This document shows positions 1-64,000 of a DNA stretch of 64,000 nt, in pieces. Numbering within the stretch: the stretch's first letter is position 1; the number at the start of each line of letters is the position of its first letter. This stretch comes from Candidatus Pelearchaeum maunauluense (lineage in GTDB: Archaea; Thermoproteota; Nitrososphaeria_A; Caldarchaeales; Caldarchaeaceae), in assembly GCA_030059675.1 (NCBI GenBank), contig JANVYQ010000006.1, positions 32,001 through 96,000 of the forward strand. Reading direction: 5' to 3'. The notes beneath the pieces are model-generated. The model was given only the letters and a program-made list of their open reading frames with translations. It made no database searches and was not told the DNA's origin. Both the position numbers and the translations under genes were made by a program.

Positions 1-81
1 GAGATGACGATACTCAAGACGATAGTCTTCAACCTAGAGCCAGCTGGGCTTGGGAAGATAAAGAAAACACCAAAAATGTAG
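1..81 (+). CDS. 3' end of an unidentified CDS entering the window
   Basis: Frame 1 is open from the window edge to TAG at 79-81 (EMTILKTIVFNLEPAGLGKIKKTPKM*); too short to assign. Confidence 0.35.
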   Translation, partial: EMTILKTIVFNLEPAGLGKIKKTPKM

Positions 82-147
82 CAGTGAAAAACTACGAAAA
101 AATAATTTATTTAGCTCCAAAGAGTAATAAGATTTCTAGAGAATGGC

Positions 148-1316
148 TTGAATAAAGCCGCTATTGTTGGGGTAGGCTTAAGCAGGTTCGGTAAACGTAG
201 TGACGTCTCGTTAAGGGAGCTCGCCGCCGAGGCCGTGGTTGAGGCGTTTAAACATGCTAAAAACATAGAGCCCAGGGATATTGATGCGGTTCTTGTTTCA
301 TGCGCTCAACCTGAGCGGCTCGTGGTCCAGAGTAATGTCTCGCCGCTTATAGCCGAGTATCTGGGTGTAAAGCCGCCTAAAGGAGCTGTGCGCGTTGAGG
401 CTGCCTGCTCATCGGGTGGGGTAGCTCTAAGGCTGGCCTCCGCGATGATAGCTGGAGGATATGCGGAGAACGTGCTGGTTTTGGGTGTTGAGAAGATGCA
501 CGCAGCGCCCCGTGAAGAGGTCATGACGAGCCTCTCAATAGTCGCTGATAGGGAGTGGGAGAGCATACACGGGATAAACGCTCCCGCGGGCTCTGCACTA
601 GTGGCGCAGAGACACATTCACGAATACGGTACAACCGAAGAGCAGATGGGATACGTGGCTCTCAAGAACCACAAAAACGGGGAGATGAACCAGAAGGCCA
701 TGTTTAGAAAGAGAATAACCATACAAGAATATGCCGACTCGCCAATAATATCAAGGCCCCTCAAGCTGTACGACTGCTCACCAATCTGTGATGGGGCTGC
801 GTGCGTGATACTAACTACCGCCGAGAGAGCGCGTAGATATAATGATACGCCGATAATCATAGAGGCGGTAGCACAATCAACTTCAGGCAATACCGTATCA
901 AGCCTAGAGAGCCTAACGACATGGCCAGCTATGAGAGAAGCCGCATCGCAGGCATATAGGGCGACGGGCATAGGTCCAGGTGATATTGATGTGGCTGAGG
1001 TCCATGACTGTTTCACTATTGCTGAGATTGTTGAGTATGAGGAGCTTGGGTTCTGCGAGAAGGGCATGGGGGTAGGTTTGTTGAGGATGGGCAGTCAGAT
1101 ATAGGTGGGCTTGTAGCGGTGAATACCAGCGGCGGGCTTAAGGCTAAAGGCCATCCTATAGGCGCTACAGGGGTTGCGCAGGCAGTTGAGATAGTATTCC
1201 AGCTCCAGGGAGAGGCTGGGAAACGACAGGTAGGTGGGGCAGAGATAGGGCTAACGCACAACATGGGAGGCTTCGCCGTCAATCATGTAGTTGGAATATA
1301 TAGGAGAGCAAAGTAG
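148..1316 (+). pseudogene. Thiolase (acetyl-CoA C-acyltransferase, archaeal SCP2-like type), frameshifted
   Basis: EAACSSG, AEVHDCF and NTSGGLKAKGHPIGATG motifs are split over two frames; adding one G to the G5 run at 1068-1072 restores ...KGMGGRFVEDGQSDIGGLVAVNTSGG. Confidence 0.88.
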
Positions 1317-1730
1317 ATGACCGCTCCCCATATCTTCAGACTTGAGCCGAACCCAAGCGAGACGAAGCTCAAGAAGTTCTACGAAAACCTCCGCGAGGGG
1401 AGGCTTACAACAACCCGCTGCAACAAATGCGGCCTAACGCACTGGCCGCCTAGAGCGGTATGCCCCAACTGTATGAATGAGGAACTAGACTGGATAGAGC
1501 TTTCAGGAAAGGGCAGGATATACGCCTTCACCGAAGTAATGGATGGAGCACCTCTCGGGATGGAGGGCGAACTACCATACATTATAGGAGTAGTGGAGCT
1601 TGATGAAGGGATACGGCTGCTCGCCAGAATAGTTGATACAAAATATAGCGAGCTAAGAATAGGGCAGCAAGTAGTACTCACCATAAAACATAGAGGAGAT
1701 TTTGCTGTATTCTCGTTTAGACCAGAATAA
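1317..1730 (+). CDS. DUF35 Zn-ribbon/OB-fold protein, thiolase partner
   Basis: CNKCG...PPRAVCPNC zinc ribbon plus PYIIGVVELDEG OB-fold; abuts the thiolase. Confidence 0.92.
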   Translation: MTAPHIFRLEPNPSETKLKKFYENLREGRLTTTRCNKCGLTHWPPRAVCPNCMNEELDWIELSGKGRIYAFTEVMDGAPLGMEGELPYIIGVVELDEGIRLLARIVDTKYSELRIGQQVVLTIKHRGDFAVFSFRPE

Positions 1731-3377
1731 TTAGCCACTCCTCAATAGGCGGCGCAGAGTCTTCTCAGAAGGGGTTTTGGGTATGGTGTCAACAAACACA
1801 ACATGCTTAGGCGCCTTGAAGCTGGCTAGCCTCTCCCTGCAATATGCTATAAGCTCCTCCTCACTTACTCTCCCTCTATACTCGTCTCTGATGACCACGA
1901 ATGCTTTTGGCACCTCACCATAATAATCGTCCCGCTCAGCTATAACTGCCACATCAACAACCGCTGGGTGTGTTAGTAGGATGTTCTCAACCTCCGCTGG
2001 CCAGACTTTGAAGCCGCCAACGTTAATCAGGTCCTTAACCCTATCAACGAAGTAGAATAAGCCATCCTCGGACATGAAGCCAAGGTCTCCCGTCCTTAGC
2101 CATCCATCGCGGAGCGCTTCCCTAGTCTCTTCAGGCCTGTTCCAATAGCCCTTCATGACCTGCGGCCCGCGTGCGATGAGTTCTCCAACCTCGTTGGGGC
2201 CTAGCCTCTTCCCAGACTCCACGTCAACCACCGCGACCTCCGTGTCTATGGTTGGTATTCCTATGAGGTTGGGCTTGACCTCGCCTATTCCCAAGGGGGT
2301 GAATGTGAGGCATGGAGCAGCCTCTGTAAGCCCCCAACACTCAATCACATCAATACCAGTGAGCATCTTAAACTGCCGCCTTGCCTCAGGGAGCGAAGGC
2401 GCTGCCGCAGACATCCATATACGGACAGACGAGAGGTCATAACGCTTAATCTCAGGATAGCGTGAGAGCGCGCTATAAACTGGAGGAACACAGTAGAAGA
2501 TTGTCATGCGATGCTTCTCTATTGCTTCCAGCGTCTCCCTAATGCTGAAGCGCTCCTGTATGACTATCTTGGCTGCAAGAGCTATAACTGTGTTGAGGCA
2601 CCAGTTGAGGCCGTATATGTGTGAGAGTGGTAGATAGATTAGTAGCGTCTCCCCAGCCTCTTTAAGCTTCCATGTCATAATCTTCTGAGTATTATTCACA
2701 ACGCAATTATAGTGGGTGAGCATGACCCCCTTGGGCGTGCCTGTAGTACCACCAGTATAGCAGAGAAACGCCACATCCTCCTAAGGGTCTATAGCCACAT
2801 CAGGAGCGCCGTTCTTGCTTTCTGCTATAAGGTCGGTAAGCCCGACTAGCTCTTCATCTCCCAGCCTTTCCACAATCATATCCTTAAGCGCTAGGTGTAT
2901 AGCCGGCAAAACATCCTCATACCCAGTAATAATTATCCTCTCCACCGCAGTACCCTTAGCAGCCCGCTTGGCAGCATCAACCAACATGTTGAATGCTACG
3001 AGTATTTTCGCCCCAGAATCCTTAAGCTGGTAATTAAGCTCCATCTCCTTGTATGCTGGGTTGCATGGAACTACGATAGCCCCCGCCTTAAGAGCTCCGT
3101 AGAGACATATAACGAATTGGGGAGAGTTGGGAAGATAAAGAGCAACCCTATCACCCTTGACTACGCCCAGCCTAGATAAGGAGGCCGCAACCCTATCGCT
3201 TGCCCTATCTAATTGTTCATAGCTCAGCTCAACACCCTCATAATAGATAGCGGTTCTCCAAGGATACTTACGCGCAGAATCCCTCAACCTATCATGCAAC
3301 GCCACAACACTATATGACATACGTTGTGGGACATCTCTAAGCCAATACCTCAGCCAAGGACGGTCAGAATCCATCAA
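1731..3377 (-). pseudogene. Long-chain acyl-CoA synthetase (AMP-forming) with an internal stop
   Basis: YTGGTTGTPKG P-loop, WGLTE, RTGDLG motifs; the two ORFs share a frame, separated by TAG at 2781-2783 (IDP*EDVAFL); C-terminal TPSEKTLRR deviates from the usual TxSGKILRR. Confidence 0.88.
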
Positions 3378-3483
3378 TTATGCTCGCAAAAATCCAGTAA
3401 TTATTCAAAAAGTTTGCGCTTGCTATGTTACATTCAGAAAGAAAAATTTATAGGCGCTGAGTAGCGTTACTATACGATCCAAG

Positions 3484-4791
3484 TTGAGAGCGGAAAATAA
3501 TGTTTCTGGTTTATCAAAAGCCGCAGCAATCGCTGTGGTTGTTGTCATCGTCGTGGCCGCTGTTGCAGCCCTTTTCCTCACCGGCGGCCTAATGGGCGGC
3601 GAGGAGGAGCCTATACGTATAGGTGTTCTCGCCCCGCTCACGGGAGCGCCTGCCAGAGCTGGAAAGGCCATGGCCAACGCAGCCAAAATGGCCGAGGAAG
3701 ACATAAACGCAGCAGGCGGGCTGCTGGGACGGAAAGTAGAGATTCTCGTCTACGACGACGAAGATAAGCCAGAGGTCGGGAAAGTAGTCGCTGAACGAGC
3801 AATACTCCAAGACAAGGTCGTAGCCCTCGCAGGAATCTTCAGAAGCGAAGTAGCCATGGTCGTCGCAGAGGTAGCAGCGGAACAGAAAATACCACTAGTA
3901 GTAGGAACGGCGCAAACACCAAAGCTAACACAACTAGTGATAGACAACTACGACAAATACAAATACGTATTCAGGTCAACCACCAACGCAACAGCCCTCG
4001 GAAACGTCCTCACCGACTTCATCATGGATTACCTGGCGAAGAAGTATAACGTGAAGAAGATTGGTTTCTTGCAGGAGGATGTTCTCTGGGCTAGAGCGTT
4101 GGTCGAGTTTGAGACAAAGCGTCTTAAGGCGCGGGGCTTTGAGGTAAAGACATGGGTAGTGCCCCTGGGAGTTACCGACATACCAGAGCTACGCGAGATG
4201 GAAGCATGGGGAGCTGACGTAATCTTCCCAGTCTTCTCATCAGACAACGGATACCTCGTAACACGTCTCTACACGGAGCAGAAAATAGACGCCATACTCC
4301 TAGGCGTTAACAACCCGATAGCCAGCCCAGAGGCCTGGGAGAAGACCGAGGGGAGGGCAGAGTATGAGACTATAGCCGTCGCAGCTCCAGTAGTTAAGAT
4401 ACCAGTAACAGACCAGTTAGTGCCGTGGACTGAGCGGTACATAGAAAAATACGGCCCAGAGGCGCTAAACCAAGCGGCCGACACCTATGAGGCCCTGCAA
4501 GTAATATTCCAAGCGATACAGAAGGCGGGAAGCACAGACCCAGATAAGCTCGTCAAAGCGCTGGAAGAGAATGAGTTTGACACGCTCCGCGGCAAGGTGA
4601 AATTCACTAAGTATCACCAGCACATGTCCTGGCTGGGGCCGCCGTATAAAATAGAATCTTCGCTGGGTGGGCCTGTAGGCCAGTGGCAGCTCGTTAATGG
4701 GGAGCCAAAGGTGGTCGTTGTCTGGCCGCCGACGATAGGAAACCCAGACAACTGGAAACCCGCGCCCTGGGTGACCGTTCCGCGTGGATAG
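3484..4791 (+). CDS. ABC transporter substrate-binding protein, LivJ/K family, N-terminally anchored
   Basis: N-terminal TM, IRIGVLAPLTG, INAAGGLLGRKVE; first gene of a livHMGF-type operon. Confidence 0.92.
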   Translation: MRAENNVSGLSKAAAIAVVVVIVVAAVAALFLTGGLMGGEEEPIRIGVLAPLTGAPARAGKAMANAAKMAEEDINAAGGLLGRKVEILVYDDEDKPEVGKVVAERAILQDKVVALAGIFRSEVAMVVAEVAAEQKIPLVVGTAQTPKLTQLVIDNYDKYKYVFRSTTNATALGNVLTDFIMDYLAKKYNVKKIGFLQEDVLWARALVEFETKRLKARGFEVKTWVVPLGVTDIPELREMEAWGADVIFPVFSSDNGYLVTRLYTEQKIDAILLGVNNPIASPEAWEKTEGRAEYETIAVAAPVVKIPVTDQLVPWTERYIEKYGPEALNQAADTYEALQVIFQAIQKAGSTDPDKLVKALEENEFDTLRGKVKFTKYHQHMSWLGPPYKIESSLGGPVGQWQLVNGEPKVVVVWPPTIGNPDNWKPAPWVTVPRG

Positions 4792-4819
4792 CAACTAGCG
4801 CTTAAATATCCAACAATAA

Positions 4820-5680
4820 ATGGTGCTTCCAATAATAATTGACGGTATATTGTTGGGAGCTTTGTTCGCAGCCTCCACTATCGGGCTCTCTATGTTCTAC
4901 GCAGTTACTGGAATCTTCAACCTAGCTCATGGGGCATTATTAATTCTAGGAGGCTATCTCGTCTATACCGCTCTATCCGTTCTCGGCATACCGTTGCCAG
5001 CGGCTATAGTGTTCAGCATACTCGTACTAGGTCTCGGAACCATGCTTTTCTACAAATACATGCTACACCCGATAAGGATGCATCATTTAACCTGCGTAAT
5101 AATCACCCTAGCTCTCCTGCTGGTGCTTGAACGGCTTACGATAGTCCTCTACGGCCCTTGGGGGTTGCCGTTTCCCACATTCATCCCAGAGACAGCGGTT
5201 ATAGGCGGCGTTGAGGTGAGCCTCCAGAAGATAGCGGTCACGGCGTTGAGTCTTGCTGCGATAGCGGTCTTATGGTTAATTATGAATAAGACCTGGCTGG
5301 GCTTAGCTATGAGAGCCACGATAGATAACATGAACGCCGCAACGGCTGCGGGAATAAACACCGAGAAGATAATCATGCTGAGCGTTTTCATATCCGCGGC
5401 TATAACAGCTATAGGGGGTATAAGCATAGCCTCAACGCTCTTCCTCTCACCTATACTGATGTCTCAAATGAATATGGCTGCTATCGCCGTAGCTATACTC
5501 GCTGGACTGGGGAGCCTCTGGGGGATAGTCCCAGCAGCGTTTATACTAGGCTTCTCAGACGTGGTGGGCGCCATATACTTCGGCGGCTGGTATAGGTTCG
5601 TCAATCTGGCAGTAGTAATAATAATCGTGCTCCTAGTCAGGCCTCAGGGATTCTTCGGAGCTAAGGAGAGGATTGCATGA
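4820..5680 (+). CDS. livH: Branched-chain amino acid-type ABC permease
   Basis: GIFNLAHG motif, KTWLGLAMRA...AAGIN, LVRPQGFFG. Confidence 0.9.
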   Translation: MVLPIIIDGILLGALFAASTIGLSMFYAVTGIFNLAHGALLILGGYLVYTALSVLGIPLPAAIVFSILVLGLGTMLFYKYMLHPIRMHHLTCVIITLALLLVLERLTIVLYGPWGLPFPTFIPETAVIGGVEVSLQKIAVTALSLAAIAVLWLIMNKTWLGLAMRATIDNMNAATAAGINTEKIIMLSVFISAAITAIGGISIASTLFLSPILMSQMNMAAIAVAILAGLGSLWGIVPAAFILGFSDVVGAIYFGGWYRFVNLAVVIIIVLLVRPQGFFGAKERIA

Positions 5681-6618
5681 AGAAGTCTGAAATATACCTA
5701 ATCACCGCACTCGTACTCATAATTTACTCAATATACCCACTCCTAACAGGAGACACCTATCTACTGCGCGTTTTGATACTCGTGCATATATTCGCAATAC
5801 TGGCCGCGAGCCTTGACATAATCGTGGGATACACTGGCCAGCTAACCGCTGGGCATACGGCGGTATGGGGGTGGGGCGCATTCACAACTGCATGGATGAT
5901 ACTGTGGTTCGGCGCTAACCCGCTGCTAGCTGTTCTTGTGGGAGCCCTCTTCGGAGCTCTCCTAGGGCTGGGAATAGGGATACTATGCCTCCGCTTCAGA
6001 TACCTACTCCTAACACTCGTAACCTTCGCCCTCCTAGTACTCTCCTACGCCCTAGCGCGGCAATTCACAGACATAACGGGGGGAGAGCTAGGCCTTCACG
6101 GAATAACACCAATAACAAAGAACCCAATACTAAGCTTCTACATCACCTTCGGCGCCCTCCTAATAACAGTCGTATCCCTCCTCGTATTGGGCAGGTCGCG
6201 CATCGGGCTTAGGATGAAATCCATCAAGGAAGACGAGGTGGCTGCTGAGACTATTGGAATAAACACCGTACGCTACAAGGTTCTCGCCAACGTCATAGGC
6301 TCGTTCTACGCTGGACTTGCTGGAGGGCTCTACACAACATACACAACCAGCGTGGGTGCGAGCATATTCTTCCTAGACCACCTACTACGCCTCATACTCA
6401 TGTGGGGAATAGGAGGAGGCGGCACAATAATAGGGCCAGTAATAGGAGCCTACACAGTCATGCTACTCTCAGAATATCTCAGATTCATAGAAGAATTAAG
6501 ACTAATACTCCTCGGGATAATAATGATACTAATAATGCGCTTCTTCCCAGCAGGCCTTCATGGAATGATAAGCTTAACACTCATGAAAACACCAATAAGA
6601 GGAGGCAAGGTCAAATGA
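5677..6618 (+). CDS. livM: Branched-chain amino acid-type ABC permease
   Basis: GYTGQLTAGH, TGGELGL, SIKEDEVAAETIGIN motifs; ATGA overlap with the previous gene. Confidence 0.9.
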   Translation: MKKSEIYLITALVLIIYSIYPLLTGDTYLLRVLILVHIFAILAASLDIIVGYTGQLTAGHTAVWGWGAFTTAWMILWFGANPLLAVLVGALFGALLGLGIGILCLRFRYLLLTLVTFALLVLSYALARQFTDITGGELGLHGITPITKNPILSFYITFGALLITVVSLLVLGRSRIGLRMKSIKEDEVAAETIGINTVRYKVLANVIGSFYAGLAGGLYTTYTTSVGASIFFLDHLLRLILMWGIGGGGTIIGPVIGAYTVMLLSEYLRFIEELRLILLGIIMILIMRFFPAGLHGMISLTLMKTPIRGGKVK

Positions 6619-7325
6619 GTCTCCTAAAAGTTGAGAACGCCACTAAACGCTTCGGAGGAAACGTGGCAGTCAACTCCATGAGTCTAGAGGTTAATGAGGG
6701 CGAGATAGTGGGTATCATAGGGCCTAACGGCTCTGGAAAGACCACCCTCTTAAACCTCATAAACGGAATAATACAACTAGACTCAGGAGCAATCTATCTA
6801 CGTGGAAAGCCCATCCATAATAAAAAACCACACCAGCTGGTGCGTTTAGGAATAGGGAGGACATTTCAGATAACGCGTGTATTTCGGGAGCTTACGGTAT
6901 TGGAAAACATGCTATCAACCGTTGAGACTGGAAAGAGCGGTAAGAATAACCTCGTGGAGAATGCTCTCAAGCTCCTAGAGCTCGTAGGCCTCTCAGACAA
7001 GCTGGACGCGCGTGCGGGAACGCTCTCAGGGGGCCAGCAAAAGCTCCTAGAGCTCGCTCGTACACTAATGCTAAACCCAACACTCCTACTCCTAGACGAG
7101 CCATTCGCTGGAGTGCATCCAAAGATAGTGATGAAGCTCTCGGAGCTTATACTGGATATGAGAAAGAAAGGAAAGACATTCCTCATAATAAGCCACGACA
7201 TACATACAATATCATGGCTGAGCGACAGGCTGGTCGTGATGAACGAGGGACGTAAGGTCGCTGAGGGGAGTCCAGAGCAGATAAAACAAGACCGCGAAGT
7301 AGTTAGAGCATATTTGGGGGTGTAA
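6615..7325 (+). CDS. livG: ABC ATP-binding protein, LivG-like
   Basis: Start reassigned to ATG 6615 (MSLLKVEN); GPNGSGKT, RTFQ, LSGGQQK, LLLDEP. Confidence 0.92.
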   Translation: MSLLKVENATKRFGGNVAVNSMSLEVNEGEIVGIIGPNGSGKTTLLNLINGIIQLDSGAIYLRGKPIHNKKPHQLVRLGIGRTFQITRVFRELTVLENMLSTVETGKSGKNNLVENALKLLELVGLSDKLDARAGTLSGGQQKLLELARTLMLNPTLLLLDEPFAGVHPKIVMKLSELILDMRKKGKTFLIISHDIHTISWLSDRLVVMNEGRKVAEGSPEQIKQDREVVRAYLGV

Positions 7326-7327
7326 TC

Positions 7328-8083
7328 TTGTCGCTTGTCGTCAGGGATATTTACTCAGGATACTTCCGCGACGTGAATGTTTTGTGCGGAGTGAGCCTTG
7401 AGGTCTATGAAGGCTCAATAACAGCGGTCTTAGGCCCCAACGGCTCTGGAAAATCAACACTACTAAAAACCATATACGGCTACCTAAGGCCTTCCAGTGG
7501 CAAGATACTGCTCGACGACCATGATATAACTGGCATGAAGACTCATGACCTTCTCAGGATGGGCCTCGCCTACGTGGCTCAGGAGAGTGGAATATTCCCG
7601 CATCTAACAGTTGAGGAAAACCTAAAGACTGGCCTCTGGATATTGCGTAGGGAGAAACAGACAGTAAGAGATAGGCTTGAGGAGATTTACAGCAGATTTG
7701 AAATACTCTCCGAGAAGCGCAGCGTTAAAGCAGGCTTTCTGAGCGGAGGCCAGCAACGCCTCCTCCAGATAGCAAAAGCCCTCCTCACCAAACCAAGAAT
7801 AATACTAATGGATGAGCCATCCTCAGGACTCTCACCAAAAGTCCTAGATGAAGTCTATGGAATAATCACAAAGCTCCGCGACGAAGGAAAAACCATACTA
7901 CTTGTGGAGCAGAACGTCAGAAAAGCCCTAGAAGTCGCAGACACGATAAACGTGATAGAGCTCGGCCAGACAAAATTCAGCGGAACTAAAAAAGAGTTTG
8001 AAGAACGGCTTGAGGAGATAATCGGAATATGGGGCTTCAAGGCAGCGGGGCTACAGCCCAGCAAGAGCTTGCAGGAAGAATAG
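7328..8083 (+). CDS. livF: ABC ATP-binding protein, LivF-like
   Basis: GPNGSGKS, LSGGQQR, MDEPSSGLSP, LLVEQN. Confidence 0.92.
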   Translation: MSLVVRDIYSGYFRDVNVLCGVSLEVYEGSITAVLGPNGSGKSTLLKTIYGYLRPSSGKILLDDHDITGMKTHDLLRMGLAYVAQESGIFPHLTVEENLKTGLWILRREKQTVRDRLEEIYSRFEILSEKRSVKAGFLSGGQQRLLQIAKALLTKPRIILMDEPSSGLSPKVLDEVYGIITKLRDEGKTILLVEQNVRKALEVADTINVIELGQTKFSGTKKEFEERLEEIIGIWGFKAAGLQPSKSLQEE

Positions 8084-8359
8084 AAAAATTACAAACCAAG
8101 TATTCTAAACATGTAAAACCCAGAAAGCGTCTCACGCTAAATAACCATCTATAACGTGGAGACATGTCCTACTATCCTACTTGTCACTATGAACCCGCTT
8201 AATGCTCTCTTGAGGGCCTCAATGCTCGCTTAGACAATTATGTGGAGGAACAAGAAGCTAAGGTTACTTGAAATGGGCATTAGCGTATGCGACGTTTACC
8301 TTAGGAGCCGTAAATAATGGACATAGATACTAGAGGAGTACTAGCGGTAAAAACGTGTC

Positions 8360-8776
8360 TTACTCCCATATGGTTTCCACACCAGGAGTAGAGACTATCT
8401 CTTCATCATTCATGATTATTGCCCTAGAGTTATGTCTCAAATGAGTATCTACTATCATCCTGTCATGAAGTTCTGTAAGGTTTGATCCTATAGCTATTCT
8501 CCAGCCATCTATATCAAGATCTACAACTCTTAGGGATTTGCTGAACTTCAAAGCCTTAAGTAGTTCTATGAGGCTTTCTACTGGTATTCTCCTGCTAAAA
8601 ATATCCTTCCCGCGTAGGAGGATGTATAGCGTTTCGCCAATAGTTATGGAGGGGGAGTAGGGATGTTTTCTCCGCTCAGCCACAGAGAATATGCTATCCG
8701 CCTTACGCGGGAGGGAATCAGCTAAATAGGCTAACAACGCTATCGTGTCAACTGTGTATGTTTCACTGCTCCTCAA
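8360..8776 (-). CDS. PIN-domain VapC-like toxin, possibly degenerate
   Basis: VDTIALL, SITIGE, LHDRMI, NDEEI acidic PIN pattern; start overlaps the upstream antitoxin remnant. Confidence 0.75.
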   Translation of the reverse strand: MRSSETYTVDTIALLAYLADSLPRKADSIFSVAERRKHPYSPSITIGETLYILLRGKDIFSRRIPVESLIELLKALKFSKSLRVVDLDIDGWRIAIGSNLTELHDRMIVDTHLRHNSRAIIMNDEEIVSTPGVETIWE

Positions 8777-8932
8777 GCCTCCACTCCCCCCGTAGCCTCT
8801 TAAGGAAGGCCTGCGCCTGCTTAAGGTCTATTGCTCCCTTCAACATACCCCTGAGACTCCTCAGTCCCCGCCTGTAAGGTTTAATCAACACACACTCATC
8901 AGATAGAATAATGATAACCTCATCCCCCTCCC
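8763..8932 (-). pseudogene. AbrB/MazE-type antitoxin remnant, N-terminus lost
   Basis: Hand translation GEGDEVIIILSDECVLIKPYRRGLRSLRGMLKGAIDLKQAQAFLKRLRGEWRLEEQ*; an in-frame TAG precedes it and the N-terminal AbrB strands are absent. Confidence 0.7.
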
Positions 8933-9185
8933 CCTATGGCTTGTGTGGTATAGTGTGTAAAGGTTTAGGTTGTTCATCCCTTGATCAATGTTCTTTGCAC
9001 TTAATTTGCTATTGAATACAATAGTCTCTCCTCAATCTTAATTGATTGATTTAGTATTTTATAGACCTCCTTTTCAATCAGGGGATTTAAAAGACCTTTA
9101 GCTCGAACCTTCACAGTATGATGTATTAGGATAAGGTTAATATAAATATAATTTTAAACTTATACCTGAATAATAGGTAACTAAT

Positions 9186-10585
9186 ATGAGAGAAGGGGGA
9201 AGGCGGGAATTTCTAAAAACGGCAGCATCGAGTGTAGGGGGTTGGCAATCGGGGGATTAATAGGATATATCTTAGGAGGCATTAAAGAGAGGACTGAAAC
9301 AGCGACACAGGTAACAGAAGTAACGAAGACAGTGGTTGGCGAATCTCCACGCCCTAGTCCAACATTGCCAGTCAAGATAGGGAGTCAAGCTTTCTTTTCG
9401 GGCCCCGTAGCTGTTGCCTCAAAACCTCAGTCAAATGGGCTTAGACTAGCCGTGAAGGAGATAAATGAACAAGGTGGTTTATTGGGACGAGAAGTAGAGC
9501 TAGTTGAACGGGAGGAAGGAAGACCCGATGCAACGCTAAGAGAGTTTAAACGACTCGTCATTGAGGAGAAGATAGACTATTTCATCGGGTTAATATCCAG
9601 CGCTAACACCCCTGCTGTAGGCCCAGAAGCCGAGGAACTAGGAGTAATAACAATATTCGTGGATGGCTGTACAGATAAGCTATGGGAAGAGGCGGTTCCT
9701 AATCCACATTATGTATTTAGAACAAACAACACAGAGCATGTAGGACAGGTAGCAGCAGCAGCTGCAGCCACCGTGAACCTATACATAGACTCTGGCTTGG
9801 TTCCTAAGAACCCTCGGATAATAGGCATCCACCCAGATTACGCCTATGGTAGAAATTCACATATCATCTTCAGCAAAGCCATTAGCAAAATGGTACCAGA
9901 TGCAGAGATTCTCGAGCCTATTTTTACCGAGTTCTTAAAGACTAGTGACTTCACGCCACATATAACTTCTATTTTGCAAAAGGAACCGGATATAGTGGTC
10001 ACCTCTCTATGGGGGTCAGATTACATCAACTTTTACAAGCAAGGGCTGCCACAAGGGTTGTTTAACAAAACACGAATTGTGGCAACTGCTTCGTATATAA
10101 TTCCTCCACATCTAATAGGATTGGACCATCCAGCCGGTCATATAATGGGTGTTGATGGAAACTACTACTTTGAATATCCACCTTTCAACATCTGGCCCCT
10201 CAACCAACGTTTCGTTGAAGCGTACTATAAAATGTGGGGAGAGTACCCGACATATATGGCTGAAGGGGCTAGGAATGGAGCCTACTGGCTTAAAAACAGG
10301 CCTGGAGAGAGCTGGAAAAATTGCTAATGGATGGCCTGACGAAGAAGAGGTCATCTCCTTCTTAGAGACAGCTGTTATGCCAGTTCCAGCAGGTATGTTT
10401 TACGTCAGATGCCACCAAGGGCACAAGAACCCAATACTGGGAGTTACTAGTGAGAAAAATAATTACAACTTCAGGTCCTTGGAAAAATAATACACATCCC
10501 TATAGAAAAAGTGGAGAAAGCACCAGAATATAAGACAGCCATTGACTGGATAGACAAATGGCCAGAAAAGTACAGACCATTATAG
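9186..10585 (+). pseudogene. Tat-signal ABC substrate-binding protein (Liv family) with three frameshifts
   Basis: ATG 9186 MREGGRREFLKTAASS twin-arginine signal; frame breaks near 9240 (G run), 10292-10296 (A5) and about 10472; INEQGGLLGREVE motif; no cognate permeases adjacent. Confidence 0.82.
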
Positions 10586-10692
10586 AAAATTCTCCTACAT
10601 ATTCAACTATTTTTAGTTATACTCAGATCAAAATTGTAAATCCTTGCTGCAGAAGAGCCTCTTCAGATACAGTTTCCTGTTACTAATCATCT

Positions 10693-10809
10693 TCAATCCC
10701 TTGAAAATAATGTTAGAGATTTTGTGATACCCTTAACCTCGTTACTCACAGGCTCACCATTGTATTCCTTAACATCCAGCCGTGTCCGTATAGCTTCTAT
10801 CACATCCAT
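10693..10809 (-). pseudogene. Nitroreductase-family N-terminal remnant
   Basis: MDVIEAIRTRLDVKEYNGEPVSNEVK resembles the nitroreductase N-terminus; stop after 38 codons. Confidence 0.55.
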
Positions 10810-10841
10810 ATCCAGGGTCTTAATAGGGTTCAAATGCAAAT

Positions 10842-12203
10842 TTAAAGACTATCTATGGTGCTGAAAGATAGTATGCGCTTAACTGCTCTGAACGCCTCTT
10901 CAGCGGCTGTTAATGTCTGTTCCACATCTTCAAGGCTGTGGGCTGTGGATATTACTATGCGCTCACCCCACTGCGAGTGTATATGAATCCCACGCGCAAA
11001 GAGCTGCCTATACCACTCACGGTATGCTGCCGTATTGATAGTGAAGGAATCCCGATAGTTTGTTATGGCTTCTAGCTCTGTGAAGAAGACCTGGAATATA
11101 GGCCCTAGGCCCTGAACTATCGCCTTCACGCGGGTGTCGGCTATTATCTCCTGAAGTCCCCTGACAAGCTTTCCACCAACCTCATGGAGTCTCCTGAATG
11201 CGGCGCCATCATTTTCCAAGAGCAGGTCTAGATTAACGGAGGCTGCTGCCAGGCTTATGGGATGGGCATTGTAAGTGCCGCCAAACCCTACTCTGCCAGG
11301 CCCAACATAGTCCAGTATGTCTTTCAGGCCGGTTACGGCAGCTATTGGAACTCCGCCTCCCAGGGCTTTGGCGAAGGTTGCGAGATGCGGCTTGACTCCA
11401 AAATATTCTTGAGCTCCTCCAGCAGCTATTCTGAACCCTGTCAAGACTTCATCAAAGATTAGCAAAGCATCAACCTCCTCAGCTATCTCCTTCAGCTCCT
11501 TAAGATACCCAGGCTTGGGCATTATAACGCCAGCGTTAGCCATTATAGGCTCGGTAATGATAGCTGCTATACTATTCCTATGACGTCTTACAATTTTACG
11601 TAACGTATGCGCATCGTTCCACGGAGCTATGATAACAGTCTTTCCAACGGCCTCTGGTATACCTGGATAGTATGGTATTCTGAAAGGAGCTATTTCCAGG
11701 CCAGGTATGGGCGACTCAACACTCCAGAGTACATAATCATGATGCCCGTGATATGCTCCTTCAAACTTTACTATCTTCGTCTTGCCAGTTACAGCGCGCG
11801 CTATTCTTATTGCCTCCATGGTTGCTTCAGTACCCGTAGTGGCGAAGAGGACTCGCTCAGCGTTGGGAACAACGCTTTGAATCTTTTTGGCGACCTCTAT
11901 CTCTAGCTCATGGGGCGTGCCGCTCATCGTCAAAGTCTCAGCTTGTCGTTTTATTGCTTCCACAATAGCTGGATGACAGTGACCATTAATGAGCGCGCCA
12001 TACGCCAGGAGGTAGTCTATGTATTCGTTTCCGTCAGCGTCCCATATGCGCGAACCTTTGGCGCGTGAGATGAAAATCGGATTGAGGGTAGCTACGCGAA
12101 TCGTGGAAGAAGCGCCAGCAGGTATAATCTTCCGCGCCTCTTCCAACAGTCTACGCGAGTAAGCGAGTTTAACCGCCTCCTCGCGGATAAGCCTACTTTC
12201 CAA
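10842..12203 (-). CDS. Class III aminotransferase, glutamate-1-semialdehyde aminomutase-like
   Basis: TGTEATM, KFEGAYHG, IFDEVLTGFR, AKALGGG, GTYNAHP; catabolic context suggests a HemL paralog. Confidence 0.85.
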   Translation of the reverse strand: MESRLIREEAVKLAYSRRLLEEARKIIPAGASSTIRVATLNPIFISRAKGSRIWDADGNEYIDYLLAYGALINGHCHPAIVEAIKRQAETLTMSGTPHELEIEVAKKIQSVVPNAERVLFATTGTEATMEAIRIARAVTGKTKIVKFEGAYHGHHDYVLWSVESPIPGLEIAPFRIPYYPGIPEAVGKTVIIAPWNDAHTLRKIVRRHRNSIAAIITEPIMANAGVIMPKPGYLKELKEIAEEVDALLIFDEVLTGFRIAAGGAQEYFGVKPHLATFAKALGGGVPIAAVTGLKDILDYVGPGRVGFGGTYNAHPISLAAASVNLDLLLENDGAAFRRLHEVGGKLVRGLQEIIADTRVKAIVQGLGPIFQVFFTELEAITNYRDSFTINTAAYREWYRQLFARGIHIHSQWGERIVISTAHSLEDVEQTLTAAEEAFRAVKRILSFSTIDSL

Positions 12204-12529
12204 AATTGCATCACCTCTATAGCTAGTTTGGCCACTTCCAGGCTGACGTATTTTTCTGACATTTTTATCCTTTTTCTACCAAAATATGTCGCAGTTCTCC
12301 TCTATAAACGGCTCTTAAAGCTGGCAGAACCGTTATAACGGCCAGCTTGGCTGCCTGCCTCAAAGCCTAGGGCAACGGGCTCTCTAGGCCTTCACGGCGA
12401 GACCTAAAGGCTCAAAACCATAAAACGGGTAGAAATAGGTGAAAAGAAGCGTAAATACGGCTTAACACGCTCTAAAACTCCTTTTTCTGGCTTTTTCAGA
12501 TTTAGCCATTCTCCTCACGGCCATGAACA

Positions 12530-13864
12530 CTAGCGGCGGGCTGCTTCATCAGCTATCTCTAACGCCTTGTCAAGAACATCAACACCCAAGTCTATGTCCT
12601 CCTTCTCAATAGTTAGGGGAGGTGCTATGATGAGGTGATTAACCCAGGCCATTACATACACGCCGTTCTTCATCATCTCAGAAGCAACTTTATCCACAAT
12701 CAAGGGCTTTCCTTCATGCTTATCCGCCATAACGTTAAACGGCTCGCGCGTCTCTTTATTCCGAGTTAAATCAACAGCCCAGAAAAGACCAAGGCCACGT
12801 ACCTCACCCACCGAATCATGCCTATCCACAAGCTCCCCAAGACGCTTACCCAGATAACCGCCCATTATGCGCGAGCGCTCAATTAGGTTAAGACGCTTAT
12901 ACTCGTTTATCGCGGCGACGGCAGCGGCTAGAGCTAGTGGGTGAGCCTCGTAAGTATGGCCATGGGCAAAGAAATTATCATCAAAAAACGCTGTGACCCT
13001 CTCACTCGTGCCTGTAACGCCTAACGGCATGTAAGAGCCAGTTATCCCCTTAGCTGTGGTTATGATGTCAGGGACAACATTCCAGTGATTTACGGCGAAC
13101 CATTCTCCCGTTCTCCCCCAGCCACTCATAACCTCGTCAGCAATTAAGAGAACATCATACCTCTCTGTAATCTTTCTGAGTTTGGGTAGATACTCTGGCG
13201 GAGGGACTATTACCCCATTCGTGCCTACTACGGGCTCAATAATTACCGCGCCGACATCGGGCTCGTTGCTAAGCATGTATTCAACATAATCTGCGCATGC
13301 TATTCCGCATTCTGGGTATCTGAGACCCAGGGGACAGCGGTAACAATACGCATCGGGGGCGAAAAGTGTTCCAGGAACTGTGGCTAGGGAATCAACATAC
13401 CAGCGGCGGTGGTCTCCTGTAACAGAGATTGACGCGGCCGTTGAGCCGTGATAAGACCTATACCTAGATATGACCTTATGTCGCCGTGTATAGAGGCGCG
13501 CTATCTTTAAAGCCGCTTCGTTAGCTTCTGTTCCCGATGTAGAGTAGAAGAACTTGTTAATTCCTGGCGGCATAAGCTCTGTGAGCATCTTACTCACTTC
13601 TGCACGGACATCACACGCAAAGGCTGGCGATATGTAGGGAAGCTTTCCCACATAGTCGCGAATTGCCTCTATAACTGCGCGGTTCTTATGGCCTAGATTG
13701 CTACATACAAGCTGGGATGAGAAGTCTAGGTATCTCTTCCCTCGCGAGTCGTAGAAATAGCAGCCCTCCGCGTCAACCACATGAAGAGGACTCCATCCCC
13801 TCTGCTTCTTCCAAGTTCCGTAAGAATGCTTAGCAGTATAGGCTGATACGTCATCCTGAATAAT
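12530..13864 (-). CDS. Class III omega-aminotransferase (taurine/beta-alanine:pyruvate-like)
   Basis: DFSSQLVCSNLGH, SYHGST, ADEVMSGWGRTG, AKGIT, HGHTY; frame stays open 28 codons upstream of the GTG to ATT codons at 13864/13861 behind an SD, so the start is uncertain. Confidence 0.88.
   Translation of the reverse strand: MIQDDVSAYTAKHSYGTWKKQRGWSPLHVVDAEGCYFYDSRGKRYLDFSSQLVCSNLGHKNRAVIEAIRDYVGKLPYISPAFACDVRAEVSKMLTELMPPGINKFFYSTSGTEANEAALKIARLYTRRHKVISRYRSYHGSTAASISVTGDHRRWYVDSLATVPGTLFAPDAYCYRCPLGLRYPECGIACADYVEYMLSNEPDVGAVIIEPVVGTNGVIVPPPEYLPKLRKITERYDVLLIADEVMSGWGRTGEWFAVNHWNVVPDIITTAKGITGSYMPLGVTGTSERVTAFFDDNFFAHGHTYEAHPLALAAAVAAINEYKRLNLIERSRIMGGYLGKRLGELVDRHDSVGEVRGLGLFWAVDLTRNKETREPFNVMADKHEGKPLIVDKVASEMMKNGVYVMAWVNHLIIAPPLTIEKEDIDLGVDVLDKALEIADEAARR
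13289..13345 (-). repeat. 57-bp perfect inverted repeat, copy 1
   Basis: Reverse complement identical to 16868-16924; encodes CYRCPLGLRYPECGIACAD. Confidence 0.95.
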
Positions 13865-14010
13865 AGCGCTTCACCCTCTACGTCATTCTATCAAAGAGGA
13901 GATATATGCGTTAAGTCGCTCCAAACTCCTTAGTTAAGCCCTCTAGACGGCCTAGGTCTATAAATACCTCCTAATGACGCTCCAAAAGTATAGGTGGTGA
14001 GTATAGGCGT

Positions 14011-16302
14011 ATGATGAGTGAGCGTTTCGTTGGGAAACCTGTGCGAAGGAAGGAAGACAAGAGACTTATTACGGGTAAATCCACGTATTTAGACGACCTT
14101 AAGCTTCCAGGAATGCTCTATGCAGCAATACTGAGAAGCCCCTACGCCCATGCGCGTATAAAGAGTATAGACACGTCAAAGGCCATGATACCTGGCGTGG
14201 TGGCTATCTATACTGGTAAAGAGCTTAACAGGCTATGCGACCCGCTGGTTGTTGAGTCCCAATATAAGAATTCCAAGGTACCAGACCGTTACCCGCTTGC
14301 TGAAGATGAAGTTAATTTCGTTGGTGAGCCTGTAGCTATAGTCGTAGCAGAGGATAGGTACATAGCTCGTGATGCTGTGGAGAATATTCACGTGGAGTAC
14401 GAGCCTCTGCCTTATGTTCTTGACCCTGAGAAGGCCCTTGAGAGTGATGCTCCGCGTGTTCATGAACAATTTAGTGATAATGTTTGTTTAAGTTGGAAGA
14501 AGACATACGGCGATGTGGAGCAGGCGTTTAGGGAGGCAGACGAGATTGTTAAAGTTAAGCTCAGGATACAGAGGTTGGCTCCCGCCGCCATGGAGCCGCG
14601 TGGTGTAGCTGCAAGCTACGACTCAGGCGCAAAGCTCTTAACTGTATGGTCGTCAACGCAGTTTCCGCATAAACTAAGGACTTGGATTGCCACCTCACTA
14701 AGGATGCCTGAGAACCGGATAAGGGTTATAGCTCCTGAGGTAGGGGGAGGCTTCGGCTCAAAGCTCAACCAATATCCAGAGGAGGTAGCCATACCATTAA
14801 TATCCATGCTCCTCAGAAGACCAGTAAAATGGTCAGAGGAGCGTAGTGAGAACCTACGAGCAACAACGCATGGTAGGGGTGTGATAGCATATGTTGAGGC
14901 AGCCGTTAAGCGTGATGGAAAAGTTCTCGGCCTAAAAGCGAGGCTAATAGCGGACTTCGGCGCATACAACTACGTCTATACCCAAGATAACGTAATGCTT
15001 TCTGCGCGCATGCTTCCAGGCTGCTATGCTATAAGGAATCTAGAGCTTGATGTGGTGGGTGTATTCACCAACAAGATGGCAACCGACGCCTACCGCGGTG
15101 CTGGGAGGCCTGAAGCCTCATACATAATTGAGAGAGTAATGGATAGGGTTGCGCGCAGGCTTGGTATAGACCCTGCTGAGATAAGGCGGAGGAACTTTAT
15201 CAGGGTTGAGGAGTTTCCATACACTACCGCGACCCAATTTACCTATGATACGGGAAACTATGAGGCAGCTCTCAATAAGGCTCTGGAGATAGCTGAATAC
15301 CATAAGCTCCGTGAGGAGCAGGAGCGGCTTAGGCGCGAAGGACGTTATCTCGGTATAGGCATATCATCATACATAGAGGTATGCAACTTTGCTTATCAGA
15401 GTGCGCAGGTCAGGATAGAACCGACTGGCAAGGTTCTAATCTTCACGAGCACCTCCCCACACGGCCAGGGTGAGGAGACATCATTCGCACAACTTGCTGC
15501 TGATGTTCTAGGAATAAGCATAGATGACGTAGAGGTAATACATGGCGATACCATGGCAATACCATACGGCTGGGGCACCGCTGGAAGCTGGACACTAACA
15601 TCTGGAGGAAACGCGATAGTGAGCGCCTGCAAGAAGATACGCGAGAAGATGCTCAAGATAGCTGCCCGCATGCTTGAAGCTAGGGCTGAAGACCTAGAGA
15701 TGGCCGATGGCAAGATATTCGTGAAAGACAGCCCAGATAAATCCGTAAGCTTCAGCGAGGTTGTTAGCATGGCATACGACCCAGATAACCTCCCACCTGA
15801 GATGGAGCTTGGTTTGGCAGAGACCAGCTTCTACAGGCCTGACCTCACATTCCCATTCGGTACCCATGTGGCGGTTGTAGAGGTCAATCCCGATACTGGA
15901 GTCGTTGAGGTGAAGAAGCTGGTTATGGTTGATGACTGTGGCCGCGTGGTCAACCCACTGCTGGTTGAGGGCCAGATTCATGGCGGCGCTATACAGGCTC
16001 TCGGCCAGGCTCTCTATGAGGAAGTAGTCTATAGCGAGGACGGCGCACTGATAACTGCTACATTCTCCGACTACCTTATACCATCAGCTATGGAGGCGCC
16101 GCGAATGATAACGGACAGAACCGAAACACCTGCGCCCAACCCGCTTGGAACAAAGGGCGTAGGCGAGGCCGCTACCGTTGGCCTAACGCAGGCTATAGTT
16201 AACGCCGTTGAAGACGCTCTAGCACCGTTTGGCGTTGAGATAGAAGACACTCCACTAAAACCATCGTATATCTGGGAACTGGTACATCGTAGAAAACAAT
16301 AA
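14011..16302 (+). CDS. Xanthine oxidase-family molybdenum hydroxylase large subunit (form II CoxL/aldehyde oxidoreductase-like)
   Basis: RSPYAHA, VGGGFGSK, AYRGAGR active-site loop (not the AYXCSFR of form I CODH), HGQG, EGQIHGG, KGVGE. Confidence 0.92.
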   Translation: MMSERFVGKPVRRKEDKRLITGKSTYLDDLKLPGMLYAAILRSPYAHARIKSIDTSKAMIPGVVAIYTGKELNRLCDPLVVESQYKNSKVPDRYPLAEDEVNFVGEPVAIVVAEDRYIARDAVENIHVEYEPLPYVLDPEKALESDAPRVHEQFSDNVCLSWKKTYGDVEQAFREADEIVKVKLRIQRLAPAAMEPRGVAASYDSGAKLLTVWSSTQFPHKLRTWIATSLRMPENRIRVIAPEVGGGFGSKLNQYPEEVAIPLISMLLRRPVKWSEERSENLRATTHGRGVIAYVEAAVKRDGKVLGLKARLIADFGAYNYVYTQDNVMLSARMLPGCYAIRNLELDVVGVFTNKMATDAYRGAGRPEASYIIERVMDRVARRLGIDPAEIRRRNFIRVEEFPYTTATQFTYDTGNYEAALNKALEIAEYHKLREEQERLRREGRYLGIGISSYIEVCNFAYQSAQVRIEPTGKVLIFTSTSPHGQGEETSFAQLAADVLGISIDDVEVIHGDTMAIPYGWGTAGSWTLTSGGNAIVSACKKIREKMLKIAARMLEARAEDLEMADGKIFVKDSPDKSVSFSEVVSMAYDPDNLPPEMELGLAETSFYRPDLTFPFGTHVAVVEVNPDTGVVEVKKLVMVDDCGRVVNPLLVEGQIHGGAIQALGQALYEEVVYSEDGALITATFSDYLIPSAMEAPRMITDRTETPAPNPLGTKGVGEAATVGLTQAIVNAVEDALAPFGVEIEDTPLKPSYIWELVHRRKQ

Positions 16303-16318
16303 TAAACATGCAACCTCT

Positions 16319-17647
16319 ATGGTGAAGGCTCTAATGGGGAGGTCGGCCAGCGAGATAATAGAGAGGGACTCGCGTCTCTTTATGCGCTGCTACCCGGCCC
16401 GTACAAAACTCGTAATAGCACGTGGCCGTGGAGCTGAAGTATGGGATGTTGAGGGAAAGAGATACTTAGACCTCTTCTCAGGTATTGCGGTGAATAACGT
16501 AGGCCACTGCCATCCGCGCGTTGTTGAAGCTATACGAAGGCAGTCTGAGGAACTTATACATACGTCCATGCTCTATTATAACGAGACTGTGCTAAAGCTT
16601 GCCGAGAAGCTGGCTGGAATCGTGCCCAGCGGTCTCTCCCGTTTCTTCTTCGCCAATAGCGGGGCTGAGGCTGTTGAAGGGGCTGTGAAGCTGGCCAAGA
16701 AGTATGCGGCAAAACGCGGTATGGGGGGAGCGCAGGTAATAGCTCTTGACTGCTCCTTTCATGGACGGACATCACTAGCGCTAACCCTGACAGGCCAGAA
16801 AAAGTATAAACAAGGCCTGGGGAATTTCGCCAACTCTCCAGGCGTTGTGCACGCGCCCTCACCATACTGTTACCGCTGTCCCCTGGGTCTCAGATACCCA
16901 GAATGCGGAATAGCATGCGCAGATGCCCTAGAGAGGGTTTTTGAGTTTAGAACCTCTGGAGAGGTTGCCGCCGTTATTGTTGAGCCTGTACAAGGGGAGG
17001 GTGGAATAATAGTCCCGCCTGACGAGTATCTACCGCGTGTGCAGAGCATATGCCGCGAGCATGGCGCTGCGTTTATCGTGGATGAAGTCCAGACAGGGCT
17101 TGGGAGAACTGGCAAGATATTCGCGGCAGAACACTGGGGACTTGAGCCTGACATAATGACCATGGCTAAGGCGCTTGGGGGAGGGCTCCCAATAGGAGCT
17201 ATAGCTGCGCGCGAAGAGGTAGCTAATGCTTTCGAGGCTGGAGACCACTTCTCAACATTCGGCGGCAACCCAGTATCATGCGCCGCTGCTATAGCTGCCA
17301 TAGATGTCCTCATTGATGAGAAGCTGCATGAGAGGGCTGAGAAGCTGGGAAATCTTCTGCTCAAAATGTTTAGAAATGCTCAGGATGAGGCCGAGCTCAT
17401 AGGCGATGTGAGAGGGAAGGGGCTTATGATAGGTATTGAGCTGGTTAAGGATAGGGAGGGTAAGCAACCAGCGTCTGACGAAGCAAGCAAAACCAGCGAG
17501 GAAGCGCTGAAGAAAGGCATCATAATAGGCGTGGGAGGAGTGAAAAAGAATGTCATAAGAATACAACCACCACTGGTCATAACTGAGGAACAGGCACAGA
17601 AAGCAGCGGAGGAAATCATCGCAATAATCAAACAGATTAAGAAATGA
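16319..17647 (+). CDS. Class III aminotransferase, 4-aminobutyrate/acetylornithine aminotransferase-like
   Basis: NSGAEAVE, SFHGRT, DEVQTGLGRTG, AKALGGG, STFGGNP, IRIQPPL. Confidence 0.9.
   Translation: MVKALMGRSASEIIERDSRLFMRCYPARTKLVIARGRGAEVWDVEGKRYLDLFSGIAVNNVGHCHPRVVEAIRRQSEELIHTSMLYYNETVLKLAEKLAGIVPSGLSRFFFANSGAEAVEGAVKLAKKYAAKRGMGGAQVIALDCSFHGRTSLALTLTGQKKYKQGLGNFANSPGVVHAPSPYCYRCPLGLRYPECGIACADALERVFEFRTSGEVAAVIVEPVQGEGGIIVPPDEYLPRVQSICREHGAAFIVDEVQTGLGRTGKIFAAEHWGLEPDIMTMAKALGGGLPIGAIAAREEVANAFEAGDHFSTFGGNPVSCAAAIAAIDVLIDEKLHERAEKLGNLLLKMFRNAQDEAELIGDVRGKGLMIGIELVKDREGKQPASDEASKTSEEALKKGIIIGVGGVKKNVIRIQPPLVITEEQAQKAAEEIIAIIKQIKK
16868..16924 (+). repeat. 57-bp perfect inverted repeat, copy 2
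   Basis: tgttaccgctgtcccctgggtctcagatacccagaatgcggaatagcatgcgcagat, identical to the reverse complement of 13289-13345. Confidence 0.95.
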
Positions 17648-17702
17648 ACAGCCTGTTCTATTATCTAGAAATAAATACATCCAGCAGGCTCTTATTTTTG
17701 AG

Positions 17703-18149
17703 ATGAAAGAGGGTTATGCATCTATTCTAGCTGCATCACTGGTGTCTGTGGCTGTTATTGCTGTGGGTTTTCTCGTACTGAGCTGGCAGCAGTGCCAATA
17801 CACTACCACGCTTGTAGAAGACGCTGCCCTTAGACGTGATGGTGTTGTGCTAATAAGTAGCGTAGGAAAATGCGGAAGCCTGGAAAAGCCTACAATAACG
17901 TATAAAAGGGCTGGAGAATACCTAATCCTAACATACAGCGAGCCAGCTAACAATATCTGCTACCGCCACATCATAGAGAGTGTCAAAACCCAGGAAGGAG
18001 ATACGCCGCTAATTAGGATAGAGCTACGCCTAGTAGAGACGAGCGAGGCCTGTGTTATGTGCGTAGGCTACATAACAACAACACTCACTATAGGCCCGCT
18101 GCCCGAAGGGGCGCGGGTGTATGTTAATGGCTTATTGGCCGCTGCGTAA
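17703..18149 (+). CDS. Membrane-anchored Cys-containing extracellular protein (weak PrcB-like resemblance)
   Basis: N-terminal TM, five Cys including ACVMCVG, TATA-like element upstream. Confidence 0.65.
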   Translation: MKEGYASILAASLVSVAVIAVGFLVLSWQQCQYTTTLVEDAALRRDGVVLISSVGKCGSLEKPTITYKRAGEYLILTYSEPANNICYRHIIESVKTQEGDTPLIRIELRLVETSEACVMCVGYITTTLTIGPLPEGARVYVNGLLAAA

Positions 18150-18161
18150 AAGGCTTATATA
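18145..18161 (+). promoter_or_regulatory. BRE/TATA promoter of the aromatic amino acid operon
   Basis: cgtaaaagg followed by CTTATATA (18154-18161); expected TSS near 18183-18187, just upstream of the leader SD. Confidence 0.65.
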
Positions 18162-18201
18162 GAAAAAGGGAAATCAAACAAAACACGACCAGGAGGTGCG
18201 C

Positions 18202-18276
18202 GTGGTGAGGGCAGTAGGACTAACCTGTACAGGCTTTAGCGCCTTCACCACGTTTAGCTATTATTATCGCTGGTAA
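18202..18276 (+). CDS. Putative Phe/Tyr/Trp-rich attenuator leader peptide M(V)RAVGLTCTGFSAFTTFSYYYRW
   Basis: SD GGAGGTG at 18192-18198, GTG at 18202 or 18205, TAA at 18274-18276; 7 of the last 13 codons are aromatic; lies in the 5' leader of the shikimate operon. Confidence 0.8.
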   Translation: MVRAVGLTCTGFSAFTTFSYYYRW

Positions 18277-18335
18277 GCCGCCTCCGGTTTCGGTTCTTGT
18301 TTGTTCCTTTTTCTCCGTTTCTGGGGGGTGGTTTT
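18277..18335 (+). promoter_or_regulatory. Putative attenuator: anti-SD segment, U-rich tract and ask SD
   Basis: GCCGCCTCC (18277-18285) is complementary both to the ask SD (18324-18332) and to the leader SD; T-rich tract at 18294-18314. Confidence 0.6.
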
Positions 18336-19559
18336 ATGGGCAAAATAGTTGTAGTGAAGTTTGGTGGTTCTGTCCTCTCCGATGAGCGAAGCATAGAACG
18401 CGCAGCTAGGTGGTTGAAGGGTCTCCGTGATAAGGGCTTAAGCCCTGTTGTCGTCGTTTCGGCTCTACGCGGCGTAACTGATGAGCTACTTAAGACAGCA
18501 CAGCGCCTAAACCCCGAAGCCCCACCTGAGCTCATGGATGAAGTACTCGCCATGGGCGAGAGAACCAGCGCGAGGCTCTTCGCATTAGCCCTAACCAGAG
18601 AAGGCGTGGACGCCCTCGTGGTAGACCCAGACTCTACGCTATGGCCTGTTATAACCGACGAGAAACACCTAGACGCTACGCCTATACTGGACGAATGCAG
18701 GAGAAAAGCCTCCGAGGGTCTTCTGCCAGAGATTGCGGCAGGTAGGGTTCCAGTGGTCTGCGGCTACATAGGGGTATCCAAGACTGGGCGTATAACCACG
18801 CTGGGACGTGGGGGAAGCGACACTACAGCGGTTCTCCTAGCCAACTGTCTAGATGCCGAGGAGGTCGTCTTGGTGAAAGATGTGGGCGGGATACATTCGG
18901 CAGACCCGCGGAAGACACGAGAAGCCGAGGTGATAGAAACCATGAGCGCCTCTGAGGTTCTCCAGCTAACCACCGGTGGCGCCAAGGTGCTCCACGCAAA
19001 AGCGCTACGCTATATGAATGACAGTATGAGAATACGGGTAGGGACTCTTGAATCCCTTGAAGAAGGCGGGACGCTCATAACAGCTTCAGGTATGCCAAAA
19101 CTGGAGGTGGTGGCTACCCACGATAACGTGACGATGGTTACTATAATTGGTAAGGATATGGGAGAGCCTTCGAAATTGGCGAAAATGGTGGAAGCCCTCG
19201 TGGAGGCTGACGCGAACCTTTTGGCAGCGTCAATAGAGGAGAACTCGCTAATAATATACTTGGATGGTGATGGTGATGTGGTGGAGAAACTGCATGACCT
19301 TCTCGTATCCAGCAGGCTTGGGAAGGCGATAAGCCACTTCCCAAACCTCAGTATGATAAAAGTTTCAGGAACCATGCTGGAGACAAGCCCAGGCGTCATT
19401 CACAAGATAACACAACCCCTAGCAGCGCAGGCGATAAATGTCTATGGCCTTGTTACGATAAGCTCTTCTGTCCGCCTTTTCGTCTCGTCCAAAGAAGCCT
19501 CAAAGGCTATTAACTTGATACGTGACGGGTTGAGGGAGGTAGTGGATGAAGCAGCTTAA
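18336..19559 (+). CDS. ask: Aspartate kinase with C-terminal ACT domains
   Basis: VVKFGGS, VVSA, TLGRGGSDTTA, GAKVLH; start reassigned to ATG 18336 behind GGGGGTGG. Confidence 0.95.
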   Translation: MGKIVVVKFGGSVLSDERSIERAARWLKGLRDKGLSPVVVVSALRGVTDELLKTAQRLNPEAPPELMDEVLAMGERTSARLFALALTREGVDALVVDPDSTLWPVITDEKHLDATPILDECRRKASEGLLPEIAAGRVPVVCGYIGVSKTGRITTLGRGGSDTTAVLLANCLDAEEVVLVKDVGGIHSADPRKTREAEVIETMSASEVLQLTTGGAKVLHAKALRYMNDSMRIRVGTLESLEEGGTLITASGMPKLEVVATHDNVTMVTIIGKDMGEPSKLAKMVEALVEADANLLAASIEENSLIIYLDGDGDVVEKLHDLLVSSRLGKAISHFPNLSMIKVSGTMLETSPGVIHKITQPLAAQAINVYGLVTISSSVRLFVSSKEASKAINLIRDGLREVVDEAA

Positions 19560-20601
19560 GGTAGCTATACTGGGAGCAACTGGGCTGGTGGGCCAGCACT
19601 ACATAAAACTGCTAGCGCGGCACCCTTGGTTTAAGATAGCGACACTTACGGGCAAGGAGTCTGTAGGCAAGAAGTATGCGGAAGCTGTCAGAGGCGAGGC
19701 TCCAGACCCGCCTAAGGAGATAGCCGAGATGGAGGTAGTTCCCACAGAGCCAAAGTATGTTGATGCTGATTTTGTATTCTCCTGTCTCCCTACTGAGGCT
19801 GCTCGTGAGGCTGAGCCGAGTTTTGCGAAGGCAGGCTTCCCAGTGGTAAGTGACGCCTCGGCGCATAGGATGGATGATGATGTGCCGCTCATAATACCAG
19901 AGGTTAATCCAGGGCATCTGAAGCTGGTGGAAGCCCAGAGAAAAAGACGTGGCTGGGATGGCTTTATAGTAACAACGCCAAACTGCACTACCGTAGGGCT
20001 TGCGCTAACCCTATACCCGCTCCACAAGACGTATAACATCAGAAAAGCCGTTGTAACCACCATGCAGGCAGTATCTGGCGCAGGCTATCCGGGGGTTCCC
20101 TCGCTCTCAATAATGGGAAACGTCATACCATACATATCTGGCGAGGAAAAGAAGGTGGAGGTAGAAACCCTAAAGATACTCGGAAACCTTGAGAACAGTA
20201 TAGTAAAACCTGCCTCGCTGGAAATAGAAACTACATGCACACGCGTTCCTACGATAGATGGGCATCTTGAGTCTCTGCATATAGAGGCGGAGCGGCCAAT
20301 AAACGTGGATGAAGCCAAATCCGTCTTGGCCGAGTTTACTTCCGTGCCGCAGGAGCTTAACTTACCAACCGCTCCGCGTAGGCCGATAATCGTGAGGGAG
20401 GAGCAGGACAGGCCGCAGCCTAGGATAGATGCCGACGCAGGGACAGTGCCAGGGATGAGCGTTACGGTAGGCAGGGTAAGGCAGGGAAAGAGGCCGACAA
20501 CTCTTAACCTTCTGCTCCTGAGCCACAACTTAATACGAGGCGCCGCAGGCGTCGCTATACTCACGGCAGAACTAGCGCATCATTACGGGATGCTGAGGTG
20601 A
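19546..20601 (+). CDS. asd: Aspartate-semialdehyde dehydrogenase
   Basis: GATGLVG, PNCTT, QAVSGAG, HNLIRGAAG. Confidence 0.96.
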   Translation: MKQLKVAILGATGLVGQHYIKLLARHPWFKIATLTGKESVGKKYAEAVRGEAPDPPKEIAEMEVVPTEPKYVDADFVFSCLPTEAAREAEPSFAKAGFPVVSDASAHRMDDDVPLIIPEVNPGHLKLVEAQRKRRGWDGFIVTTPNCTTVGLALTLYPLHKTYNIRKAVVTTMQAVSGAGYPGVPSLSIMGNVIPYISGEEKKVEVETLKILGNLENSIVKPASLEIETTCTRVPTIDGHLESLHIEAERPINVDEAKSVLAEFTSVPQELNLPTAPRRPIIVREEQDRPQPRIDADAGTVPGMSVTVGRVRQGKRPTTLNLLLLSHNLIRGAAGVAILTAELAHHYGMLR

Positions 20602-20610
20602 ACTAATGCT

Positions 20611-21393
20611 ATGGTCTTCGGAAAACAGGTTCGCCTAGCAAGAATAACCGAGAACGGCAGAATGCTCTGCATACCCATGGACCACGGCGTAAGTGAAGGT
20701 CCTATTGCCGGTCTTGAGAATATCCATGATATGATGTTTATGCTTGAGGATGCGGGTGTAACGGCTCTACTCGCGCATAAGGGGGTCTTTAGAACGCTTC
20801 CACGTCCCCTAAAGGTTGGAGCAATAATGCATATGTCGGCTAGCACGAAGCTCAGCAGTAAGCCCAACTGGAAAGTCCAGGTGGCGTCAATAGAGGAGGC
20901 AATAAGACTGGGCGTTGACGCTGTTTCGGTCCATGTAAATATAGGAGGCGAGGATGATGCTGATATGTTATCCACGCTGGGGAGAATCGCGGATGTTTGC
21001 GACGACTTACAGATACCTTTTATCGCTATGATGTATCCGCGTGGCCCTAATATCAAGGATGATCGCGATCCTTCTGCGATAGCGCATGTGGCTCGAGTGG
21101 GAGCGGAGCTGGGGGCAGACATCGTAAAGACACCCATGCCGTCGGCTGAGCCTGATGAGATTAGGAAAGTCGTCAGGAGCTGCCCTGTACCTGTGGTGGC
21201 TGCTGGCGGGCCAAAGATGGAGCGCGACGAGGATGTTCTAAGGCTAGCGTGGGCGGTTATCCAAGGCGGCGGCATGGGAATAACCTTCGGTAGAAACGTC
21301 TTCCAACACAGCAGGCCGCGGCAGATTGTAAAGGCGCTCCGCGAGGTTATCTTCAACGGCAAGAAGCCTGAGGAGGCTTTACAAGTGGTATGA
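20611..21393 (+). CDS. aroA': 2-amino-3,7-dideoxy-D-threo-hept-6-ulosonate synthase (DhnA-type aldolase)
   Basis: PMDHG, MMYPRG, AELGADIVKT, GRNVFQH; directly upstream of DHQ synthase II. Confidence 0.9.
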   Translation: MVFGKQVRLARITENGRMLCIPMDHGVSEGPIAGLENIHDMMFMLEDAGVTALLAHKGVFRTLPRPLKVGAIMHMSASTKLSSKPNWKVQVASIEEAIRLGVDAVSVHVNIGGEDDADMLSTLGRIADVCDDLQIPFIAMMYPRGPNIKDDRDPSAIAHVARVGAELGADIVKTPMPSAEPDEIRKVVRSCPVPVVAAGGPKMERDEDVLRLAWAVIQGGGMGITFGRNVFQHSRPRQIVKALREVIFNGKKPEEALQVV

Positions 21394-22409
21394 AGCGGGT
21401 AATTATAGCGTTCAATAAATGGGATGAGCAGCTCGTACAGAAGGCAGCGAGGCTGGGGTTTAGGGAGTTTCTGGCCGAAAATCCAGAACAAGCACCGAGA
21501 GATGCTATAATCTATCTGGAGGAGTCTGGGAAGCGTCTCAAGCTAGCTGCAGATGGTAAGAGGGTGGAGGTTCCAGTTGTGCATGTAAAGACGCCCACCG
21601 ACCTTGAGCGTGTGGTTGAGCTGGGCAGGGCTGGGGCTGGAGAGGTGCATGTTAGGGCTGGAGACTGGAAGATAATTCCTCTGGAGAACCTTATCGCTAT
21701 GAAGCGTGGGCTTAAGATAGACGTGATAGCTGAGGCTGGCTCGCCCTCTGAGGCTGAGCTCATGTTTGGGATACTTGAACAGGGTGTTGATGGTGTAGTG
21801 GTGAGGGTAGCAAACGCGGGTGAGTTGGAGCTGATTAATGACGTGGCCAAAGCACCGACAAGCCTCAGACTTGACGAGGCGGTGGTGGAAGAGATAAAGG
21901 ATGTAGGGATGGGTGATAGGGTATGCGTGGATACTGTTGCTGTTCTTGAGTATGGTGAGGGGCTTCTAGTGGGAAGCATGGCGCGCATGTTCTTCCTAAT
22001 ACATAACGAGTCGGTAGGCTCTGCATTTACGTCGCCGAGGCCGTTTAGAGTAAATGCTGGCGCTGTCCATAGCTATGTCCTTATGCCAGATGGTAAGACG
22101 AAGTATCTCTCTGAGATAGGTGCGGGTGATAGGGTGTTGGTGGTCAGCAGTAAGGGGAAGACACGCATAGCTGCTGTAGGGAGGGCGAAGGTTGAGCGCA
22201 GGCCTATGCGGCTCGTAAGAGCGCGGATAGGAGAGAGCTGGGGAGCGGTAACAGTCCAGAACGCAGAGACCATAAGATTCGTAACACCAGACCATAAGCT
22301 CATATCTGTAACCGAGCTAAAGGAAGGAGATAGAATACTCTGCCACATGGCACCTGAGAAAGCGAGGCACTTTGGAATGGCTGTAGATGAGATGATTATA
22401 GAGCGTTGA
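21390..22409 (+). CDS. aroB': 3-dehydroquinate synthase II
   Basis: DWKIIPLENLIA, GDRVCVD, RPFRVNAGAVHSY, QNAETIR, ARHFG. Confidence 0.95.
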   Translation: MKRVIIAFNKWDEQLVQKAARLGFREFLAENPEQAPRDAIIYLEESGKRLKLAADGKRVEVPVVHVKTPTDLERVVELGRAGAGEVHVRAGDWKIIPLENLIAMKRGLKIDVIAEAGSPSEAELMFGILEQGVDGVVVRVANAGELELINDVAKAPTSLRLDEAVVEEIKDVGMGDRVCVDTVAVLEYGEGLLVGSMARMFFLIHNESVGSAFTSPRPFRVNAGAVHSYVLMPDGKTKYLSEIGAGDRVLVVSSKGKTRIAAVGRAKVERRPMRLVRARIGESWGAVTVQNAETIRFVTPDHKLISVTELKEGDRILCHMAPEKARHFGMAVDEMIIER

Positions 22410-22412
22410 AGA

Positions 22413-23096
22413 ATGAAGACAAGACTCTGTGTATCAACCTACGGTAATGATGTCGGAGAGCTGTCGCATAGGATAGGCGAAGCCCTAGACGCTGGCGCCG
22501 AGCTGGTTGAGGCAAGGCTTGACTACCTAAAACTAATAGAGCCAGAGACGCTGGTAAGAGTTCTCAAACCATATGCTGACAAGCTCATAATAACTCTTAG
22601 ACCAAAAAACCAAGGAGGACTATACGTTGGAGACGAAGCCCATAGAGTATCAATGCTCACTAAGCTATGTAGAATATCGCCAGCTTATGTTGATGTGGAA
22701 CTTAATGCGGCAACTCCAACTCTCATAGATAGCATAAAGCGAGAAAATGTGAAAATAATAATCTCTTGGCACGACTATACTAGAACACCTGAGCAGGATT
22801 TTCTAAGGAACCTCTGTGAGAAGGCTCTCACTATGGGTGATGTCGCCAAAATAGTTACGCTCTCAAGTTGTGAAGAAGATAATCTACGTGTGGTTAAGCT
22901 ATACGCCTACTATCCGCCTGAGCGTTTAGTGGCTTTCTGCATGGGTGAATCTGGCAGAGTAACGCGCTTGCTGGCGGTGTGCGCTGGAGCGCCTATCATG
23001 TATGTGTCTCTTGGAGGGAGAGCCACGGCGGCGGGGCAGATTGAGCTGGAAGAGATGAGGAGGCTCAGAGGCTGGGCGCTGGTGAAGAAGGCATGA
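22413..23096 (+). CDS. aroD: Type I 3-dehydroquinate dehydratase
   Basis: EARLDY, ISWHDY, AKIVT, FCMG, TAAGQ. Confidence 0.93.
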   Translation: MKTRLCVSTYGNDVGELSHRIGEALDAGAELVEARLDYLKLIEPETLVRVLKPYADKLIITLRPKNQGGLYVGDEAHRVSMLTKLCRISPAYVDVELNAATPTLIDSIKRENVKIIISWHDYTRTPEQDFLRNLCEKALTMGDVAKIVTLSSCEEDNLRVVKLYAYYPPERLVAFCMGESGRVTRLLAVCAGAPIMYVSLGGRATAAGQIELEEMRRLRGWALVKKA

Positions 23097-23947
23097 AGAA
23101 TAGGGGAAAGATATACGGTGTTATTGGAGACCCTATAGAGCACTCAGTATCGCCAGCCATGTTTAACGCGGTCTTCAGAGAAGCTGGCCTATGGGATAGC
23201 ATATACACAGCCATACGCGTAGCGAGTAATGAACTCCAGCAGCTCGTCAGAGCAATTCGTCTCCTTCCTTTTGGAGGAATTAACGTAACAATACCCCATA
23301 AAGTCAGTATTATGCGTTATCTAGACCTGCTTGACGAGTCTGCAGAAGAAGTGGGGGCTGTTAATACCGTGCATGTGGCTGGTGAGGAGCTGGTTGGCTA
23401 TAATACGGATATGTTGGCCGTCATGAGAGTACTTAAGCAGTTTAAACGCGCTGGAGACGGGGCTGTTGTTCTTGGATGCGGAGGTGCCGCCAGAGCCGCC
23501 GCCATAGCGCTCAGAGAACTATCCATCAATAAACAGACCTTCGTTGGCAGAAGTAGGAAAAGAATGCGGGAGATGAAGAGATTCACCGCAAGTCGCGGGA
23601 TTGACGCAGAAATCATAAGCTTTCAAGATTCCAAACTAAACAGCGTCCTTGAAAAAAGTAGTGTTATAATAAATGCAACACCAGTAGGAATGTATCCAAA
23701 TGTTAAGAGCACACCTATATATTCCTCGTTAATACCGCGCGGTGCTGTCGTATTTGATATGGTCTATAATCCAGAGGAGACTATGCTACTCAGAGCTGCC
23801 AAGCGAAGGGGAGCGCGTATAATCGGTGGGTTGGAGATGCTGGTGACGCAAGCTGAGGAAGCTTACCGTATATGGTTTGGTAGCCGCGCGCCGCGTGATA
23901 TTATGATGAGGGCTGCACGGAACGAGTTGAGGAGGTTTAAGAAGTGA
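23093..23947 (+). CDS. aroE: Shikimate dehydrogenase
   Basis: HSVSP, NVTIPHK, GAVNT, NTD, NATPVG, DMVYNP. Confidence 0.96.
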   Translation: MKNRGKIYGVIGDPIEHSVSPAMFNAVFREAGLWDSIYTAIRVASNELQQLVRAIRLLPFGGINVTIPHKVSIMRYLDLLDESAEEVGAVNTVHVAGEELVGYNTDMLAVMRVLKQFKRAGDGAVVLGCGGAARAAAIALRELSINKQTFVGRSRKRMREMKRFTASRGIDAEIISFQDSKLNSVLEKSSVIINATPVGMYPNVKSTPIYSSLIPRGAVVFDMVYNPEETMLLRAAKRRGARIIGGLEMLVTQAEEAYRIWFGSRAPRDIMMRAARNELRRFKK

Positions 23948-24813
23948 AAGGCTACGCAAAAGCTTTTGGCGCTGTATCAATAGTTAATGCAATAGCAGCA
24001 GGCCGCGGGTCGGCTTTAGGAATAGACCTATACACCGAAGCTAGTGTGGAGATAACCAATAAAACTCAAGACATAATTTTAAAGTCTGAGAATAATATTG
24101 GAGATTCTTCTCTTACGCGTGAAGTTTTTAGAATTATCGCCGAGAGGATAGGCTTGGCGGATGTTGGAGCGCTGATAAGAACCTCCTCCAACATCCCTGT
24201 AGCTGTGGGGCTTAAGAGTTCCAGCTCCTCGGCAGTAGCTATTGCTTGCGCAGTTCTTGACGCTGCGAGAGCCAGGATGCAAGATGAGGAGCTCTTATCC
24301 CTGATAGCAGAGGCTTCCTTAAGGTCGGGGACATCAATTACAGGAGCTATGGATGACGCTGCTGCATGTATGCTTGGAGGGCTTGTAATAACCGATAACA
24401 TAGGTAGAAAGCTCTTAAAACGGGTTGAAATACACGACCGCCTCTATGCGGTTATACACATACCCGAGCAGCAAAGAATATTCACACGTGACTTTAGAAA
24501 AGAGTTGTTATACCCTGTGAAGAGGCTGGTTGAGGAGGCGTTTAGGCTTGCATTAGAGGATAGGTACTGGGATGCGATGACGCTAAACGGCCTGCTCCAC
24601 GCGGCGGCGCTCTCCATCCCAGTAGCACCAGCGTTAGCCGCGTTAAGAGCAGGCGCCTTGGGGGCTGGGCTATCTGGAACAGGCCCCGCAACAGCTGCGA
24701 TATGCACAACAGACAAACTAGATGCCGTTAGAGAAGCCATGGAAGAGTATGGTGGTATGGTAATAGTTGCTCAGGTGAGCAATAAACGTGCAATAATTGG
24801 TGGCGGGTTTTGA
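23944..24813 (+). CDS. aroK: Archaeal shikimate kinase (GHMP family)
   Basis: SIVNAIA, GLKSSS, ITGAMDD, GLSGTGP. Confidence 0.94.
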   Translation: MKGYAKAFGAVSIVNAIAAGRGSALGIDLYTEASVEITNKTQDIILKSENNIGDSSLTREVFRIIAERIGLADVGALIRTSSNIPVAVGLKSSSSSAVAIACAVLDAARARMQDEELLSLIAEASLRSGTSITGAMDDAAACMLGGLVITDNIGRKLLKRVEIHDRLYAVIHIPEQQRIFTRDFRKELLYPVKRLVEEAFRLALEDRYWDAMTLNGLLHAAALSIPVAPALAALRAGALGAGLSGTGPATAAICTTDKLDAVREAMEEYGGMVIVAQVSNKRAIIGGGF

Positions 24814-26096
24814 TAACTGAGATAAGAAGAACATGTATTGATGGCGAGATAACCGTACCACCTAGCAAAAGCTATACCCACAGAGCAGTAGCTTTGGCGC
24901 TGCTGGCAGAAGGCGAATCCTATATAGAACGGCCACTAATATCAACAGATACTGAAGCAACAATCCATGCAGCAAAACAGTTAGGAGCCAACATAAAGAT
25001 GAAAGATAACTTACTCGTTACTACTGGGCGTAAACGCCTAAGATGCCCCGAAGACGTTATAAACGCAGAGAACTCTGGAACAACGCTACGTTTCTTCACC
25101 GCCATAGCTGCCTTGGCTGAAGCAGGTTATACTATCATAACAGGCGACGAAAGCCTCAGACGACGGCCTATGGATGCTCTTTTGGGCGCTCTTACAAAGC
25201 TGGGAGTTAGCTGCTGGTCATCTAAGGGTGATGGAACTGCACCGATAATAGTTAGGGGAGGTGGTATAAGAGGTGGTGAGACCAGCATAATAGGCTGGCA
25301 GTCATCACAGTTCATCTCCGCAATACTCATAGCGGGACAGAGAGCAGATGGTATGATAACACTACGTGTGGGAGGTGAGCCAGTCTCCAAACCCTACATA
25401 GACGCAACAATCGCGATGATAGAGCGGTTTGAAGGATGTGTGGAGAGAAGCGGCTATACGCTCTACACTGTAGGGCATCAGAGAGAGCTTAAAGCAACTG
25501 AGTTTAGAGTCCCAGGAGACTTCAGCTCTGCTTCATTTCACGTAGCCGCGGCATACCTGTCTGACGGTAGCGTTATGCTAAAGGGTCTGGATAAGAATCT
25601 ACCCCAAGCTGACGCAGCTATTCTTGACATAGCGTCAAAGATGGGCGCTGATGTGAATTGGTTATCTGGTAAAGTAGTGGTTAAGGGAAGGGGTACTCGT
25701 AAGCCAATCGAGATAAAGCTACGCGACTCCCCTGACCTATTGCCAGTGGTCGCTGTAATGGCTGCAGCCACACCTGGAACCAGCACCTTAAGAGACGTTG
25801 CACACGCACGCCTCAAGGAGAGCGACAGAATACAGATGATAGCCAAAGAACTGACAAAGCTGGGCGTTAAAACTAAGATTCTCGAAGACGGCTTGGAAAT
25901 AACTGGGCTGGAACAACCCGAAGGAGGTGTAACGATAGACTCCCACAACGACCATAGGCTTTTCATGGCCTTTACCGTGCTTGGCCTAGCATGCAAGAGA
26001 GGACTACGAATAACTGGAGCAGAATCAGCTGGTGTCTCTTATCCAGGATTTATAAACGACCTAACTAAACTCGGCGCCGAAATCCGAACAATTTAG
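24810..26096 (+). CDS. aroA: EPSP synthase
   Basis: PPSKSYTHR, NSGTTLRF, SSQFISA, RLKESDR, DHRL. Confidence 0.97.
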   Translation: MITEIRRTCIDGEITVPPSKSYTHRAVALALLAEGESYIERPLISTDTEATIHAAKQLGANIKMKDNLLVTTGRKRLRCPEDVINAENSGTTLRFFTAIAALAEAGYTIITGDESLRRRPMDALLGALTKLGVSCWSSKGDGTAPIIVRGGGIRGGETSIIGWQSSQFISAILIAGQRADGMITLRVGGEPVSKPYIDATIAMIERFEGCVERSGYTLYTVGHQRELKATEFRVPGDFSSASFHVAAAYLSDGSVMLKGLDKNLPQADAAILDIASKMGADVNWLSGKVVVKGRGTRKPIEIKLRDSPDLLPVVAVMAAATPGTSTLRDVAHARLKESDRIQMIAKELTKLGVKTKILEDGLEITGLEQPEGGVTIDSHNDHRLFMAFTVLGLACKRGLRITGAESAGVSYPGFINDLTKLGAEIRTI

Positions 26097-26138
26097 GCTC
26101 AACTCTTATCCGTCCGCAAGCAACATGCTTAAAACAGC

Positions 26139-26387
26139 ATGGTGAAGCAGGCAGTAGTAGCAGATTATGACGATGCTGTAACAATAGCTAAACAATATGT
26201 TAAGGCAAGCTATAGGCGGGCATCAGATATACAGGTCAAACGTGCGTGGATGGAGCCTCATTGGGAGGAGGGGCTGTGGATAGTTGAGCTCTCGTTCAAA
26301 CATAGGCCTAAGCTGTTGTCAAGAGCTAAGCGCATTAAGCTGCGGCTGAGGATAGACCCTATATCAGGGGAGGTTAAGGGAGATTAA
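26139..26387 (+). CDS. Small basic hypothetical protein (PepSY-like pattern)
   Basis: Own TATA-like site; AVTIAK...WIVEL...IDPISGEV pattern. Confidence 0.6.
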   Translation: MVKQAVVADYDDAVTIAKQYVKASYRRASDIQVKRAWMEPHWEEGLWIVELSFKHRPKLLSRAKRIKLRLRIDPISGEVKGD

Positions 26388-26574
26388 GGATTTTAAAAGG
26401 AAGGTCGTAGGTTGCAAGTGGCTTATCTTGCTTCTTATCTTCTTATGTTAATTCCGCTAGGTTTGCGGGAGTTGCGGCTCCCTCTGCTTGCGGTTGGGCG
26501 CGCGGGTCTCCTATCTCCATAATTTGGATTTAAATACTCCCTGAAACATTCTGCCAGCGTTTGAGGTTGAAAGT

Positions 26575-26892
26575 GTGATGAGAGCGCGATACCTCCTCCC
26601 TCTTGGTCTGTTGATACTTGCGGCGTTTGCGCTTGTTCCAGCGAATGCGCAGGAGCAGCCTCAGCAGGCTGCCTTGACGGATTTCGGCTCTAAGGTTATG
26701 GCTGCTGCTATAGCCTTCTTCGGGGCAGCCATCGGAGCTGGCGTTGCTATAGGCCGCGCTGGTGCTGCCGCGATAGCAGCGGCTGTGGAGAGAGCGGAGG
26801 TCAGAACCTTTGCAATCGTCATAGTAGCTTTCGCAGAGGCTATCGCAATCTACGGCATAGTCATCGTGTTCTTCATACTGGGCGCTGGCTAG
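26575..26892 (+). CDS. atpK: A-type ATP synthase subunit c (K) with N-terminal presequence
   Basis: GAAIGAGVAIG hairpin and AEAIAIYG carboxylate motif; hydrophobic leader ending ANA-Q. Confidence 0.93.
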   Translation: MMRARYLLPLGLLILAAFALVPANAQEQPQQAALTDFGSKVMAAAIAFFGAAIGAGVAIGRAGAAAIAAAVERAEVRTFAIVIVAFAEAIAIYGIVIVFFILGAG

Positions 26893-26923
26893 CAAAATTC
26901 CAACAGATATTTTTCATAAATTA

Positions 26924-27802
26924 TTATCTTATGAAGTAGCTTGCACCATACGAGAGGTAAAAGAAAGAGAAGGCCGCGGCTAACGCGCTTTGCCATCTAA
27001 GTTTCTTAGCATAAGCTATGGCGGCGGTAAGCAGCAAGACTGTAATAGTCTGGCTTATCACTAACAATACATCACGAATTATGAAGCTATACTCACCTGT
27101 CAATAAACCCAGCTTAAACACGCGGTCTAATATCGTAACGCCTGGGAGTAGGCCCATGGGGAGGAACGCCGCCGTCATACATGCTAAGAAGCGGCCATGC
27201 TCGGCCAACACTGGGAGAATATTCTGAGATTTAAAATATGTGCTTAGTTTTGAAGAATGAGCTTTCCCACCCAGAAGCCAGCTAACAAACGATAAATAAG
27301 CATGTGCAGCTATTAAGGTAAACAGGAGCTTCAAACCGAAGAGCTGGAGAGAAAAAATGTCAGGTCTTACTGCATGAAGTAAAACAAGGTCGTACCGCGC
27401 ATTAACTAGAAGAAGTGTTATGAGAGCTATTGATGTTCCTCCCACTATGGCTGAAGCGCCTGTGTTCTCGTATATTGGTGAGAATAACCATACAGGGAAA
27501 AAGATGTTACTGAGGGTTGTGATTATCTTGTTTGGTGGCTTAATTGTAGCGGTATCGGGAGACTGTTGGGTAACTACCCTATAGATTCTCTCACCCTGTT
27601 CTGTCAGCATGTAGTTTCTTCTTTGGTCCTGTGTTATCAGCGGCGCGAGTTGGCGTAGGTTATAGTATAGAGAGCCCGTACTTATTCCCAGCTTCTCCTT
27701 GAGGGATGTGGCACTTATCCGTCCAGCCTCACCCACCGCGAGTAGTATGCGGCGTCTTACCTTATGTCTTACCAGCCAAAGTAGTTCTTCAGCGGACATC
27801 AA
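26924..27802 (-). CDS. Winged-HTH domain fused to a multi-pass membrane domain
   Basis: HKVRRRIL...ISTGSLYYNLRQL ArsR-like HTH followed by about five hydrophobic segments. Confidence 0.8.
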   Translation of the reverse strand: MMSAEELLWLVRHKVRRRILLAVGEAGRISATSLKEKLGISTGSLYYNLRQLAPLITQDQRRNYMLTEQGERIYRVVTQQSPDTATIKPPNKIITTLSNIFFPVWLFSPIYENTGASAIVGGTSIALITLLLVNARYDLVLLHAVRPDIFSLQLFGLKLLFTLIAAHAYLSFVSWLLGGKAHSSKLSTYFKSQNILPVLAEHGRFLACMTAAFLPMGLLPGVTILDRVFKLGLLTGEYSFIIRDVLLVISQTITVLLLTAAIAYAKKLRWQSALAAAFSFFYLSYGASYFIR

Positions 27803-28144
27803 GCAACACCCCTATCGTCTTGATAATAGGCATCCAACCTACGCGCATCCCCTCCACTCTGCGTGGGTGGTTGGCTGCCCTAGCCATGTCGCTCTCCTCT
27901 TATTATTAAATTCTCCCTCCGCTGCAAACCCGTATAGAGCTACGTAATATCCGCTAGAAATACATCCAGCTCAACCAACGCCGCGTAGTGTTTCAGAGGA
28001 AATAGAAAATCCACTTCCACTAGATTAGAGTCCCTTGCATGTTTGTTCAACAAGTTAGAACGGCCAGTCCCATAATCCTGCTCTTGAGACGCTGGGGCGG
28101 GATGACCACTTATATACTGATGGCTGAATAAGGCATTTAGAGGC

Positions 28145-28720
28145 ATGGGGTTAGGGATGTTGTGGAGTGAGGATGCCGTAACATTTAGGGGCTTCATAAG
28201 GAAAAGCGGGAATAGCCTAGTCATAACTATACCCGCAGAGCTATCGCAGCGTTTTCTCCTAAGGGAGGGTCAGGAGTTTATAATCTTCGGCATGAGTAGG
28301 AGAAACCCAGACTTTGAAGGCGCACTCCAGATATACCTAGGATACTTCACGGTGTATGAGAAAGCGCCCACCGCGCTAATCAAGATACGCGACAAGCAGG
28401 TGGATTTAGATAGAGTAGAACAAGTGGCCAAACGCTATGGTGCAAGCAGAATATTGAGCGAAGGAGTAGAAGACGGTGAGACAAAACTAAAGATAGTTTT
28501 CGGAGGTATAGAGAATGGTGTTGTAAGGCGGCCAAAAACTATGGACGAGGTTAATACGCTAATCCCCCGCATAATCCGTGCTTTAGAGGAAGATGGTTAT
28601 CAAGCATCTTTGAAGGAGGTTAAAGAGGAGATATTCGAGTGGCATGAGATAGACCCTGCTACCATCTCAAAAGCTCCTACGCGGTTTGGTGAGAGTATTC
28701 GGTGGAAGTGGGAGACCTAA
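28145..28720 (+). CDS. AbrB/SpoVT-domain protein with a C-terminal extension
   Basis: IRKSGNSLVITIPAEL...LREGQE swapped-hairpin motif. Confidence 0.75.
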   Translation: MGLGMLWSEDAVTFRGFIRKSGNSLVITIPAELSQRFLLREGQEFIIFGMSRRNPDFEGALQIYLGYFTVYEKAPTALIKIRDKQVDLDRVEQVAKRYGASRILSEGVEDGETKLKIVFGGIENGVVRRPKTMDEVNTLIPRIIRALEEDGYQASLKEVKEEIFEWHEIDPATISKAPTRFGESIRWKWET

Positions 28721-29916
28721 ACTAGGTGGCGCGAGTTTTTCCTAATTTTCTCAATAGCCCTAGCTATGTCTTCCAGCTCCTCACGTTCAGCAAGTAGAAC
28801 ATTCTGGGGAATCCACACGGCCTCCTCGCGTGATGCCTGCTCCGTATTGGTTAGAATCAATTCTCTCGGAGTTTGCGCCGATTCTAAAATCTCATCCCAT
28901 AGAAACCCGTAAGAGTATAGTGGCTTATAGCCAGCGCTGCATGGTATTCCCTCAGCCCTTAGAGCCTCGACAAAACGTTCCTTACCGACGCCGTTGAACT
29001 CCTCGCGCCTATACTTGAATATGAATAGATGATACGCGTGGGATGTTACGTAATTTGGTCTTCTTAGCGGCTCTACACCAGGTATGCTCTCAAGAAGATG
29101 TGTTAGATATTTAGCGTTCTCTTCGCGTTTTTTCATAAGTTTGGGCAGTCTTCTTAGTTGTGCGAGAAGTACCGCCGCTTGGAATTCAGTCATTCTGAAA
29201 TTCCAGCCATATCTAACGTGTTCATACCAGCCTCTCCGCCTATCGCGGCCTACGTTATGATACGACCACGCCAGCTCTGCGATTTCTTCGTTATTTGTAG
29301 TTATGAATCCTCCCTCTCCTGCGGTCATGTTCTTGCTTTGATAGAAGCTAAACGCCCCCGCGTCGCCAATGCTCCCAACACGTCTAGAGAGCCACTCAGC
29401 ACCGTGAGCCTGGGCAGCATCCTCAAGAACTCTAAGACCATACTCGGCGGCAAGCTTCAGAATCTTAGACATATCTGCTGGACATCCTGCTAAATGAACG
29501 GGAATTATACAACGTGTCTTAGGAGTTATTCTATTCTCAGCATCCTCCGCTGATAGCGTGTAAGTCTCTGGCTCTATATCAGCAAATATGGGCACGGCTC
29601 CCGCGTCTATCACAGCGGTAGCAGTTGCTAGAAACGTATATGATGGTATTATTACGTGGTCGCCGCGCTTTACTCCTAATGCCTTTAGAGCTATGAGAAG
29701 AGCTGTAGAGCCGCTGGTGCACGCTAGGCCATATTTGGCATGTTGGAAGGAAGCAAACTCGCGCTCAAACACTGCTAGCTTAGCCCCACCAACGCTCCAA
29801 TAACCGCTTCTAAGCGCATCAAGTAGTTCCCGTTCTTCCTCAGCACCAAAAAGGGGCCATCGCGGGAAGGGCTTGATGCGCGTCGGCTCCCCACCAAGAA
29901 GTGCCAGCTCACTCAA
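28717..29916 (-). CDS. DegT/DnrJ/EryC1/StrS-family PLP aminotransferase
   Basis: EDAAQAHG, FSFYQSKNMTAGEGG, NFRMTEFQAA. Confidence 0.93.
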   Translation of the reverse strand: MSELALLGGEPTRIKPFPRWPLFGAEEERELLDALRSGYWSVGGAKLAVFEREFASFQHAKYGLACTSGSTALLIALKALGVKRGDHVIIPSYTFLATATAVIDAGAVPIFADIEPETYTLSAEDAENRITPKTRCIIPVHLAGCPADMSKILKLAAEYGLRVLEDAAQAHGAEWLSRRVGSIGDAGAFSFYQSKNMTAGEGGFITTNNEEIAELAWSYHNVGRDRRRGWYEHVRYGWNFRMTEFQAAVLLAQLRRLPKLMKKREENAKYLTHLLESIPGVEPLRRPNYVTSHAYHLFIFKYRREEFNGVGKERFVEALRAEGIPCSAGYKPLYSYGFLWDEILESAQTPRELILTNTEQASREEAVWIPQNVLLAEREELEDIARAIEKIRKNSRHLV

Positions 29917-29918
29917 AC

Positions 29919-32681
29919 CTACTCTATGACAATTATGTCATTATAATAGTATTTCCTACGCCTCCTCCTAACAACAAATACTATAAGAGTTATCACCAAT
30001 AGTAAAATTGAAACAACTAGTATCATGATGATAATCTGCCAACCTGAGAAGGGAACTCCGAACAGCTCTAGATAAACTGGCATAACAATATTTACAGAAC
30101 CCGTTTCAGTCCATTCGGGTCCTATCTCATGATTCTCCAAAAGCCCCTTATATTCTACATTGATGGAGAGTTTCCGTGCTGGCACTTCTCCAATAGTTAT
30201 TACACCGTCTTTGCCTGTTGTATCGGCAAACCTTGCTCCATCAACCTTAACCTTAACAGTAGCGCCTGATAAGGGCTGACCTCTCTCACCCATAACATAC
30301 ACGGACAAGGGCGCCAGAGGGATATGCACAATAGCTACAACAGGCTTATCCACCTCAAGCACATTACCCAGCCCTAGCTCAATGCCATAAACTTCCGCAC
30401 TCTCAATAACCCAAGAACCAGCTTGAAGCCACTCCGAGTAAGGAGGCTGCAATTCAATACTTGCATCATCGCGTTTTAATGTTATTATTATGTTAAGCTT
30501 CTCTGGAAGCTCCTGGCCCCTGAGATCAACCAGCCTAAGTGAAGTCAAGTATTCTTCTATCCAATTTACGTGCGTTTCAATAGGGCTTGATATTGTTAGC
30601 GTTATGTTCTGCCCTTGCTCCACGTATCCTGTCCATCCAGCGAAGACGAGTCTATGCAGGGGTGATAGCTGAAGTATTGATGGAACAGATATCTCTAACT
30701 CCTCACCAGCATCCATCCATTTATCAATAGAGAATGCTGGCGTGGCGTTAACTATTACGCGATACTGCGTAACCCACCTAGCTTCTATGAGCTTAGGAGA
30801 ATCTACCACTACCTCTATCTCCGTGCTAGTGGCGTTGATATCGCCGCTCCAGCCGCGGAAAACGAGCCTCTCACCAACTTCAACAGGTATAGTCTGCTCT
30901 GTTATAGTTATAGTGAGTCTAGTATTAGCATCGTACCAACCACTCTTCACGCTCGCTAAAGGCTCGCGTATATCCACATAGTATTGCTTCTTCCAGAAAG
31001 CGGTAAGTGTGATGGGCTGGTTTATTGTAACCTCCAACAACGGCTGGATAAAACTACTCTCCAGCCACCCACTAAAGACATATCTCGTGGCGTTCCCATA
31101 ATCAGCAACAAGCATCGCCGGGTCTACGCCGATGACTACACTGGTCCCCTCATCATGCCAACCCGCGCCAACAGGCCTTCCAAATGGTGTATCTATTGTA
31201 ACGCGGTACTGACGTTTAAAGAAAACCTCAACCAACATATCATCAGCAACATTTATCATTATCTCGTTTGACTCCGTCCTCTCACCATTAACCACCCAGT
31301 ATAGGAATACGTAGCGAGAGGAGTCGTTTTCTGGAATTATGTCGGGTACACTTAGTATGTACTTTCCTTTTGGAAGGTTTATGTCAGCTATGCCGTCGGC
31401 GTTAACTGTGTATATTGTTCCGTTTATTCTTATGTTTATTCCTGGAATGTTTGATACGAGCTTTAACTCATAGGTTATTACGCCATATTCTATGCTAACC
31501 GTAAATGTTGTTAAAGTTTTGGAGATTATCTTTATGGTTATCTGACGTTGTTCATCCACATATTTCTCACCAACATCTAATGCTGCGTTATTGAGAGACT
31601 GGCCGCTCTTTCTGACTACCTTAACTATCCCGCCCCCGCTTGGTTTTGATTCATCCACAACTAATATCAGCACGCCAGCAGAGGGAAGATAACGGTCATA
31701 TCCTATCTTCTTCCTCAGCTCAATCAAGTAATAGAAACTACTTGTTATGGGGATTTTGATTGCAGCCATGCCGTCGCCTGTTTCCAGTGGTGATAGCGTA
31801 ATTACGGCGGATTCGCCGCGGGTTACTGTTCTCACACGCTCATCCGCGAGCCAGCCCAGCTTAATCTTGCCCCAACTCGTTAAATGTGCGGGAGAGCTTC
31901 CACGGGCAGAAAGGGGGCCGTTCCAAGAGCCTGCCGCCATTAAATCCCATGGGCCTACAAAGTTGTCTGGCTCATCCCGTTGTGCAGTGTTATAAAGGTC
32001 TGGAAGCCCTATAAGATGACCAACTTCATGAGCCCACGTCCCCATCGGGCTGTATATGCTAACTATCCCAACAGCATCTATGCTAGTCTCCTCACCCGAC
32101 GGAAGTCTAAGACCACACGATAGACGAGGACTATAATATGCGCTAGACCAAATATCATACTCATTACCAGTCATCGCTTGGTCATTTCTAGCATGTACGA
32201 TGATGAAGTAATCATATGCTCTAAGATCAAATAATGGGTCAGCGAGTTGGAATGCTTCATTTATCAGCTGGCAGAGACGGGCATCTATAGACGAGCCTAT
32301 GTCGTCTCCATAGTAGGTAGATGATTGGCTAACTGTTATCCACGTATCAGGCCTAACTATATCTGTCGTGAATACGCCGTAAGAGACTTCCAGCCAATAG
32401 TCGGCCATTCTTTCGCCAGAGGAAACTGCTTCATTAAGCGAGGTTGGTGTGGGTATATCTGGGAAATCCACGGGTATCACCAATACTCTCCTAGTCCCGT
32501 ACACTGCATTAAGCTGAATCCCAGCCTGTTCAGAACGTTCCACGTAATCTGGTTGATTTGGCTCCAAGTTCTGGATGGCGGCGGAAACGGAATAGACAGA
32601 AAAATATACAACAACAGTAAAAATAGTTAACGTGAGTAGTAAAAACCTGCTTAGCGGAATGCCGTTAGGGTGGTGAAGCAT
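29919..32681 (-). CDS. M6-family (immune inhibitor A-like) surface metalloprotease with C-terminal TM anchor
   Basis: Signal/TM, VIPVDFPD, HEVGHLIGLPDLY, WDLMAAGSW, repeated YVFxGW beta modules, C-terminal TM plus RRRRRK. Confidence 0.88.
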   Translation of the reverse strand: MLHHPNGIPLSRFLLLTLTIFTVVVYFSVYSVSAAIQNLEPNQPDYVERSEQAGIQLNAVYGTRRVLVIPVDFPDIPTPTSLNEAVSSGERMADYWLEVSYGVFTTDIVRPDTWITVSQSSTYYGDDIGSSIDARLCQLINEAFQLADPLFDLRAYDYFIIVHARNDQAMTGNEYDIWSSAYYSPRLSCGLRLPSGEETSIDAVGIVSIYSPMGTWAHEVGHLIGLPDLYNTAQRDEPDNFVGPWDLMAAGSWNGPLSARGSSPAHLTSWGKIKLGWLADERVRTVTRGESAVITLSPLETGDGMAAIKIPITSSFYYLIELRKKIGYDRYLPSAGVLILVVDESKPSGGGIVKVVRKSGQSLNNAALDVGEKYVDEQRQITIKIISKTLTTFTVSIEYGVITYELKLVSNIPGINIRINGTIYTVNADGIADINLPKGKYILSVPDIIPENDSSRYVFLYWVVNGERTESNEIMINVADDMLVEVFFKRQYRVTIDTPFGRPVGAGWHDEGTSVVIGVDPAMLVADYGNATRYVFSGWLESSFIQPLLEVTINQPITLTAFWKKQYYVDIREPLASVKSGWYDANTRLTITITEQTIPVEVGERLVFRGWSGDINATSTEIEVVVDSPKLIEARWVTQYRVIVNATPAFSIDKWMDAGEELEISVPSILQLSPLHRLVFAGWTGYVEQGQNITLTISSPIETHVNWIEEYLTSLRLVDLRGQELPEKLNIIITLKRDDASIELQPPYSEWLQAGSWVIESAEVYGIELGLGNVLEVDKPVVAIVHIPLAPLSVYVMGERGQPLSGATVKVKVDGARFADTTGKDGVITIGEVPARKLSINVEYKGLLENHEIGPEWTETGSVNIVMPVYLELFGVPFSGWQIIIMILVVSILLLVITLIVFVVRRRRRKYYYNDIIVIE

Positions 32682-32856
32682 TTAGCCAATCCCTCAACCA
32701 GTTCCAGTTCTTAACGTTTGTCAAGAATAAATAAAGATAAGACCTCCCCGCCCTCGCGCATTTTGTTATTTTCGCGTAGAGTGTTGAATTTTCTCGGAAC
32801 TAAGCGAATAAATATTCTATGAGGACTTTTATCTTCCACCCGCTTGGTGAGAAACT

Positions 32857-33233
32857 ATGGTTGACGAGATAATTCTGCTAGGTCTTACTCTTGCGGCTCT
32901 AATAGTTCAATTAATGGGTGGCCTCGTAGTTCTGTTATTTATAGAATAACTAAACGGCATAGACTAAAGCTGAAATATCTAACACCATTTATATTAGTCT
33001 CAGGCTGGTCTGAGATAAAGGGCAATATAACGTTCTTCCATCTACTCATAACGGAAGGTATATTATTCACACTCCTCATAGTAATTAACGCGTTGGACTT
33101 GCTGATTTATACGGGCATATATAGCCGTCTCTTGGCCCTGGCGATAGCTATGACTATGTTTTATGCGCTCTAAATAGTTTATAGAGAGGTAAGCCGGCTC
33201 TCAAAGACCGCTAAGGTGGCTGTTGGCTTGTGA
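32857..33233 (+). pseudogene. Small multi-pass membrane protein, disrupted
   Basis: GGTGA SD plus ATG 32857 (MVDEIILLGLTLAALIVQLMGG...); frameshift near 32935 into a long hydrophobic frame with TAA at 33171 and terminal TGA at 33233. Confidence 0.5.
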
Positions 33234-33287
33234 ATGTGGCGAGAGATTTAAATTAAACACCAAAAGTGCTGTGGAGAGGGGAAGAAT

Positions 33288-33680
33288 ATGAGTAAGCCTG
33301 TTGACCTCGGCTCGCTTAAGGAGGGGCATAACATAGTGATTGATGGCGAGCCATGTAGGATTGTGGAGTTGGAGAAGAGCAAGCCCGGGAAGCATGGCTC
33401 TGCTAAGATAAGGTTGGTGGCGATAGGGATATTTGACGAGGTGAAGAGGAGCTACGTAGGGCCTGCTGATAGCAAGGTAGAAGTTCCCATAGTAGAGAAG
33501 AAGAGTGGCCAGGTTGTATCCGTTTCAGACGATAGTGTAAGCGTTATGGATAACGAATCTCTCCAGATAGTTGAGATACCCATGCCCAAAGACGAGAATC
33601 TACGTGCCAAGGTAGAGCCAGGAGTAACCGTAGAATATTGGACAATAATGAATAGACATATGTTGGTCAACGTTAAGTAA
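33288..33680 (+). CDS. eif5a: Translation factor aIF5A
   Basis: SKPGKHGSAK hypusination motif. Confidence 0.97.
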   Translation: MSKPVDLGSLKEGHNIVIDGEPCRIVELEKSKPGKHGSAKIRLVAIGIFDEVKRSYVGPADSKVEVPIVEKKSGQVVSVSDDSVSVMDNESLQIVEIPMPKDENLRAKVEPGVTVEYWTIMNRHMLVNVK

Positions 33681-33684
33681 GTAT

Positions 33685-35295
33685 CTAACCGTTGTTGTGT
33701 TGTCCTCCGTCTATTTTTGCGCTGGCTATACCGAGCTTCCTTATTACCGCTAGGTTGTAGGTATATCCGTCAGTAATCGCTTTTAGACTTGCCTCAAGTA
33801 TGTTACGCGAGACCGCTGTAGTAGCCCAGCGCTTCGCGCCAGACATGAACTCTACAAATACACGGACCGCAGCGGCGGTTCCGTCGCCACTATCTATTAC
33901 CGCCACCTTATAGTTTACCAGATGCGTATCCTTGAGTTCTGGGAACTTTCTCAGTAATGCCTTCCTTATAGCCTCGTCAAGTGCATGAACGGGACCAACG
34001 CCCTCACCAATCTCGGTTATAGCTTCTCCATTTACGTCAAGCGAGACTATTGCTTTAGCCATCTGCCTACCTATATCAAACACCTCAACCCACCATGTCC
34101 TTATCTTAAAGAAGTCTAGTCTAACGCCTATTGAGTTGAGGAGTATTAAGCTTACTGTGGCGTCTGCTGGCTCTAGATTATAGCCCAGCAATTCTAGTTT
34201 CTTAATCTCCTCTAATGCTCGTGTAAGCTCGTTCTTGTCTAGAGATAATCCTAGTTTCTGCGCCTGGTATTGTAGTGCAGACCTCCCTGACAGCTCGGAT
34301 ATTGATATTATCCTTTCGTTACCAACCAGCGCTGGGTCTATATGCTCGTAGGTTCGCGGGTGTTTGAGCATCGCATCTATATGCACGCCGCCTTTATGAG
34401 CGAATGCGTGTCTTCCGACAAATGGATGGTATGGACTTAGCTCGCGATTAGATAACTCCGCCACCAACCGCGCGGTCTGTGTAAGCCGTCTTAACCTCTC
34501 AACCCCATCGCCGCCTAAGACTTTGAACCCCATCTTAAGCGCTAGGTTAGGAATTACTTGGCATAGGTCGGCATTACCGCATCTCTCGCCCAAGCCGTTT
34601 ATCGTCCCCTGCACATGTCTAGCACCCTCCTCAACTGCCGCTAGAGTATTAGCCACAGCCACGCCAGAATCGTTATGAGTATGTATCCCTAATGGACATC
34701 CAATCTCTTCACGGACTCTCCGAGTTATCACGCTAAGCTCACTCGGCAACGTCCCGCCATTAGTATCGCAGAGAACAACAACACGCGCTCCCGCATCGTA
34801 AGCGGAGCGTACAACAGAAAGAGCATAGCTGGGAGAGTCTTTAAACCCATCATAGAAGTGTTCAGCATCAAAGATAACCTCTATACCATGACTACGCAGA
34901 TATTCTATTGTATCAGTTATCATGTCGAGATTCTCCTCATCGGTGCAGCGTAGAACCTCCCTCACATGTAGCAGCCATGACTTGCCGAATATGACCGCCG
35001 TGCCTACATCAGCCTTGATTATCGAGTCTAATGATGGGTCGTTGCTTGGTCTAGTATCCTTACGTCGGGTACTTCCAAATGCGGCTATTCTGCTGTGGCT
35101 AAATGAGATATCTTTTGCTGCCTTAAAGAACTCTGCATCCTTCGGATTGGAGCCTGGCCAGCCCCCCTCAATAATATCAATACCCAGCTCGTCCAGCTTC
35201 TCAGCTATGCGGAGCTTTTCATGCAGTGTGAAGGTAACGCCCCTGGTCTGGGCGCCATCGCGTAGTGTGGTATCGAGGGTCTCAACGTAATCGAT
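33685..35295 (-). CDS. cimA: Citramalate synthase (LeuA/CimA family)
   Basis: Frame extends 110 codons upstream of the listed ORF: IDYVETLDTTLRDGAQ...EGGWPGSNPKD...FGKSW; DAEHF, HTHND, GERCGNA, AHKGGVH; no in-frame canonical start. Confidence 0.9.
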   Translation of the reverse strand: MDYVETLDTTLRDGAQTRGVTFTLHEKLRIAEKLDELGIDIIEGGWPGSNPKDAEFFKAAKDISFSHSRIAAFGSTRRKDTRPSNDPSLDSIIKADVGTAVIFGKSWLLHVREVLRCTDEENLDMITDTIEYLRSHGIEVIFDAEHFYDGFKDSPSYALSVVRSAYDAGARVVVLCDTNGGTLPSELSVITRRVREEIGCPLGIHTHNDSGVAVANTLAAVEEGARHVQGTINGLGERCGNADLCQVIPNLALKMGFKVLGGDGVERLRRLTQTARLVAELSNRELSPYHPFVGRHAFAHKGGVHIDAMLKHPRTYEHIDPALVGNERIISISELSGRSALQYQAQKLGLSLDKNELTRALEEIKKLELLGYNLEPADATVSLILLNSIGVRLDFFKIRTWWVEVFDIGRQMAKAIVSLDVNGEAITEIGEGVGPVHALDEAIRKALLRKFPELKDTHLVNYKVAVIDSGDGTAAAVRVFVEFMSGAKRWATTAVSRNILEASLKAITDGYTYNLAVIRKLGIASAKIDGGQHNNG

Positions 35296-35360
35296 TCAGA
35301 CACCCCCAAACTTGTTGTTCTTGTTAGGGTTTTGTCCGTATATTTAATTCTTTCCTGGCC

Positions 35361-36032
35361 TTACTCCAAATATGCTTCGCGGATATGTAGATATCCGCTG
35401 TCGCCGCGCCATTCTTTCTCATAGCTTTTTATTTTTATGCCACGCTTGAAGAGGGGGCAGCTTGTTACGAATGTATCCATCTCACCACCCTCTCCGCAGG
35501 GATGGACGCCATAACGTAGCCATAGTTGCTCAAGCTCTGATACCGCCTCCTCATCTAATACCCTTCCAAGCCATCGCTCATCAAGGCCTGCCGCCGAGAC
35601 AGCGGTGACTATCGCAATAAAGCGGGATTCCACTTCCTCGCGGAGGAGTTCTATTGGTTCTCGTCCCCAGAGCGGTGATAATGTTTTTAGACCAAGCGAC
35701 TCTGCTATACGCTCAACGCGTGAGCGTTGGTATGTGCTTGCTATAGCCCCTGTTAGTATTCCATCAGCCTCTGAAGCGTGGCGCTCCACCGCTGCCCGCA
35801 GGTCTTCAAGCTCCAGCTCCTTCTCCCCCCGTGTATATGCTATAGTTTGCGGAATACCCATAGCCTCCGCTTGCAGATGTGTAAACGCCAGGTTGGGATA
35901 GTGGAACATGTAGCTCTCCCTACTCTCAGGGATGACCGTGATTAGCCTTACAACCACATGCCCCATCTGCGTAGCCCTGTATATAGCGTATGTTGAGTCC
36001 TTACCGCCTGTATAGAGCGCGATTAGCCTCAA
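35361..36032 (-). CDS. dph6: Diphthine--ammonia ligase (PP-loop ATPase)
   Basis: LYTGGKDS, SYMFH, PLW, GEGGEMDTFV; start reassigned to TTG 36032. Confidence 0.9.
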   Translation of the reverse strand: MRLIALYTGGKDSTYAIYRATQMGHVVVRLITVIPESRESYMFHYPNLAFTHLQAEAMGIPQTIAYTRGEKELELEDLRAAVERHASEADGILTGAIASTYQRSRVERIAESLGLKTLSPLWGREPIELLREEVESRFIAIVTAVSAAGLDERWLGRVLDEEAVSELEQLWLRYGVHPCGEGGEMDTFVTSCPLFKRGIKIKSYEKEWRGDSGYLHIREAYLE

Positions 36033-36126
36033 GGGACAAGTTACAAGAATGCTAAGAAATTTATGAAGTATTCCATCATAGAGGCGGGGGAAAGGGTTAT
36101 GTGTAAGAAGCTCAGCCTGGCGTATT

Positions 36127-36525
36127 ATGCAGGCTGTTGTTGAGTATGTAGGTGATGGTAGGCTCCTAGGCGTCGCAGACTCTAAGCAGCTCATCGTGAT
36201 GGGGTGGCGTGGTGTAGGGATAATGCCCATGGAGGCGGTGCTTACAGCGTTAGGAGGATGCAGCGCGGTAGATATAGTGGAGATAATCACAAAGTCCAGA
36301 AAACAAGTTAATGGCCTTAGAGTGGAGCTTAAGGCAGAGCGTGTAGAAGAACCGCCTCGCGTATTCTCCAAAATAGAAATAACATACATCCTCAAATCTC
36401 CTGATGCGACGGAAAACGAGCTTAGAAGAGCCGTGGAGCTTTCTATGGAGAAATATTGCTCGGTTGCTGCTATGCTTCGTAAAGGAGGTGTTGAGATAGG
36501 TTATACCTTTAAGCTGGAGAGATAA
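36127..36525 (+). CDS. OsmC/YhfA-family protein
   Basis: PMEAVLTALGGCSAVD and EKYCSV. Confidence 0.9.
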   Translation: MQAVVEYVGDGRLLGVADSKQLIVMGWRGVGIMPMEAVLTALGGCSAVDIVEIITKSRKQVNGLRVELKAERVEEPPRVFSKIEITYILKSPDATENELRRAVELSMEKYCSVAAMLRKGGVEIGYTFKLER

Positions 36526-36542
36526 TAGCCCGTAGTAGGCGG

Positions 36543-37391
36543 GTGGGGGTAGGCTACCTGACGAAACCCATAACAGTGGTGTATGCTGGTAAGAAGCCGC
36601 AGGCGGTGGCAGCCGCCAGGAAGCTAGGAGAATTCCTCAAATCCAGCGGCTACTCTACAGCCATACTGAGCCTCCCAGAGTTTGAGGCAAGTGAGGAAAA
36701 GCCAAACGAGGGTGTGATAATAGTCCTGGGAGGAGATGGCACGCTTCTCAGGGTAGTAAGATACATAACCTCACAAGACATCGCAATACTGGGCGTTAAT
36801 TTCGGGAGAAGCGGCTTCCTATGCCAAGCGGAGCCTGGAGAGATGATAGAAACGGTTGAGAGCATACTAGCTAGAAATCCCACGACAGACCTAGTTATGA
36901 GGCTCGCCATATACGTCAATGAAGAGTTTGTAGGGAATGTTCTGAACGAGGCTTACCTATCTTCACGCACACCTGGCAGGATTGTAGAATACGCCCTGCG
37001 CCAAGATGGGGAGCTTATCCGCGACGTAGCTGACGGCGTCGTGGTAGCCACGCCAGTCGGCTCAACTGCCTATGCAATGTCAGCAGGAGGCCCAGCTGTT
37101 GATGAGCGTCTAGACGCCATAATAATAACGCCCATGGCCTCACTTCTCAACATGAAACCCCTAGTTTTACCAGCGTCGCATCCAGTTGAAATAGAAATAA
37201 GGAAAGGAGAGGCTCAAATAATGATAGACGGCCACTCCACGTATCCAATAGCTGACGGCCCCCTCGTAAGGGTGAAAAAATCAGAACACCCAGTCAGGTT
37301 TATCCACCTAGACCGCGAAAGACCATTCGCCCGTCGCGTGAGGAAGCGCCTCTATGGAAAAATCTGGGAAACCCCGCGTAATAGTGCTTGA
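36543..37391 (+). CDS. nadK: NAD kinase
   Basis: GGDGTLL, NE, TPVGSTAYAMSAGGP. Confidence 0.95.
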   Translation: MGVGYLTKPITVVYAGKKPQAVAAARKLGEFLKSSGYSTAILSLPEFEASEEKPNEGVIIVLGGDGTLLRVVRYITSQDIAILGVNFGRSGFLCQAEPGEMIETVESILARNPTTDLVMRLAIYVNEEFVGNVLNEAYLSSRTPGRIVEYALRQDGELIRDVADGVVVATPVGSTAYAMSAGGPAVDERLDAIIITPMASLLNMKPLVLPASHPVEIEIRKGEAQIMIDGHSTYPIADGPLVRVKKSEHPVRFIHLDRERPFARRVRKRLYGKIWETPRNSA

Positions 37392-37881
37392 TACTTCTGC
37401 TATATTATCAGGTCAGCTAGAGGCTAATCCAGCCCATAAATATCTGACATGCCAAGGCGTTGTTGATGAGGTTCGCTTCGGTAATCTAGCGCCTGAGAGG
37501 CTTGAAGCAGCAATCATGCAGGGATTACTTATTGTGGAGAGGCCCGAGCAATGGGCCTTGGAGAAAACCATTGAAGCGGCAACCATGACGGGAGATATAA
37601 CAAGCTTATCCGAGACAGATTTGGAGCTTATCGCTATAGCTCTACAGTATAGTGTGGCAAACTATGATGTAAGCCTAGTCTCGGACGATTATGGTGTGCA
37701 GAATACAGCCATGCAGCTCGGCATAAGGGTATCTGGCCGCGTCCATCCAGGGATAAGGCGCGTGGTAAAGTGGATACTCAGCTGCCCAGCGTGTAGCTCA
37801 ACATTTCGCGAAAACCTAAAGACATGCCCGTACTGTGGCGGTGAACTCAGGCGAAAACCAGTTAAGAATCTTAGCACATAG
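37354..37881 (+). CDS. nob1: NOB1-family endonuclease (PIN plus Zn ribbon)
   Basis: VLDTSA, LSETD, SDDYGVQN, CPAC...CPYCG. Confidence 0.92.
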   Translation: MEKSGKPRVIVLDTSAILSGQLEANPAHKYLTCQGVVDEVRFGNLAPERLEAAIMQGLLIVERPEQWALEKTIEAATMTGDITSLSETDLELIAIALQYSVANYDVSLVSDDYGVQNTAMQLGIRVSGRVHPGIRRVVKWILSCPACSSTFRENLKTCPYCGGELRRKPVKNLST

Positions 37882-37952
37882 AGTTAAGTTATGCTAAGGA
37901 AGCAGCGTCATAGTCTTTTTAAATTACTAAAAATGCGTTGAGGCGGGGAGAG

Positions 37953-38990
37953 ATGGTTAAGAAGGTCGCGCTTATCAAAGGCGACGGTGTGGGTCCAGAG
38001 CTTACCCAGGCTCTCATGACTGTTTTTGATGCTTTGAAACCACCTATTGAGATGATTCCAGTAGAGGCGGGGTGTGAATGGTGGGAGAAGAATGGCGGGA
38101 GTAGCATGATACCTGAAGAAACGTGGGAGGTCATACGAAGCTCAGACGCCTGTTTTAAAGCACCGACAACAACACCACCAGACCCCAAAGCACCAAGAAG
38201 TGTGGCAGTCTCAATCAGGCAAGCGATGGACCTATACGCAAACGTGAGACCGATAAAGACATTCCGCGGCGCTGAGAGCCCCCTGGCCAAGATATTCGGG
38301 CCATTTGACTTTGTCTGCGTGCGCGAAGCCACCGAGGGGCTTTACTCAGGTATAGAATTCATGTTTGACAATAATTCCGCCGCGGCGATAAGAAAGATAA
38401 CTTTCCACGCATCTGAAAGAATAGCTCGATGGGCGTTCAAACTGGCCCAGGAGAAGAAATGGAATAGGGTAATAGCTGTTACCAAGCGTAACATCCTAAA
38501 ACTGACGGATGGAGTATTCATGAGCGCTGTGAATAAAGTTGCGCAGGAATTTCCTGGAATATCAGTGGAAGAGTATTATATTGATAATATGGCGCAGCAG
38601 CTCGTCAAAAATCCAGACAGGTTCAACTACACGGTAATCTTAAGCACAAATCTCTTCATGGATATTCTATCAGAGGCCGCGTCCGGCCTCATCGGGAACA
38701 TCGGCCTCGTCTACTCGGCCAACATAGGCGACAACTACGCGATGTTTGAACCTGCGCATGGAAGCGCGCCCAAATATAAAGGCCAGGACAAAGTTAACCC
38801 AACAGCAACTATACTCTCTGGCGCATGGATGCTAAACTACCTAGGACTAGAAAAATATGGTGAAGCAATATTCAAAGCAACAGAAGACGTTATAGCCGAG
38901 AGAAAGCACGTAACATACGACCTTGGAGGCTCGGCCAAGCTCTCGGAAATGGCGCGCGAAATAGCGCGTAAAGCCTCGCAGCTAATCTGA
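37953..38990 (+). CDS. Isocitrate/3-isopropylmalate dehydrogenase family protein
   Basis: [41 protein letters not shown]; substrate not resolvable by eye. Confidence 0.92.
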
Positions 38991-39037
38991 TAATAAAACC
39001 AAGAAACAAGCCCAAGCCTCACTTATATTGAACAACT

Positions 39038-39721
39038 ATGCGCATAATAGTTAGAAATATACGACGCCCACAAAATGCAATTATTGAGAAGTTTAGACTG
39101 CTGTCAGTATCTACTGTTTATGAAGCTATTGGGAAAGACACAAAAGTCGTAATGGATTTCTCTATAAAGCCCAGAGCGGCTGGGATGAAACTCGCAGGCC
39201 CTGCGATAACTGTTCAACCATATCCAGCTGATAACATAACTGTTCACAGAGCTATGTTGTTGGCGCAGCCTGGTGATGTTATTGTTGTGGCCGCCCATGG
39301 TTCTTTAGGCGCTATGCGGGGTGCACAGATGACGTATCAAGCTATTAAACAAGGAATTGCTGGAGTAGTTATCGATGGAGCCATCAGAGATGCGGCTGAG
39401 ATAAGAGAGATGGGATTTCCATGTTTACAAAAATAATAAGTCCTATAAGAGCGGCAAAAGAAAACCCAGGCTCAATTAACATAACAATACAATGCGGCGG
39501 TATTGTAGTTAATCCAGGAGATATAATAGTAGGAGACGATGATGGAGTAGTTGCTGTACGCCGCGAGTCAGCAGAAGAAATATTAGAAGGGGCATTACAG
39601 AGGGAAGCTAAAGAGCGAAAGTTTAGAAAGCTTATTGACAAGAAAAACGTTATTTGAGCTATATGATTTTGATAGGATATTCAAGGAGCGTAATGTAAAG
39701 GAGGTTGATAACTATCCATAA
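39038..39721 (+). pseudogene. RraA-like / HMG aldolase family, frameshifted
   Basis: GPAITV, PGDVIVV, DGAIRD, VNPGDIIVGDDDGVV; frame breaks near 39424 and 39645; conserved W replaced (GAMRG). Confidence 0.85.
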
Positions 39722-39726
39722 CATAG

Positions 39727-39930
39727 CTATCGTTTCCTAATCTTCTTTACCGCTAAGCGGGTCATGACTATTCTCTTCTTTCCAGGCTGAACGACCATCT
39801 TGAGCTTATCACCTTCTTTGAAGGGGAACTGGCTGTCAGAGCCTATCTTTGCTGGTATATGTATATAGTAGTAGCTCTTGCCGCTTACGTGGATTTTCTT
39901 CCTTAGATAGACGATGGCCGTCAGGGGCAT
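39727..39930 (-). CDS. Small AbrB-like DNA-binding protein
   Basis: YYIHIPAKIGSDSQFPFKEGDKL; start reassigned to ATG 39930. Confidence 0.75.
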   Translation of the reverse strand: MPLTAIVYLRKKIHVSGKSYYYIHIPAKIGSDSQFPFKEGDKLKMVVQPGKKRIVMTRLAVKKIRKR

Positions 39931-40041
39931 TTCCAGCTTTATGGGCAGCCTGCCTGGGATATAAGAATTACCCATAAAAACAGCGGTAAGTTTATCTACA
40001 ACATGCCTACCTCACATGCTCGGAAAAAATTATAGATAAAA

Positions 40042-40773
40042 CTATCCTTTAGATGGCCCAAACATCATCTCGCGCCGCATAAGCTGTATCGCCAGCGCTG
40101 GGTCAACGCCTTTGGGGCATACCTGGCTGCATGAATCTGCGAAGTGGCAACGCCAAATGCCGTGAGCGCCATCCACGATCCTGATTCTCTCTTCACGGGC
40201 CTCGTCGCGCGTATCTATATAATATCTGTATAACTGGGCTAGCGCCTGTGGTCCTGGGAAGCTCTTGTCGGTTGATACTACTGGGCATGCGGAGTAGCAT
40301 AATGCGCATTTTATGCAGTATGCAAACTGGACATAACGTTCCAGCTCTTCTTCACTCTGCCTGTACTGCTCTCGCGGATTTTCCTGCTCCTCAACATCGC
40401 GTCTAATCAGATAGGGCTTTACCAGCTTATGCTTGTTGAAGAACTCGTCAAGGTCTGCGACTAAATCTTTGATTATTGGAAGATTTCTCAAAGGCTGAAC
40501 CAGTATATACTTGCTCCTCAGCTCAGATATTTGAGTAAAGCAAGCAAGTCTAGGTAGCCCGTTTATAGTCATTCCGCAGGAACCGCAGCTCGCCATCCTG
40601 CATGAATATCTGATAGATAACGTGGGGTCTAGGTTTTCTTTTATGTAGATAAGCGCGTCTAGCACTGTCATGCCCCTGAATGTCGGAACTCTATAGTTTT
40701 GATAACGCGGCTTTCCACCGTTGGACGGGTCGTATCTATATACTCGTAGCAAGACTTCACTGGTTCCAGACAT
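40042..40773 (-). CDS. sdhB: Succinate dehydrogenase iron-sulfur subunit
   Basis: SCRMASCGSC, CIKCALCYSACP, CHFADSCSQVCP; start reassigned to ATG 40773. Confidence 0.96.
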   Translation of the reverse strand: MSGTSEVLLRVYRYDPSNGGKPRYQNYRVPTFRGMTVLDALIYIKENLDPTLSIRYSCRMASCGSCGMTINGLPRLACFTQISELRSKYILVQPLRNLPIIKDLVADLDEFFNKHKLVKPYLIRRDVEEQENPREQYRQSEEELERYVQFAYCIKCALCYSACPVVSTDKSFPGPQALAQLYRYYIDTRDEAREERIRIVDGAHGIWRCHFADSCSQVCPKGVDPALAIQLMRREMMFGPSKG

Positions 40774-40775
40774 GC

Positions 40776-41147
40776 CTAAGCTACCCCCTGAGCTATTGAG
40801 TATGCTATGATGATTGTTCTCGTGCCGTATATCACTACGAGTAGAGCCACTACTGTCAATGCCCACGTTACGGCGTGTTCCCATCTTGGAGACTGGTAAA
40901 GTTCTATCAATATGACACGCAGCCCGTTGAATGCGTGGAATGCAACGAATAGCAATAGAGCCTCTAGAGAGCCTGCTAGGATAGCGTTTCTATAAACACC
41001 CATCACGGCAAAGGGAGAGCCTGCGAACTCTAGATTCTCCTTAACGGGAGCCGTGAGGAATACTGTGCCTATATGGACGGCGCCAGCTACCAATATGCCC
41101 AGTCCAGTCAAATAGTGTATGAGCATTAGCGTTCTCTCGCTCACCAT
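40776..41147 (-). CDS. sdhD: Succinate dehydrogenase membrane anchor subunit D
   Basis: Three TMs, FHAFNGLR heme-ligand His motif. Confidence 0.88.
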   Translation of the reverse strand: MVSERTLMLIHYLTGLGILVAGAVHIGTVFLTAPVKENLEFAGSPFAVMGVYRNAILAGSLEALLLFVAFHAFNGLRVILIELYQSPRWEHAVTWALTVVALLVVIYGTRTIIIAYSIAQGVA

Positions 41148-41149
41148 AG

Positions 41150-41644
41150 CTAAGCCAACACCCCGAAGAATGCATTAGTAGTATAGACCAATGCGAAGAC
41201 CGCAAACGCTATGCTGGCCCAGAAAAGCGCGCGCTGCGTGGGGGACATTGACTGTGGCCTATGCATTGGTTCTGGCCTTGTCGGCCTTCCCAGCCCCCAG
41301 CCGAAATGCGCCAAGAAGAGTCTTATCCCGTTGATTGTGTGGAACGCCACAAAGAACCCTATAATAGCCAGGCCAGCGTCAAAGAGTGGGTTGCTTAGGA
41401 ATTTTATCGTCTCGGTCCAGACGCGCTCAGCGTATTGCTGTGCGTCGGGTCTGATAGTCCATACAGAGGGCCCTCCAACCACGTAGCCAGTTTCAACAAT
41501 ATGGGCTACGAAATACAGTGTGATAACCACGCCACTGATGCGTTGGAGTGTGTAGCTCCATCTCTCAAGCCCATACCTATACGGGACGAGCCAGGTTCTT
41601 AGAGCTTCCACAAGGACGGCTAGGCCATTCCTTCTACCAGCCAT
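41150..41644 (-). CDS. sdhC: Succinate dehydrogenase cytochrome b subunit C
   Basis: LQRISG, FHTINGIR, three TMs; start reassigned to ATG 41644. Confidence 0.88.
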   Translation of the reverse strand: MAGRRNGLAVLVEALRTWLVPYRYGLERWSYTLQRISGVVITLYFVAHIVETGYVVGGPSVWTIRPDAQQYAERVWTETIKFLSNPLFDAGLAIIGFFVAFHTINGIRLFLAHFGWGLGRPTRPEPMHRPQSMSPTQRALFWASIAFAVFALVYTTNAFFGVLA

Positions 41645-41657
41645 TAGAACCACACCT

Positions 41658-43373
41658 CTAGTACTTCCTCTCAACTGGCTGGTATTTGTCTATATGAACT
41701 GGAGCATAGCTGAGCTCTGGGCCTTCAACGGTGTAGTGTATGAGTGTGTGGCTTAGCCAGTTCTGGTCATCGCGTTTGGGATAGTCTCTGCGTGCATGGG
41801 CGCCTCTTGACTCACGGCGCTGTAGGGCGGCTGTAACTATTATCTCTCCCACGTTAACCATAGCTTCAATCTCAAGCACGTTTGTCAAGTTAGTGTTATA
41901 CGCCCTACTACTATCTTCAACACCCATGTATGGTAGCTGCTTAAGCTCGCGTATCATCCTAAGACCCTCAATCATGGACTTCTCATCACGGTATATGTGG
42001 CAATGAGATTCCATCGTTCTCTGCATCTTTTTCTTGACCTCGTAGGGGTTTATTCGTGGTGCTTTTCCTAGGAGGCCGTCAAAGATTCTCTTCTCCTCCT
42101 TCTGAACCTGTTCTGTGGGAAGGCTGCTTGAGAAGCCATTTTCCATCGCATACCTTGCTGCCGCCTCACCAGTTATACGTCCCCAGACCAGACACTCTAT
42201 AGTGGAGTTTGAGCCTAATCTGTTGGCGCCGTTTATGCTTATACACGCCGCCTCCCCAGCAGCCCAGAGTCCAGCGATGGGCGTAGCGCCGTAGATGTTG
42301 GTGTGTATGCCGCCCATATAGTAGTGCGCAACTGGCCGTACTGGAATCTTCTCATTCACAGGGTCTATCCCAGCCAGTTTTACGCATATCTCGCGTATCC
42401 CCGCGAGACGGCGTTTAAGCTTCTCAGGCTCTATTACCGTGAGGTCAAGCCACAAGTGGCTCATGCCGTCGGGGCCTTCTACTCCACGACCCTCAAGAAT
42501 CTCGGTGTACATGGCTCTAGAAACTATGTCGCGGGGTGCCAGCTCCATCTTCTGGGGTGCGTAGCGTTTTAGGAAGCGTTCCTCTTTTGCGTTGAGCAAG
42601 ACGCCCCCCTCTCCGCGTGCTGCCTCGGTTATCAGTATGCCAGATGGAACAAGCCCAGTGGGGTGGAACTGGACGAACTCCATATCCTTCAAAGGTGCGC
42701 CAGCCTTGTATGCTATGTAAAGCCCGTCGGGGGTTGAGGAATGTCCAAAGGTTGCGAAGGTGTACATTCTGCCAGCCCCTCCTGTGGCGATTATACAGCT
42801 CTTGGCCTTGACTGCGTGTAGCTCGCCTGTTTTCATCTCTATTGCGGTTAAACCTCTAAAGCGGTTTTCTTCAACGATTAGCGATGTGGCAAACCACTCT
42901 TGATAGAACGTTATGTTATCCCACTTGAGCGCGGTATCGTATAACGTCTGCATCTCGAAGAACCCGACCTTATCCTCGGCGAAGCAGGCGCGTGGGTAGC
43001 TCATGCCGCCAAATGCCCGCTGGGCTATCCTACCATCCTCACGACGCGCCCAGGGCATCCCCCAGTGCTCCAGCTGGATAATCTCGCGCGGCGCACTATG
43101 GACGAAGAGCTCAACGGCGTTCTGGTCTGCTAGAAAATCGCTTCCCTTGATCGTGTCGTATATATGGGACTCGAATGAGTCGCCCTCCTCGGGATAGAGC
43201 ACGGCGGCTGTCCCTCCCTCGGCAGAAACGGAGTGTGAGCGCATAACCTGGGTTTTCGTTACGACAGCTACTGAGAGCTTGCCTCTGCTAACACGGCTAG
43301 CCTCAATAGCGGCGCGGAGCCCAGCGAGACCTGAGCCAACTATTACCACATCATGCTCTAGAACCTCAACCAT
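41658..43373 (-). CDS. sdhA: Succinate dehydrogenase flavoprotein
   Basis: RSHSVSAEGG, QFHPT, HYYMGG, GANRLGSNS, ESRGAH; start reassigned to ATG 43373. Confidence 0.97.
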   Translation of the reverse strand: MVEVLEHDVVIVGSGLAGLRAAIEASRVSRGKLSVAVVTKTQVMRSHSVSAEGGTAAVLYPEEGDSFESHIYDTIKGSDFLADQNAVELFVHSAPREIIQLEHWGMPWARREDGRIAQRAFGGMSYPRACFAEDKVGFFEMQTLYDTALKWDNITFYQEWFATSLIVEENRFRGLTAIEMKTGELHAVKAKSCIIATGGAGRMYTFATFGHSSTPDGLYIAYKAGAPLKDMEFVQFHPTGLVPSGILITEAARGEGGVLLNAKEERFLKRYAPQKMELAPRDIVSRAMYTEILEGRGVEGPDGMSHLWLDLTVIEPEKLKRRLAGIREICVKLAGIDPVNEKIPVRPVAHYYMGGIHTNIYGATPIAGLWAAGEAACISINGANRLGSNSTIECLVWGRITGEAAARYAMENGFSSSLPTEQVQKEEKRIFDGLLGKAPRINPYEVKKKMQRTMESHCHIYRDEKSMIEGLRMIRELKQLPYMGVEDSSRAYNTNLTNVLEIEAMVNVGEIIVTAALQRRESRGAHARRDYPKRDDQNWLSHTLIHYTVEGPELSYAPVHIDKYQPVERKY

Positions 43374-43466
43374 GAAGCATCGCTCAAGAAGATGTTTGAG
43401 CGGCCAATAATAAATAAGTTTGTTAGGGAATTGTGGGGTTTGTGAAAAGCGACTTAAAGTAGACAC

Positions 43467-45149
43467 GTGTTGGGGATGGCTATGCTTGACAGCCCTGCTG
43501 TTATACTGGCTTTGTGCTTACTTGCCTATTGGCTTCTCTCCAGGAGGCTTGGTCTAAATCTTTCAGATAGCCGTATTGGTATGGGTAGCGGGCTGCCCTA
43601 TGGGCTTGACCGCGTGTTTTCGGTAGCTAGTATTGCAGTTGTTGCGGCTGCCGTTGGAGCTCCAATAGCCATCAGTGAGTATGGTGTGTTGCCGACATTA
43701 TTAACGATTGTGATTGGAACATTATTATTCGGCTACGTAATAGAAAGAGGTGGAGACAGGCCCTTTCTTAACCTGCTATCTCAATCGCTGGTTTTACGCC
43801 ATGTAAAACTGGCTAAGCTAGCTGTACTTCTATACCTAATACTCATGGGCTCTTTTCTAGCTCTACTCCTGGGAGAGATTATAGTAGCGCATCCATCTAT
43901 GCCGTTTGCGTTATTTTCGTTTGTTATAGCTGCGGCCTTGTTAAGTCTTTACGTATCCAGATTTAAGACTGGTTTCACAGCATCTCTCATTTCTGCTCTC
44001 TTCCTTGGAGTGTTGGGGGCGGTCATAGGCCTTTACTGGGAATACTCCATAGATAGCTCTGCAGCCAACATACTACAACCACTCTCCAACGGAGAAGCGC
44101 AGCTTATGGCGGTGTGGTTCATCATACTCATAGTTCTCGTTATAGCGCCAACAATCCATCAAAAGTCGCGACAATTCAAACATCATCTAACGTATCTACT
44201 TGCAATAATCGCAATTCCAATCTTGATGCTCATAATTCTTGGCATAGGAATAACATCAATATTGGGCGAATCAGTCTCTGAATCGTATTTGGTGATGCCT
44301 CCTGCCAGCGGGCTTATAGTGGAGGAAGCTGTTGAGGCGGGGGGAGAGGCTATTAGGATTATGATGCCTCCAGCTATCCCTGCTCTCTTACTAGTTTTGG
44401 CAGCGGCAGTAGCGAATCCAGTATTGGCGCTTCAAAATAATGGTAATGAGATGATCACCATCTCGCGTGCTGCGCGAGGTATTGCATTTATCGTTGGTGT
44501 GGTCTTTGCTGTAATAGTTGCGGCGCGCGGTGTGTTGGAATGGGGCTTATCATCTCTGATTAACGGTATCGCTGCGTTGCTTCTGCCTATCTTTGGTGAT
44601 GTAGCAGCACAGGCTCTGGAGCTTCTCTATTATATGATTCTCTTCTTCATAATTTTTACCGCCCTCTTAACGGCTGCCTCAGCATGGCATAACGTTCTCA
44701 TATCGTTGGATAGATTTAGCAAACCTGCTTTGCGGGTGGAGTTTTCGCTAATTTTGCTGGCGGTGCCAGCCTTGGTTATTGCTTTTGCGGGTTCCTGGCC
44801 TGTTCTCTGGCTTCTCTTCGGGTCGGCCAACTTTATGCTATTTGGGTTCATAGCTCTCTTGGGAGCGGTGCGTAGGGGCGGGAGGAGCTTGCTCCTTCTT
44901 GGGCTGGCTGTGGTGGCGGTAGCCCTGGCAGGGGCTACGTGGATTGCCATGGCTCTCCTAGTCTCGGTCAGCCTTTCCCTCCCCTTCACCGAGCAGGCTG
45001 CTGGGACTGTAACATTCTTCGGCTTAGAGCCCTTTCTGGTGGCGAATAGCGCTCTCCTAGCCATAACACTCACCTTAATGGCCATCGCGGTTCTTCTCAC
45101 CGCTGGTATTGTGCGGGCCTATCTTATGCGTAAGGCCAGCGCTGCTTGA
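43467..45149 (+). CDS. Polytopic membrane protein, divergent CstA-like
   Basis: Many TM segments; LWLLFGSANFML resembles the CstA WPLFGxxNQLL motif. Confidence 0.65.
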   Translation: MLGMAMLDSPAVILALCLLAYWLLSRRLGLNLSDSRIGMGSGLPYGLDRVFSVASIAVVAAAVGAPIAISEYGVLPTLLTIVIGTLLFGYVIERGGDRPFLNLLSQSLVLRHVKLAKLAVLLYLILMGSFLALLLGEIIVAHPSMPFALFSFVIAAALLSLYVSRFKTGFTASLISALFLGVLGAVIGLYWEYSIDSSAANILQPLSNGEAQLMAVWFIILIVLVIAPTIHQKSRQFKHHLTYLLAIIAIPILMLIILGIGITSILGESVSESYLVMPPASGLIVEEAVEAGGEAIRIMMPPAIPALLLVLAAAVANPVLALQNNGNEMITISRAARGIAFIVGVVFAVIVAARGVLEWGLSSLINGIAALLLPIFGDVAAQALELLYYMILFFIIFTALLTAASAWHNVLISLDRFSKPALRVEFSLILLAVPALVIAFAGSWPVLWLLFGSANFMLFGFIALLGAVRRGGRSLLLLGLAVVAVALAGATWIAMALLVSVSLSLPFTEQAAGTVTFFGLEPFLVANSALLAITLTLMAIAVLLTAGIVRAYLMRKASAA

Positions 45150-45176
45150 TGATGTTTATTAATAGCTGCCTACACC

Positions 45177-45632
45177 ATGCCGGGAGAAGGTAGGTGCCCG
45201 GCCTTGGGTAATGGGGAGTTCGCTGCGAGGCATTTGAAGGTCGTTAGGAACAGGTTTAGGTGGAGTAGTAGGAAGTATATGATTCGGATGCTTGGGCTGA
45301 AGGAGAAAGCTGACCCCCTAGAGGGCGCTCCCATGGGTAGGGGGATAGTTATACAGAAGGTTGGGATAGAGTCGCGACAGCCCAACTCAGCCGTAAGGAA
45401 GGCCGTGAGGGTCCAGCTCATAAAGAACAGTAAGGTCGTAACAGCCTTCCTACCAGGTGATGGCGCGCTCAATGTTGTTGATGAGCATGATGAAGTGCTC
45501 ATAGCGGGCATAGGCGGCTCTATGGGCAAGAGCATGGGCGACCTCCCTGGCGTGAGGTATAAGGTTATTTTGGTTAATGGCGTTCCGTTGGATAGGCTGA
45601 TAACTGGAGAAGTAAAGAAACCACGCAGATAG
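45177..45632 (+). CDS. rps12: 30S ribosomal protein uS12
   Basis: [23 protein letters not shown]; true start may be TTG 45204. Confidence 0.97.
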
Positions 45633-45671
45633 CTTTACAAAGCCTAAACTAGGGAGATGAGAAACAAGTAA

Positions 45672-47131
45672 TCAGCTCACGCGCCTTCTCAATCCCCTAG
45701 ATGTTAGCTCTCTCCTTTCAACAAATTTCGCATAATAAAGCTTCGCTGCATTCATGATGCTCTCTTCACCTAGTTTCATTCCCATATCTGCGACTAGTAT
45801 AGTAATTATAGCATGGCCCATCGTCTCCAGAATCCGCTTAGCATGAAACTCTACCTCATACGCTGTCATGTGGGCCATTTTCCCAAGCATACTCTCAATG
45901 ACCTTAAGAGCCTTTGATGCCATCTCACTATCCACCAAGCCCTTCATATCATCCAACAATGGCATATGGGCCTTTTTCTTCACTATTGCCTCAAGCATAT
46001 CCAAAGCCTGTATGTTACTCGTTCCTTCCCATATCGGAGTGATGAGAAACTCGCGATGTAGGCGGAACCTCGTCAGAAACGCTCTGAAACTCCTGAACAG
46101 CCTTAAACATAAGAGCCAGACCACCGTCAATCAGCAGCTCCATCTCAAGAAGGTCATGCACGACTAGGGGATGCTCAATCAACTTCTTCCCAAAGGCTCT
46201 CCTAAACCGAGTATAACCCAAAGCCTCTAGAAACGCCTTACGCGCTATGCCCAGAGCTCCAGCAGAGTTGGCGAGGCGTGAGAACCTCAAATCCTCAAGC
46301 ACATAGTAGATTCCCTTCTCCAGCTCCCCAACTGGATATGCTACCGCGTCGTTAAACTCTACCTCACCCGTTGGGACGCTCTTGGTAGCGCTCTTCAGCT
46401 TAAGCCGCCTTATCGTGAAATTTGCCGAGCCGTCAGGACGTGTGCGCGGAACTAAAAAGAGGCCTACCTTAACACCTGGAGGAGCGCCCTCAGGCCTGGC
46501 TGTAACCAAAGCCACATCCGCAAGACCAGCATTACTGGTAAAATACTTCCAACTACCCGAAAGCCTCCAAGAGTCGCCGATTCTAACAGCCTTGGTAAGA
46601 TTAGCCCCTAGGTCGCCTCCTCCCTGAATCTCAGTAAACCACGTAGCCCCATACATTATAGGCTCAGCCTCGCCTATCAAATGCGGAACGAAGCGCTTAA
46701 GCTCACCACCGCCATATTTGGCAAGAGCATACGCGGTCTGTATAGTTACGGTGAGTATGCAGGCTATTCCGGGGTCAGAGACCAGGTATATTGCCGCGAA
46801 ATGCTCATGCCAGCTACCACCCCTGAAAGGTGGTTGGTTAACCTTATACTCGCGCATCAGCCTCTCAAGAACCCAACGCTGGGCTTGGTCAAGAAGAACA
46901 GCATCAACACGCTCACCCCTAATACTCCACATAACATGCCGCGGGTTCGCGAGCTTATCCACATAACCTGCAACCTCGTAAAGCTCCTTGCCAGCAAAAA
47001 GCGCCCAGCGATGATAAGTTGGGTGTTCTCCTAAGAAAATGTTTGAGAGTCAGCCTGAGGGGCTTATCAACCTCCTAAACATTAGTCCCATACACGCTTG
47101 AGATATGATGATAAATACTCCCCTGCGTCAT
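45672..47131 (-). pseudogene. Acyl-CoA dehydrogenase (AidB-like), multiply disrupted
   Basis: ATG 47131, TAG at 47075-47077, frameshift at the run 46996-47000, internal deletion near 46060; WFTEIQGG, RRAFGKKL, PIWEGTSNIQALD. Confidence 0.88.
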
Positions 47132-47173
47132 AGCTGAATCAATAAGTCTTCATGAGGCTTTATCATTTTCGGC

Positions 47174-47683
47174 CTAATCGTCCTCATCATCGCTGTCGCT
47201 GGATTCTTCATCAACCATCTCCTCACTCTCTTCCAGCCCTGCCTCTATAATTGATAGATAATGAGGGTCTATGTCAGGTAAGTATGAGCTGGTTAGACTC
47301 TCCTTGAGAGCTATCCCACCTACTAGGCCTGCGGTGAGCATGAATGGCAGCCATTCACGGTTCTCTTTCATAATCCTCGCAAGCTCGTTGCCATCTCTAC
47401 TTTCCGAGGCACGTTTAATAGAATCCACTACACTGCTTAGTGAGTATTCAGCCTGTCTAAGAGAGCTCACACCCATATCTGTCAGCTTATAGCTAACCCG
47501 CGAGACAAACAGGAATGAGCGCTTCTCCGCTATAGCATAGCCGTAGGATAGCATCTTATCTAATATGAGTCTAGCCTCATCCTCTCCAATCTTGGCGATG
47601 TTGGCAACCCTTCTCGGCGAGTATCTTCCCTTATGAATCAAATAGAGAACCAACAACTCATTAGGGCTTAACATAATCCCCAT
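47174..47683 (-). CDS. Winged-helix protein with acidic C-terminal tail
   Basis: HTH-like N-terminus, YKLTDMG wing, D/E-rich tail. Confidence 0.65.
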   Translation of the reverse strand: MGIMLSPNELLVLYLIHKGRYSPRRVANIAKIGEDEARLILDKMLSYGYAIAEKRSFLFVSRVSYKLTDMGVSSLRQAEYSLSSVVDSIKRASESRDGNELARIMKENREWLPFMLTAGLVGGIALKESLTSSYLPDIDPHYLSIIEAGLEESEEMVDEESSDSDDEDD

Positions 47684-47729
47684 CTACATCAACGGCCTAT
47701 TCCCATCAGCCGCTGCTTATATCAGTTGT

Positions 47730-48110
47730 CTAGAGCGTAGTCTGGCGCCTCATGACCTTCTTAAGAACCCTTATCTCATGTTCAAAATCTATACGGCCAT
47801 GGGTTATGAGGCCGCCGCCAAATGACTTAGGTATATGCAGCAACTCGTGGAGTATTATGTTCTCCTTCTCAGCTTCACTCAATTTATCAAAATTTTCCGA
47901 AATAAACTCTATCACATAAACAGGCTTCATTCCCAAACCCGTAAAGAATGCTTTTGAGGCTGAGTGTATCCTTGCATAAGTCCCGCGTGATTGAGAGCCA
48001 TAGCTTCGCACACACCTAACGCGGCTTGTATCTATGTAGTTAAGCGCCGCCTGCTCCACTATCTGCTTTACGCGCCTTTCCAAGTCTGGAGCTGGTTTAT
48101 AGCGTATCAT
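47730..48110 (-). CDS. Putative HEXXH metallopeptidase, conserved archaeal type
   Basis: YVIEFISENF...ILHELLHIP. Confidence 0.8.
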   Translation of the reverse strand: MIRYKPAPDLERRVKQIVEQAALNYIDTSRVRCVRSYGSQSRGTYARIHSASKAFFTGLGMKPVYVIEFISENFDKLSEAEKENIILHELLHIPKSFGGGLITHGRIDFEHEIRVLKKVMRRQTTL

Positions 48111-48195
48111 GCCCTAGCACGCGCCGCAGCCCAAAGTAGTAGCCCTATGCCATATCCTTAATGTATATTTCCTGCATGGACCCCGTGAGATTGGA

Positions 48196-49167
48196 ATGAA
48201 AGGAATTTGGCGTATAACCGCTGCTCTTACTCTACTCCTATTAATTATAGCCGCCCTCATCTCAACACAACAAAAAACTGGAGAAGAAGTCAAAATCCTC
48301 TACGCGGGTTCTCTAATATCCCTAATGGAAACCAGCATAGGGCCAGCATTCGCACGCGAAACGGGTTTTAGATACCTGGGAGAGGGCCATGGGTCTATCC
48401 AAAATGCATACATGCTGATAGATGGCCAGCGTTTCCCAGACGTATTTATCAGCGCAGGCACAGAAGCGATGGAGCTTCTCATGAAGAATGAACAACCATT
48501 AGTATCCTGGTACATGACTTTTGCTGCAGATGAAATAGTAATAGCATACAATAAGAAAAGCCCAGCAGCAGGTCTTCTTGAAAAAGCAGCGCGTGGCGAG
48601 CTACCCTGGTATGAAGTCTTATCCAAGCCTGATATACTTTTTCTCCGCACAGACCCGGAGCTTGACCCAAAGGGGTATTATACCGTAATAATGGCGCGGC
48701 TCGCTGACATATTTTATGGAAACTCGTCAATAAGTAGTTCTATTCTAAGGGGTGAGCGTAATCTGGATTTCATAAGGCCTGAAGAGGTGTTGATAACGTT
48801 GCTTGAGTCTGGTGAGACTGATGCGGTGAGCGCTTACTTGCATGAGGCTGTTGAGCGAGGTCTACCGTTTATACAGCTACCGCCTGAGATAAGTCTGGGA
48901 TATCCAGAGTTCGCAGAGTTCTACAAGAAGGCTAACTACACAACTGAGAGTGGAAATGTTATAGTTGGCAAGCCGATAGTCTTCGCTGTTACGATTCCAG
49001 AAACCGCTAATAACGTGGAAGGTGCGCTTGCTTTCATAAGGTTTCTCCTCTCAGATGAGGCTGGAAAAATTATGGAGAAGCATGGCTTTAGGAGGATAAG
49101 GCCGCAGATACATGGAGAGGCTCCACAGGAGATAATTAACCTACTTAAGAGGGTTAATCATGAGTAG
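48196..49167 (+). CDS. wtpA: Tungstate/molybdate ABC substrate-binding protein, WtpA type
   Basis: AGSL, PDVFISA, DPELDPKGY, RPEE, LPPEISLG, GKPIVFAVTIP. Confidence 0.85.
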   Translation: MKGIWRITAALTLLLLIIAALISTQQKTGEEVKILYAGSLISLMETSIGPAFARETGFRYLGEGHGSIQNAYMLIDGQRFPDVFISAGTEAMELLMKNEQPLVSWYMTFAADEIVIAYNKKSPAAGLLEKAARGELPWYEVLSKPDILFLRTDPELDPKGYYTVIMARLADIFYGNSSISSSILRGERNLDFIRPEEVLITLLESGETDAVSAYLHEAVERGLPFIQLPPEISLGYPEFAEFYKKANYTTESGNVIVGKPIVFAVTIPETANNVEGALAFIRFLLSDEAGKIMEKHGFRRIRPQIHGEAPQEIINLLKRVNHE

Positions 49168-49183
49168 CGCATAAGGAATAGCC

Positions 49184-49972
49184 TTGGCGTTCGCGGCTAT
49201 CTTAATAATCCTAGCATGCGTTCTTCTAATCTACATAATACTACCCATAGCTGGGGTTTTCTTCAGAGTGGACATCTACAACGTGGCCCAATCCTTCTCC
49301 AGGCCCCAGCTTATTTCTGCTCTCGGTCTTAGTATCCAGACCGCTACTATTGCGACTTTCTTAGCTGCCCTAACTGGAGTACCCCTAGCGTATATCTTGG
49401 CTCGCGGCAGTTCTCGTCTCTCCGACATTATCAGGGTTCTGGTAGCTCTCCCACTCGTCTTTCCTCCCCTCATAGCTGGTGCAGCACTCCTAAACATATA
49501 CGGCTTAACATCACCAATAGGCCAGCTTGCCCGCGAGCTAGGCATACAGCTAACCCAGTCTCCCATAGGTATAGTGCTGGCTCAACTCTTCGTCTCCTCA
49601 CCATTCGTAGTCCTTTCAGCCGCAGCAGCATTTGAGAGGATTGATAAATACTATGAGTATGTCTCGCGCACCCTAGGCAAAAGCCCTGGCGAGACATTCA
49701 TACGCGTAACCCTCCCATTAGCTTGGCGTGGAATAGCTACGGGGCTTATACTGGCATGGATAAGGGCTATGGGCGAATTCGGAGCCACGGTCATGATGGC
49801 ATACAACCCAAAAACAGTCTCGATACAGCTTTGGGAGGATAACGCCGTAGGCGGCCTCAGCATGGCGCTACCTGGCGTTGTAGTAGTCATATTAACCATA
49901 CTCATATTATTGGCCGCGTGGGCCTGGATATCGCTTGGGAGACAGAGGGAATCTGGCTCACCACTATACTAG
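49184..49972 (+). CDS. wtpB: Tungstate/molybdate ABC permease
   Basis: LPLVFPPLIAG, AQLFVSSPF, RAMGEFGA. Confidence 0.88.
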   Translation: MAFAAILIILACVLLIYIILPIAGVFFRVDIYNVAQSFSRPQLISALGLSIQTATIATFLAALTGVPLAYILARGSSRLSDIIRVLVALPLVFPPLIAGAALLNIYGLTSPIGQLARELGIQLTQSPIGIVLAQLFVSSPFVVLSAAAAFERIDKYYEYVSRTLGKSPGETFIRVTLPLAWRGIATGLILAWIRAMGEFGATVMMAYNPKTVSIQLWEDNAVGGLSMALPGVVVVILTILILLAAWAWISLGRQRESGSPLY

Positions 49973-49994
49973 AAAATCCTAAGGTGACTTTGTC

Positions 49995-50687
49995 ATGCTA
50001 ATCCTGCGTAACGTCGTTAAGCAGGTCGGCAGGTTCAGGCTAGGGCCAGTGAGCCTTGAGGTTGGTGATGAGACGCTGGTGGTGCTTGGCGTTAATGGGG
50101 CTGGAAAGACCACACTCCTAAACCTCATAGCAGGGATACTGGAGCCTGACGATGGGGAAATAATACTCAATGGCCAGCTCCTCAACGGAGAGCCAATAGA
50201 GCGGCGAGGCGTTGGATACATCTTCCAACGACCATATCTATTCCCACACATGAGTGTGAAAGAGAATATAGAGTATGGTCTAAGGCGTGGTGAAGAAAAT
50301 AATATTGAGAAGTTTCATTACGTAGTTTCGTTACTGGGCATAGAGAATATACTGAACCGTGATGTGCGTGGACTAAGTGGGGGAGAGGCTCAGAAAGTTG
50401 CCCTTGCCCGCACTCTCGTCTCAACACCTAAGATACTGCTACTTGACGAGCCGTTAGTCCATCTTGACGCGGTGGCAAGACGCGAATTACTGCACGAGCT
50501 TAAGCATGTATTAAAAGTACTCAAAATCCCGAAGATATACGTAACCCACGAGGCGCGCGAGGCGCGTGTAGTGGCAGATAGGATAGCTGTATTGGATTCT
50601 GGGAAGGTTGTTGAAGAAGGAAGTAGAGAGGAGCTTCTTAAAAATCCAAAAACCAGCTATCTAAGACGTTTTTTGGAGGAAGAGTAG
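49995..50687 (+). CDS. wtpC: Tungstate/molybdate ABC ATPase without C-terminal TOBE domain
   Basis: GVNGAGKT, LSGGEAQ, LLLDEP, YVTH. Confidence 0.88.
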   Translation: MLILRNVVKQVGRFRLGPVSLEVGDETLVVLGVNGAGKTTLLNLIAGILEPDDGEIILNGQLLNGEPIERRGVGYIFQRPYLFPHMSVKENIEYGLRRGEENNIEKFHYVVSLLGIENILNRDVRGLSGGEAQKVALARTLVSTPKILLLDEPLVHLDAVARRELLHELKHVLKVLKIPKIYVTHEAREARVVADRIAVLDSGKVVEEGSREELLKNPKTSYLRRFLEEE

Positions 50688-50688
50688 A

Positions 50689-51612
50689 TTATTCGCGACG
50701 TAATTTAACGCCGTCGCTAAAGCCTGATACTATAAGTTGATGGTTGGGGAATTTTTCCTTAAGAATCCCGACGACATATTCCAGTTCATCTTCATAAACT
50801 AATGCATGAACAGCTCTCCCCAGCATATTCTGCGCATAACCTATTACTGGTAGCTTCTCGAATTCCCTGAACATGGTCTTGACATCGCTGGTTGCCAGTC
50901 CTGTAGTTTCTGCAAACTCGCGCGACTTTTGTAGGAAGTTCTCAACTGTAGGATTATCTAAAATCTCAGAAAGCTTTGCATCCCCCACCCTCTCTATATG
51001 GCGTAGCCTCTCAACGTCTCCCAGTATCTCTGGTGTTTTGAGAGGCCCAGCAACTAGCGCTATGAGCCTGCAGTGTGGTGGTAAGGGTATAATGTCCATT
51101 AACGCGTTATCAGGGGAGCCTTCGCGTAAAACTAAGACTAGGCCGCTTAGCGTGGCTCCTATCTCGCTGTTAAGGCCAGTCTTGCATCTAAGCTCTATGT
51201 AGTGTGTCTGCCTTATTGCCTCGTTCATGGTCATCGGCCTTCCAGCTGCTAGAGAGCCTGCCAGGAGAACGCCCATAGCGCTTGCCGCGCTTGTGCCAAA
51301 CCCTGTTCCTATGGGAACGTGAATCTCATGCTTAATGTGAATAGTGCCGCTTACTCCTATCATATGTCTAAGGACTGTTGCAGCTTCGCGTGATGGTGGA
51401 AATTCAAATGCGTTGCCATTAATTGTTATTCTTGTAATCTCCTCATCGGTATCTTCAATTGAGACCCATGTTTCTACTCCATCTTCAAATGCGAATCCTC
51501 CTCCGCGTGCTCCAGTTTGGTCAGGGTTTGTTCTCAGCTTCTCGCCGTCTAGTATCTTTGGTGAGAATATGCTGGAGAGCGCCGCTGGTATGCGCGCGTA
51601 TGCTCTCTGCAT
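50689..51612 (-). CDS. Pantoate kinase (GHMP family)
   Basis: TGARGGG, VPIGTGFGTSAA, CKTGL, AQNMLG. Confidence 0.8.
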   Translation of the reverse strand: MQRAYARIPAALSSIFSPKILDGEKLRTNPDQTGARGGGFAFEDGVETWVSIEDTDEEITRITINGNAFEFPPSREAATVLRHMIGVSGTIHIKHEIHVPIGTGFGTSAASAMGVLLAGSLAAGRPMTMNEAIRQTHYIELRCKTGLNSEIGATLSGLVLVLREGSPDNALMDIIPLPPHCRLIALVAGPLKTPEILGDVERLRHIERVGDAKLSEILDNPTVENFLQKSREFAETTGLATSDVKTMFREFEKLPVIGYAQNMLGRAVHALVYEDELEYVVGILKEKFPNHQLIVSGFSDGVKLRRE

Positions 51613-51624
51613 TTTCTTCGCGCC

Positions 51625-52434
51625 TTAGTCTTGACGCATCCACGCTGGCATGGCTCTCTTAACAGCCTTCACAAGCGGCGGCAGTAAGGCTACTAGAAAT
51701 GGTATCTCTGAGAGATAGGTCCAGAGGAACAGCACAAGCGCCGCATAGAGCGGTGCGTTGATTAGCCCGCTGGGGAGTGCTAGAAACTGGCTATAGGCCC
51801 AGACACCGACGCCTATTATGGCGCTGCCCACGAGGAGTCCTAGGGATGACGACGCTAGTAGGCGGGCGTTTTCATGTCTTATCGCGGTGTAGGCCAGGCC
51901 TCCGCCTATGGAGAATCCCGCTAAGGCTAGCATGAGTAGTGCTCCTATGCCGACTGAAGCCCCAGCTACCGCTAGGAAGAATGTCGCAACCGCTGGCTCT
52001 CCAGATAGTAGGTATGCCGAGACCAGGCTCACGGCCGCTAGTGGGGCTATTAGTAGGCCTCCCAGCGTTGGCTGTGGATTCCATCTCTTGGCAGCTCTAT
52101 ACGCTACCCCAAGTATGTAGAAGCCTAAGACGTTGGCTGGCACGCCTACCGTGAGGCTGAGTAGCGCGTTCCCATGTATGAGCATGTCGCTTATGAATAT
52201 GCCTATCCCCGCGCCTGCCGCGCCTATCTTGGGGGAGAAGAGGACTGTGAAGAGCGCTGGTATGAAGACCACTGGCCAAAACCTTACGGTGCCAAAGAGG
52301 GGGGCGAAGATTCCGAGATACGTGAGATACCCTATCCCTGCGTATAGCGCGGCGTTCAGCGCTATTAGCATGGTTTCCAGGGATATGCTCATGGTTCTTT
52401 GTTGCGGCGAGCTTGCCTCCATGCCTGTTCGCAT
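51625..52434 (-). CDS. ECF transporter S component, QueT-like
   Basis: NAALYA, VRFWP, GAGIGIFISD, VGVPAN; about eight TMs. Confidence 0.75.
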   Translation of the reverse strand: MRTGMEASSPQQRTMSISLETMLIALNAALYAGIGYLTYLGIFAPLFGTVRFWPVVFIPALFTVLFSPKIGAAGAGIGIFISDMLIHGNALLSLTVGVPANVLGFYILGVAYRAAKRWNPQPTLGGLLIAPLAAVSLVSAYLLSGEPAVATFFLAVAGASVGIGALLMLALAGFSIGGGLAYTAIRHENARLLASSSLGLLVGSAIIGVGVWAYSQFLALPSGLINAPLYAALVLFLWTYLSEIPFLVALLPPLVKAVKRAMPAWMRQD

Positions 52435-52485
52435 GTCTCCTAGATTCTACTGATACTATTGCCTTATCTCCATAGTCTATATAGG

Positions 52486-53163
52486 CTAATGAGAACGAAA
52501 CAACTCTTCAGCTATACTAGCGCCGCTGCTGGTTCCTATTCTGTCAGCCCCAGCCTCAATCATAGCGAGCGCGCTCTCCAGCGTCCTTATACCGCCAGCA
52601 GCCTTAACCCGCGCCTTACCCGCTACTACCCTCTTCAGCAGACGCACATCTTCCACCGAAGCTCCAGATGGTCCAAAGCCTGTTGAAGTCTTCACAAAAT
52701 CAGCCCCAGCCTTCACTACAAGCTCAGCAGCTACCCGCTTCTCATCCTCACTTAGGAGACCGCACTCAATAATCACCTTCAACAAAGCTTTATGCCGCTT
52801 ACAAACACTAGCAATACTGCGTATTTCCTTCAACACATATCTATAGTTGCCCGACTTCAGCGCTGGTAAGTTGATTACCATATCAATCTCGTCGGCGCCT
52901 TGTTTAAGCGCAAGCCTAGCCTCATACACTTTCACCTCCATCAACGTAGCGCCAAGCGGAAAGCCGACTACAGTGCAGACTTTAACTTGGGATGAGCGGA
53001 GATGCCTAGCTGCTAGAGGGACATAATAGGGATTAACGCACACGGATGCAAACCCATAGCGTTTCGCCTCCGCGCACAACCTAATTATATCGTCCCTCCG
53101 CGCCTCAGGTCTGAGGTTTGTATGGTCTATGAGCGATAAAACCCTACGCGACTCAACATTCAC
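52486..53163 (-). CDS. deoC: Deoxyribose-phosphate aldolase
   Basis: IDHTNL, VGFPLG, EIDMV, FVKTSTGF, KAAGGIR, RIGTSS. Confidence 0.97.
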   Translation of the reverse strand: MNVESRRVLSLIDHTNLRPEARRDDIIRLCAEAKRYGFASVCVNPYYVPLAARHLRSSQVKVCTVVGFPLGATLMEVKVYEARLALKQGADEIDMVINLPALKSGNYRYVLKEIRSIASVCKRHKALLKVIIECGLLSEDEKRVAAELVVKAGADFVKTSTGFGPSGASVEDVRLLKRVVAGKARVKAAGGIRTLESALAMIEAGADRIGTSSGASIAEELFRSH

Positions 53164-53209
53164 GGCACTAAATTATGAAGAAACTTCATGAAAAGCCTTA
53201 CCATCTCTC

Positions 53210-53599
53210 CTATTGTATTGGATGAAACTCTCTACGAACTCCATCATATTCGTAGATTATGCGTGTCGCCTGGCCATCAAACTGAAAACCATAATCATAT
53301 AGGAAGTATGAGCGTGCCTCAACCCTGCTTACTGTTATCTCCTCAGTGTGGAAGACTTCATCTCCACGTATCCATTTAATCCGTATGGTTAGGTCGTTTA
53401 TGTCTTCGTTTGAGTAGTTTATTATGAAAACGCGAACTATCCTAGCATCTGGTAGATTATCGCGTGGAAAATAAAGCTCGGTTATCTTAACCTCATAATC
53501 ACGTTCAGCTATGTTATTTTCTACTAATAACTGCATTGCTAGATATACGTTGAGAGTTAGTGAAACAACCAGTCCTATTAGTAGCATCCTAGTCCGCAT
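53210..53599 (-). CDS. Membrane-anchored protein with small Ig-like beta domain
   Basis: N-terminal TM then beta-rich domain (INYSNEDINDL). Confidence 0.65.
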   Translation of the reverse strand: MRTRMLLIGLVVSLTLNVYLAMQLLVENNIAERDYEVKITELYFPRDNLPDARIVRVFIINYSNEDINDLTIRIKWIRGDEVFHTEEITVSRVEARSYFLYDYGFQFDGQATRIIYEYDGVRREFHPIQ

Positions 53600-53627
53600 A
53601 CTTGCTGCATGAGATTTTACTACGTCG

Positions 53628-54134
53628 CTAAATAGGTTGACCTGAGGTGCCTACCGCTTTTCTAAGAATATCTAAGCTTACTGGCTTATCCTTGGCGCTA
53701 ACGGCAAGCAGATGGCCCTGATGGTCTAATAGAGCCAGCACCCTTTCACCAATCTCGCGACGACGCTTATCAAAGTATCTCACATTTGTCTTGTCGTCGC
53801 AGGCTAGATTAACGTCGTAAATACTGTATATGAGGGAAGCTGTCGGTGCGTAGGGTATCCTTAGGTCTGTCCTGTATCTTATCTCGCGCGACTCTACTAC
53901 AATACCCATAACGAGCCGCCTGCGTCTTCGCTTGCTCTCCATCCTGAACATTCGGAATGTGAAAGCCGAAGCGGCGCCTAGAACTATCGCTATGAGCGGA
54001 GGCTCATGCTCTAGGAATAGGAGAGCAAGCGCAACACCCCAGAGTATGACGTTAACCTCTATTAAGAAAACTCGTACTAGCCTGTCGTTTTTGACGATTT
54101 CCTCGAAGCTTAATGGCTGTTGATTTGGCTCCAA
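53628..54134 (-). CDS. Hypothetical two-TM protein with C-terminal OB-like domain
   Basis: Two hydrophobic helices, KRRRR, then a beta-rich tail; start uncertain (TTG 54134 chosen). Confidence 0.6.
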   Translation of the reverse strand: MEPNQQPLSFEEIVKNDRLVRVFLIEVNVILWGVALALLFLEHEPPLIAIVLGAASAFTFRMFRMESKRRRRRLVMGIVVESREIRYRTDLRIPYAPTASLIYSIYDVNLACDDKTNVRYFDKRRREIGERVLALLDHQGHLLAVSAKDKPVSLDILRKAVGTSGQPI

Positions 54135-54187
54135 TCTCTGCCCAGGCCTATCTGTTAGACGCCGTACAAAAACTTTGAGCGCTCCTC

Positions 54188-54388
54188 CTATGTCTTGACG
54201 CTGCGTTTCATGTATGTTATGGCGGTGAAGACCATCCAGAGTAGTGCTAGGAGAAGCCAGAGAATTATGTATAGTGGCTCTGTAAGCCCAAGCACGTAGA
54301 GGGCGGCGAGTATTGCTATGGGTAGTGCAGTCATCAGTAGTGCTAGAAGTGTGGATGCTAGGAAGAGACACTTAACCTTCTCCGGCAC
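54188..54388 (-). CDS. Small two-TM membrane protein
   Basis: Two hydrophobic helices, GGAG upstream of GTG, operon position. Confidence 0.6.
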   Translation of the reverse strand: MPEKVKCLFLASTLLALLMTALPIAILAALYVLGLTEPLYIILWLLLALLWMVFTAITYMKRSVKT

Positions 54389-54400
54389 CTCCCGCAGCCC

Positions 54401-55582
54401 TCACGAGATAACGCCATATTGGTAAGATGTACCTATTAGCCTGCCTTCGGCGAATCTATGCTCGCTGAAGAACTCTGGATTGACCACATCGCTCTTTCCA
54501 TCGCGGAGTATAAGGTCGCTGACAAGCATTCCGAAGGCTGGGCAAAGCTTAAACCCATGGCCGCTCATACCCACGGCGTTGTAAAGGTTTTCAAACTTGG
54601 AAGACCTCCCAATTATGGGGTGCCAATCAGGGGTTATGTCGTATAGCCCTATCCAGCCCCCTGCGGCTTCGGCCTTCACCATGCATGGAAAGCGCCGCGA
54701 GATTAGCTCGCCATAGCTCATGAACGTATCCATGCTTACGCGCTCATCCAAGTTAAAGGCTGTAGGCTCCCTCTCCCTACGTGAGAGGTCTGGATTTATA
54801 CTGCCCATATACGTCTGCGTATCCCCAAATGGGCGCATGTAATAGTTATTCGGCAAATCCGCAAATACTATATGCTCCCCCCTAAACTCTTCAGGCCTCT
54901 TCCAAACCGCTATCTCCTCCTTCACCACCTCAACAGGAAGATTCAAACCAATCATGCTGCCAAGCTGGTTAGTCCATACTCCAGAAGCATTCACAACCAC
55001 ATCAGCCTCAAAAACCTCCTTATCAGTCAGCACGGCCTCAATCCTGTTTCCACCAACCCTGAAACCCTTTACCTCGGTCTTCGTCTTTATTATACAGCCG
55101 TTACGGGCTGCTGCTTCGGCGAATGTCTGCGCGGTCATGACGGGGTCTGCGTAGCCTGATTCGGGCTCGTAGGCAGCTCCAGCGAGTCCGTTAGTATCTA
55201 TCTGGGGTTGTATCTCCCTAAGCTCCTCTGGCGTAATGAGCCGCGTATTTATCCCCAGCGAACGCTGCATTTCTATATTCTTCTTAAGCCCTTCTAGGTC
55301 TTCTTGACCCGCAGCTATGGCGAAACCGCAGGCCCGAAAGCCTGAGGGGCCGCCTATTCTACGCTCCAGCTCGCGTAGAACCTCCCAGCTAATGAGCGCC
55401 ATGCGTGCTACTTCTGGCGTGCTATAATGAAGCCGAACAACGGCCGTTGACCTACCTGTCTGACCCCACGCGACGTACTGTCTCTCTAACAATACAATAC
55501 GCCCTGCGCCCCGTTCAGAGAGATAGTAAGCTATGCTGGTTCCAGTGGAGCCTCCCCCTATAACTAGGACATCAGCCTTCAT
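54401..55582 (-). CDS. FAD-dependent oxidoreductase, sarcosine oxidase beta/DAO family
   Basis: VIGGGSTG, GQTGRS, GYADP, YDITPDWHPIIG, GMSGHGFK; start reassigned to ATG 55582. Confidence 0.92.
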   Translation of the reverse strand: MKADVLVIGGGSTGTSIAYYLSERGAGRIVLLERQYVAWGQTGRSTAVVRLHYSTPEVARMALISWEVLRELERRIGGPSGFRACGFAIAAGQEDLEGLKKNIEMQRSLGINTRLITPEELREIQPQIDTNGLAGAAYEPESGYADPVMTAQTFAEAAARNGCIIKTKTEVKGFRVGGNRIEAVLTDKEVFEADVVVNASGVWTNQLGSMIGLNLPVEVVKEEIAVWKRPEEFRGEHIVFADLPNNYYMRPFGDTQTYMGSINPDLSRREREPTAFNLDERVSMDTFMSYGELISRRFPCMVKAEAAGGWIGLYDITPDWHPIIGRSSKFENLYNAVGMSGHGFKLCPAFGMLVSDLILRDGKSDVVNPEFFSEHRFAEGRLIGTSYQYGVIS

Positions 55583-55617
55583 GCATGGTGATATGGTTAA
55601 AGCCTTGTGATAAGTGT

Positions 55618-55992
55618 TCAGCGCTTTTGCTTGGTAAGTCTGAAGAAATACCAACAGCTAAGAGGACTTTCACTGGGTCGCTTCTCTATAATGACTTCTA
55701 TCTCATCCCCTATCGCTATATCCTCATAACGGGCATTCCTAACTATTCCTGGGAGACGTGCCTCTCCCAACTCTGCTATAGCTACAACATACGGCAACTC
55801 CGCCCTTGATGCTGATACATGAATCTCGGAATACGTGATTATTCTCCCCCTGTGGGGAAGCTCGACATAGCCCGTCTCCGCTCCGCATTCTGGGCATCGC
55901 CGCCTAGGAGGAAGACTACATGAACCACACTCACCGCATTTGGACGCTAGTATCCTGCCTTCGCAAAGCGCCGAGAGGAACTCCGCGCTCAT
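55618..55992 (-). CDS. DUF35 Zn-ribbon/OB-fold protein
   Basis: CGECG...PPRRRCPECG; ATGA overlap with the thiolase. Confidence 0.92.
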   Translation of the reverse strand: MSAEFLSALCEGRILASKCGECGSCSLPPRRRCPECGAETGYVELPHRGRIITYSEIHVSASRAELPYVVAIAELGEARLPGIVRNARYEDIAIGDEIEVIIEKRPSESPLSCWYFFRLTKQKR

Positions 55993-57146
55993 ACCGCCAG
56001 CACGTGAACCACGGCGGTAGAGTTTACGCCTCCCTCATTAACCGCTATAGCCTTCTCGGCATCTACTTGTCGTTTCCCAGCCTGCTTAGTGAGTTGCTGG
56101 CATATCTCATAGATTTGTGCCAGGCCCGAAGCTCCTACGGGGTGGCCGCGAGCCTTAAGCCCGCCGCTGGTGTTGACAGGTATCTTACCGCCTCTCTGGG
56201 TCTCTCCCTCACGCGCAAGAATATAACCACAGCCCCGTGGTGCAAATCCCAGAGCCTCATAAAGGAGTATCTCGTTTATCGTGAAGCAGTCATGAACCTC
56301 GGCGAGCTGTATATCGCTTGGCTTTAGCCGTGCTTGTTTGTAAGCCTTCTCGGCTGCCGAATGAACCGCGCGGGGCCATGTTAGGTCGCGCCGCTGCGAT
56401 ATGCTGAGAGTGTCGGATGATACCGTTGAAGCAAGTATTCTAACGGGAGTATCGGTATATCGCCGTGCAGCCTCCTCGGAAGCAACTACTACAACAACGG
56501 CGCCGTCACTTATGGGCGCTGAGTCAAGAAGTTTGAGAGGACGCGCCACCGGCCTGCTATTCATACACTCCTCCACAGTTATCCTTCTCTGTATATGCGC
56601 TTTAGGATTATAGAGAGCGTTTTCATGATTCTTAACGGCTATGAGACATAGGTCCTCTTCTTTTGCTCCAAAATCATGCATATACCTCCTAGCGAGCATG
56701 GCGTATTGGGCTGGGATTGTTATGCCGTTGAGCTGGTCTAGGTAATAGTCGCTGGCGCTCATCAGAGAGTCTGTAACCTCTTCTGTGTTTTTGGAGGTCA
56801 TCTTCTCCAGACCCACCGCCATGGCTACTTTATACAGACCCGACCTTACAGCCATGTACGCCGTATGCAGGGCTAAGGCTCCTGCAGCTGCGCATGCCTC
56901 TACGCGGTAGGCCTCGCGCATCAGGAGGCCAGCTCTCTCGGCAACCAGCGCCCCATACATTATTTGATGCTCATAACGCTCGGACTGGACTCCCACATAA
57001 ACAGCCTCAATATCGCGTGGTTCTATGGTGTTGGTAGCCTCGTTAAATGCCTCAACAAAAAGCTCTACTCCATCTTCCTCGCGCTTCCCTATTTTTGACA
57101 TGCCTGCCGCAACTATGTAGCACAAGCTAGCGTCGCGGTTTTCCAA
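55989..57146 (-). CDS. Thiolase (archaeal SCP2-like type)
   Basis: EACAAAG, AEVHDCF, NTSGGLKARGHPVGASG. Confidence 0.92.
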   Translation of the reverse strand: MENRDASLCYIVAAGMSKIGKREEDGVELFVEAFNEATNTIEPRDIEAVYVGVQSERYEHQIMYGALVAERAGLLMREAYRVEACAAAGALALHTAYMAVRSGLYKVAMAVGLEKMTSKNTEEVTDSLMSASDYYLDQLNGITIPAQYAMLARRYMHDFGAKEEDLCLIAVKNHENALYNPKAHIQRRITVEECMNSRPVARPLKLLDSAPISDGAVVVVVASEEAARRYTDTPVRILASTVSSDTLSISQRRDLTWPRAVHSAAEKAYKQARLKPSDIQLAEVHDCFTINEILLYEALGFAPRGCGYILAREGETQRGGKIPVNTSGGLKARGHPVGASGLAQIYEICQQLTKQAGKRQVDAEKAIAVNEGGVNSTAVVHVLAV

Positions 57147-57232
57147 GGGTCATATAACGGTTTTAGCTGGAAAGCCCTATCTTCTTGCACGGGTATGATT
57201 GTGTTATAATATTTCGAAAATACCGGGGAAAA

Positions 57233-57586
57233 TCATCCGCAGGGAAACTCAAACCCAATCCTGTAGAGTTTCCCCATATACCTTATTTTGGCTGCTCTTT
57301 CGCTCAAGTCAATACGACATTTCTCCTCTATCAGTTTAATGAGCTTAGCTGACCTATCTTTATCTAATGTAAATACTGCTGGTTTGACAAATAGGTCGTA
57401 ATAGTCGCGGGGGAATCTCTTTAGCGTGTCCTCAAGCTCACGGTCAGCCACTGGGAACGCGTCTATCAACTCGGTAAAGCCGTTGAGCTCCTCCTTATTC
57501 AGTTCGCAGCATGGCTCGCCTTCTAGGATGCGTACAACCTTAAACCTGATAGTTGCGGGTGATGCGGATAAGTATGAGAAGTGCAT
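57233..57586 (-). CDS. Hypothetical protein
   Basis: Fills the gap on the operon strand; protein-like composition, EPCC and C-terminal FPCG. Confidence 0.6.
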   Translation of the reverse strand: MHFSYLSASPATIRFKVVRILEGEPCCELNKEELNGFTELIDAFPVADRELEDTLKRFPRDYYDLFVKPAVFTLDKDRSAKLIKLIEEKCRIDLSERAAKIRYMGKLYRIGFEFPCG

Positions 57587-57624
57587 ATCTCTATTATGGG
57601 TTTGGCGCGATAAAAAGCTAAAGG

Positions 57625-57747
57625 CTATTTTGTGCGTATGCTGGTTTGTGCAGCCTTTTCCAACTCTTCCTTAAGTTCCTCAACTTTCTTCTCTACACGC
57701 TCTCGCAGCTCATTAAACCTCTTACGTATCAGCTCCTCATGCTCCAA
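57625..57747 (-). CDS. Unannotated 40-aa charged coiled-coil protein, candidate small A-ATPase subunit
   Basis: TTG 57747 overlaps the end of atpD behind GGTGA; MEHEELIRKRFNELRERVEKKVEELKEELEKAAQTSIRTK*. Confidence 0.7.
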   Translation of the reverse strand: MEHEELIRKRFNELRERVEKKVEELKEELEKAAQTSIRTK

Positions 57748-58396
57748 TCTTCATCTCACCCTCCTTACGACGCTCAAGAACCCGCTTCACACGCTTCAAT
57801 TTAACGAAATCCTCCCTCTCACGTTCTTCAAGAGTCGCAGCTATAAACCTTATCGAGTCCTGGTACCGCGGTATTATCAGATGCTCAAGCGCATTAAGAA
57901 GTCGTTGAGTCTTCTTCAACTCCTCGGCCATCCTGAATATAGCGTTCTCAAACTCCGCTACCCTACATATTATAGGCAGGAGGGCTCTAAACTTCATCAC
58001 AGTATTGTCAAACGCCGATATAGTATCTGCAAAGCCGTAGGTCAGTCCTACTTTTCTCTCTTCAACCACCACCGATGGAATCCTTATCCCTATGATTGTC
58101 TGCTCCCTTACGCGGACGCTTAATGTCTCGGGCATAGTGGATGCCATGCCCTCGACCTTCATAGGGCCCATAGTCATGTAACTCTCAAAAAGCGCTGCAT
58201 AAGCTTCTGAGAGGGGGCCTGTTAACTTCTCCCTCTCCTCTTCAACCCTTTCAATCAGCTCGTTAAGCCGCCGCACAAGAACATCGCGCTTGTCTTCAAG
58301 AATCCTATAAACGCTCCTCGCAACTTGGAGAGAGCGTCTAATCCTAATCATCTCCAGCTTTGTTGGAAGAACCTTGCCGCCAAAGCTAACGGACAA
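57737..58396 (-). CDS. atpD: A/V-type ATP synthase subunit D
   Basis: PTKLE, LEDKRD, KTQRLLNALEH, LEEREREDF. Confidence 0.96.
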   Translation of the reverse strand: MSVSFGGKVLPTKLEMIRIRRSLQVARSVYRILEDKRDVLVRRLNELIERVEEEREKLTGPLSEAYAALFESYMTMGPMKVEGMASTMPETLSVRVREQTIIGIRIPSVVVEERKVGLTYGFADTISAFDNTVMKFRALLPIICRVAEFENAIFRMAEELKKTQRLLNALEHLIIPRYQDSIRFIAATLEEREREDFVKLKRVKRVLERRKEGEMKIGA

Positions 58397-58464
58397 CTCG
58401 CAGTGACCCCGGAAACGCCTTGTAAAGCCTATTATTATCCCTTAACAGCAGGCCACTCTGTCAG

Positions 58465-59806
58465 CTAACTCCTCTTATTATCAACCATCTTAATACATTC
58501 TTCAATAATATCCAACGACTCCATCAAAACATCCTTCTCTATTGTTAGAGGAGGCTATATGCGTAATGTCCAGTCCCCATGATCCATTAGTGGAACTACG
58601 CCCCGCTTGATGGATTCTAGATATACTTGGCGGGTTGCTTGGGGGTTTCTTGTCTTCAGTTTCTTATCCTTAACAAACTCTATAGCCATGAGCATTCCCT
58701 TCCCGCGTACATCACCTACTATGTTGTAGCGTTCTGGCCAGTCTTGCATTCGTTTGAGAGCTTCTTCACCAAGCTGTGCTGCGCGTTCAACCAGCTTTTC
58801 GCGCTTCATAATGCGTATGTTCTCTATGGCTGCTAGACATCCTGCAGGATGTCCTCCGAATGTTGTTCCATAGTCTATCTCCTCGCTGGCCATGGCCTCT
58901 TCACTACCATAAACCGCCGCTATGGGAATATGCCGCCGCACAGCCCCTTACCCAGCGGCATAAGCTCTACATCAATCCCCCAGTGCTCTATCGCAAACCA
59001 TTTTCCCGTCCTACCAACCCCAGTCATAACCTCGTCAGCTATTAGAAACCATCCATAGTTGTCCGCAAGCCGTCGCAAGCCGTGTATAAAGCTGTCGGGT
59101 GTATCCATATACCCGCTTCACATGCTATAGGCTCAAACAAAACACCCGCTATGCGCTCTGGACTAGCTACATATGTGAGGATATAATCCTGAATATAGTC
59201 TATGATGAATTTTCCCCACCCCTCACCCGTCATTTGTTCAGGTTTCCTATACGTGTCAGGGTAAGGTAGGATTATCGCCCCGCTTCCATAGAGTGTTTCA
59301 TAATTCTTCCTTATGTCGGCGCTTTCTGGCCCGTAACCAAATGTTCCAGTATAGTAGCCGTGGTACTGGCCCATGAATGTCATTATATGAGGCCGTTTCT
59401 TCACACCGACGCAGGATTTCACAGCCGCATCAACAGCGCCAGTACCAGAAAGCTCCAACGCCACGCGCGTAAGCTTTTTAGAAGGCGCTATCTAAGGCAG
59501 CTCCTCAACCAAGCTAAAAACAGGCTTATGGAGATTAAGGCCATAGATTAGAAAACCATACTGCTTCAACCCTTCAATAGCCGCTTCCAAAACCTCTGGA
59601 TGAACATTCCCTATATTGTTGGTCGACCACTGGCTGGTCAGGCCGACAAACTTTCTGCCCTCAACATCTATTAGGTAAGAGCCCTTAGCTCCTGCGACTA
59701 TAAACCCAGTTACTATTGTCTCCTCACCCCAAAACTTCTTGGGGAGCATTCGTCTTGCCAGTTCTAAGTATTCAATTGTTGTTTTAGACCCGGTATAGTA
59801 AGTCAT
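58465..59806 (-). pseudogene. Class III aminotransferase, multiply disrupted
   Basis: In-frame TAG at 59492-59494 and 58555-58557, frameshifts near 59100 and 58925; QYHG, ADEVMTGVGRTG, TTFGGHP, RI*PPLTI. Confidence 0.9.
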
Positions 59807-59861
59807 GCAGCGCGGCGCCTTAGAGCAATGGGTTACCGTAAAATATGAGGCGCCGCGCTGC
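59807..59861. repeat. Perfect 14-bp GC-rich inverted repeat with 27-nt spacer
   Basis: gcagcgcggcgcct (59807-59820) and aggcgccgcgctgc (59848-59861). Confidence 0.9.
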
Positions 59862-59884
59862 TATTAAAGAGTTAAAGATTCTTG

Positions 59885-61051
59885 CTAAACCAGTGGAATT
59901 ACTCCTTCAGATGTTTTGACGTAGCTATGGATAGCTCTCTCAGAAACCTCTTCAATTATAGGCTCAGGGTCAAGCTGCTCTGGAACCATCACACCATACC
60001 CCTCAATATCCTCTTCAGCTAGCATCTTGGCAACTACCGCGGGAACGGTGCCTGTAAGATAGGCGGTTGCACTAGTCCTAAACTGCTTATAAGCATCCAC
60101 ATGGCTCATGAGCGTATACATCGTATACGTTACTATGCGCCCATCTTTCTCGCCTGTTACCTCTACGACAAGGCCTGCATGGCCTTCTATGTAGCGCGAG
60201 ACATCTGCGGGTTTGGGAATTAGTGAGAAAAGCACGTCCTTCGGAGCTATCTTCATGCCGTTTACAGAGAGCTTTCTGGCTCTAAGGAGGCCTATCTTCT
60301 TGAATAGCTTAAGAGCTTGAATCAGCTCGTCAGATAAGGCTAGCTTAAAGTCTACGTATCTTATTCCCTTTCTGATGAAGCGGGGCAGTGTGAATACCTC
60401 TTCATGGTTTACCGAGTAGACTGGCTGCCTTCCTATTGGTTCTGGGAAATAGTATATCTCGTGGCCTCCGAATGGTGGGAGACGCTTATACTCGCCGTCT
60501 TCGTATATGTAGGAGGGGCATAGAACCTCATCAAAGAAGACCTCTGGAGAGAAAAGCACCACTATCGGGTGTTTCCTACTCTTGGATACTTCACCATCCC
60601 TTATCCTAATTTCAGACACCTTATCCAGCTTATCAGCTGCGTATCTCGCATATAGGTTAGACAGTCCAGGGTCCTCGCCCAAACATATTAACGCCAATAG
60701 CTCTTTATTCTTCCAACGCCTGTCCTGAGCAATCTGTTCCTCCAATTCATCACTCGCGAGGTCTATATAATTCACGTCATTCTTCAGGCATATCTCCATT
60801 AGCTGTAGGTTAAAGTCTGGTTTTGATGCGTTGAGTAGTAGGTCATGGTTCTTTATTACTTCTGTAAGATATTCAGGCTTTGAAGCGTCAAGTAGCTCTA
60901 TGCGCACTCTCCTATTTTTTATAAGGCGCTTAACCCTACGTAGTCTCCGTATATCTACATCAGCGACGGTTAGAGATATGCGGCTGCTTTCTGCTAGATG
61001 ACGCGCTATAACCTGACCTACAGCGCCTACTCCTAGGATAAGAGTCTTCAT
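59885..61051 (-). CDS. Saccharopine dehydrogenase-like / carboxy(nor)spermidine dehydrogenase-like oxidoreductase
   Basis: ILGVGAVG, NYIDLA, GEDPGLSN, FSPE, HEEV. Confidence 0.88.
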   Translation of the reverse strand: MKTLILGVGAVGQVIARHLAESSRISLTVADVDIRRLRRVKRLIKNRRVRIELLDASKPEYLTEVIKNHDLLLNASKPDFNLQLMEICLKNDVNYIDLASDELEEQIAQDRRWKNKELLALICLGEDPGLSNLYARYAADKLDKVSEIRIRDGEVSKSRKHPIVVLFSPEVFFDEVLCPSYIYEDGEYKRLPPFGGHEIYYFPEPIGRQPVYSVNHEEVFTLPRFIRKGIRYVDFKLALSDELIQALKLFKKIGLLRARKLSVNGMKIAPKDVLFSLIPKPADVSRYIEGHAGLVVEVTGEKDGRIVTYTMYTLMSHVDAYKQFRTSATAYLTGTVPAVVAKMLAEEDIEGYGVMVPEQLDPEPIIEEVSERAIHSYVKTSEGVIPLV

Positions 61052-61240
61052 GATATACCACCATAGCTGGCATAGCCGCGGGAGCTTACGCTAAAAGCCC
61101 CCATCAGAGGGTCGTCACAATCAGAATCCTCCTCTAACAGCCTCCCAGCCCCTTATGCTGCGCAGCGACCACAGCCGCCAACGGCAAGAGAGACGCATCT
61201 GGCGGCCATGTTGTCGCCAGTGTTGTTCAGCACAGTCCCG
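61052..61240 (-). promoter_or_regulatory. Long structured 5' leader, candidate cis-regulatory RNA
   Basis: Nested stems 61165-61217 and about 61080-61146, GTGACGA-N4-CTGA motif, short uORFs. Confidence 0.45.
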
Positions 61241-61345
61241 TATTTATGCATTCGGTCTTAAATATCTCTGGGAAGCTCAACAATAGACTATTTCCGCAGA
61301 GCGCTTATATATTATTCTGTGACCTCGCTCAGGGAAGGGCTGGAA

Positions 61346-62566
61346 ATGGCTGGTAGGCGTGATGTTCTGAAAATAGCTGTAACTGGTATAGCTGGCCTAC
61401 TGATAGGTGGTGCTGGAGCATTCTTTGCCAGGCAGCGGGAAGTTGATAGGCTGAAGAAGGAGGTTGAAGACCTAGCGAAGCAAGCAGGAATACCGACAAA
61501 AACCGTAACCGAAACCAGAACCCTAACGACCACCGTTCTCGGAAAGCCGCAACTTGAGAAAAACCTAAACATATACAACTGGACATTCTACGTTAACCGG
61601 AACCTCGTTGATTGGTGGGCTAAAGAGAATGAGATATCGCTGGTGTATGACTATTTCGGGTCCTTAGACGAGGTTTCGGCTAAGCTAGAGACTGGCGCGA
61701 GCGGCTATGACATAGCGGTTGTGAGCGACGCGAAGGTTAAGGAGGTGGCCGACCTAGGGCTGATAGAGGAGATAGACCTTAAGAAGATACCTAACTTCAA
61801 GTATGTCCCTGACGAGTTTAAGAACCCGCCATACGACCCTGGAAATAGGTTTAGCGTGATATACAGTTATGGAACCACGGGACTGGGCTGGAATAGCAAT
61901 AGAGTAGAGCCGCCAGTTACTGCGTGGGGTGATGTCTTTGAACCTGATAGGCATCTGGGCAAGTATAAGGGTAAGATAACCATGCACTCGGATACCGATG
62001 AGACTTTCGCCGCCACGCTCATCTACCTAGGCAAAGACCCCAACAGCACGAAGGACGAGGATCTCCGAGAGGCTATTGAAGCGTTGATAAAGCAGAAGCC
62101 CTATCTGGCTGGTTATGCCACAACCGAAGAATATATGGAGGGTCTTGAGACAGAACGCTTCCTAATAAGCCATGCCTGGAACGGCGACATAGCTGGCGTA
62201 GTCTACGCCAGTGACGAAAGGCAGGTTACCGTCTCTAAATCCTTGGACTACATAGTATACACGGTTCCTGAGGAGGGCGCGTTGGCGTGGTATGATAACT
62301 TCGTGATACCCAAGGGAGCGCAGAACAAGGAGGCTGCCCACGCTTTCATAAACTTTATGCTAGACCCGCGCGTCGCCGCTATAAACAGTATAACCATCAA
62401 GTATCCATTCCCAACAGGTGTTGACTATGTACCAGAAGAGATAGCGAAGGATCAGATGATATTCACGCCCCGCGAGCTGTTGGCGAAGCTTCACTTGAGA
62501 AGGCCTTTCACGCCAGATGAGCGGCAGAAGCGTCAGGAGTACTGGCTTGAGCTTATGGCGGCGTAA
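61346..62566 (+). CDS. potD: Spermidine/putrescine ABC substrate-binding protein with Tat-like signal
   Basis: RRDVLK, LNIYNW, GYDIAV, AWNGD, PEEG...WYDNFVIP, FINFMLDP; start reassigned to ATG 61346. Confidence 0.92.
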   Translation: MAGRRDVLKIAVTGIAGLLIGGAGAFFARQREVDRLKKEVEDLAKQAGIPTKTVTETRTLTTTVLGKPQLEKNLNIYNWTFYVNRNLVDWWAKENEISLVYDYFGSLDEVSAKLETGASGYDIAVVSDAKVKEVADLGLIEEIDLKKIPNFKYVPDEFKNPPYDPGNRFSVIYSYGTTGLGWNSNRVEPPVTAWGDVFEPDRHLGKYKGKITMHSDTDETFAATLIYLGKDPNSTKDEDLREAIEALIKQKPYLAGYATTEEYMEGLETERFLISHAWNGDIAGVVYASDERQVTVSKSLDYIVYTVPEEGALAWYDNFVIPKGAQNKEAAHAFINFMLDPRVAAINSITIKYPFPTGVDYVPEEIAKDQMIFTPRELLAKLHLRRPFTPDERQKRQEYWLELMAA

Positions 62567-62631
62567 ATCGTTTCCCCACCATTATATCTTTATTTGGTAT
62601 TTCTGGCTGCGTGATGGGGTAGAGCGGGGCA

Positions 62632-63516
62632 GTGTCGCTGCTCGGCAGCCTCGTGAGGAAGGTCAGGAGGAGTAGGCGGGTTAAGCTTACACTTCTCCTA
62701 GCTCCACCACTGGCGTTCTTGGCTATCTGGTTTTATGCACCATTCATCATAACAGGGCTATACAGCCTGGACATGATTACACGCGCTAGGGAAATAGTCT
62801 TCACCCCCTCGCTGAAATATTATGAGCGCATACTCGGCTGGCGCAGCGGGCTTACAATAATGCTCCGCTCACTATACTTTGGAGCGCTCACCACAGCAAT
62901 CTGCCTGCTCATAAGCTACCCACTCGCTTACTATATCTCATTCAAAGTCAAGAAACACAAGGATGTCCTAATAGTCCTCTTTATAATACCGTTCTGGGTA
63001 AGCTTCCTACTTAGAACATACGCCTTCATGACGCTCTTGGATGAGCGGAGCTTCATAAACAACATCCTACTCTCCCTTGGACTGATACAACAGCCCCTAC
63101 AGCTGCTCTATACGGATGTGGCGGTGATAACTGTTATGGTATATGACTACATGCTCTTTATGGTCCTCCCATTATACGCTAACCTAGAGAAGCTGGATAA
63201 GAGCTTGCTTGAAGCTTCTTCAACGCTCGGCGCTGGGCCAGTATCAACATTCTTCAGAGTCACTCTACCGCTAAGTATGCCTGGCATACTGGCGGGCTCG
63301 TTATTGGTGTTCATACCTGCTGTGGGCGAGTTTGTAGTCCCAGCGCTAGTAGGGGGGCCGAACAACTTCATGATAGGAAATCTTATTTATCAAATATTCC
63401 TCGGGGCACGCCACTGGTGGATAGGCTCAGCCCTCTCAATACTATTCATAGCCATGATACTCGTACTGGCGATAATCTACTTAAAGAAAGTCGGTAGTGT
63501 GGGGCCGTCGTTCTGA
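62632..63516 (+). CDS. potB: Spermidine/putrescine ABC permease
   Basis: PFWVSFLLRTYA, FMVLPLY, LLEASSTLGA, GEFVVPALVGG. Confidence 0.92.
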   Translation: MSLLGSLVRKVRRSRRVKLTLLLAPPLAFLAIWFYAPFIITGLYSLDMITRAREIVFTPSLKYYERILGWRSGLTIMLRSLYFGALTTAICLLISYPLAYYISFKVKKHKDVLIVLFIIPFWVSFLLRTYAFMTLLDERSFINNILLSLGLIQQPLQLLYTDVAVITVMVYDYMLFMVLPLYANLEKLDKSLLEASSTLGAGPVSTFFRVTLPLSMPGILAGSLLVFIPAVGEFVVPALVGGPNNFMIGNLIYQIFLGARHWWIGSALSILFIAMILVLAIIYLKKVGSVGPSF

Positions 63517-64000
63517 TGAAGAAAACAAACCTATTCCTCATGATTTTCACAGTCTTTGTCTTCATATTCCTATACGCCCCGATGGTTATCATGGTTATCT
63601 TCTCATTCAACGAGGCAAAATCGCTTGGTGTCTTTACGGCGTTCTCGCTAAAATGGTATGAAAAAATATTCACCAATACCGAGGTATGGGTAGCTCTCTA
63701 TAACTCCGTATGGGTTGGCGCTGTGGTTACAGCCGTATCTATAGTGTTGGGTATGATGATGGCCTTAGCGGTTACGCGTTTCAGCTTCGTTGGGAAGCCA
63801 ATACTTGACGCGCTAATACTGATACCTATAATAATCCCTGAGATAACAGAGGCTCTCTCGCTCCTCGTGATGTATGTCTTCCTAAACATCCCCCTAGGGC
63901 CTCTTACAGTTATAATAGGACACGCAGCCTTTGATGTAGCTTTTGTCACAGTGGTTCTGCGGGCTAGGATGGCTGGCTACGATAGAACCGTGGAGGAGGC
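63516..64000 (+). CDS. potC: Spermidine/putrescine ABC permease, 5' part truncated by the window
   Basis: TGATG overlap with potB; FLYAPM...FSFN, FSLKWY, PIIIPEI. Confidence 0.88.
   Translation, partial: MKKTNLFLMIFTVFVFIFLYAPMVIMVIFSFNEAKSLGVFTAFSLKWYEKIFTNTEVWVALYNSVWVGAVVTAVSIVLGMMMALAVTRFSFVGKPILDALILIPIIIPEITEALSLLVMYVFLNIPLGPLTVIIGHAAFDVAFVTVVLRARMAGYDRTVEE

Follow-up and report, generated by a model that had tools for sequence, protein, structure and literature searches.

An aromatic-rich leader ORF conserved among uncultured archaea as a probable ribosome-mediated attenuator of the ask-asd-aro operon

Introduction

Attenuation by leader peptides, a textbook case of bacterial regulation, needs coupled transcription and translation. 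Such coupling has been observed in archaea, according to the relevant passages of a review. In the window, the whole 64,000-nucleotide stretch of Candidatus Pelearchaeum maunauluense DNA analyzed here, a tiny ORF rich in aromatic codons precedes an operon for aromatic amino acid biosynthesis. Since similar ORFs stand before this operon in many uncultured archaea, the arrangement resembles a starvation sensor of the bacterial style, and the question is whether it works as one. An earlier note, made from the sequence alone, had proposed a ribosome-mediated attenuator that senses Phe, Tyr, and Trp. The attenuator reading is supported by the conservation of the ORF, by its promoter, by its Shine-Dalgarno (SD) sequence and start codon, and by a helix located at the stop. 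The leader is probably an attenuator of the ask-asd-aro operon that responds to charged Tyr- and Phe-tRNA and, marginally, to charged Trp-tRNA.

The leader and the operon behind it

The features of the locus are collected in Table 1. Reading the sequence at the locus confirmed the coordinates of the earlier note, and the TATA box, SD, and short ORF that it described before ask are all present. The preceding ORF ends with TAA at 18147-18149, ahead of the leader promoter, in which CTTATATA occupies 18154-18161 with an A-rich, BRE-like stretch on its 5' side. Judging from this promoter, transcription is predicted to start at about 18180-18190, which would make the leader ORF the first ORF on the mRNA. 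The leader SD is the exact complement of CACCTCC at the 3' end of the 16S rRNA of the same genome (...GGATCACCTCCTA). The ORF has 24 codons if read from the GTG at 18202 and 23 if read from the GTG at 18205, and its translation is M(V)RAVGLTCTGFSAFTTFSYYYRW, with the tail FSAFTTFSYYYRW. The proposed share of aromatic codons was verified codon by codon: Phe, Tyr, and Trp account for seven of the last 13, with Phe at 18235, 18244, and 18253, three Tyr codons at 18259-18267, and Trp at 18271. The stop is separated by 59 nt from the ask ATG at 18336. The element has been overlooked by gene callers.

Table 1. Positions of the leader elements and the downstream operon in the window
Feature	Position	Strand	Basis
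BRE/TATA-like promoter (GTAAAAGG + CTTATATA)	18146..18161	+	motif
Leader SD GGAGGTG (segment A)	18192..18198	+	complements 16S 3' end
Leader ORF, stop TAA 18274-18276	18202..18276	+	sequence and conservation
13-bp stem, 18200-18212 with 18241-18253	18200..18253	+	RNA folding
Anti-SD mimic GCCGCCTCCGG (segment B)	18277..18287	+	adjoins stop; folding
T-rich spacer, T5 run 18308-18312	18288..18322	+	sequence
ask SD GGGGGGTGG (segment C) and ATG	18323..18338	+	sequence, folding
Eight-gene operon	18336..26096	+	Pfam and gene layout

The operon led by ask encodes the archaeal route to chorismate. Pfam agrees with the proposed shikimate operon for all eight genes: ask (AA_kinase and ACT), asd (semialdehyde dehydrogenase), an ADH synthase-type aldolase (DeoC-type aldolase), DHQ synthase II (DHQS II), aroD (DHquinase_I), aroE (shikimate dehydrogenase), a GHMP-type shikimate kinase (GHMP kinase), and EPSP synthase (EPSP synthase). 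Neighboring genes overlap or are separated by gaps of at most 14 nt. The linkage extends to other leader-bearing genomes, as DHQS II lies 0-2 kb 3' of ask in all five tested, and the leader-bearing loci of named Bathyarchaeota and Asgard archaea have the gene order ask-ADHS-DHQS or ask-asd-ADHS.

Conservation of the aromatic tail

One alternative is that the leader ORF arose by chance in T-rich sequence between genes. Aromatic tails do arise by chance, as 24 of the 73,696 stop-terminated frame segments in the whole genome have at least seven aromatic codons among their last 13. Of the 1,967 short ORFs that precede long ones, however, the leader shares second rank for Phe, Tyr, and Trp in a 10-residue window, and none of 200 dinucleotide shuffles of the leader region reached seven aromatic codons. 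The check set in advance by the earlier note, a conserved ORF with an aromatic tail in divergent orthologous leaders, came out strongly positive. Orthologs of ask in the phylum supplied 85 upstream regions, and a leader was defined as an ORF with a start codon, 8-45 codons long, whose end lies 15-125 nt upstream of ask and whose last 13 codons include at least seven or at least five aromatic ones. At the threshold of seven, leaders were found in 47/85 regions and in 20/17,000 dinucleotide shuffles; at the threshold of five, the counts were 57/85 and 397/17,000. In 43 of the 85 regions the observed aromatic count was matched by 0/200 shuffles. The sequences compared are relatives, so that all of these counts overstate independence. 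At the threshold of five, leaders were present in 18/38 loci of the organism's own class, 4/7 loci of named MAGs, and 35/40 loci from other families of the phylum. Named Bathyarchaeia MAGs are among the carriers, leaders also occur in four of the 16 scorable Asgard loci, and the leader ORF is thus conserved in two archaeal phyla. Its retention across families and phyla, together with the shuffle results, makes a chance origin most improbable.

The leader is not universal. It is absent despite the same linked operon in f3 (3/3 loci), f18 (2/2), and f44 (1/1), and in the Asgard loci L176 and L180-L184. In genus g3, where asd and ADH synthase are not 3' of ask, a leader with at least five aromatic codons is kept in only 3/12 loci. 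Locus L011 has ATA at the expected position of the start codon. This genome has no second copy, as a search with the 186 nt of leader DNA recovered only the leader, and a search of genome contigs for related loci returned only distant named MAGs and no close kin. The leader-bearing lineages are apparently known from assemblies only, the named records being MAGs.

Codons, translation signals, and what is sensed

Among 55 distinct leaders, aromatic codons make up 419/715 (59%) of the tail and 54/740 (7%) of the rest of the ORF. Tyr (200/715) and Phe (199/715) contribute almost equally and Trp is minor (20/715), so of the three amino acids first proposed as signals, Tyr and Phe are upheld and Trp has at most a small part. 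The Thr codons of the leader are a true feature of the organism's own genus, but with 114 Thr codons among 1,455 leader codons they are not conserved, and co-sensing of Thr, which they had suggested, is not supported.

As for translation signals, 47/55 leaders have a start codon in frame that an SD core precedes by 3-17 nt, compared with 24% for other start-like triplets of the same regions, and the lengths of the SD-bearing ORFs cluster at 23-29 codons. In 53/55, a promoter-like motif (AA..TTWWWW) precedes the leader start by 30-90 nt (median 47). The stop codon is TAA in 35/55 and is followed by GCC in 23/55.

These features bear on two further explanations. The first is a cis-regulatory RNA that is structured but not translated and that binds a protein or ligand, with the frame and its aromatic codons arising as by-products of U/A-rich linkers and helices. 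It can draw on the conserved helix P1 and post-stop hairpin, on helix strands that contain some aromatic codons (for example, TTC TGG AGC in g10), and on one compensatory change, seen by eye between L003 and L004, that turns a Phe codon into Ile. Against it, 47 of 55 leaders have a frame that is open from an SD-bearing start almost to the hairpin, with a conserved length of 23-29 codons, and the aromatic codons are strongly concentrated in the tail. Moreover, 16 aligned codon columns are entirely aromatic with more than one codon in use (TAT/TAC, TTT/TTC, and Tyr/Phe swaps), and the third-position and Tyr/Phe swaps fall in unpaired columns; Rfam gives no match either. An untranslated RNA is therefore quite unlikely.

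The second explanation accepts a translated leader but gives it another role: TnaC-like arrest in response to free aromatic amino acids, or simple delivery of ribosomes to ask or melting of structure for it, as constitutive coupling or a standby site. Tail motifs within lineages, such as SF(D/G/E)Y.FYY in f15 and FWSY.YFA(L/P)A in g10 and g14, speak for this reading, as does the TAA-GCC stop context common among the 55 leaders. Between lineages only composition is kept, and tails such as YYYYYYYCFF, FYGFYFYFYFGP, FSYYYRW, and SYTYSYRYSYTYRV have no motif in common. That Tyr and Phe codons replace one another freely suits codon sensing better than arrest by a specific peptide, while constitutive coupling leaves unexplained why the tail is enriched for the products of the pathway itself. 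Such another role is thus unlikely, and sensing of aminoacyl-tRNA by a translating ribosome is preferred.

RNA folding and a possible switch

The structural evidence is concentrated after the stop codon. The 62 nt from the stop codon onward fold better than shuffles (z < -2) in 35/55 leaders, with a median of -2.66, and the corresponding window of this genome has z = -3.1. For the whole leader of this genome, on the other hand, the z values of -1.45 and -1.57 show no excess stability over shuffles. The 13-bp stem encloses the leader start codons, which pair with the codons for A-F-T-T; the stem is also present in a genome of the same genus (locus L002), and the stretch as a whole folds no better than shuffles (z = -1.5).

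Segment B can pair with either SD. Pairing with the leader SD (A:B) comes from the alignment fold, and pairing with the ask SD (B:C), in which the T-rich spacer is the loop, is the minimum-energy fold. An anti-SD-like motif follows the stop in 13/23 loci of the own class by script, against a background of 9% of windows, and three g7 loci missed by the script bear the same gcctctctctga when read by eye. In g1, g2, and 7/11 g10/g14 loci, the folded helix is formed with the region of the ask SD. The hairpins show pairs changed on both sides, as does L003 compared with L004, again by eye. Elsewhere, as in loci L129, L130, L140, and L158, there is a hairpin, then a T run, then the SD; by eye, terminator-like combinations of hairpin and T run are limited to a minority of lineages. 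The loop of an additional hairpin contains the stop codon in g10/g14 and f26/f30, and the logic of the switch may accordingly vary by lineage.

A canonical hairpin-plus-U-run terminator was not found in the leader of this genome. The T-rich spacer with its T5 run is a possible archaeal termination tract. A sigma-70/terminator scan, which is ill-suited to archaea, returned terminator-like matches in the spacer. Rfam searches gave only noise at positions 17000-19000 (E up to 10), with no Phe_leader, Trp_leader, or other leader family, and no leader-family match at eight related loci (E up to 1).

From these elements we infer a scheme in which the leader is translated, ribosomes stall on it, and stalling switches the operon on. 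The mRNA would begin about 20 nt before the strong SD, and the 23-24 codon leader would be translated first. With plentiful aromatic amino acids, the ribosome would reach the stop and leave, allowing B to form its helix either with the ask SD or, ahead of the T-rich tract, with the leader SD; ask would then not be translated, or RNA polymerase would halt in the tract, or both. With scarce aromatic amino acids, the ribosome would stall within the C-terminal aromatic run and occlude or abut B, which would prevent the helix and permit expression. Control might thus be exerted by translation, through sequestration of the ribosome-binding site (RBS), or by transcription termination. In a simple occlusion model, the unpaired probability of the ask SD at 37 C is 0.15 in the free RNA and 0.33 when a ribosome covers the last codons; at 65 C it changes from 0.25 to 0.33 under occlusion. 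Placing the ribosome on the first Tyr codon instead gives 0.13. The predicted opening of the ask SD by simple occlusion is therefore modest.

Amino acid genes elsewhere in this genome

Other amino acid operons of this genome were checked for cognate leaders, as the earlier note had suggested. None was found upstream of trpA, the aroC operon, or pheA, and a genome-wide scan of short ORFs gave no further cognate leader before amino acid genes. In that scan, the highest-ranking short ORFs rich in His, Thr, or Trp stand before genes of unrelated function (Fe-ADH, peroxiredoxin, helicase, Toprim, FBPase, and others). One aromatic short ORF, C3:25045-25137, was rejected as a leader because the TATA-like box of the downstream gene lies inside it. 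One Trp-rich short ORF is located before a gene for a PALP enzyme.

Relation to known systems

Archaeal RNA polymerase and termination signals are unlike those of bacteria. Among the closest known systems is the aroR leader of Corynebacterium glutamicum, which lies upstream of aroF (DAHP synthase) and raises expression upon ribosome stalling, as described in passages of PMC11802643. Both are short ORFs with mixed Phe and Tyr codons before the first gene of the common aromatic pathway. The aroR leader is bacterial, has a motif of just Phe-Tyr-Phe, and uses a classical terminator, whereas the archaeal leaders have 5-10 aromatic codons in the last 13, precede the ASA/DKFP route (ask-asd-ADHS-DHQS II), have no canonical terminator in this genome, and show no sequence homology to aroR. 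Enterobacterial pheL-pheA and trpL share the logic in which a stall means ON, and in pheL, as described in PMC3082878, runs of end-product codons near the leader stop are followed by alternative RNA structures. They differ in that the post-stop strand of this genome pairs with an SD instead of a terminator arm, and in the lack of an Rfam match here. In ermC, a ribosome stalled on the leader frees a sequestered downstream RBS, as outlined in a passage of the uORF4u paper, and the predicted B:C helix fits that scheme. Stalling in ermC and cat is drug-induced and peptide-specific, while here it would stem from a shortage of aromatic aminoacyl-tRNA.

Among archaea, Ribo-seq of Haloferax volcanii and Methanosarcina mazei has revealed small ORFs in 5'-UTRs, described as "reminiscent" of leader peptide genes or as potential uORFs. 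These are likewise archaeal upstream ORFs, but the passages of those reports that describe them mention neither a bias in amino acids nor a cognate operon or mechanism. The passages matched in PMC2965389 and PMC10450193 (both in reference lists), PMC6393860, and PMC12125101 have no bearing on archaeal leaders. Full-text searches of the literature, which included passages of the Haloferax and M. mazei papers, gave no precedent for an archaeal leader peptide that senses amino acids, in agreement with the view of the earlier note that such leaders are essentially undescribed in archaea.

Significance

On balance, we favor the view that these leaders form a widespread and probably old archaeal class, in which stalling of ribosomes at Tyr and Phe codons controls expression of the ASA/DKFP aromatic pathway in Bathyarchaeia, in the organism's own class, and in some Asgard archaea. 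Here it would take the form of a three-way switch made of two SDs and an anti-SD mimic, with no terminator of the bacterial type, and ribosome-mediated attenuation would gain its first archaeal example. If this is true, the leader would mark the ask paralog that bears it as dedicated to aromatic biosynthesis, offer a concrete cis-element with which to study coupling and termination in archaea, and supply archaeal genetics with a compact aromatic-responsive part. It would also mean that archaea, Asgard archaea included, use ribosomes as metabolite sensors.

Leader and operon anatomy

The earlier note had placed a TATA box, an SD, and a short aromatic-codon ORF (the leader) ahead of the ask ATG that opens the shikimate operon, and all four are found in the sequence at exactly those coordinates. 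Seven of the last 13 leader codons (the tail) are aromatic: three Phe, three tandem Tyr, and one Trp. The genome has an archaeal SSU rRNA with the 3' end GGATCACCTCCTA, to which the leader SD matches perfectly over 7 nt. The SSU rRNA gene is split across two contigs (C18:5-1390 and C10:57608-58376), and the 1,386 bases on C18 span only positions 830-1467 of the SSU model, pointing to an insertion (intron) of roughly 750 nt. The operon consists of eight closely packed genes, which Pfam identifies as aspartate kinase with ACT domains (ask), aspartate semialdehyde dehydrogenase (asd), a DeoC-type aldolase, DHQ synthase II, type I dehydroquinase, shikimate dehydrogenase, a GHMP kinase, and EPSP synthase; together these make up the archaeal chorismate route starting from aspartate semialdehyde.

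Features of the leader and operon (positions in the window)
Feature	Position	Comment
Upstream ORF (148 aa)	17703-18149	No Pfam match
TATA-like box CTTATATA	18154-18161	Preceded by an A-rich BRE-like stretch
Leader SD, GGAGGTG	18192-18198	
Leader GTG start codons	18202 and 18205	
Leader stop codon, TAA	18274-18276	Closes the frame M(V)RAVGLTCTGFSAFTTFSYYYRW
Post-stop strand GCCGCCTCCGG	18277-18287	Anti-SD mimic
ask SD region	18321-18329	
ask ATG	18336	
Eight-gene operon	18336-26096	
Downstream ORF (82 aa)	26139-26387	No Pfam match

Conservation of the leader

Within the genome, at least seven aromatic codons in the last 13 occur in 24 of 73,696 stop-terminated frame segments, and the leader ties for second place in aromatic content among the 1,967 short ORFs that precede long ones; taken by themselves, these counts are only suggestive of something more than chance. 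Protein searches found ask orthologs in 39 of 76 species genomes of the class and in 76 of a sample of 401 from the phylum, of which the Bathyarchaeia are members. The 85 upstream regions collected were scored for an ORF of 8-45 codons with a start codon, ending 15-125 nt before ask. Tails with at least seven aromatic codons were present in 47 of the 85 real regions versus 20 of 17,000 dinucleotide shuffles, and tails with at least five in 57 versus 397. The expectation that orthologous leaders would share a short ORF with C-terminal aromatic codons is thus borne out. Examples among relatives are FSRYFYYRF, FFAFWSYYYFAPA, FFSFDYYFYYFN, NPYYYYYYYCFF, FGFFYGFYFYFYFGP, RFFGYFYFYYFK, and WRFYSFGYFFYN; the leader of one genome (G333) is the same as that in a Candidatus Bathyarchaeota record (loci L044 and L145).

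Across 55 distinct leaders, the tails contain 419 aromatic codons in 715 (200 Tyr, 199 Phe, 20 Trp) and the remainder of the ORFs 54 in 740. In sixteen aligned codon columns every codon is aromatic but several different codons occur, through third-position changes and Tyr/Phe swaps, and six further columns are aromatic with one codon only. In 47 of the 55 leaders an SD core precedes an in-frame start by 3-17 nt, versus 24% of other start-like triplets, and the lengths of SD-bearing leader ORFs cluster around 23-29 codons. In 53 leaders the start is preceded, at a median distance of 47 nt, by a BRE/TATA-like motif, and the same loose motif also occurs in the spacer of 10. The proposed enrichment in Thr codons does not hold generally; a Thr run does precede the aromatic tail in two loci of family f15 (L158 and L160, MNKPIATTTTTQFGYFSGYWTFSY), where it could be of local importance, given that Ask and Asd supply Thr as well.

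Aromatic tails also occur in the phylum of a record titled Candidatus Jordarchaeia, an Asgard lineage. An ask ortholog is present in 12 of 201 genomes sampled there. Such tails occur at 4 of 16 scorable loci (e.g., MPSWSYFTSFSFYSYFRF and MAGFSYTYSYRYSYTYRV), each of the four being part of an ask-ADHS-DHQS or ask-asd-ADHS operon. In Jordarchaeia-type genomes (L168-L173), a stand-alone ask paralog is preceded, at about 80-190 nt, by a mini-ORF of 9-13 codons, M(W/R)MDYFF.., that is conserved and sits within a long-range helix, GATGTGGATGGATT ... AAATCCACATCC; these genomes also have an operon-linked ask paralog (L180-L184), which is without an aromatic leader.

Loci without the leader and pathway linkage

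By scoring, the aromatic leader is absent from families f3 (3/3 loci), f18 (2/2), and f44 (1/1), and was missed in 2/4 loci of f6 and 9/12 of genus g3; the named MAG loci L041, L045, and L047 fall below the aromatic threshold. Genus g7 scores only four aromatic codons because the ORF extends eight codons beyond its GYSYYRYS block. L011, also among the misses, has ATA where a start is expected. One f3 locus (L028) has a frame, ..LSYYYYFN.., without a start codon and upstream of a TATA-like box or apparent promoter, which could be the remains of a leader; immediately before ask, a ATGCGGTGGTGA..GAGAGGCGG stretch is conserved in all three loci of f3.

DHQS II lies within 2 kb downstream of ask in all five leader-bearing genomes tested, and the linked operon is kept without the leader in three lineages. 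In g3, a genus of the same family, ask is in no locus followed by asd and ADH synthase, and DHQS II is elsewhere in both genomes tested. A degenerate leader is still with ask in 3/12 g3 loci; the weakened form is exemplified by MEAFTGFGRFKYY. The separate aro operon of one g3 genome, whose first ORF is 350 residues long and taken to be asd from its size and position, has no aromatic leader. The leader of the g3 aro operon contains a short non-aromatic ORF, MLLAALLKTLISRA, and ask stands apart from asd-aro (L005-L017, L165). Elsewhere in the genome under study, a short ORF with three Trp codons (MRTSRALSGMVRWWRRVRRGLW, C2:155511-155579) lies 126 nt before a gene (C2:155706-156689) for a PALP (pyridoxal-phosphate) enzyme.

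RNA structure

The 62 nt from the stop codon are more stable than shuffles (z < -2 in 35 of 55 leaders, < -3 in 21, median -2.66); the whole leader fold in the window has no unusual stability (z about -1.5). In 50 of 55 leaders the 5' strand of the post-stop helix starts at a distance of 0-6 nt from the stop codon's first base, which is not discriminating because 59% of shuffles match. Alignment folds also contain a second helix, P1, in which the end or middle of the ORF pairs with the SD or the start region of the leader. Both sides have changed in 3 of 9 pairs of the post-stop hairpin in the Bathyarchaeia-type group and in 5 of 29 pairs in genus g10, all within the P1 extension; the g10 hairpin with the stop codon in its loop has one-sided changes only. 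Between L003 and L004, a compensatory P1 change, read by eye, converts a Phe codon to Ile, so RNA structure, too, is under selection.

In the window, the partner of the anti-SD mimic is the ask SD according to the minimum-energy fold and the leader SD according to the alignment fold. Forcing ribosome footprints to be unpaired opens the ask SD only modestly: at 37 C its probability of being unpaired is 0.15 in free RNA, 0.33 with a ribosome over the last codons, and 0.13 with one at the first Tyr. Several other lineages have a terminator-like arrangement of hairpin, T run, and SD (L129, L130, L140, L158).

Known systems and proposed mechanism

An Rfam search with the leader gave no match. Its nearest described counterparts all come from bacteria: pheL, aroR-aroF of C. 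glutamicum with its Phe-Tyr-Phe leader, and ermC-type translational attenuation. No archaeal amino-acid-sensing leader peptide was found in the full-text literature searched, which takes in few subscription journals, and a prior description may exist; in two archaeal Ribo-seq papers, 5'-UTR small ORFs are only remarked to resemble leader peptide genes.

The aromatic leader is confirmed, and comparison of orthologous leaders supports the earlier note's reading of it as a putative attenuator. What the leaders share is an aromatic run close to the stop and, directly after it, a strand whose pairing would shut the operon. A ribosome stalled in the run would cover that strand, a logic that would fit the expectation for a biosynthetic operon. 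Control could be translational (anti-SD mimic with ask SD), transcriptional (leader SD with anti-SD mimic, then a T-rich tract), or both, and the wiring of the switch may differ between lineages.

Follow-up and report, generated by a model that had tools for sequence, protein, structure and literature searches.

A candidate ribosome-mediated attenuator in the leader of an aromatic amino acid operon from a Caldarchaeales-related archaeon

The sensing of amino acid supply through the translation of a leader peptide is a textbook mechanism of bacteria, and our full-text literature searches found no description of leader-peptide attenuation in archaea. The locus examined here raises the question of whether an archaeal ribosome might read a leader peptide in this way. 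In the window, by which we mean the whole 64,000-nucleotide stretch of DNA that was analyzed, positions 18185 to 18360 are the leader of an operon for aromatic amino acid biosynthesis via the aspartate-semialdehyde route in a Caldarchaeales-related archaeon. A leader ORF, two helices, and a U-rich tract lie within it (Table 1), and together they would probably turn the operon on when aromatic amino acids are short. The best reading, which we give an even chance of being correct, is ribosome-mediated attenuation at the level of translation, possibly reinforced by termination through the U-rich tract and FttA.

The leader ORF and the operon that it precedes

As judged by matches to NCBIfam, the operon on the + strand from 18336 to 26096 has the order ask-asd-ADH synthase-DHQ synthase II-aroD-aroE-shikimate kinase-EPSP synthase. 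The start of ask is supported by the N terminus of the closest Ask homologs, MGKIVVVKFGG, and its ATG occupies 18336 to 18338, which corrects the position of 18337 given previously. The N termini of the 60 closest Ask homologs displayed no upstream read-through exposing their leaders.

Table 1. Coordinates of the features in and around the ask leader
Feature	Position	Strand	Remarks
Archaeal promoter-like element	18147..18162	+	TATA-like TTATATAG at 18155-18162 and a purine-rich BRE-like stretch; based on sequence
Leader Shine-Dalgarno GGAGGT	18192..18197	+	4 nt before GTG 18202, 7 nt before GTG 18205
Leader ORF, 24 to 26 codons	18196..18276	+	In-frame GTG at 18196, 18202, and 18205; stop TAA at 18274-18276
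Stem 1, 5' arm	18200..18212	+	Covers leader starts 18202 and 18205
Stem 1, 3' arm	18241..18253	+	Ends on the first base of Phe codon 18253, just upstream of the Tyr run
Putative sensing codons TTT AGC TAT TAT TAT CGC TGG (F S Y Y Y R W)	18253..18273	+	
Extended stem 2, lower 5' strand	18257..18276	+	Ser, Tyr, Arg, Trp, and stop codons; pairs with 18334-18355
Anti-SD strand GCCGCCTCCGG	18277..18287	+	Begins immediately 3' of the leader stop
U-rich tract in the stem 2 loop	18294..18314	+	15 of 21 T; T5 at 18308-18312
Second anti-SD-like TTCTCC	18311..18316	+	Local hairpin with GGGGGG at 18323-18328
ask SD strand (CTGGGGGGTGGTT), 3' arm of the stem 2 core	18321..18333	+	
Extended stem 2, lower 3' strand	18334..18355	+	ask ATG 18336-18338 and about the first six codons
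ask (aspartate kinase)	18336..19559	+	First operon gene; NCBIfam match

The promoter-like element lies approximately 25 to 30 nt upstream of the leader SD. It would be followed by a short 5' UTR. GCTTATAT is found at the corresponding place before the leaders of two of the Bathyarchaeia loci described below (L003 and L004) and, in slightly altered form, before those of L002 and L006, and by its sequence the TATA-like element may serve as the promoter.

The leader peptide ends in ...GFSAFTTFSYYYRW and holds three Phe, three Tyr, and one Trp among its 26 residues, with five of these seven aromatic residues falling within the last seven positions. The window has 2841 stop-to-stop frames of 12 codons or more, and no other has at least five F/Y/W residues in its last seven. 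Leader-peptide attenuators have their own start signals, codons for the end product, and a position directly before the biosynthetic operon, and the same three properties are found for 18196/18202 to 18276. No second leader was found elsewhere in the window, where a leuA-like gene leaves no room for one.

Two helices over the start sites and the predicted effect of a ribosome

The aromatic codons are flanked by two helices. The first helix was predicted as a 12-bp stem between 18201-18212 (CGTGGTGAGGGC) and 18241-18252 (GCCTTCACCACG). The stem is real, consisting of 11 Watson-Crick pairs and one G-U pair, and is extended to 13 bp by G18200-U18253. It had been proposed to bury the leader start codons, which is the case for GTG 18202 and GTG 18205, but GTG 18196 is just outside the helix, as is the leader SD. 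Stems of comparable quality (at least 13 bp, at most two G-U pairs, and a span of at most 80 nt) number four in 128,000 nt, counting both strands. The hairpin 18199-18254 has a folding energy of -25.9 kcal/mol compared to -10.05 +/- 4.4 for background 56-nt windows, about 3 in 3198 of which are as low, and 11.7 to 12.0 of the 12 pairs are expected to form from 37 to 85°C. When the RNA is ended at 18380 and folded at 37°C, stem 1 is swapped for long-range pairs to 18370-18380, indicating that the minimum free energy (MFE) structure is sensitive to the 3' boundary that is chosen.

The second helix closes the ask start. The 9-bp pairing proposed between 18277-18285 (GCCGCCTCC) and 18324-18332 (GGGGGTGGT) was confirmed, with six G-C and three G-U pairs. 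Beyond the pairing of GCCGCCUCC with the ask SD, the helix continues, with the Tyr, Arg, Trp, and stop codons of the leader lying on the ask AUG and the first codons of ask. As in systems that sequester a ribosome binding site (RBS), the SD and AUG of ask (18321-18355) are thus paired with a strand within and adjoining the leader ORF (18257-18287). The duplex between the 3' end of the leader (last seven codons, stop, and 12 nt) and positions -16 to +24 of ask reaches -30.9 kcal/mol, a value attained by none of 500 shuffles (-18.8 +/- 3.1); the same measure at 26 other gene starts has a mean of -16.9 and a minimum of -26.4. The spacer 18277-18317 alone gives -17.1 against the ask RBS (shuffled spacers, -12.4 +/- 2.1, with 24 of 1000 as low), and in upstream complementarity to its own RBS ask ranks second among 49 gene starts. 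The intercistronic segment of stem 2 has a folding z score of -3.8, with 1 in 300 shuffles folding as well.

Several measures gave no signal. The MFE of the whole 176-nt region is unexceptional (z = -1.42; 16 of 200 shuffles fold equally well), and for the portion of the long helix within coding sequence, synonymous recoding gave no sign of selection at the codon level: 11.5%, 52.7%, and 15.1% of 2000 variants pair equally well. The window contains no tRNA, and no rRNA from which an anti-SD could be read (no Rfam matches).

The effect of a ribosome was computed in a purely thermodynamic model, in which a footprint from P-12 to P+15 was masked and the cost of opening 18322-18341 was calculated. 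In free RNA, this cost is 18.7, 10.3, and 7.1 kcal/mol at 37, 65, and 78°C, respectively. With the A site on the Arg, Trp, or stop codon, the corresponding values are 10 to 13, 5.7 to 6.3, and 4.7 to 5.0 kcal/mol, while with the A site on Tyr1 to Tyr3 the cost at 65°C is 8.0 to 9.0 kcal/mol, only 1.3 to 2.3 lower than in free RNA. The trend is the same for 3' footprint edges at P+12, P+15, and P+18. The proposal that a ribosome stalled on YYY-R-W would free the ask SD is thus partly supported, more by the Arg, Trp, and stop positions than by the Tyr positions. Such a ribosome was also expected to cover the anti-SD; at Tyr1 to Tyr3, however, its footprint reaches only to 18271-18277 and falls short of the CCUCC at 18281-18285, which explains the small effect of the Tyr codons. 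In the model, the ask SD never becomes fully free, because a second CUCC (18313-18316) re-pairs with it when the first is masked; the local hairpin of 18311-18316 with 18323-18328 has an energy of -5.1 kcal/mol at 37°C and -2.8 kcal/mol at 65°C. By these calculations, the ask RBS opens more readily when a ribosome sits near the end of the leader, and this effect has the sign expected of a biosynthetic operon.

What the analysis shows is the sequences, the pairings with their statistical support, the gene content of the operon, and a layout that recurs in another archaeal class; the dynamic steps that follow are all inferred. The first ribosome would load while the RNA is being synthesized. When charged aromatic tRNAs are scarce, it would dwell on the last codons, with Trp being the most effective position, and also on Arg and the third Tyr. 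A ribosome dwelling there would occupy the 5' strand of stem 2, so that the ask RBS would be far easier to open and ask could be translated. If held earlier in the run, it would sit on the 3' arm of stem 1, leaving the leader start open for further ribosomes to follow. With a good supply, the ribosome would terminate and depart, stem 1 would close the leader start, and stem 2 would close the ask start. Transcripts left untranslated would probably end early, in the U-rich tract or beyond it, through intrinsic termination or FttA/aCPSF1.

Two other candidates, termination-reinitiation coupling across the hairpin and stabilization of the mRNA by the 5' stem, were rejected, since either would increase expression under a plentiful supply of aromatic amino acids.

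In the classical trp, pheA, and his attenuators of bacteria, a leader ORF contains cognate codons, and the position of the first ribosome during transcription decides which helices form. The trpL leader is described in 10.1101/606483. The leader in the window is likewise a short ORF enriched in cognate codons. Whereas trp, pheA, and his use overlapping antiterminator and terminator hairpins, the latter a G+C-rich stem followed by a U run, no such pair is present here: a scan for this arrangement found only weak sites, namely, 18275-18290 (six pairs, three of them G-C) and two versions of the SD hairpin. The former is the only hairpin that leads into T-rich sequence ahead of the tract. Instead, a strong helix sequesters the RBS, and stem 2 is followed by the ask AUG and not by a U run. 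In erm and cat translational attenuation, which is bacterial, the stall is caused by an antibiotic together with the nascent peptide and not by the supply of charged tRNA. The likeness to the ask leader is that a ribosome stalled on a leader ORF destabilizes a stem-loop hiding the downstream start, as outlined in PMC5118997 and PMC5499644.

The closest known systems include the mycobacterial polycysteine sORFs and the LEU element. The former, as described by Canestrari et al. (10.1101/834739), share with the ask leader a short ORF ahead of the operon, in which codons for the operon's own amino acid product follow one another in a run, and control at the level of translation without a terminator hairpin. 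They are bacterial and leaderless and sense cysteine, while the ORF in the window is archaeal, has its own SD, and carries mixed Phe, Tyr, and Trp codons; it also differs in its additional helix, which closes the leader start, and in the U-rich tract of the loop, features known here from the sequence. The LEU element before actinobacterial leuA, according to Seliverstov et al. 2005 (PMC1262725), is bacterial, senses leucine, and forms a pseudoknot or an alternative hairpin, and these authors also consider a protein regulator. The likeness lies in the pairing: in the window, the leader's Tyr, Arg, Trp, and stop codons, together with the 9 to 11 nt after them, pair with the ask SD and AUG. These two accounts indicate that logic of this kind works in bacteria (10.1101/834739, PMC1262725).

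Leaders at other archaeal ask loci

Further ask loci were obtained by searching genome contigs with a profile of 33 Ask proteins; the best loci among the matches listed were 27 to 41% identical, and no Caldarchaeales ortholog was among these matches. Ten other archaeal loci among these matches were inspected, and five carry an aromatic leader before ask. Four are from Bathyarchaeia, with leaders ending in YYFYYYFR (L002), YYFYYYHFP (L003), GFYYFGYFP (L004), and QFFYFYQ (L006), and one is from Jordarchaeia, with the leader MMWMDYFFMHN (L001). No aromatic leader was found at L005, L007, L008, L009, or L035. L002 to L004 have operons of the order ask-ADH synthase-DHQ synthase II, the presence of aroD and aroE was confirmed for L002, and among the 10 loci inspected all three with a confirmed ask-aro arrangement carry an aromatic leader. 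In each of the five leaders the aromatic run is C-terminal and the N-terminal part varies, as would be expected of regulatory codons.

The layout also recurs in the Bathyarchaeia. RNAalifold of the four loci gave a helix by the leader start and a hairpin that begins right after the stop, the hairpins having z scores of -3.5, -4.7, -2.85, and -1.7. The leader stop and the ask AUG are separated by 59 nt in the window, against 57, 57, 59, and 56 nt in the four Bathyarchaeia loci, TAAGCC (the stop and GCC) is identical in all of these, and runs of T4 to T6 are found in the hairpin loops of three of the four. The Bathyarchaeia hairpin differs in sequence from that of the window and ends 3 to 8 nt before the ask SD, and complementarity between the leader 3' end and the ask RBS is not significant in these four loci (z between -1.5 and +1.4). 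This indicates that the anti-SD role is not a conserved feature. Masking a ribosome at the Bathyarchaeia and Jordarchaeia loci did not free the RBS in any consistent way, with the row for L003 being one base out of frame, and the duplex test was likewise not significant at these loci. Within the Bathyarchaeia helices, none of 14 pairs displayed compensatory changes, as the helices are conserved in sequence.

MAFFT and RNAalifold found no common register for the spacers of the window and the Bathyarchaeia (0 pairs). A covariance model (R1) built from the four Bathyarchaeia leaders scored, among the 80 loci listed, only its four training sequences, and in the window with filters off it gave four matches with E values of 3.5 to 8.3 (E of 10 or below), none near 18200-18340. 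As R1 misses the leader in the window, this raises the possibility that the leaders are convergent and not homologous.

A broader proposal, to which we give slightly less than an even chance, is a widespread class of archaeal attenuators in which an aromatic mini-ORF between a start helix and a stop helix controls an ask-led aromatic operon. The class would span two or more classes of Thermoproteota, the Caldarchaeales-like archaea and the Bathyarchaeia among them, and might extend to Asgard archaea, with the position of the ribosome setting both access to the ask RBS and FttA or intrinsic termination via the U-rich tract. If true, this would be the first ribosome-mediated amino acid attenuator described in Archaea, and a natural handle on archaeal transcription-translation coupling. 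If attenuation at the ask leader holds, archaeal ribosomes would sense metabolites while on mRNA leaders, and the regulation of the aspartate-semialdehyde route to aromatic amino acids in uncultured lineages would have an explanation. The leader would also offer a compact natural system for the effects of ribosome position on initiation and on FttA/U-tract termination. The Bathyarchaeia leaders provide an independent test set for the idea. A profile of the four Bathyarchaeia leader peptides had five matches among 1.84 billion representatives, four of which are further short predicted proteins (28 to 48 amino acids) of the same type.

Possible termination at the U-rich tract and other explanations

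The U-rich tract in the stem 2 loop stands out in this DNA: among 63,980 windows of 21 nt on the + strand it is the most T-rich and the only one with at least 15 T. Its composition hints at a role as a terminator or FttA site. The accompanying proposal that quick termination of leader translation would expose the tract found no counterpart in the folding model, in which the tract is no more exposed in one state than in the other.

This tract is the basis for an explanation that we consider rather unlikely, in which control acts mainly on transcription. The tract would be a default terminator or an entry site for FttA (aCPSF1), a parked ribosome would lead to readthrough, and stem 2 would have a lesser part. 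The same logic operates in the tna operon of E. coli. A parked ribosome would cover the nascent RNA that FttA must hold, and once it departs, the RNA would be exposed and the transcript would end. According to PMC11616081, FttA touches RNA 20 to 36 nt behind the 3' end; by our own arithmetic from these distances, a polymerase at 18300-18312 would present 18265-18293, from Tyr3 to just beyond the anti-SD, and a ribosome at Tyr, Trp, or the stop would cover part of this stretch, in support of transcriptional control. The archaeal terminator signal as characterized in PMC8716108 is a U-rich 3' end without a hairpin, with runs of 4 to 7 U, usually more than one, just before the transcript 3' end, and in the leader, too, there is a sense-strand U-rich stretch without a strong preceding hairpin, as described before archaeal 3' ends (PMC8716108, PMC11616081). 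Transcriptional control would also be in line with the T4 to T6 runs in the Bathyarchaeia loops, and would account for why the Bathyarchaeia hairpins do not hold the SD. On the other hand, the tract in the window, as far as its sequence tells, is located within a 5' leader, with a mini-ORF before it and the first gene after it, and not at a gene end, and has a single U run of at least four (U5), whereas two U4 tracts are needed for efficient binding by aCPSF1 of M. maripaludis, as reported in PMC8716108. In addition, the polymerase reaches the tract before it makes the 3' arm of stem 2, so the retention of this arm in all five loci would be left unexplained, and stalling normally uncouples translation from transcription and favors termination, which is the wrong direction unless the geometric argument holds.

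A further explanation, which we regard as improbable, has three strands in competition: the anti-SD would switch between the leader SD (18192-18198) and the ask SD, with the leader-SD pairing as the ON state. The 7-bp pairing of 18279-18285 with 18192-18198 that the original prediction offered as an alternative exists, with six Watson-Crick pairs and one G-U pair, but is minor once the ask RBS is present. It is the MFE structure for RNA ending at 18350 and for nascent RNA until the polymerase has passed approximately 18345, thus only for RNA from which the ask RBS, or its first 20 nt or so, has yet to emerge. In the full leader, with the ask RBS and approximately 20 nt of coding RNA, its expected pairs are 0.00, 0.11, 1.01, and 1.12 at 37, 60, 75, and 85°C, respectively, against 8.97, 8.76, 7.20, and 5.18 for the pairing of the anti-SD with the ask SD. 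While the leader-SD pairing is in place, the local CUCC hairpin occupies the ask SD, so in the model this pairing does not act as an ON state. The leader-SD pairing also forms alongside stem 1, and would thus be independent of ribosome position.

The helices might also bind a protein or a small molecule, as an RNA-binding regulator or a riboswitch would require, with the small ORF being incidental. Two well-defined helices that recur in two archaeal classes, and the TAAGCC identical in the window and the four Bathyarchaeia loci, would be in accordance with this, but we consider it very improbable. At gathering scores, no Rfam family matches anywhere in the window or in L001 to L004 and L006; the best match is to an unrelated viral element, with 22.5 bits against a gathering score of 50. 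The loops are variable and have no conserved unpaired core, and the only feature conserved across the lineages is the aromatic codon run ending an ORF that has a start and an SD, which points to reading by a ribosome.

That nothing here is regulatory, and that a chance small ORF and ordinary mRNA structure share an intergenic spacer, is hardly credible: the z score of the whole-region fold and the lack of a codon-level signal in the long helix would fit, but the C-terminal aromatic residues (1 of 2841 frames), stem 1 (four comparable stems in 128 kb), the duplex over the ask start (0 of 500 shuffles), and the U-rich tract (1 of 63,980 windows) argue against it, as do the aromatic leaders at 5 of the 10 other archaeal ask loci inspected among the matches listed, including all 3 with a confirmed ask-aro arrangement.

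Aromatic pathway operon and its leader

The gene set from ask (aspartate kinase) to EPSP synthase, whose members were identified with NCBIfam, is a common aromatic pathway operon starting from aspartate semialdehyde, a route to aromatics that is described for archaea, e.g., in PMC4162585. The leader upstream of ask therefore sits exactly where a sensor of aromatic amino acids would help. Across all six reading frames, the window has 2,841 stop-to-stop frames of 12 codons or more, and only the leader frame carries at least 5 aromatic residues among its last 7. The closest named Ask proteins are those of Nitrososphaerota, "archaeon HR01," and Candidatus Caldarchaeum (57 to 68% identity), and two further Ask proteins without names are 95 to 96% identical to that of the window.

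Features of the leader and operon in the window, and mini-ORFs 5' of ask in other archaea (positions within each locus, L001 to L006)
Feature	Position	Strand	Basis
TATA-like TTATATAG	18155-18162	+	read from sequence
Leader Shine-Dalgarno (SD), GGAGGT	18192-18197	+	read from sequence
In-frame GTG codons (n = 3)	18196, 18202, 18205	+	read from sequence
Leader frame, 26 codons, end ...F-S-Y-Y-Y-R-W-TAA	stop 18274-18276	+	read from sequence
Spacer, leader stop to ask ATG	59 nt	+	read from sequence
ask ATG	18336 (not 18337)	+	
ask	18336-19559	+	NCBIfam
asd	19546-20601		NCBIfam
ADH synthase	20611-21393		NCBIfam
3-Dehydroquinate synthase II	21390-22409		NCBIfam
aroD	22413-23096		NCBIfam
aroE	23093-23947		NCBIfam
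Archaeal shikimate kinase	23944-24813		NCBIfam
EPSP synthase	24810-26096		NCBIfam
L002 (Bathyarchaeia), mini-ORF MSNHADSQTSWQMRFFSFGYYFYYYFR	3333-3416		
L003 (Bathyarchaeia), mini-ORF ...ALQFSSFDYYFYYYHFP	3348-3434		
L004 (Bathyarchaeia), mini-ORF ...AWQRDSFDYGFYYFGYFP	3325-3414		
L006 (Bathyarchaeia), mini-ORF ...VCFAYQFFYFYQ	2845-2916		
L001 (Jordarchaeia), mini-ORF MMWMDYFFMHN	3114-3149		

Just 5' of the leader promoter, an ORF of 148 aa (17703-18149) has a hydrophobic N-terminal segment and matched no family in NCBIfam or Pfam. The stretch separating the TATA-like box from the leader SD (18163-18183) is extremely rich in A on the + strand, and only one other - strand cluster besides its complement has at least 15 T per 21 nt.

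RNA pairings and the predicted effect of a ribosome

The original prediction placed a 12-bp stem over the leader start codons (18201-18212 with 18241-18252). This stem is present, and G18200-U18253 lengthens it to 13 bp (stem 1). It is one of only four contiguous stems in the two strands (128,000 nt together) with 13 bp or more, no more than 2 G-U pairs, and a span not exceeding 80 nt. Its hairpin (18199-18254) has a folding energy of -25.9 kcal/mol, against -10.05 ± 4.4 kcal/mol for background windows of 56 nt, of which about 3 in 3,198 are as low, and stem 1 is kept in the ensemble at temperatures up to 85°C (11.7 to 12.0 of 12 expected pairs). The minimum free energy (MFE) structure depends on the boundary chosen: for RNA ending at 18380, stem 1 gives way to pairs with 18370-18380 at 37°C and is restored at 65 and 80°C.

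The pairing of GCCGCCUCC, right after the leader stop, with the ask SD was also confirmed in the sequence (stem 2). The spacer pairs with the ask ribosome-binding site (RBS) at -17.1 kcal/mol (shuffled spacers, -12.4 ± 2.1 kcal/mol, 24 of 1,000 as low), and ask ranked 2nd of 49 gene starts for upstream complementarity to its own RBS. On folding with 20 to 40 nt of ask coding sequence the helix extends, so that 18277-18287 pairs with 18321-18333 and 18257-18276 (Ser, three Tyr, Arg, Trp, and stop) lies opposite the AUG and first codons (18334-18355). The duplex that the last 7 leader codons, with the stop codon plus 12 nt, form with ask positions -16 to +24 reaches -30.9 kcal/mol; none of 500 shuffles is as low (-18.8 ± 3.1 kcal/mol), and 26 other gene starts give a mean of -16.9 and a minimum of -26.4 kcal/mol. 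The MFE of the whole 176-nt region does not stand out (z = -1.42; equalled by 16 of 200 shuffles), and no Rfam family matched. Among 2,000 synonymously recoded variants, pairing was equal or better in 11.5% (leader codons), 52.7% (ask codons), or 15.1% (both). Where the long helix is coding, its pairing is thus accounted for by the encoded amino acids, and it shows no extra selection.

A ribosome footprint of 28 nt (P-12 to P+15) was masked codon by codon, and the free energy required to make 18322-18341 single-stranded was taken as the opening cost. For free RNA the cost is 18.7, 10.3, and 7.1 kcal/mol at 37, 65, and 78°C, respectively; with the A site on the Tyr codons it is 15.2 to 16.2, 8.0 to 9.0, and 5.5 to 6.1 kcal/mol, and with the A site on Arg, Trp, or the stop 10.2 to 12.9, 5.7 to 6.3, and 4.7 to 5.0 kcal/mol. 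Moving the 3' edge to P+12 or P+18 shifts details and leaves the pattern the same. The effect of Trp/Arg masking, about 4 to 4.6 kcal/mol at 65°C, is in the right direction and large in equilibrium terms. In the folding model, the proposal that a ribosome on YYY-R-W frees the ask SD gains partial support at Arg and Trp, where masking, as at the stop, eases opening of the RBS; the Tyr codons lie too far 5' for CCUCC to be covered. With the anti-SD masked, the SD re-pairs in the model with a second pyrimidine motif, UUCUCC at 18311-18316. The pairing of the anti-SD with the leader SD, suggested as an alternative, is the MFE structure only until the ask RBS emerges and is a minor conformer in the full leader; while it forms, the ask SD sits in a local hairpin, so that this is not an obvious ON state.

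Related leaders in other archaea

Among the ask loci listed by a genome profile scan, identity was 27 to 41%, with no close orthologue. Ten archaeal ask loci were inspected for an upstream mini-ORF, and those found, all of them aromatic-rich and immediately 5' of ask, are included in the table. No mini-ORF was seen just 5' of ask in two haloarchaea (L008 and L009) or in a member of the Nitrososphaerales (L035), nor 5' of ask in two other archaea (L005 and L007), where an ORF without annotation or search match reaches the ask start. In L002 to L004, ask heads an operon that continues with ADH synthase and DHQ synthase II, and in L002 also with aroD and aroE, which were confirmed there; L001 has no aro genes downstream, and the contig of L006 ends too early for the operon to be read. 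A profile of the four Bathyarchaeia peptides gave five matches (E ≤ 0.001) among 1.84 billion representative proteins. Apart from one repeat protein that is unrelated, they are predicted proteins of 28 to 48 aa of the same kind (P0121, P0123, P0124, and P0125), with the motif SFDY-x-FYYY... (e.g., ...SFDYGFYYYGYFS), so that leaders of this type are already being called as genes.

RNAalifold on the four Bathyarchaeia leaders gave a first helix of GAAGC by the leader start with GCUUC just 5' of the aromatic run, and a second, GCCCAGRAC...GUUCUGGGC, starting directly after the stop codon (GCCCAG...CUGGGC), with T4 to T6 runs in the hairpin loop at three of the four loci. The z scores of the intercistronic fold are -3.5 (L002), -4.7 (L003), -2.85 (L004), -1.7 (L006), -3.8 (window), and +0.3 (L001), and the distances from stop to ask AUG are 57, 57, 59, 56, 59, and 82 nt in the same order. 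TAAGCC (leader stop plus GCC; 18274-18279 in the window) is identical in the window and all four Bathyarchaeia. The order of helix over the leader start, aromatic run, stop, helix, and ask is therefore common to the window leader and to leaders of a second archaeal class, although the helices differ in sequence.

The Bathyarchaeia helices contain no compensatory changes (0 of 14 pairs) because they are conserved in sequence within that class. With MAFFT, the window leader could not be aligned with those of Bathyarchaeia, nor could the rest of the spacer. The window leader is also missed by a covariance model built on the Bathyarchaeia element (its four matches lie elsewhere in the window, E = 3.5 to 8.3), and the resemblance between the two may therefore be convergence. 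Complementarity of the leader 3' end to the ask RBS is not significant in the compared loci (z = -1.0 in L002, +1.4 in L003, -1.5 in L004, +1.0 in L006, and +0.7 in L001).

The TATA-like core GCTTATAT (18153-18162) has a counterpart at the matching place in L003 and L004 (GAAACGCTTATATTT in both) and near-variants in L002 and L006; in L002 to L004 the site is about 45 nt 5' of the leader ATG. In L002, a four-codon mini-ORF, MVEN (3459-3476), ends in TAATG, its stop overlapping the ask start, a pattern typical of termination-reinitiation coupling.

Probable ribosome-mediated attenuation and a transcriptional rival

Translation-level, ribosome-mediated attenuation is the best-supported reading. 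A ribosome lingering at the leader end would occupy the 5' strand of stem 2 and make ask initiation possible, and one that terminates and departs would let stem 2 close. Stem 1 could act as a latch: a ribosome paused on Phe18253, Tyr1, or Tyr2 would cover the 3' arm of this stem with its trailing edge, so that the leader start would stay open for later ribosomes. Upon quick passage, the 13-bp stem would shut the leader start, so that replete cells would not keep melting stem 2.

The main rival is purely transcriptional control by the U-rich tract and FttA. The tract at 18294-18314 is as originally described, with 15 T in 21 nt and one T5 run, and is the sole 21-nt window among 63,980 on the + strand to reach 15 T. 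Archaeal terminator signals are described as U-rich 3' ends without hairpins, bound by aCPSF1/FttA (PMC8716108). FttA is reported to grip RNA 20 to 36 nt behind the 3' end, and a coupled ribosome is hypothesized to exclude it sterically (PMC11616081); by arithmetic from this spacing, a polymerase at 18300-18312 would place the FttA-held RNA at 18265-18293. Such control would explain the Bathyarchaeia hairpins, which stop 3 to 8 nt 5' of the SD, without any need for them to hold it. It leaves the retention of the hairpin 3' arm unexplained. In the translational reading, the U-rich tract may in addition end transcripts that are not being translated.

The window leader is predicted to act in the manner of translational leader-peptide attenuators in bacteria. 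The same translation-level, ribosome-mediated logic is reported as shown for mycobacterial polycysteine sORFs (10.1101/834739) and as proposed for the actinobacterial LEU element (PMC1262725), in which the regulatory codons pair with the SD. In contrast, the classical trp, pheA, and his attenuators are defined by an overlapping terminator/antiterminator pair in which the hairpin leads straight into a U run, an arrangement that the window leader lacks. No description of a leader-peptide attenuator in archaea was found in a full-text literature search that covered few subscription journals, which is not proof of absence.

Elsewhere in the window, the adjacent - strand ORFs 1731-2774 and 2781-3377 match the C-terminal (profile positions 164-384) and N-terminal (2-126) parts of one AMP-binding enzyme, which points to an acyl-CoA synthetase gene that is split or frameshifted. 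A leuA/homocitrate-synthase-like gene (33685-35295, - strand) has an open frame of 536 codons between stops; from its first listed start it encodes only 426 aa and lacks about the first 100 HMGL domain positions, so that the true start probably lies further upstream. The strongest inverted repeat of the window, at 59807-59861, has a G+C-rich stem of 16 bp (GCAGCGCGGCGCCTTA / TGAGGCGCCGCGCTGC) and a loop of 23 nt, and is seen on both strands.
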